From: Rickettsiella sp.
GTDB taxonomy: Bacteria > Pseudomonadota > Gammaproteobacteria > Diplorickettsiales > Diplorickettsiaceae
Length of the DNA: 24,000 bases
NCBI GenBank assembly: GCA_964417555.1
Contig: CAYQIM010000038.1
Coordinates: forward strand, 143,887-167,886
Reading direction: 5' to 3'
The translations under genes were made by a program, and so were the position numbers. The notes under the pieces were generated by a model, which worked only from the letters and a program-made list of their open reading frames with translations, had not been told where the DNA came from and searched no databases. Below are positions 1 through 24,000 of the stretch, in pieces (position 1 is the stretch's first letter; every line of letters begins with the position of its first letter).

Positions 1-1095
1 AATAGCGATGCAGCACTAATTCTTCATCTAAGTGAACGTAAGGTGTTGTTGTGCGGACATTGTTATGCCGGTGAAATTAAAAAAGCAATGTTTTCTGTTT
101 TGAATTATTTATTACCGGAACAAGATGTTTTGCCTATGCATTGTTCTGCGAATGTGGGTAAACAGGGCGATGTGGCCTTATTCTTCGGCTTATCAGGAAC
201 GGGTAAGACAACTTTATCGGCTGACCCCGAACGTTACTTGATTGGAGATGACGAGCATGGTTGGAGTGAGGACAGCGTCTTTAATTTTGAAGGCGGTTGT
301 TATGCTAAATGTATCGACTTATCGAAAGAACGTGAGCCAGTCATTTGGGATGCTATTCGCCATGGGGCGGTGATGGAAAATGTTGTATTAGATCCTAAAA
401 CTTTAGCGCCAAATTATAGTGATGCCAGTCTAACTCAAAATACACGGGTGGCTTATCCGTTAGAGTTTATCTCTCTGCGTGCACCAGAAAATCGTGTCGA
501 TCGTTTACCCAACGCGGTGATTTTTTTAACTTGCGACTTGTATGGGGTGTTACCACCCGTAGCGCGTTTGACCAATGAACAAGCCGCTTATTATTTTCTT
601 AGTGGATATACCGCCTTAGTAGGTAGTACCGAGGTGGGACAAAGCGAACCTATTAAAACAACGTTTAGTACCTGCTTTGGAGCGCCTTTTTTTCCACGTC
701 CTGCAAAAGTTTATGCTGAGTTACTTATTAAACGTTTAAAAAATAGTGACGCTAACGTTTATCTCGTTAATACGGGTTGGACCGGTGGGCCCTATGGGCA
801 GGGTCAACGCTTTCCTATTCCTGCAACGCGGGCAATCATTCATGCTATTTTAAATAATGGGATGAAATCAACGGAATATACGACCTTGCCAGGTTTTAAT
901 TTGGCTATTCCTAAACAGTTGCAAGGTATTGATGATCGCTTATTAAATCCAAAACAAACATGGGATGATCCCAATGAATATGATAAGCAAGCCAAGGAAT
1001 TAATGGGTAAGTTTATCGAGAATTTTAAGAAATTTGAAGTGAGTGAAGAAATCCGCAATGCAGGGCCTAAGAACGTGTTTTCAAATGCACGATGA
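1..1095 (+). CDS. pckA: Phosphoenolpyruvate carboxykinase (ATP), 5'-truncated by the window edge
   Basis: Frame 1 is open from base 1; the listed ORF 43..1095 only starts at an internal GTG. The translation has the ATP-PEPCK P-loop [11 protein letters not shown] plus IGDDEHGW and NTGWTGG segments. The last 8 codons and the TGA stop lie inside repeat copy 1. Confidence 0.95.
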
Positions 1096-1215
1096 CGGTC
1101 AAAAAACATTGTTTTTCTGTGTTTCGCTACTCACATACGTCATGTATGCTCCGTTGTTGCGATACTCGAAGAACAATGTTTTTTGTCTCGTCCTAGTACA
1201 TTTGAAAACACGTTC
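1071..1215 (+). repeat. MITE-like palindromic intergenic element, copy 1 (145 bp)
   Basis: The outer 17 nt GAACGTGTTTTCAAATG are the perfect reverse complement of the terminal CATTTGAAAACACGTTC. The inner block AAAAAACATTGTT pairs with AACAATGTTTTTT. It aligns along its full length with 14870-15011 and 18592-18732. Direct TAA lies on both flanks (1068-1070 and 1216-1218). Confidence 0.9.
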
Positions 1216-1259
1216 TAATTTTGTGGAGGAAATGTCCTGAAATAACTTTTGCGAGCTAT

Positions 1260-2168
1260 CTAACCCATTTGATTCTCAAATTCATTCGCTATTTCTTCAG
1301 CACGTTGTTTAGCAGCGAGCATGGCTTTTTTAATTAATTCAGAAAACTGAGCTTGTTCTAAAACCTTTAGCGCTGCTTGAGTTGTGCCGCCGCGGGAGGT
1401 GACATTGTGTTTTAGTTTTTCGACTGATTCCTCACTTTCAAGCGCCATGCGGGCAGCTCCTAATGCCGTTTGCTGACTTAAGAGGGAGGCGACTTCTTTC
1501 GATAAACCCAACGCTATACCCGCATTCTGTATCGCATGGATTAGCAAGAAAAAGTAAGCGGGCCCACTACCAGAGAGTGCGGCAACGATGTCTATTTCTA
1601 TTTCTGTGTTAAGCCAGACAACGATACCTACACTACGAAATAGAAATTCAGCAGCACTTTTTTGTAATGATGAGCAATTGGGATTAGCAAATAAGCCAGT
1701 TGCGCCGCAACCTAGCATAGCCGGTGTATTAGGCATAGATCGAATGATGGCAATATCATCTTGTGTTCTCCCCACACTTAAATTTTTCGTATTGCCTGTT
1801 TCTCCATTTTGCGGCTGCCGAAAACCTAATTGCTGTGAGCATAGATAATTTTGAATGGTTTTGAGATTGATTCCTACCGCAATAGAGATAAGTAAAGGTT
1901 TTTTTTCTTGGATAAGGTCAGCGATTTCATTAACGACTTTTTTTAACGCTTGCGGTTTAACAGCGAGTACCAGCACATCAACTGCTTTAACGACTAAATG
2001 ATTATCAGAGCTAGTATGAATATTTAAACTTTTTAATTTCTCAAGTTGTTCCAAATTAGTGTTGGTTGCCCAAATTTTTTTTGGATTGTATCCATCCGCT
2101 AACAAACCGCTGATTAAGCTGCTAGCCATATTCCCTGCACCAATAAAACCGATATTCAAGTTCTGCAT
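1260..2168 (-). CDS. proC: Pyrroline-5-carboxylate reductase
   Basis: The 302-aa ORF has the N-terminal Rossmann motif GFIGAGNMASS, the conserved MPNTPA segment and a C-terminal SRGGTT motif typical of ProC. It carries an extra segment of about 26 aa before MPNTPA. Confidence 0.9.
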   Translation of the reverse strand: MQNLNIGFIGAGNMASSLISGLLADGYNPKKIWATNTNLEQLEKLKSLNIHTSSDNHLVVKAVDVLVLAVKPQALKKVVNEIADLIQEKKPLLISIAVGINLKTIQNYLCSQQLGFRQPQNGETGNTKNLSVGRTQDDIAIIRSMPNTPAMLGCGATGLFANPNCSSLQKSAAEFLFRSVGIVVWLNTEIEIDIVAALSGSGPAYFFLLIHAIQNAGIALGLSKEVASLLSQQTALGAARMALESEESVEKLKHNVTSRGGTTQAALKVLEQAQFSELIKKAMLAAKQRAEEIANEFENQMG

Positions 2169-2177
2169 ATTATTTAT

Positions 2178-2855
2178 TTACCTTTTTTGCAAATAACTGT
2201 CGACACGGGCTAACTCCTGCAAAGTGCCTACGTTGAACCAACACCCTGAGTAATATTCGCCCGTTACTTTTTTTTCGTCGATAGCGACACGTAATAACTC
2301 TGATAAGGGAAAGGGCAGTTCAGGCCTACGACCTGCAAATAAGCTGGGGCGGTAAATGGCGAAATTAGCGAAAGTGAGTTTTGGTGATTTATGTAAAGCT
2401 AAAAATTGATCTGACTGAAGATGAAAATCGCCTTCTGGATGAAAGTGTGGGTTATCAACTAAGACAAGGTGCGTTTGTGCGGAGGGGAGTGGTAGGTGTT
2501 GTGATAATTTTTCTAGTGGATAGTCCGTCCAAATATCACTACTTAGCACAATGAAAGGTTCGTTCCCTAAGAGAGGGAGTGCTTGGACAATTCCGCCTCC
2601 TGTTTCTAGGGCGGTGGGTTCAAATGAGTATTCAATGGTTACACCGTAATGATGCCCATTGCCTAAGGTTTCTATAATTTGTTTCGCGCGATAAGAAACA
2701 TTAATGACAATGTCTTTAATGCCGGCATCGGCTAATTTTAGCAGCTGATGTGCGATCAAAGGCTTATTAGCAATGGTGACTAATGGTTTAGGTATCTCAT
2801 CAGTTAGAGGTCGCATACGTAAACCTCGACCGGCAGCAAGTATCATCGCTTTCAT
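2178..2855 (-). CDS. murU: N-acetylmuramate alpha-1-phosphate uridylyltransferase-like nucleotidyltransferase
   Basis: The 225-aa ORF starts MKAMILAAGRGLRMRPLT..PKPLV (sugar-nucleotidyltransferase G-loop). It has ETGGGI, DIWTDY and HLVLVDNP blocks as in Pseudomonas MurU. It overlaps the upstream kinase gene by 4 nt. Confidence 0.8.
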   Translation of the reverse strand: MKAMILAAGRGLRMRPLTDEIPKPLVTIANKPLIAHQLLKLADAGIKDIVINVSYRAKQIIETLGNGHHYGVTIEYSFEPTALETGGGIVQALPLLGNEPFIVLSSDIWTDYPLEKLSQHLPLPSAQTHLVLVDNPHFHPEGDFHLQSDQFLALHKSPKLTFANFAIYRPSLFAGRRPELPFPLSELLRVAIDEKKVTGEYYSGCWFNVGTLQELARVDSYLQKR

Positions 2856-3859
2856 TTTTCTTCTGTTTCTCTCAATTTAGTATGAACGTCCAATTGTAAT
2901 AATTGCTTAAATTCAGTAAGTTCAGGATATTTTTCACAGACTTGACATAGGTAATGAAGAAGCCGGTGGGTACTCGCAAGGTATTGAGATTTGCCATCTC
3001 GATAACAAAGACGTGCAAAAATACCTAATATTTTCAAATGTCGTTGCACACCAATTAAATCAAACCAGCGAAGAAATTCTTCTGGAGAAAATTGATATTT
3101 CGGCATTAACATCTGATGAAAGTTCAATGCCCATTGTATTACTTGATTTTCTGGCCAGTCAATATAGGCATCGCGCAATAATGAAACGGCATCATAAGTA
3201 ATAGGCCCATAGAGCGCATCTTGAAAATCTAACACGCCGACTTTTTGTTTATCTAATAGTAAATTACGGGAGTGGTAATCACGATGTACGCAAACGTAGG
3301 GTTGCTCAAGTGCTGAAGTAATCAATACTTGAAAAATTTTTTCCAGTGAAGTTATAAGTTTAGGTGTAATAGTAAGTTTTAAATGTCTATCTAAAAACCA
3401 ATCAACAAATAGGCTTAGTTCAAAACGAATGAATTTTTCATTAAATAAACCTAAAGGTTGATTATTATTTAGTTTTGGTTTGCAGGCTTGGATTTTGGGA
3501 ATGACGGCAAGTGCGTGCGTATATAGGTCATCGGCGTTTTGTTCGTTTAATAAATTTAAATATAAAGCGTTACCAAGATCGCTTAAGAGAATAAACCCAT
3601 ATTCTAGGTTATAGGCAAGGATATCTGGGGCATGAATTCCATGAGACACAAAATCTTTGGCAATTGCAATAAATGCGGTAATATCTTCCTTATCGGGGGG
3701 AGCAAGCATAACAACGTAGCTCTGCCTATCGACTTGGACGCGAAAATATCGGCGGAAGCTCGCATCGTTAACCAAAGGTTGTAATTTAAAATGATTGAGC
3801 GAATAGACGGTTTTTAACCAATTTTCTAGAGATTGGAATTCATTTACATGAATAGGCAT
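2852..3859 (-). CDS. amgK: Anomeric MurNAc/GlcNAc kinase-like aminoglycoside-phosphotransferase-fold protein
   Basis: The 335-aa ORF has the APH-fold catalytic loop HRDYHSRNLLL and the metal-binding segment VLDFQDA. Its translational coupling with murU reproduces the known amgK-murU pair. Confidence 0.75.
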   Translation of the reverse strand: MPIHVNEFQSLENWLKTVYSLNHFKLQPLVNDASFRRYFRVQVDRQSYVVMLAPPDKEDITAFIAIAKDFVSHGIHAPDILAYNLEYGFILLSDLGNALYLNLLNEQNADDLYTHALAVIPKIQACKPKLNNNQPLGLFNEKFIRFELSLFVDWFLDRHLKLTITPKLITSLEKIFQVLITSALEQPYVCVHRDYHSRNLLLDKQKVGVLDFQDALYGPITYDAVSLLRDAYIDWPENQVIQWALNFHQMLMPKYQFSPEEFLRWFDLIGVQRHLKILGIFARLCYRDGKSQYLASTHRLLHYLCQVCEKYPELTEFKQLLQLDVHTKLRETEEK

Positions 3860-4027
3860 GTGATTAACTTAATAATAAAGGCCGATCTAGATTTTACATT
3901 TTAGAATGTAGTATATAGTAACTGCGTTTAAAATGGCGAATTCCTGTGTCAAAGTGCGATAAGGTAGACGGCGGGAAGCAGTTACGTCTTAGGTGGTGTA
4001 TTCGGGTTAAATAGGTGAGGACGGAAC

Positions 4028-4906
4028 ATGTTTCATGGCAGCATAGTGGCGTTGTTAACACCAATGCGTGAAAACGGAGACATTGATTATTCTTGTTTGC
4101 GTGATTTGGTTGAGTGGCATATTGCACAACGTACAGATGCTATTCTTATTCTGGGAACGACGGGCGAACCAGCCACATTGAACCTTGAAGAACAAAATAA
4201 TGTTATTAGTACGGTTGTAGAGCAGGCTCATAGGCGTATTTCTGTGATTGCTGGTACAGGAACTAATTGTACGCAAAGCAGTATAGACCGGACTCGAACA
4301 GCAATGGAAATAGGGGTTGATGCTTGTTTATTAGTGACCCCCTATTATAATTGCCCCACACAAGAAGGGCTCTACCAACATTATCGTTTAATTGCAGAAA
4401 AAGTTCCTATTCCGCAAATTTTATATAATATCCCTAAGAGAACAGGGGTTGATTTATTGCCTGAGACTGTAGCTAGACTTGCGGGTATTGCTAATATTGT
4501 AGGTATCAAAGAAGGCCGACCCGATAACGCTAAAGCTATTATAGAATGTTGCGGAACGAATATAGATATTTATAGTGGCGATGATAGTTCGGCTTTAGAA
4601 ATTATAGGTGCGGGTGGCAAAGGTGTAGTTTCCGTTGTGGCAAATTTATTACCGAAAACAATGCATGCTCTTTGGGAAGCTGCCAGTGATGCCGATCAAA
4701 AAAATAAAGCAAAAGTGATAGATGAGCAGCTCCAACCTTTCTATAAAGGTTTATTTGTTGAAACGAATCCTATCCCTGTTAAATGGTTGGCGGCTGAACG
4801 TAAATTAATTCCAACATCCTATGTTCGCTTACCTTTGACGGTTATGTCAAAGATAAAACAAGCCGAGTTAAACCCCTTGCTAAGTCTCTTTGAGGATTTT
4901 ACATAA
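4028..4906 (+). CDS. dapA: 4-hydroxy-tetrahydrodipicolinate synthase
   Basis: The 292-aa ORF has the GTTGE motif and a DapA-like fold signature, with a YNIP and GIKE context for the catalytic Lys. A GAGGA Shine-Dalgarno lies about 8 nt upstream of the ATG. Confidence 0.95.
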   Translation: MFHGSIVALLTPMRENGDIDYSCLRDLVEWHIAQRTDAILILGTTGEPATLNLEEQNNVISTVVEQAHRRISVIAGTGTNCTQSSIDRTRTAMEIGVDACLLVTPYYNCPTQEGLYQHYRLIAEKVPIPQILYNIPKRTGVDLLPETVARLAGIANIVGIKEGRPDNAKAIIECCGTNIDIYSGDDSSALEIIGAGGKGVVSVVANLLPKTMHALWEAASDADQKNKAKVIDEQLQPFYKGLFVETNPIPVKWLAAERKLIPTSYVRLPLTVMSKIKQAELNPLLSLFEDFT

Positions 4907-4914
4907 ATATCATT

Positions 4915-5139
4915 ATGAAGCTTTCTTTATTACTATTCAGTTTGTTATTCAGTTTAGTAGGCTGTACTTCAGTTAATAGCTATTTAAAAACGCGTAAGTC
5001 TCAATACCTTTATAGTCAGGATTTTGGCCCTTTAAAAATGCCAAGCGGTTTAAAATTAGAGCAAACACAGTATATAATACCAACAGCTAGTGCAGCAAAA
5101 CCGACGGAATTGCCTAATTTATATCCTCCTACGGATTAA
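4915..5139 (+). CDS. Small lipoprotein, possible minimal BamC/NlpB-like protein
   Basis: The 74-aa ORF has a signal peptide plus lipobox LVGC. It starts 8 nt after dapA, the position occupied by bamC (nlpB) in many gammaproteobacteria. It has only about 55 mature residues. Confidence 0.55.
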   Translation: MKLSLLLFSLLFSLVGCTSVNSYLKTRKSQYLYSQDFGPLKMPSGLKLEQTQYIIPTASAAKPTELPNLYPPTD

Positions 5140-5197
5140 ATTTCTGGACACGACACACCCAGAAGGCGAAAGGACTCAGATCGCTTCCGAATCTATT

Positions 5198-5203
5198 TAG
5201 AAT
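5198..5203 (+). promoter_or_regulatory. Possible -10 hexamer (TAGAAT) for tRNA-Ser
   Basis: TAGAAT ends 8 nt before the first tRNA base. The -35 at 17-nt spacing (CTCAGA) is poor. Confidence 0.25.
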
Positions 5204-5211
5204 GATTGACT

Positions 5212-5302
5212 GGAGAGGTACCAAAGCGGCCATAATGGCGCCGACTCGAAATCGGATGAGGATGAAAATCCTACGTGGGTTCGAATCCCACCCTCTCCGC
5301 CA
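5212..5302 (+). tRNA. tRNA-Ser (anticodon CGA), CCA encoded
   Basis: A cloverleaf can be read directly. The acceptor stem is GGAGAGG/CCTCTCC. The T-arm is GTGGG-TTCGAAT-CCCAC. The long variable arm is AGGAT-GAAA-ATCCT. The anticodon loop is CTCGAAA, with discriminator G plus CCA. Confidence 0.9.
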
Positions 5303-5326
5303 ACTTTTTTACTTTTTGAAAGTAGT

Positions 5327-5926
5327 TTAAACCTCAACACTTTTTGCTTTAATTGCTTGCAGTGAGATATATTCAAGCGGTTCGTAGGTTTGATTATAAT
5401 CTGTTTTTTCACTCTTTTCGCTATTAAATAGTACAATTTCATTGACTAACATGGGGCTGGTATTTAATTTAAGATCATCACGTAGATTAGGCGCATGGTG
5501 GTGGATAATACGACCCAGGGTTAAATGGGGTAAATAAGGCTTTGTTTCTGGTGTAAAACCTAATTTTGCCGCAACTTCTTCTAATGAATGCGCTAATTCA
5601 AAAAGTTCTGACGTAGGTATAATATCAGCTGCAATAGCACGAGGCGCAGTAGGGGATGGAAAAAAACGAATATTATGTAACTGAAGAGGAAAAGGTTCAA
5701 TTTTTTTTATAGCTGAATGAGCCTGCTCAACGAGTGTCGGTATGAGCTTGGAGTCAGTGGTTCCTAAAAAGCGCAAGGTAACATGCAAGTTTTCTGGATG
5801 TACCCATCTAACACGGTGCCCCCATTGTTCTTTTTTTAATTCATCAATAAGTTGAGATAAAGCGCTGCGTAATCCATCGTTTAATTCAATGGCGAAAAAC
5901 AAACGTAAAAGATCATGAGTACTCAA
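5327..5926 (-). CDS. thpR: RNA 2',3'-cyclic phosphodiesterase (2H phosphoesterase / LigT family)
   Basis: The 199-aa ORF has the two H-x-T-x motifs of the 2H superfamily (LHVTLRFLG and PHLTLGR). Confidence 0.85.
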   Translation of the reverse strand: MSTHDLLRLFFAIELNDGLRSALSQLIDELKKEQWGHRVRWVHPENLHVTLRFLGTTDSKLIPTLVEQAHSAIKKIEPFPLQLHNIRFFPSPTAPRAIAADIIPTSELFELAHSLEEVAAKLGFTPETKPYLPHLTLGRIIHHHAPNLRDDLKLNTSPMLVNEIVLFNSEKSEKTDYNQTYEPLEYISLQAIKAKSVEV

Positions 5927-6270
5927 GTGTAGCTTCCTTACTAAAGACTATGACATTCAAAACAGTACGATACTTTAATGAAAAAAGACAGAGGTTTTTA
6001 TTTAAAATGCATTATTGTAGGTTGCTTTTCAAGAAAAATTTCTATACTGAGACAATTGCACAACCATTCATTATAACCTAATAGTTGAACTTATTTTGTC
6101 AGATATTAGCGATAAACCTTGTAAAACTTAAGCTTAAATAAACAACGATATCGATTGGATTACCCTTGCTTAAGAATAATATATTTAAGTATGGACTAAT
6201 TTTTTATGCTTATTACTAAATATAAGTTATAATGAGCGAATCCATTACCTCAGTTTAATCTAACTTTCCT

Positions 6271-7650
6271 ATGATTATTGATACTAGCTTGTTGTCCCGT
6301 ATTCAATTTGGGTTTACAGTGGGCTTTCATATCTTGTTTCCTACGCTCAATATTGGTCTCGCTGTTTTTTTATCGATCATGGAAGGTCTATGGTTAAAAA
6401 CAGCAAATCCAGTCTATTTAAAGATTTGTCAATTTTGGACAAAAATATTCGCACTGACTTTTGGTATGGGTGTGGTTTCTGGTGTTGTATTATCTTATGA
6501 GCTTGGTACTAATTTTGGACCTTTCATTCATAAAGCAGGTGGTGTCATAGGTGCTTTATTTGTTTACGAGGTATTAGCTGCGTTTTTTCTTGAAGCCGGT
6601 TTTTTAGGAGTGATGTTGTTTGGTTGGAATAAGGTAAGCGCTAGATTACATTATTCAGCTACACTTTTAGTGACTTTAGGAACTATTTTTTCAGCTTTAG
6701 GGATCCTGGCAGCCAATTCATGGATGCAAACACCGGCAGGGTTTCACATAGAAGCGGGTCAATATGTAGTTGATAATTGGTGGCAGGTTATTTTTAATCC
6801 CAGTATGTTACCCCGTTTTTTTCATATGTTGTTGGCTTCCTTGGTTACGAGCTGTTTTGCTATTGCAGGGGTATCAGCTTGGTATTTATTAAAACAAAGA
6901 CATATTGAAATAGCAAAAACTTGTTTTTCATTTGTATTAGGTGCCGCCATTATTCTTACGCCTACACAAATTTTATTAGGTGACATGGTGGGGTTAAAGG
7001 TCCATCAATACCAACCGCTTAAAACGGCAGCGATGGAAGGGAATTGGCAAACACAAAAAGGAGCTCCCTTAATATTATTTGCTATTCCTGATAGTAAACA
7101 CGCGGAAAACCACTATGTTGTGAGTATTCCAAAGCTAGCCAGTCTTATTAATACTCACCACTGGGATGGAACATTGACGGGTCTAAAAAGTGTTCCTGCC
7201 AAAGATAGGCCTGTTGTAGGAGCTACGTTTTGGATGTTTCGTGTCATGGTGGCGATTGGTTTATTATTTTTCTTGGTTGCTTTGGTTGCATTATGGCTAC
7301 GTTTCCGCGGCCGGCTTTATCACTACAAGGGATTTTATCGTTCTTGTATTGTTATAGCACCACTAGGCTTTTTGAGTACGATTGCGGGTTGGGTAACGGC
7401 TGAGTCAGGTCGTCAGCCGTGGGTCGTCTATGATCTTATTCGCACTTTCCAAGGGGCATCTATAGTTCCTTTGCATCAAGTGATTATCTCTTTAACTTTG
7501 TTAATTATTGTTTATGGCATCGTATTTAGTTTTTATTTATTTTACCTTTTTAAAGTAATACGCAAAGGACCCGCTTCTTTAAAGCAGGATACAACAGCAG
7601 ATGTGATGCCAGAAACACCCTTTAAATATATGGCGCCTGAGGTTAAATAA
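6271..7650 (+). CDS. cydA: Cytochrome bd-type quinol oxidase subunit I (short Q-loop, CIO-like)
   Basis: The 459-aa polytopic membrane protein has a CydA-like N-terminus (SRIQFGFTVGFHILFPTLNIGLA) and a GWVTAESGRQPWVV block. It is shorter than the roughly 520-aa long-Q-loop enzymes. Confidence 0.9.
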   Translation: MIIDTSLLSRIQFGFTVGFHILFPTLNIGLAVFLSIMEGLWLKTANPVYLKICQFWTKIFALTFGMGVVSGVVLSYELGTNFGPFIHKAGGVIGALFVYEVLAAFFLEAGFLGVMLFGWNKVSARLHYSATLLVTLGTIFSALGILAANSWMQTPAGFHIEAGQYVVDNWWQVIFNPSMLPRFFHMLLASLVTSCFAIAGVSAWYLLKQRHIEIAKTCFSFVLGAAIILTPTQILLGDMVGLKVHQYQPLKTAAMEGNWQTQKGAPLILFAIPDSKHAENHYVVSIPKLASLINTHHWDGTLTGLKSVPAKDRPVVGATFWMFRVMVAIGLLFFLVALVALWLRFRGRLYHYKGFYRSCIVIAPLGFLSTIAGWVTAESGRQPWVVYDLIRTFQGASIVPLHQVIISLTLLIIVYGIVFSFYLFYLFKVIRKGPASLKQDTTADVMPETPFKYMAPEVK

Positions 7651-8643
7651 ATGCTGTTAATTCTAACATGGGCCGTGATTATTTCTTTTATTATCATGAT
7701 GTATGTATTACTCGATGGTTTTGATTTAGGGATAGGTATTTTATTCCCCTGGATTAAGCACGGTCAGTATCGCGATATTATGATGAGCAGCGTCGTACCT
7801 GTCTGGGATGGTAATGAAACCTGGCTAGTGTTTGGAGCAGCCGCTTTATATGGGGCTTTTCCATTAGCCTATAGTGTTTTGTTGCCTACACTCTATATGC
7901 CGATTATGATCTTGTTAATCGCTTTGATCTTTCGTGGCGTAGCATTTGAATTTAGATTTAAAGCTCAACGAAGCCAGTTCGTTTGGGATATTGCTTTTGC
8001 AGTCGGTTCAACATTAGCTGCTTTTATCCAAGGGATTATTTTAGGCACTTTTGTAAAAGGTTATGGTAATCATTTGCCCCTTCCTCATTCAGCCTATCAA
8101 TGGTTGACTCCATTTAGTCTCTTTACGGGTTTTGCTGTTGTCTGTGGATATGCATTGTTAGGAGCAACCTGGTTGATTGTAAAGACCGAAGGTGATTTAC
8201 AGGATAAGCTTTATACGGCGGCTAAAATTTTATTAGGATTAGTGGCTTTCTTTTTAGTGGCAGTAAGTATTTGGACGCCCTTCATTGAGCCGCGTGTCAT
8301 GCAGCGTTGGTTTTCTTTGCCTAATTTTTATTACTTATCTCCATTACCGTTCTTAACGATCGTTCTTGTCTTCTACAATTTTTATTATTTATTTAAGCGT
8401 AGAGAAAGAGCGCCTTTTGTTTTGAGTATGGGATTATTTATTTTTTCTTATATTGGTTTTTGTATTAGTGCGTGGCCTTATATTATTCCGCATGTAATTC
8501 CAGTATGGGAAGCTGCGGCACCCTCTTCTACTTTAAAGTTTATATTAGTCGGTGCCGCCATTTTAATACCTATTTTATTGATTTATACCGTTTACTCCTA
8601 TCATGTTTTTCGCGGTAAAGTAAAAGAAGTTATTCATTATTAA
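7651..8643 (+). CDS. cydB: Cytochrome bd-type quinol oxidase subunit II
   Basis: The 330-aa membrane protein starts immediately after the cydA stop. It has an LDGFDLGIGIL motif near the N-terminus, typical of CydB/CioB. Confidence 0.9.
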   Translation: MLLILTWAVIISFIIMMYVLLDGFDLGIGILFPWIKHGQYRDIMMSSVVPVWDGNETWLVFGAAALYGAFPLAYSVLLPTLYMPIMILLIALIFRGVAFEFRFKAQRSQFVWDIAFAVGSTLAAFIQGIILGTFVKGYGNHLPLPHSAYQWLTPFSLFTGFAVVCGYALLGATWLIVKTEGDLQDKLYTAAKILLGLVAFFLVAVSIWTPFIEPRVMQRWFSLPNFYYLSPLPFLTIVLVFYNFYYLFKRRERAPFVLSMGLFIFSYIGFCISAWPYIIPHVIPVWEAAAPSSTLKFILVGAAILIPILLIYTVYSYHVFRGKVKEVIHY

Positions 8644-8671
8644 TGCGTTGCCTTTTTGGCGAACGAAGTGC

Positions 8672-8685
8672 GAAGAGTATACTTA
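8672..8685 (+). repeat. 14-bp direct repeat GAAGAGTATACTTA, copy A (core palindrome AGTATACT)
   Basis: It is identical to 8844-8857 and overlaps the RBS and start of the small ORF. Confidence 0.85.
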
Positions 8686-8792
8686 TGAAAAAACGAACTC
8701 GCCAATGGCTTTGGTTCATTGGTCTCTATATTGCAGGCATCGTAACAGTCGCTATTGTATCAACTTTATTGCGTTGTTTGATTCCACATTAG
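8685..8792 (+). CDS. 35-aa single-TM protein, DUF2474-like accessory ORF of CIO-type bd oxidase operons (absent from the ORF track)
   Basis: ATG at 8685 to TAG at 8790-8792 translates to MKKRTRQWLWFIGLYIAGIVTVAIVSTLLRCLIPH. This gives a basic N-terminus followed by one hydrophobic helix. It lies 41 nt after cydB, with GAAGAG 7 nt upstream as a weak Shine-Dalgarno. Confidence 0.5.
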   Translation: MKKRTRQWLWFIGLYIAGIVTVAIVSTLLRCLIPH

Positions 8793-8797
8793 TTCTT

Positions 8798-8811
8798 TTG
8801 AGTATACTCAA
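8798..8811. repeat. Perfect 14-bp palindrome TTGAGTATACTCAA (same AGTATACT core)
   Basis: It is self-complementary as read in the sequence and lies 6 nt after the small-ORF stop. Confidence 0.85.
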
Positions 8812-8843
8812 AGCAATTGGCTTGCAGCCGAAAATTCGGGTGA

Positions 8844-8857
8844 GAAGAGTATACTTA
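8844..8857 (+). repeat. 14-bp direct repeat GAAGAGTATACTTA, copy C
   Basis: It is identical to 8672-8685. Its last 3 nt are the stop codon (TTA on +) of the convergent 421-aa gene. It sits in the loop of a TGCAGCC/GGCTGCA inverted repeat (8823-8829 and 8858-8864). Confidence 0.85.
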
Positions 8858-10120
8858 GGCTGCAGGGGCTACCGAGTGAACATATCCCTCCAGTGTAATA
8901 ATTTTTTTGCCTTCTGGAGTGTGTTTGAAGAAAAAGTTGTTTTTATCTTCTTTCGAAGCGATAAAGTTTGGAATTATCTTCGCTATTTCATGCAATATTC
9001 TATATAAATAGGTAAGTTGTTCTAAATTAGGTTGGTTAGCTTCTTTGTAGTTTTTAATGATATCTTCACTTTCAATTTTAAATTTTTTGAAATCTTCTAA
9101 TAATTTTTCTCTATTGTCATTTACTGTAGCTAATTTTATCGTGAAATAATTATTTACTACCGTGTGCAATTTTTCTTTTACCGTTGGATCAAGGATGTTA
9201 TCAATTAATTGAAGTAATTTTAGATATTTCTCTTTTATTGGGCTCAGTTTTTTAGTTAGCTTTTTTGTCTCTTCGTATATAGACATTATTTGGTCTTCAA
9301 CAATAAAAAAACCTGGTTCTTTTCCTTGATAGCCCCAGTTAAAGGCTTTGAAAGCTTGTTTTTCATCCCGTTCGTTAATTTTTATACCAATGTAAGTATC
9401 TATCAAGTTATAAACATCTGATTCAGATTTTTCTGGAAAGTGCTTTTTAATGCTATGGACAACTCGTGCGTAAAATAGGCTTGCTTTTGAAATAGTTTCC
9501 GGATTAAAGTCATTTGTAATTAAAGGGATAATTGAACTTTTAATATTATCTAATTCAGAGCTAACAGAGCTAAGCTTTTGAGCCTCTAATATGACTGTTT
9601 CTGCGGAAAGAAAATTCGAGGCTTCGAAATTGCTAACTAAAATATTTTTTAAGATATAAAAAAAATTACTAATTTCAGGGCCTTTATTTTCATTGTTATC
9701 AAGGCGGTTAGTCTCATTTTGTAGCGATTCTATAACAGTATCAACTTGGCGCAATATAGTTTGTTTAATATTCTCTATTTTTTTTATTGCTGCTTTAACT
9801 GTTAAGCCCGCCTCTCCTTGTTGAAGCTCAGCAAATTTTACCGGAAGCCCCTTTATGGGGTCGGTGAGTGTTAAATTGAATTTGCTTAGTGTATCTTTTT
9901 TTGCAATAGCTTCTTTTTTAGACTTTGTCTTATCTGTATGTCTTACGATAAAATTACCAGATTGAAGCTCGAATTCAACTTCATTTAGGGAGGAATTTAG
10001 GACAGAGGAAGATGATCTGGCTTCCCAAAACGTATCTGAAGAAGGACAATCTCTAATGAATTTTATTAAACAGGCAATATTAAAAACGAGACTATCGGGC
10101 AAAGCCAAAGCATTTTTCAT
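8855..10120 (-). CDS. Hypothetical protein, 421 aa, no recognisable domain (helical, K/E/N-rich)
   Basis: A long uninterrupted ORF lies in very AT-rich DNA. I recognise no catalytic motif, signal peptide or TM segment. Confidence 0.6.
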   Translation of the reverse strand: MKNALALPDSLVFNIACLIKFIRDCPSSDTFWEARSSSSVLNSSLNEVEFELQSGNFIVRHTDKTKSKKEAIAKKDTLSKFNLTLTDPIKGLPVKFAELQQGEAGLTVKAAIKKIENIKQTILRQVDTVIESLQNETNRLDNNENKGPEISNFFYILKNILVSNFEASNFLSAETVILEAQKLSSVSSELDNIKSSIIPLITNDFNPETISKASLFYARVVHSIKKHFPEKSESDVYNLIDTYIGIKINERDEKQAFKAFNWGYQGKEPGFFIVEDQIMSIYEETKKLTKKLSPIKEKYLKLLQLIDNILDPTVKEKLHTVVNNYFTIKLATVNDNREKLLEDFKKFKIESEDIIKNYKEANQPNLEQLTYLYRILHEIAKIIPNFIASKEDKNNFFFKHTPEGKKIITLEGYVHSVAPAA

Positions 10121-10168
10121 TATTTGCTTCTCTATTAAACAACCTCCTTGTATATTAAATTATTTTTA

Positions 10169-10196
10169 ACTATACTAGATGTAAAATTTTTTGCAA
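10169..10196 (-). promoter_or_regulatory. Putative sigma70 promoter for the 421-aa gene
   Basis: On the minus strand the sequence reads TTGCAA, then 16 nt, then TATAGT. An AAGGAGG lies downstream (10143-10149), but it is 22 nt from the ATG. Confidence 0.3.
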
Positions 10197-10250
10197 TGCC
10201 TTATTATATGGACTTATTAACTTAGTCATGTATAGAACAATGTGTTTTTT

Positions 10251-11342
10251 CTAATGAAGAAGTTTCAAACGAAGTATTTGTTTGCTGAGTTTCAAAGGCT
10301 GGAAAAAAGTAGTGTGAGAAACTAAAGAAAAATTTTTTTCATCTAAGTTCAGACTATCTAATGCTTTTGATGTTTTTTTACTGTAAATATGGATAGCTTT
10401 CTCCAATTCTTTTTTCTTATCGCCCTCGTTGAATTGCAATTCAAATTTAGCCCAAAGTACAATCGAAAAGTAATTTATGGGTTCAAATAACTGTATTCGC
10501 TGTTTTAAACTTCTAATTTCATTCTCGTCTAGCGTTATTTTTCCAGATCGCTGATAACTATCGAGAAAAATTTTTCTATTTTCTTCGTTGAAGTCGGAAA
10601 CACAGAATAAACGTGCTATATCGTAGGCCGGATCTTCGAGACTAGAAACTTCCCAATCTATCAGTTGCATGGTCCCGCCGGTCTCAATTAAATTGCTATG
10701 ATGCAGATCGCCATGTGATGGACGTTCTATGACATTAAATTTGGCAAGAATATTTCTAATTTTGGTTATTTTTTCTAAAATAGGCTTATCCTGTTCATTT
10801 AAAATTTTTTGTATGTTTACAAAGCTTTTTGATTTAGCATCAACGAAAGAAAATGGTGTCTCTGGATTTTTTTTAAATTGACCCGAATAATAATGAAGTT
10901 TTTTTACAAGTTTAGCAACAGCTTTAATTTTTTCTCGGCTTTTTAAGTCATCTAGGGTTACAAGTCGATAATGAGTAATAAAGCATGTGACTAATAAGTT
11001 GTGTTTAGAATAGTAAGCGACTGGTTCTAAAGGGCATAAATTGACATCTCGAGCTTGCTTTAGATTGTTAACTTCAATTGAGAGGTTACGTACAAGAGGA
11101 TTAGTCAATTTAGGAAAACGTAAAACTAAATCGTTAATCTGATAAGTTGCATTAGAGTACCTTCCGGGGATTTTAATACATTTTTTGGGATTATTGAGTT
11201 TCGAACTAAGTAATTCTTTAAGGCAGGGCTTGTTAAACAATGCAGTTGTTGTTTCTTCCGCTTCCATTGTTAAATCTTGTAAGGCGGCAGTGAGCTGCTG
11301 TTTTTCTGAGATTAAATAAGAGGTTTTTTTACTATTCAGCAT
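10251..11342 (-). CDS. Choline/ethanolamine-kinase-like (LicA/ThiK-type, APH fold) phosphotransferase
   Basis: The 363-aa ORF has the Brenner catalytic motif HGDLHHSNLI and the choline-kinase-type motif LIDWEVSSLEDPAYDIARLF. Its N-lobe segment is GRYSNATYQINDLVLRFP. An AGGA Shine-Dalgarno lies 6 nt upstream of the ATG. Confidence 0.75.
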   Translation of the reverse strand: MLNSKKTSYLISEKQQLTAALQDLTMEAEETTTALFNKPCLKELLSSKLNNPKKCIKIPGRYSNATYQINDLVLRFPKLTNPLVRNLSIEVNNLKQARDVNLCPLEPVAYYSKHNLLVTCFITHYRLVTLDDLKSREKIKAVAKLVKKLHYYSGQFKKNPETPFSFVDAKSKSFVNIQKILNEQDKPILEKITKIRNILAKFNVIERPSHGDLHHSNLIETGGTMQLIDWEVSSLEDPAYDIARLFCVSDFNEENRKIFLDSYQRSGKITLDENEIRSLKQRIQLFEPINYFSIVLWAKFELQFNEGDKKKELEKAIHIYSKKTSKALDSLNLDEKNFSLVSHTTFFQPLKLSKQILRLKLLH

Positions 11343-11427
11343 AATAAATCCTTTTTAATTCTAATTTTCTGAGATTGATAACAATTTCTTGCAACGGTTT
11401 TATTTTTATGGGCGACATTTAAGCGAA

Positions 11428-11454
11428 ATAAAATATCTATTATAGATATTTTAT
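11428..11454. promoter_or_regulatory. 27-bp AT-rich palindrome in the divergent kinase-like/def promoter region
   Basis: ATAAAATATCTA-TTA-TAGATATTTTAT has perfect 12-bp arms. Its function is unknown. Confidence 0.3.
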
Positions 11455-11586
11455 CAGAACATTCTAATGATATCTGCTAAAATACAGTGATTGACTAAAG
11501 GTATTAAACTTAGGAAAATCTCGCTGATTAGGAATAGCTTACCCTTTCCCATGTCCGAACGTTAAGAGTAGTAAGTAGTAAAAATT

Positions 11587-12096
11587 ATGACGATACATTC
11601 GATTATTCATTTGCCTGATGCACGTTTGCGTGCGCCTACGGATATAGTTACTATTTTTGATGCGAATTTACAGCAGTTAATCGATGACATGTTTGAAACG
11701 ATGTATGCTGCCAAAGGAATTGGTTTGGCAGCACCTCAGATTGCTATCAATAAAAAGCTTGCTGTTGTTGATGTGTCTAATGATAAATCGTCGACTCTAT
11801 GCTTAATCAATCCAGAAATCATTGCAAAGCGTGGTGAAGCGCTTATGGAAGAAGGTTGTTTGTCAGTTCCAGGAGTTTATGACAAAGCACCACGAGCACT
11901 CTGGGTTAAATTATCTTCCATGGATAGAAATGGAAAGCCTTATGTAGTAGAAGCTGAAGGCCTATTAGCTCACTGTATTCAGCATGAAATAGATCATCTC
12001 AATGGAAAACTATTTGTAGATTATTTATCGCCTCTTAAACGCCAATTAGCGCGTAAAAAACTAGAGAAAATAAAAAAACGACAGGGTAACTCTTGA
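11587..12096 (+). CDS. def: Peptide deformylase
   Basis: The 169-aa ORF has all three PDF motifs: GIGLAAPQ, EGCLSVPG and HEIDHLNG. Confidence 0.95.
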   Translation: MTIHSIIHLPDARLRAPTDIVTIFDANLQQLIDDMFETMYAAKGIGLAAPQIAINKKLAVVDVSNDKSSTLCLINPEIIAKRGEALMEEGCLSVPGVYDKAPRALWVKLSSMDRNGKPYVVEAEGLLAHCIQHEIDHLNGKLFVDYLSPLKRQLARKKLEKIKKRQGNS

Positions 12097-13028
12097 ATAT
12101 TATTTTTGCCGGCACTCCTGAATTTGTGTTACCAAGTTTGCAGCGCTTATTACTATCTGAGCATCGAGTTCTTGCGGTCTATACACAACCTGATCGACCC
12201 AAAGGGCGAGGTCGTCATTTGTTAATGAGCCCTATTAAGCAATTTGCATTAGAAAAAAATCTTCCTGTTTGTCAGCCTATATCATTACGTAATGCTGACG
12301 AACAGGAAAAATTAAAGGAGTGGGCAGCAGATCTCATGGTTGTGGTTGCTTATGGTCTTATTTTACCTAAACCCGTTTTAGCTATTCCCCCTTTAGGCTG
12401 TATAAATATTCATGCCTCATTATTGCCCCGCTGGCGTGGAGCAGCACCGATTCAGCGGGCTATTTTAGCGGGTGATACTGAAACAGGCGTTAGCATTATG
12501 CAAATGGATGAAGGCTTGGATACCGGACAAGTTTTACAGAGTGTTGCCTGTGAAATAGAGGAGACGGATACGAGTCAAATCCTACAAGATCGTTTAGCCC
12601 GGTTAGGGGCTGAGGCCTTAATAACGAGTTTACATGCCATCCAACAAGGAAACTATCAACTAAAAACGCAAGACAATAATGAAAGTACCTATGCCAAGAA
12701 AATAGATAAGGCAGAGGCAGAGATTAATTGGCAGCAAAGTGCTGAGATTATTGATAGAATGGTGCGTGCATTCAACCCGAAACCTATAGCTTACACGTTT
12801 ATCAATAAACTTTTATTGCGTGTTTGGTCAGCAACGGTCTTAGATCAAACATCCCACCATCCTCCAGGCGTTATAGTGAAGGTGGCTTCCGAAGGAATTG
12901 ATGTAATGACAGCTTGCGGAATAGTACGTTTATTACAATTACAATTACCCGGAGGACGCTGTTTACCTGTTTCTGAACTTCTTCATTCAAAATCGCATTT
13001 ATTTCGTGTCGATACACTTTTAGGTTAA
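12093..13028 (+). CDS. fmt: Methionyl-tRNA formyltransferase
   Basis: The 311-aa ORF has a TTG start overlapping the def stop (TTGA). It has IIFAGTPEF, the HASLLPRWRGAAPI formyltransferase motif, and def-fmt synteny. Confidence 0.95.
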   Translation: MNIIFAGTPEFVLPSLQRLLLSEHRVLAVYTQPDRPKGRGRHLLMSPIKQFALEKNLPVCQPISLRNADEQEKLKEWAADLMVVVAYGLILPKPVLAIPPLGCINIHASLLPRWRGAAPIQRAILAGDTETGVSIMQMDEGLDTGQVLQSVACEIEETDTSQILQDRLARLGAEALITSLHAIQQGNYQLKTQDNNESTYAKKIDKAEAEINWQQSAEIIDRMVRAFNPKPIAYTFINKLLLRVWSATVLDQTSHHPPGVIVKVASEGIDVMTACGIVRLLQLQLPGGRCLPVSELLHSKSHLFRVDTLLG

Positions 13029-13033
13029 AACAC

Positions 13034-14326
13034 ATGACTAACCCCCGTGCATTGGCAGCGCAAATAATTGCGCGGGTATTAACAGAAGGGATATCACTGA
13101 CAGAGGCTTTTGCGCAAGGTTTGATAAGGGTAAAAGATTCTCGAGATAGGGGTTTTATCCAAGAATTATGCTTTGGTGTAATACGCTGGTATGGTCCGCT
13201 GAGACAGATTTGTTCTTATTTATTAAAAAGGCCATTAAGTAATAATGACCAAGATATTTATGCATTATTGTTAATTGGGCTTTATCAATTTATTTATTTA
13301 AAGACAGCAGCTCATGCGGCGGTTCATGAAACAGTACAATCTGCAAAAGAACTTAAGAAAAATTGGGCTGTACCACTTATTAACGGCGTACTGCGCTCCT
13401 TTCAACGCCAACAAGCCGGATTATTAAAAAAATTGTCGCGGGAGGTACAGTATGCACATCCCGCTTGGTTCATAAAAAAATACAGCAAGCTTGGCCACAG
13501 GACTGGCAAGCTATTATTGAAGCTAACAACCAAGCACCACCCATGAGTTTGCGTGTTAATCAGTTAAAAGATTCGCGAGAGGGCTATTTACAAAAACTGC
13601 AAGAAAAAGCGATAGCGGCGCGATCTAGCGAGATTAGTGAGGTTGGAATTCTACTTAATGAAGCCTGTAATGTGTTTGGCTTACCAGGATTTTCAGAAGG
13701 AGAAGTCTCTGTACAAGATACTTCTAGCGGCTGTTTTATTGTTATTGCAGCCTAATCAATCTATATTAGATGCATGCGCTGCGCCAGGGGGTAAATTTGC
13801 CCATATATTAGAGAGGCAACCCGATTTAAAAGCCTGTGTAGCGGTTGACCAGGATGAGGATCGGTTAAGTAAAGTTGCTGAAAACCTTGCGCGTTTGAAA
13901 TTGATGAGTAATAAGGTGAAATTGATTTGTGCGAAAGCACAAACACTTAAAAGTTGGCAAGATGAATTATTTGATAGAATTTTATTAGATGCTCCTTGCT
14001 CTGGAAGCGGTATTATTCGTAGGCATCCCGATATCAAGCTATTACGTAGAGAAGAAGATATTTCTAAACTTGCAAAGCAGCAACTTGAACTTTTACTAGG
14101 ACTTTGGCCGCTACTTAAACCAAATGGTTTTTTACTCTATGCGACCTGTTCTGTTTTGCCTGAGGAAAACCAGCAGGTTATCCAGCGTTTTTTATCACAA
14201 CAGCCTGATGCCAAAGAAGATATTATCGATGCAGAATGGGGAGTGGCTTGTGAACGAGGGCGGCAAATTTTCCCACAGATTCGTGGTACAGATGGATTTT
14301 ATTATGCTAGATTGTTAAAAAAATAA
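13034..14326 (+). pseudogene. rsmB: 16S rRNA (cytosine967-C5)-methyltransferase RsmB/Sun, interrupted by two frameshifts
   Basis: Three ORF fragments (13034..13546, 13465..13755 and 13637..14326) lie in frames 2, 1 and 2. Together they give a collinear RsmB of about 431 codons: the NusB-like N-domain, AWPQDWQAIIEANNQ, LPGFSEGEVSVQD, the SAM motif DACAAPGGK, DAPCSGSG, and PEEN near ATCS. The first shift is at the A7 run 13474-13480 and the second near 13724-13733. Confidence 0.85.
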
Positions 14327-14869
14327 ATGAGTTATGTTATGAAAATAAAACTATCTTTTCTTAGTTGTTTGCTTTTAATAAGTCCTTTTTTGCTTTCTGC
14401 TTGTACAACATCTACGATGCAACAAAGCAATAATCTGCATGCTGTTAGCATTGAAAAAAGAAAAACAGTGGCTAAGAAAAATAAAGAATCGCCACCCCCA
14501 TTGATTCAAGTAATCCAAAGTCCTGACCGTCTACGAATTGTTCTTTATAGTGATGTTTGTTTTCAGGACAATAGCCGCTTAACTGCGGAATGTTCACAGC
14601 AACTTGCTACTACGATGAAGTTAATAAAGCATTATGGCGATAGTCTTATTCAAGTAGTGGGTTATACCGACGACATCTATGACCCGAAAATGGCAGCTGA
14701 AATTTCACAGCGACAAGCGGATACCGTGGTCGCTTTTTTATGGTCAAAAGGGATTGGCTCTCAGCGTTTACGTGCAGTAGGATTTGGTAATCATGATCCT
14801 ATTGCGAGTAATCAAAGTGTAAAGGCTAGTGCAGCTAATCGACGTGTGGAAATTATGCTAGTGAAATAA
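14327..14869 (+). CDS. OmpA-family (peptidoglycan-binding OmpA_C-like) lipoprotein
   Basis: It has a signal peptide with lipobox LSAC. The C-terminal OmpA-like domain reads VVGYTDD...RQADTVVAFL...GFGNHDPIASN...NRRVEI. An alternative start is the ATG at 14339 (MKIKL...). Confidence 0.8.
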   Translation: MSYVMKIKLSFLSCLLLISPFLLSACTTSTMQQSNNLHAVSIEKRKTVAKKNKESPPPLIQVIQSPDRLRIVLYSDVCFQDNSRLTAECSQQLATTMKLIKHYGDSLIQVVGYTDDIYDPKMAAEISQRQADTVVAFLWSKGIGSQRLRAVGFGNHDPIASNQSVKASAANRRVEIMLVK

Positions 14870-15011
14870 GAACGTGTCTTCAAATACACGATGACAGCCA
14901 AAAACATTATTTTTCTGTGTTTCGCTACTCACATACCTCATGTATGCTCCGTTGCGTTACTAGAAAAAACAATGTTTTTTGTCTCGTCCTAACACATTTG
15001 AAGCCACGTTC
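14870..15011 (+). repeat. MITE-like palindromic intergenic element, copy 2 (142 bp)
   Basis: It aligns along its full length with copies 1 and 3. It is flanked by TAA at 14867-14869 (the OmpA-like stop codon) and TAA at 15012-14. Confidence 0.9.
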
Positions 15012-15014
15012 TAA

Positions 15015-15914
15015 TTATCCCGTATTAGCAAGTACCAAGCCGCTAGTTTCTGTGTAGGTATTTAAGAAATTCACAGGAGTGGAGTAATAAATAATACTAG
15101 CATCCTTAGCTAAAGCGCTTAGTTTGTTTTTAATAGTGACTTCAGCATAGGCTTGGTTTTTTGTTTTGATAAAGCCATTATCCGATCGTAGTTGTTTGGC
15201 AAATAGATGTGTTTTTTTTGAAAGATTAACGTCTAAGTTTTTGGTAATACCAGCTAAAAAAATTCTTCCATTACCACTGCCATTTATTTGTAAATAAGGG
15301 CTGTCTAGCCAGTAAATGTTGAGATCGCCGTTACCAGTAACATTGAGCTTATGTAAGGCAATATCTCCTCCTAGCCTAATTTTTCCTGCACTTTCGTTTT
15401 GAATGGTTAGATTAGAGCTAACAATATTATGAAGCGTAATATTGACTTTGTTGCCGGCATAAAGCGATTTTAAATCGAGTTTCTTTGTACAAAGTTTAAT
15501 GCAACCTTCTCCTGTTGCGGTGAGAGACAATGTTCCTGTTAAACCTTTGCCAAATAAGCTGCCATTGCTATTAAAATTGATTTGGTTTAGTTGCGAGGGT
15601 GTAATATTTAACCTGATACTTAAACGATCTCCTTTACGTGGCCAATAAGTCCATTTTGTTCCAAGATAGAGTATATGATTTTTTATTTTCCAATTTACTG
15701 CAGCAACGGTTTTTGGGTCGCCAAAGACTTGTAAGGAAGGTGTTGAAGGCTTTATTTGGGTCTGAGTATCGATGATGACATTGACCGGACCTTGAATAAC
15801 TAATCCAGAAAAAAATGGAGTAGATACATTTTTGACGACTAAGGGAGGGGGAGCTGCAATTACAGGGGTAGAGAAAAAGAAGCAGATGGCAAATAGGCAG
15901 GCCAATGGTTTCAT
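15015..15914 (-). CDS. Secreted DUF2807 / GIN-domain-like beta-helical protein
   Basis: The 299-aa ORF has a signal peptide (MKPLACLFAICFFFSTPVIA). It has repetitive G-x-G strand-turn segments (TGNGDLNIY, GSGNGRIFL) and a terminal SIIYYSTP-type motif reminiscent of DUF2807. The family assignment is from memory. Confidence 0.6.
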   Translation of the reverse strand: MKPLACLFAICFFFSTPVIAAPPPLVVKNVSTPFFSGLVIQGPVNVIIDTQTQIKPSTPSLQVFGDPKTVAAVNWKIKNHILYLGTKWTYWPRKGDRLSIRLNITPSQLNQINFNSNGSLFGKGLTGTLSLTATGEGCIKLCTKKLDLKSLYAGNKVNITLHNIVSSNLTIQNESAGKIRLGGDIALHKLNVTGNGDLNIYWLDSPYLQINGSGNGRIFLAGITKNLDVNLSKKTHLFAKQLRSDNGFIKTKNQAYAEVTIKNKLSALAKDASIIYYSTPVNFLNTYTETSGLVLANTG

Positions 15915-16115
15915 AAGTTTATCTCTTTCTTATTATTTTTTTAAGGATAATACCTTTTTTGTACAAATTTTACTATAGAAGGAAAAGCTATATTCTGTGT
16001 ACTAATTCACAAGCCACTCGTCAATTTTCCACTGAAGCTGCTCTCATTGCTATATTTTTCCTTAAGCTTATTAGGTTATAATCCCAAACTTACTGCGCCT
16101 ATCGATTGAGCATTT

Positions 16116-17876
16116 ATGAAGCATATTATTCAACAAGAAATCAAAGCGGCTTTAGCAGAGGATGAGATCGCTATTTCACTCCCTTTGGTTATTCAAGTGG
16201 AGTATGCAAGGGATAAATCACATGGAGATTTCTCTAGTAATATTGCTTTATTGCTTGCTAAATCTTTAAAAAAGCAACCGCGGCAGTTAGCTGAGCAAAT
16301 AATAGCCAATATTGATTGTTCTAAACTCACTTCGGTAATCGAAAAGGTTGAAGTAGCTGGCCCAGGGTTTATTAACTTTTTTTTAAAAAAAACGGCATGG
16401 TATCCTGTTGTTAAGCAGATTTTAACGCAAGAAAAACAATTTGGCACCTCAGAAATAGGAAAAAACGAACGAATACTTGTGGAGTTTGTTTCAGCAAATC
16501 CTACGGGTCCTTTACATGTAGGACATGGTCGAGGTGCGGCTTATGGTGATGCTTTAGTAAGATTATTGAGAACGGTGGGTTATCAAGCTCATGCAGAATA
16601 CTACGTTAACGATGCGGGCCGCCAAATGGATATTTTAGCGACCAGTGTTTGGCTGCGTTATTTAGAGGTATGTGGAGATGAATTTGTTTTTCCAAGTGAT
16701 GCTTATCGAGGTGCTTATGTTCGTGAAATCGCGAACGGTCTTTTATCCCAGTATGGACAACAGTTTTATAAGCCAATTGCACAGGTATTTGAAGACCTTC
16801 CTGTCGACGAGCCACAAGGTGGCGATAAGGAAGTTTATATTGATGCCCTAATTTTAAAAGCAAAAAGCTTGTTAGGGGCAACTGATTACCAAAAAATATT
16901 TGAGGCGGGTTTAAATGGAATTTTAGATGATATTAAAGAGGATCTGAGTGCTTTTAGAGTTATTTTTGATGGTTGGTTTTCAGAAAATAGTTTATTTAAG
17001 ACAGGTTTTGTAAACAAAACGGTGGAACGATTAAAAGCGGGCGGTCACACTTATGAAGCTTCAGGCGCATTATGGTTTAAATCAACAGCGTTTGGAGATG
17101 ATAAGGACCGAGTATTAATCCGAGAGAATGGACAACCTACTTATTTCGCAGCAGATGCGGCCTATCGGCTTGCCATTTTTGAGGATCGAGGTTTCAAAAG
17201 GATGGTTAATGTATTAGGCGCGGATCATCATGGCTATGTTGCTAGAATACAGGCCGTTATCCAGGCGCTAGGTTATTCAAAAACCAACTTGACAGCATTG
17301 TTGGTTCAGTTCGCCATTCTTTATCGTGGTGATAAAAAAATTCAGATGTCTACGCGTAGTGGAGAATTTATTACTTTACGTGAATTGCGTGAGGAAGTAG
17401 GTACGGATGCTGCACGGTTTTTTTATGTGTTGCGCCGTGCAGAGCAACATATGGATTTTGATCTAGAACTTGCGAAGGAACAATCGAATGCTAATCCGGT
17501 TTATTATGTACAGTATGCTTATGCACGAATTTGTAGTGTGTTGCGTCAGCTCAAAACAAAACAATTCCATTGGGATAAAACAATGGGTATCGATTCACTA
17601 GAACAATTAAAAGAAGAGCAAGAAATCGACCTATTAGTTTTGTTGAACCGTTATCCAGAAATGTTAGAACAAGCCGCAAATTACTACGAGCCGCACATAG
17701 TAGCGAATTATTTACGAGATTTAGCGCAGACTTTTCACGCTTATTATAACCAACATATTTTTCTAGTCGAGGAAACTGCATTGCGAAATGCGCGTTTGAA
17801 TTTAATAGCTGCGACTCAACAAGTGATACAGAATGGTTTAACTTTATTAGGCGTAGAAACGCTAGAAGTGATGTAA
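16116..17876 (+). CDS. argS: Arginine--tRNA ligase
   Basis: The 586-aa ORF has the class-I HIGH variant NPTGPLHVGHGRG, a MSTRSG (KMSKS-equivalent) motif and a DALR anticodon-binding C-terminus. Confidence 0.97.
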   Translation: MKHIIQQEIKAALAEDEIAISLPLVIQVEYARDKSHGDFSSNIALLLAKSLKKQPRQLAEQIIANIDCSKLTSVIEKVEVAGPGFINFFLKKTAWYPVVKQILTQEKQFGTSEIGKNERILVEFVSANPTGPLHVGHGRGAAYGDALVRLLRTVGYQAHAEYYVNDAGRQMDILATSVWLRYLEVCGDEFVFPSDAYRGAYVREIANGLLSQYGQQFYKPIAQVFEDLPVDEPQGGDKEVYIDALILKAKSLLGATDYQKIFEAGLNGILDDIKEDLSAFRVIFDGWFSENSLFKTGFVNKTVERLKAGGHTYEASGALWFKSTAFGDDKDRVLIRENGQPTYFAADAAYRLAIFEDRGFKRMVNVLGADHHGYVARIQAVIQALGYSKTNLTALLVQFAILYRGDKKIQMSTRSGEFITLRELREEVGTDAARFFYVLRRAEQHMDFDLELAKEQSNANPVYYVQYAYARICSVLRQLKTKQFHWDKTMGIDSLEQLKEEQEIDLLVLLNRYPEMLEQAANYYEPHIVANYLRDLAQTFHAYYNQHIFLVEETALRNARLNLIAATQQVIQNGLTLLGVETLEVM

Positions 17877-18556
17877 TGGCTAAAGATTATGCGAAATATC
17901 AGACTTATCAAAGATCACGCTCTTCTCGTGGACGTCTTTGGTTAATATTAGGGTTAGCATTCGTCTTACTTCTTTTAGGGTTGTTTTTCTTAAAAAATCA
18001 TCATAAACAGGGAATTGCGCAGCAAACTGCAGATAAATTAACGAAAAAAAAATTAGGAGCGCCAGCACCTAAACCACCAGAACCAAAATTTGATTTTTAT
18101 AATATTTTGCCGCAAGATAATCTAACTTTAGCCTCTCAAGCCACGGATGATGTTGCGCTTTCTTCGATGGATCCATCAATAACGGCTATTACAAATAAAA
18201 CGGATCCTGACCCTTCTCATTTTAAAAAAACATTAGATAACTTGCTGGATACAACACCAGAACAGCTTGCAATTGCAGAGGCTAAAAAGCAATTGGACCA
18301 GGAAATGAGCCAGTTAAACAATAATGCCTACCTCCTTGTATTAGGAAATTTTCAAGACTCAGCTCAAGCGGAGCAATATCAAGCGCAGGCACTTCTAAAA
18401 GGATTTCCGGTACAGAGCAAGGTGAATAGGGTAAATGGAGGCATAACTTACCAACTTTTTATGGGACCTTATACCAATCTGGCAGCCGCTTCCCAGGTGC
18501 AGAAACGGTTAAATACCGCTGGAATGCAGGTGGCTTTATTGAAATTAAATTTATAG
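17876..18556 (+). CDS. SPOR-domain bitopic membrane protein, FtsN-like
   Basis: Its ATG overlaps the argS stop (TAATG). It has a basic N-terminus, one TM segment (LWLILGLAFVLLLLGLFFL), a low-complexity linker and a C-terminal SPOR-like domain (YLLVLGNFQDSAQAEQ...YQLFMGPY). Its position directly upstream of hslVU matches ftsN-hslVU synteny in E. coli. Confidence 0.7.
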   Translation: MAKDYAKYQTYQRSRSSRGRLWLILGLAFVLLLLGLFFLKNHHKQGIAQQTADKLTKKKLGAPAPKPPEPKFDFYNILPQDNLTLASQATDDVALSSMDPSITAITNKTDPDPSHFKKTLDNLLDTTPEQLAIAEAKKQLDQEMSQLNNNAYLLVLGNFQDSAQAEQYQAQALLKGFPVQSKVNRVNGGITYQLFMGPYTNLAAASQVQKRLNTAGMQVALLKLNL

Positions 18557-18558
18557 GG

Positions 18559-18587
18559 CTTGAAAATGAGCATGAGAGCCACCACTA
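18559..18587 (+). promoter_or_regulatory. Sigma32-like heat-shock promoter candidate for hslVU
   Basis: CTTGAAA (18559-18565), a 14-nt spacer and CACCACTA (18580-18587) compare with the CTTGAAA-N13-15-CCCCATNT consensus. The -35 is perfect and the -10 is partial. hslVU is a sigma32 regulon member in E. coli. Confidence 0.35.
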
Positions 18588-18591
18588 ATAA

Positions 18592-18732
18592 GGACGTGCC
18601 ACCAAATTCACGATGACGGCCAAGAAACGTTGTTTTCCATGTTTCGTTACCCACATATTTCGTGTGTGATCTGTTACGTTACTCGAAAAATAACGTTTTT
18701 TGTCCTGTCCTGACGCATTTGAAGGCACGTTC
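18592..18732 (+). repeat. MITE-like palindromic intergenic element, copy 3 (141 bp, most diverged)
   Basis: It aligns along its full length with copies 1 and 2. TAA lies at 18589-18591 on the left and AAA on the right. It sits between the sigma32-like promoter and the hslV start. Confidence 0.85.
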
Positions 18733-18769
18733 AAAGCGTTTGAATTTCTACAAAATAAAAGGGTAAGCC

Positions 18770-19324
18770 GTGGCTTTACATGGTACAACAATATTATTGG
18801 TTCGAAGAGACAATAAAGTCGTTATAGGTGGAGATGGGCAAGTCACCTTAGGAAACGCGATTGTATTAAAGGGTAATGCGCGTAAAGTTCGGAAACTATA
18901 TAACGAGCAGGTATTAGTTGGGTTTGCGGGAGCGACTGCAGATGCGTTTACCTTGCTTGATTTATTTGAGGGAAAATTGCAAAAACATCAAGGAAATTTA
19001 TTACGTGCTGCGCTTGAATTGGCTAAAGATTGGCGTACGGACCGTATCTTACGCCGTTTAGAAGCGATGTTAGCGGTTGCTGATAAAGATAAATCGTTAG
19101 TATTAAGTGGTAATGGAGATGTTATTGAACCTGAGCATGATCTTATTGCTATTGGTTCTGGTGGAGCCTACGCTCAATCAGCAGCGTTGGCTTTATTGCA
19201 AAATACAAAATTAGGGGCGCGTAGTATTGTTGAAAAAAGTTTAAGTATTGCTGCTGATATTTGTGTTTTCACTAATCATCAACGTACGCTTGAAGAAATT
19301 GATTCCAATGTCACTAAAAAATAA
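18770..19324 (+). CDS. hslV: ATP-dependent protease subunit HslV
   Basis: The 184-aa ORF has a GTG start, then MALHG followed by TTILLVRR. The catalytic Thr follows a short pro-peptide. It has GDGQVTLG and [12 protein letters not shown] blocks, and an AAGGG Shine-Dalgarno upstream. Confidence 0.95.
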
Positions 19325-19355
19325 AAATATTTTTTCTACATTCTATTAACCAACA

Positions 19356-20831
19356 ATGACAACTCATTCATTTAATTTATCTAATCTACCTACTAGTGAA
19401 ACTTCTGAAATAATGAAAGAAGATGATGCTTATTTTCCAGAAGAATGTTCAGATAATCCGGAAAAGCTTTCCGAGATTCCCATGCTTAAAAAAGTTGATA
19501 TGACTCCAAAGCAGATTGTGGAAGAGCTAGATCGTTATATTATTGGTCAAAACGATGCTAAGCGAGCCATCGCGATTGCTTTACGTAATCGTAAGCGTCG
19601 TATGTTGCTGGAACCTGAGTTGAGGGAGGAAGTAACTCCTAAAAACATACTCATGATAGGCCCTTCAGGAGTAGGTAAAACTGAAATTGGGCGACGCGCG
19701 GCTAAAATTACTGAGTGTCCTTTTTTAAAAGTGGAAGCAACTAAGTTTACTGAGGTGGGTTATATCGGACGTGATGTAGATTCTATTCCTAGAGATTTAG
19801 TTGATTCTGCTTTTAAGCATTTACGCGAAGAAGAAATTACCCGATTACAACCGCAAGTTTTAGAGGCGGCAGAAAACAAAGTGATTGATTATTTTGTGCC
19901 ACCTATACGTAAGACAAATTCGGAGGAGTCCGATGACCTTAAGAAAAAGGAAAAATCTATCGCGCGCACTGTTTTTCGTAAACAATTACGTGAAGGCCTT
20001 CTGGATGAAAGAGAAATTGAAATAGATCTTGCTGCGTTACCTGTTGGCGTGGAGATTATGGGTCCGCCGGGTATGGAAGAGATGACGAACCAATTGCAAA
20101 GTATGCTACAGAATATTGGCACTTCGCGATCAAGAACCGTTCGCATGAAAGTAAAAGATGCTCTTTCTGCTATACAAAAGGAAGAAGCTGGTAAATTATT
20201 AAATGAAGAAGAGTTGAAACGTAAAGCTATTGAATGGGTAGAACAATATGGCATAGTGTTTATTGATGAGATTGATAAAGTATGTCGACGAAATGAAATG
20301 AGTGGTGCCGACGTTTCTCGCGAAGGAGTGCAGCGTGATCTTTTACCACTTATCGAAGGTTGTACCGTTTCTACTAAATACGGTATGATAAGGACAGATC
20401 ATATTCTATTTATTGCGGCCGGCGCTTTCCATTTAGCTAAACCATCAGATTTGGTCCCTGAATTACAGGGACGGTTACCAATTCGAGTTGAATTAAAGGC
20501 ATTAACCGCAGAGGATTTTAGGCGTATTTTGACGGAGCCGAAAGCTTCTTTAATTGCTCAATATAAAGCTTTAATGGCAACAGAAGGAATTGAATTGAAT
20601 TTTGATGAGTCGTCTATCAAGCGGATTGCTGAAATTGCCTATGATGTTAATGAAAAGACAGAAAATATTGGCGCACGCCGCTTATATACAGTAATGGAAC
20701 GTTTGCTTGAAGAAATATCTTTCAATGCGGCTGATTATAAGGAGGAATATATGAAAATTGATGTTGACTATGTTAATCAACATCTAGCCAGCTTAGCGGA
20801 TGACCAAGATCTTAATCATTTTATTTTATAA
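19356..20831 (+). CDS. hslU: ATP-dependent protease ATPase subunit HslU (start uncertain; a start at 19500 gives the canonical 443 aa)
   Basis: It has Walker [14 protein letters not shown], Walker [10 protein letters not shown], and I-domain and sensor regions. The canonical HslU N-terminus [17 protein letters not shown] begins at codon 49 of the listed ORF. Confidence 0.95.
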
Positions 20832-20834
20832 ACA

Positions 20835-21197
20835 ATGACTTCCCCATGCCCTATTGAGATTAAACTCTTGCAAAAAAAGAGAATTTTAGAAATTGAGTTT
20901 GATAATGGGGAAAGATTTTTTTTATCGTGTAAGTATTTACGTGTATTTTCACCCTCAGCTGATGTCAAAGGCCATGCTCAATTGGAAGGGAAATTAGTTA
21001 TAGGTAAAAAAGCTGTTAATATCGTTGATATAGAGCCCGTCGGCCATTATGCTATCAAATTATTCTTTGATGATGGCCATGATACAGGACTGTATAGCTG
21101 GGAAACACTTTATGACCTCGCTGTTCATTACAAAGTCTATTGGCAGCGCTATATGCAACGTTTAGAAGCAGTAAAAGCAAGCCGTGAAACAAACTAA
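20835..21197 (+). CDS. DUF971 (gamma-butyrobetaine hydroxylase-like N-terminal domain) protein
   Basis: The 120-aa ORF starts 3 nt after hslU. Its YLRVFSPSADV...VGHYAIKLFFDDGHDTGLYSWETLYDL pattern is typical of DUF971, which commonly follows hslU in gammaproteobacteria. Confidence 0.75.
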   Translation: MTSPCPIEIKLLQKKRILEIEFDNGERFFLSCKYLRVFSPSADVKGHAQLEGKLVIGKKAVNIVDIEPVGHYAIKLFFDDGHDTGLYSWETLYDLAVHYKVYWQRYMQRLEAVKASRETN

Positions 21198-21576
21198 TGG
21201 GGTGTCTCTTTGCAGGAAGGAAGGCAGAAACATATACTTTATGACTGTCATTCTGCTAAATGACGCATATCTAGCTAGCCAATATTTCTTCTCATGATTA
21301 CTCTGCGCAACAGTATAACGGTTCTTCCTACCAATTCTTAAGGTAAATTTTTTATATCTATTATTCAACGAAAATGAGAACTTATATGTAATAATAGTTT
21401 ATATGTTAATATGCTCTGAAACGAATTATAAAAAAATTAATTTGAGTCGGCCATCTTACGAAAACTTTTGATTCTTGCAAATTTGAGAGTTGTAATAAAA
21501 AATATTTTTGGCAATTTTTTGCAAATAAATCCCAAAATCCGGAATGTCGCTCGCCCGAATTTTTAATATCTAGAGT

Positions 21577-21843
21577 CTAGTGAATTAGTTTCATACATGA
21601 AAGAACAATCGAAGTTTGGGCGATAGCGGCACCGAGAACCCAGCGGATGAGTTCGTTTTTTAACTCAGCTATTTTAACGTACATCTCAGCAAGTTTATTA
21701 TCTAAATAGAGGCGCGTAACCATTTTATTAGTAACAACTTCAGAAAGTAATTGGGCATGGGTTTCTGCTTGATTTTCAGGAATTCCTACATTTTTCAATT
21801 TATTAGCGTAAGTAAGTGTGTCAAATACAGCTACTTTTTCCAT
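21577..21843 (-). CDS. DUF1640-like small coiled-coil protein with C-terminal TM helix
   Basis: The 88-aa ORF has FDT..YANKLKNVGIPENQAETHAQLL, then a coiled coil, then a hydrophobic tail WVLGAAIAQTSIVLSCMKLI. This pattern matches DUF1640 family members as I recall them. Confidence 0.6.
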   Translation of the reverse strand: MEKVAVFDTLTYANKLKNVGIPENQAETHAQLLSEVVTNKMVTRLYLDNKLAEMYVKIAELKNELIRWVLGAAIAQTSIVLSCMKLIH

Positions 21844-21933
21844 GGGTTCACTCCTGTATTGTAATTATTGGAATTGTCTCATTTAGATTATAACATGTTA
21901 AATTATATTTTTAATATTCAGCGATACAGTGGT

Positions 21934-23139
21934 TCATTTATTTTCCACAACTGTTACTTTTGCGAAACGCCTTTTTCCGACTTGGTAAATGTGAGTAGTA
22001 TTGCTGTGAATTATTAATTTTTTATCTTCAATTTTAACAGCGTCTATTTTAACAGCGCCTGCATCAATTGATCGCAACGCTTCAGAGGTGCTTGCAACTA
22101 AACCGGCTTGTTTTAGCAAATTGGCAACAGATAAGGTGTTATTATCAATGTGTAAAGTAATGGTCTTAATGTCTGTAGGAATAGCGCCTGCTTTGAAGCG
22201 ATGTTCAAATTCTTGTAAAGCCAGTGTGGCAGCTGTTTTACCATGAAAACGCTCGACAATTTCCAAACCTAATTCTACTTTGAAAATACGTGGATTGGCT
22301 CCTTTTTTTGTTTCTTCTTGCATTTGCTTAATATCGGCTATTGTTTTTTTTAGTGAAAGTAATTCATAGTAGCGCCACATCAGTTCATCCGAGATTGACA
22401 TAAGTTTGCCAAACATCTCGGCAGCAGGTTCATTAATTCCTATATAGTTATTGAGAGATTTAGACATTTTTTGTATACCATCAAGTCCTTCTAAGAGAGG
22501 CATCATGATGACAACTTGTGGTGTTTGTTGAAAATGCTTTTGTAATTCTCTCCCCATAAGTAAATTAAATTTTTGGTCGTTACCGCCTAATTCGATATCC
22601 GCTTTTAATACAACAGAATCGTAGCCTTGCAATAGGGGATATAAAAATTCATGAATGGCAATGGGGTGATGATTATGATAACGCTTATGAAAATCGTCAC
22701 GTTCTAGCATTCTAGCAACGGTGTATGTTGCGGCAAGCTTAATTAATTTAGCGACAGAGAGTTTGTTTAGCCATTCTGAATTAAAGCGTAGCTTGGTTTT
22801 TTTATTATCTAAGATTTTACTAAATTGTTCTTGATAGGTTATTGCATTTGCTTTAACTTCTTGGACTGTTAATGGGGGGCGTGTTGTATTTTTTCCGGAA
22901 GGATCACCAATAAGTCCTGTAAAGTCACCAATTAAAAAAACAACTTCATGGCCTAAGTCCTGTAATTGGCGCATTTTATTAATAGGAACAGTATGACCTA
23001 AATGTAAATCGGGGGCTGTGGGGTCAAATCCTGCTTTAACACGCAGAGGCTTTTTTTGAGCTAATTTTTTTTTTAATTCGTCCACAACAAGTATTTCACT
23101 CGTTCCTCGTTGGATGGCTTCGAAAGCGTTATTTGTCAT
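21934..23139 (-). CDS. tyrS: Tyrosine--tRNA ligase
   Basis: The 401-aa ORF has the HIGH motif PDLHLGH, the KMSKS motif QKMSKS and a C-terminal S4-like domain. Confidence 0.95.
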
Positions 23140-23984
23140 GCTGTTTTACCGGCTAATGCTAATGCTTGCGCATAAAGTTTATTTTTTTTTTCGTGCGTTA
23201 TTTTAGACGCAAGTGCGGTTGCTTGTTTAATAGGCAATTCCTTTAATAATAACCCTAAAATTCGTTGTATTTCTAGCTCGTTGGAGGAGGAAGCCTGTTT
23301 ATTTCCTTTTACGAGGACAACAAATTCACCACATTGCTGATTTGTATCGTCAGTGAGCCAATTTTTAAGTTCAGTAAGGTTTCCTTGATGGATAGTTTCA
23401 AAGGTTTTTGTCAATTCTCTTGCGAGGACAACCTGACGCTCTGCGCCAAATATAAGTAGCATATCCTCTATGAGATATAGGATACGGTGTGGTGCTTCAT
23501 AGAAGACAAGCGTTCGCATTTCATGTTGAAAATCTTTTAGTTTTTTTTGTCTGGCCATTTTTTTTTCAGGTAAAAATCCTTCAAAAACAAAACGATCGGA
23601 GTTTAATCCTGAAGCACTCAAGGCGGCTATTAAGGCACAGGGCCCTGGAATAGGAATAACAGGGATTTTATGTTGGCGTGCTTTTTGTACTAAATGATAT
23701 CCCGGATCACTAATTAAAGGAGTCCCTGCATCGCTGATTAAAGCAATGGTTTGATTTTGTAGTAACCGTTTTATCAGCATTTCGCTACGTTCTGATTCAT
23801 TATGTTCATGCAAGGAAAGTATGGGCGCGTTAATTGCAAACTGTGTCAGTAGCTTTCTTGAGTGACGTGTGTCTTCGGCAGCTATGCAATCGACGTGTTT
23901 TAGTGTTTCTATAGCACGTGCACTCATATCCCCCAAATTGCCAATAGGCGTGGCAACAATATACAAGGTTGGGGTTTTTAACAT
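23136..23984 (-). CDS. rsmI: 16S rRNA (cytidine1402-2'-O)-methyltransferase
   Basis: The 282-aa ORF has the tetrapyrrole-methylase-fold N-terminus [21 protein letters not shown]....IAAEDTRHS. It overlaps the tyrS start by 4 nt. Confidence 0.9.
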
Positions 23985-24000
23985 AAAATTTTCGCAATAC

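Follow-up and report, generated by a model that had tools for sequence, protein, structure and literature searches.

A family of short palindromic elements, probably MITEs, with TNA or TA target duplications in Rickettsiella and its relatives

What are the three similar hairpins that lie within 24 kb of Rickettsiella DNA, and how did they come to be there? The whole 24-kb stretch that was analysed (the window) carries three full copies of one element, all in the same orientation on the + strand, plus one probable decayed relic. Copy 1 (positions 1071-1215, 145 bp), copy 2 (14870-15011, 142 bp) and copy 3 (18592-18732, 141 bp) belong to one subfamily, designated A, and were matched by nhmmer with E-values of 1e-39, 5e-36 and 8e-34, respectively, which confirms the positions and orientation given in the original prediction. 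The ends of copy 1 are GAACGTG...CACGTTC, its boxes are CACGATGAC and GTCCTAG and its core is TTTCGCTACTCACATAC...GTATGCTCCGTT. Copy 3 is the most diverged of the three, with 75-78% identity to copies 1 and 2. The flanks are also as had been claimed. Copy 1 lies between a TAA at 1068-1070, which is found out of frame within the pckA coding sequence (cc-TAA-tt), and a TAA at 1216-1218. The left TAA of copy 2 (14867-14869) doubles as the stop codon of an OmpA-family gene (14327-14869), and its right TAA (15012-15014) abuts the TTA at 15015-15017 that forms the stop codon of a convergent minus-strand DUF2807 gene. Copy 3 is preceded by TAA (18589-18591) and followed by AAA (18733-18735), a decayed copy of the TAA duplication. 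All three copies sit at gene ends, in agreement with the placement originally described. At 21199-21271 on the - strand there is an internally deleted sequence of C type (TA followed directly by GATATGCGTCATTTAGCAGAATGACAGTCATAAA...GAGACACCCC) with a weak nhmmer match (E = 0.063), in which ~30 of 38 bases agree with the C-type 5' arm when read by eye. This is probably a decayed fourth copy, tentatively of another subfamily than copies 1-3.

The consequences of insertion are most easily seen at pckA. The stop codon of the pckA ORF is the TGA at 1093-1095, inside copy 1, and the element-derived 3' end of the gene (1071-1095, + strand) encodes the tail (K)NVFSNAR ahead of this TGA in place of the ancestral NFVE... 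tail. When copy 1 and one TAA were removed in silico, the protein ended in AGPNFVEEMS followed by a stop, to be compared with AGPNFVE and a stop in the closest homologue (P0001), while the protein annotated in the source genome itself (P0242) has the KNVFSNAR ending. The comparison indicates that the insertion of copy 1 replaced the last residues of PckA. More generally, the surviving insertions are found at gene ends or within a few codons of them, and some rewrite the C-terminus of the neighbouring protein, as in PckA in the window and in a SPOR-domain protein in the closest relative. Some copies lie in divergent promoter regions and others between convergent or co-transcribed genes.

If these are mobile elements, related genomes should hold the same sites without them, and the original prediction had proposed a search for such empty sites. 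At site 1, L009 has the sequence gcagggccTAAttttgtggag. It equals the corresponding part of the window minus copy 1 and one TAA, and is thus an exact empty site with a single TAA kept. Site 3 is empty in four relatives (L012, L013, L046 and L047), with ccaccattaaTAAgttttgaattc as the empty site in L012. At site 2 the element was present in no relative examined, L011 and L045 among them; their intergenic sequence was too different to give a base-exact empty site. The reverse situation was also observed. The closest relative (L046/L047) is filled at a TGA target that is unoccupied in the window (18540-18542, at the 3' end of the SPOR-domain gene), L046 carrying a 78-bp deletion derivative there with TGA/TGA flanks. 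Likewise, L045 bears a C-type copy with TA/TA flanks at a position where the window has only TATA (15974-15977), which may be the footprint of an excision or else the ancestral sequence. This reciprocal presence and absence occurs among relatives with 98% HslV identity. Since copies 1-3 are missing from the closest relatives, which bear other copies absent from the window, the element has moved recently in the window's Rickettsiella/Aquirickettsiella-like lineage.

The filled and empty sites also define the target duplication. Comparison of copy 1 with L009 gives TAA, that of L046 with the window gives TGA, and for subfamily B the filled site in L037 and L040, cacgaTA[element]TAagctcgagg, compares with cacgaTA(a)(a/g)ctcgagg in L042-L044 to give TA. 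Among 11 A- and D-type copies, nine have identical 3-bp flanks (TAA in six, TTA in two and TCA in one) with a variable middle base, and the remaining two agree at two of the three positions; a twelfth is the 78-bp derivative in L046. Nearly all intact-ended B and C copies are flanked by TA/TA. Subfamilies A and D are therefore associated with a direct 3-bp TNA duplication and B and C with TA flanks, the 2-bp TA duplication being confirmed by an empty site for B only. The proposal of a 3-bp TAA target duplication thus stands as to a real duplication, while its specificity must be widened from TAA to TNA, since TCA, TTA and TGA are also used.

The element extends well beyond the window, as had been anticipated. 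At least 35 further copies were found at non-orthologous sites in the related metagenome-assembled genome JAZKJD01 (at least 7 copies), on 21 metagenome contigs (22 copies) and in close relatives, which brings the total to at least 38 copies in at least 10 assemblies, in four subfamilies (A, B, C and D). In the metagenome, a first search pattern, CACGATGAC...TTNCGNTANNCACATA, gave no matches; a pattern restricted to the core matched 23 loci, of which 21 were real. The host contigs are AT-rich (32-42% GC), and the two host lineages that were checked by protein are both Rickettsiella/Aquirickettsiella-like. A narrow subfamily-A pattern gave no match in the Coxiella genomes of the GTDB set, and no similar DNA was found in the plasmid, phage and E. 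coli collections or in viral contigs. Signs of decay are visible in copy 3 and in the relics.

We propose, with a probability of roughly 80%, that the element is a non-autonomous mobile MITE on which a DDE transposase, possibly one of the IS5/Harbinger type, acts in trans. The further copies and the empty sites support the earlier reading of a non-autonomous element. Prokaryotic MITEs have been defined as elements of ~50-800 bp without coding capacity (PMC11602168); the present element measures 141-145 bp and has no conserved reading frame. A MITE is expected to have terminal inverted repeats no shorter than 10-15 bp, and here they span 17-18 bp and are perfect in copy 1. The duplications seen by comparing filled and empty sites (TAA, TGA and TA) fall within the 2-10 bp range, and the copies are dispersed, with presence and absence varying between related genomes. 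The absence of a transposase from the window, which had also been noted originally, was borne out by a Pfam scan of the 20 largest ORFs, in which 19 matched housekeeping-type families and one (8855-10120) had no match; the cydA, cydB and rsmI ORFs were identified solely via their orthologues in L010 and L012. The mobilising enzyme would be encoded elsewhere in the genome. No parent IS emerged from a search of ~400 kb of related loci for orphan copies of the terminal repeats, with up to 3 mismatches allowed, or for IS-sized inverted-repeat pairs spaced 500-3500 bp apart. The sole match in this search consisted of two copies of a second repeat of ~124 bp, unrelated to the element, on either side of part of a membrane-protein gene in L031, without a transposase.

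Since no autonomous partner was found, it is from the target duplication alone that we infer the transposase family. The T(N)A target, together with the switch between 2 and 3 bp in sister subfamilies, would best fit the IS5 / PIF-Harbinger superfamily, for which a TNA or TA duplication is characteristic, as is seen at these copies. Harbinger relatives, which are akin to the bacterial IS5 family, are known to produce duplications of 0, 2 (TA) or 3 bp (PMC12730594). Could the enzyme instead be of the IS630 / Tc1-mariner type, which serves Stowaway-like MITEs and RUP and perhaps also Correia elements? Elements of this type characteristically target TA, subfamilies B and C have TA flanks, and the empty site of B confirms a 2-bp TA duplication. 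However, strict TA is expected at every copy and holds for B and C while failing for A and D, whose terminal repeats are homologous to those of B and C and in the same register, yet border a 3-bp TNA. Because a strict TA duplication cannot yield TNA with a variable middle base (TAA, TTA, TCA, TGA), and because the switch between 2 and 3 bp is already documented in Harbinger/IS5 relatives (PMC12730594), an IS630/Tc1-mariner-type enzyme appears rather unlikely, and the IS5/Harbinger type is retained as the better candidate.

Each copy of the element is one long imperfect palindrome. Copies 1, 2 and 3 each fold into a single long hairpin with energies of -63.8, -44.4 and -50.1 kcal/mol; relative to dinucleotide shuffles, of which 0 of 200 were as good, the z-scores are -10.9, -7.4 and -5.9, and the hairpin architecture that had been described is therefore present in all three copies. 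The terminal inverted repeats of 17-18 bp follow the pattern G-R-R-N-G-T-G-T...C-A-W-T-G and are homologous across the four subfamilies. Besides these repeats, the palindrome contains a pair of short conserved boxes (CACGATGA, with CATCCTAGC / CGTCCTAG as its partner), inner arms in which the sequence varies while complementarity is kept, and a nearly invariant core of ~55 nt. Between subfamily consensuses, the terminal repeats and arms are 44-83% identical and the core 92-100%, part of this contrast being ascertainment because the metagenome search pattern sat in the left half of the core. Naively, a MITE would be expected to show the opposite, with ends better conserved than the core, and the pattern counts against the explanation that we prefer. 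If the element is nevertheless a MITE, the boxes and core would most simply be cis-acting sequences that master copies need for transposition.

The pairing of the arms had been described in detail, and these details hold. The outer 17 nt of copy 1 are perfectly paired and its inner A-rich/T-rich run also pairs; at arm position 9 (columns 9:142) copy 1 has T:A where copies 2 and 3 have C:G; at position 8 (columns 8:143) the T:A of copy 1 corresponds to C:G in copy 3; and the inner CATTG/CAATG of copy 1 becomes CGTTG/TAACG in copy 3. Across the diverged subfamilies, arm complementarity is well above both shuffled and slid controls: 95.3% of cells are paired compared with 86.4% in shuffles (0 of 500 as high), and the covariation score is 0.256 compared with 0.119 in shuffles and at most 0.066 with slid partners. 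Double-change pairs, at 13 compared with 11.0 in shuffles (58 of 500), are not above background. The arm changes are few subfamily-level events. The matched arm substitutions from which selection on the hairpin had been argued are thus real, but they are by themselves no proof of selection on an RNA hairpin; they are also expected from one transposase binding both ends or from conversion within the palindrome. For the MITE proposed here, complementarity would be kept either in that the same protein reads both ends or in that the palindrome homogenises itself.

Stems that vary yet stay paired, with conserved boxes in internal loops, also resemble structure-specific recognition, as would be expected if the hairpin were moved as single-stranded DNA by an HUH/Y1 enzyme that recognises structure rather than sequence, in the manner of the palindromes derived from IS200/IS605 or of REP/RAYT. 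We consider this very unlikely. The element makes true target-site duplications with corresponding empty sites, while HUH/Y1 transposition is not known to make any. IS200/IS605-type elements show an orientation bias relative to replication, and the present copies are orientated 14 versus 9 with respect to GC skew, a proxy for the direction of replication, without bias. Furthermore, the element is one 142-bp palindrome rather than two subterminal hairpins, and a conserved tetranucleotide target beyond T(N)A was not seen. Membership of the IS200/IS605-type or REP/RAYT groups is disfavoured by the duplications and the 14 versus 9 orientation. More broadly, the invariant core and boxes set in covarying stems might form a functional single-stranded RNA or DNA module, either a structure-dependent transposition substrate or a regulatory RNA kept by the host, although we regard this as improbable. 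A structure-dependent substrate would be of a kind undescribed for elements that duplicate T(N)A.

Another reading accepts the mobile origin and holds that the hairpin serves in addition as a structured nucleic acid, either as RNA within transcripts or as a DNA site for a host protein. As RNA it could be a 3'-UTR stabiliser, a site of RNase III/E processing, a terminator or a small-RNA precursor, and selection would then explain the invariant core, the internal-loop boxes and the compensated stems. Invariant boxes and an invariant core set among stems that covary (95.3% versus 86.4% paired, 0.256 versus 0.119) agree with such a role. The orthologous copy in L037 and L040 is identical at 140 of 142 positions (98.6%) compared with 82-89% at third codon or synonymous positions of the flanking genes, which hints at a constraint beyond selfish mobility; against this, the two species share another intergenic spacer that is just as well conserved (65 of 66). 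Between co-directional genes, 13 copies are antisense and 3 sense (unambiguous cases, two-sided binomial ~0.02). If the element were a regulatory RNA kept by the host, the high identity of the orthologous copy and this 13:3 bias would point to purifying selection after landing. The sole wobble pairs fixed within a subfamily are G:U on the + strand, but over all copies G:U and A:C positions number 15 and 16, so that there is no strand asymmetry and no RNA signal of this kind. The orientation and wobble signals, both weak, conflict because in the minus sense, which is the one usually transcribed, the fixed wobbles turn into A:C mismatches. Copies also occur in divergent promoter regions and between convergent genes, double-change pairs do not exceed shuffles, and copy 3 and the relics are decaying. 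Copy 1 shows no promoter or terminator consensus. At the gathering threshold, Rfam matched only tRNA in the whole window, elsewhere than the element, and no family came near threshold in a permissive scan of copy 1, where the best match, to a miRNA hairpin, scored 23.7 bits (threshold 89) and the matches were to generic miRNA hairpins. An added RNA or host function is possible on the sequence evidence, and on balance we think it doubtful.

The element is non-coding. A 33-34-codon frame that begins at the ATG of the CACGATGA box and ends at the TAG of the CCTAG box is open in copy 1 and in most B and D copies, with peptides of the form MT.KK.CFS.FRYSHT.CMLRYDT...SS before the stop, and might be taken for a gene for a small protein of ~33 aa. 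However, the core is read in frame 0, 1 or 2 depending on the subfamily, and its frame varies even among copies of a single genome. Premature stops occur in several copies, the frame of copy 3 closes after 18 codons and C-type copies lack the TAG. Frame analysis leads us to reject this reading, and the chance that it is correct seems negligible.

Does the element belong to a family that is already catalogued? No match was found in Rfam, in the literature that could be searched or in the phage, plasmid and E. coli collections. The Correia elements of Neisseria (CREE/NEMIS) are similar in being non-coding, ~100-155 bp long and foldable over their whole length, with terminal inverted repeats (reviewed in PMC10969869). 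Many copies of both adjoin or overlap gene ends, both have subtypes that differ at their ends, for neither has an autonomous partner been found, and the TA duplication of Correia elements is shared by subfamilies B and C. They differ in that the host clade is another one, that no sequence similarity is apparent, and that A and D duplicate a 3-bp TNA. The IHF consensus WATCAANNNNTTR occurs in just 1 of 27 copies of the present element, which speaks against membership. The ERIC/IRU elements of enterobacteria are imperfect palindromes of similar size, mostly intergenic and often transcribed. ERIC measures ~127 bp and is more conserved in sequence than expected for junk DNA, as is the element described here. 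Membership of ERIC/IRU is rejected, since blastn against 5,426 complete genomes of E. coli (20,395 records), which carry ERIC, gave no match and the host clade differs. The palindromic elements of Rickettsia (RPE) are also short, occur in obligate intracellular hosts and alter protein ends. RPE typically lie in frame within genes without clear target duplications, whereas the present element lies at the extreme 3' end and brings its own stop codon.

QMITE1 and QMITE2 of Coxiella burnetii, from the same bacterial family (Coxiellaceae), are likewise MITEs with very stable hairpins; they reach a few bases into the 3' ends of ORFs and give rise to small RNAs (PMC5896051). QMITE1 is 300-400 bp long with direct repeats of 2-3 nt (PMC5896051), so that the duplication length is compatible, but the present element is less than half its size. 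QMITE2 is 150-190 bp long, with variable direct repeats of 7-11 nt and a GTAG REP that is the target of IS1111 (PMC5896051), whereas the present element is ~142 bp long, has a 2-3-bp T(N)A duplication and lacks the GTAG REP. Tourist-like MITEs and their PIF/Harbinger-IS5 parents share the T-N-A or TA duplication and short terminal repeats that start with G. Unlike in those systems, no IS5 parent with these ends was found, and kinship is read from the duplication only. The MITE family therefore appears to be undescribed so far and, going by the published descriptions, to be set apart from both QMITE1 and QMITE2.

Published work on Rickettsiella genomes speaks of a "paucity of mobile genetic elements" (PMC6016236), and just one such element came up in a recent comparative screen (bioRxiv 10.1101/2024.12.03.626579). 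The present findings mean that screens centred on transposases overlook a class of mobile DNA that is active in these symbionts and pathogens of arthropods. The element causes annotation artefacts, such as the element-derived tail of PckA in the deposited genome, and it is a ready-made marker for strain typing. The sister subfamilies with TNA and TA also provide a natural test of how duplication length changes within one transposon lineage.

The hairpin element is present three times in the window, always in the same orientation, at 1071-1215 (copy 1), 14870-15011 (copy 2) and 18592-18732 (copy 3), with lengths of 141-145 bp. A profile built from all members of the element family recovered these copies with E-values of 1e-39, 5e-36 and 8e-34, respectively, and found no further full copy in the whole window. 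Each copy folds into one single long hairpin (-63.8, -44.4 and -50.1 kcal/mol; z-scores of -10.9, -7.4 and -5.9, with 0/200 shuffles as good). The three hairpins of the original prediction are therefore borne out, every matched arm substitution that it listed between copies is present, and the flanks are as described, TAA/TAA for copies 1 and 2 and TAA/AAA for copy 3. Copy 1 lies between pckA (+) and proC (-), copy 2 between an OmpA-family gene (+) and a DUF2807 gene (-), and copy 3 between a SPOR-domain gene (+) and hslV (+). The left TAA of copy 2 doubles as the OmpA-family stop codon, and its right TAA sits directly beside that of the convergent gene. A Pfam scan of the 20 largest ORFs of the window found no transposase-like ORF, as had been claimed; 19 belong to housekeeping-type families and one (8855-10120) has no match, while the cydA, cydB and rsmI ORFs were identified via orthologues in the related loci L010 and L012.

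The host is an AT-rich gammaproteobacterium (34-41% GC) of the Rickettsiella/Aquirickettsiella group, the top named matches of its PckA and HslV being Rickettsiella MAGs and endosymbionts. The unmatched ORF at 8855-10120 (minus strand) encodes 421 aa, and tblastn detected no similarity between it and a similar-sized, unannotated ORF at the syntenic position in L010 (19331-20704). The rsmB gene (13034-14326) is split into three overlapping ORFs, with the middle part in another frame and in-frame stops in the first frame. It is one 435-aa gene in the relative L011, so the window version is either a pseudogene or the product of two sequencing frameshifts. HslV (18770-19324) has an apparent GTG start and an apparent 5-residue N-terminal extension (MALHG) ahead of the catalytic Thr-Thr, an arrangement common to its relatives that resembles Bacillus CodW.

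The pckA ORF terminates at a TGA within copy 1, and the deposited PckA annotation of the source genome ends in the element-derived KNVFSNAR. In-silico excision of copy 1 and one TAA gives the tail ...AGPNFVEEMS*, to be compared with ...AGPNFVE* in P0001, the closest homologue at 93% identity. The genome encoding P0001 (L009) carries at this site gcagggccTAAttttgtggag, which matches the window sequence exactly once the element and one of the two TAA are taken out, the kind of empty site foreseen in the original prediction. The copy 3 site is empty in L012 and L013 (ccaccattaaTAAgttttgaattc) and likewise in L046 and L047, relatives whose HslV is 97-98% identical. Copy 2 is absent from L011 and L045, where the spacers are too divergent for a base-exact comparison. 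Conversely, at a lone TGA of the window (18540-18542), L046 and L047 carry a 78-bp deletion derivative of the element within the 3' end of the SPOR gene, with TGA on each side. In L045 a full C-type copy with TA/TA flanks separates the DUF2807 gene from argS; the window has TATA at this point (15974-15977), which could be an excision footprint that preserves the duplicated TA on both sides, or just the ancestral state. These empty sites and reciprocal insertions among relatives indicate that insertion and loss of the element are recent and ongoing in the window lineage and, together with the lack of a transposase in the window, support its reading as a non-autonomous transposable element.

Further copies, as anticipated, were found in the related MAG JAZKJD01, in the loci of relatives and on metagenome contigs. 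In JAZKJD01, five copies were picked up by a pattern scan covering one genome per species; its three matches to other genomes arose by chance. More copies, some partial or decayed, came from profile searches of the regions flanking the pattern matches and of relatives' loci. The first metagenome pattern gave zero matches, and a core-only pattern gave 23 loci, 21 of them real, with 22 copies in total. All element-bearing host contigs have 32-42% GC, and NadE places one subfamily-B host among Aquirickettsiella and Rickettsiella endosymbionts. The outer arms divide the family into four subfamilies: A (GAAMGTGTCTTCAAATG; window and MAG), B (GGGTGTGTTGACAATTG; MAG and metagenome contigs), C (GGATGTGTCGTCATTTGG; metagenome contigs and close relatives) and D (GAGGGTGTCTCCAATTG; metagenome contigs). 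These arms align gap-free, with G1, GTGT at 5-8, CA at 12-13 and TG at 16-17 in common.

In subfamilies A and D, identical 3-bp flanks are found in 9/11 copies (TAA six times, TTA twice, TCA once), the remaining two agreeing at 2/3 positions, and the 78-bp derivative in L046 contributes one TGA/TGA pair to this TNA set. Since the middle base varies jointly on both sides, these flanks are true duplications rather than an outward continuation of the inverted repeat. Almost all intact-ended B and C copies have TA on both sides, with the next outward bases unmatched. A filled subfamily-B site (cacgaTA[element]TAagctcgagg; L037 and L040) is empty in L042 (the Rickettsiella endosymbiont of Rhagonycha lignosa), L043 and L044 (cacgaTA(a)(a/g)ctcgagg), which confirms a 2-bp TA duplication. 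The 3-bp TAA duplication originally claimed thus holds for copy 1, with its single-TAA empty site, but not for the family, given the variable middle base in A and D and the TA flanks of B and C. The element is shown to be non-coding, with inverted-repeat ends, to insert at T(N)A with duplication of 2 or 3 bp and to be polymorphic among close relatives. It would be moved in trans by a DDE transposase. An IS630-type enzyme would account for the TA flanks but not for TNA, whereas an IS5/Harbinger-type enzyme would fit both the TNA/TA target and the 2- versus 3-bp switch between sister subfamilies, as described for the Harbinger relatives, which are grouped with bacterial IS5 elements (PMC12730594). 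A search of the window and ~400 kb of related loci turned up no parent element, so the transposase family is put forward as a hypothesis.

Across 27 aligned full copies, 95.3% of hairpin cells are paired, compared with 86.4 +/- 0.6% after shuffling (0/500 shuffles reach 95.3%), and the covariation score is 0.256 versus 0.119 shuffled and at most 0.066 with partners slid by 1-3 columns, so covariation lies above background. Two-sided changes occur in 13/38 hairpin pairs, which by count alone is not above shuffles (58/500) because few subfamily-level events were inherited by many copies. The matched changes had been taken to argue for selection on, or conversion toward, the hairpin. They are real, but are expected if one protein reads both ends, if the palindrome self-converts or if pairing is required, and do not discriminate between these. 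Between subfamily consensuses, identity is 7-8/8 in the box CACGATGA, 9-10/11 in its partner CATCCTAGC and 22-24/24 in the right half of the core, compared with 55-83% in the outer and 44-79% in the inner arms. Both boxes and the right half of the core lay outside the search pattern; the left half was in it, so its conservation is partly ascertainment. An ~80-bp mini-version with B-type ends (L024, 1694-1772) has the conserved core deleted, and if such versions still move, the core is dispensable for transposition.

The signals pointing to an additional function are weak and in part contradict one another. Wobble positions (15 G:U versus 16 A:C) give no RNA-strand signal, and the wobble pairs that have become fixed in an entire subfamily are all G:U on the + strand. 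Antisense copies outnumber sense copies 13 to 3 between co-directional genes (p ~ 0.02), and four more copies lie between convergent and three between divergent genes; there is no orientation bias relative to GC skew as a replication proxy (14 vs 9). L037 and L040 have an orthologous copy that matches at 140/142 positions, whereas lptF, lptG and nadE agree at 82-89% of third codon positions and other spacers are 80-98% identical, a hint of constraint or else of conversion among copies. Copy 1 shows no promoter or terminator consensus, and the element has no Rfam family and no conserved reading frame. A structure-dependent function, suggested by the invariant core and covarying arms, is improbable.

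Two other elements occur in loci of the same bacterial group. An unrelated ~124-bp family (TATACTCTTCGCACTTG...CAATTGCTGCGAGTA) is found in L031 (5110-5233 and 6536-6660), L042 (15847-15968) and L028 (621-734), nested in C-type copies of the main element in L014 (4978-5101) and L021 (4351-4476), and within an acyl-CoA dehydrogenase ORF in L040 (2012-2131). This ORF has 787 aa, compared with 745-750 aa in relatives, and the repeat within it looks like an in-frame insertion of the type known from Rickettsia palindromic elements. The pckA-proC spacer of L009, in which the copy 1 site is empty, contains a different ~100-bp element (3027-3126) with 11-bp inverted ends (GTCATTGCGAG...CTCGCAATGAC) and no second copy in the related loci compared.

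The present element shares with Correia, ERIC and the Coxiella QMITEs the form of a hairpin-forming MITE at gene ends, but belongs to none of them. Unlike ERIC, which E. coli genomes carry, it has no similarity to E. coli genomes, and unlike Correia it has no IHF site. The QMITEs are set apart by their published descriptions, QMITE1 by its 300-400 bp and QMITE2 by its defining 7-11-nt repeats and GTAG REP. No similar DNA was found in plasmid, phage or viral collections, nor any paper linking Rickettsiella with MITEs in the literature searched. The observation is real, and its original interpretation is supported. Few mobile elements are reported in Rickettsiella genome papers (PMC6016236; bioRxiv 10.1101/2024.12.03.626579), and the interest of the element lies in its being recently active in a clade regarded as having little mobile DNA, in its alteration of protein ends and in the unusual way an invariant core is coupled with covarying arms.
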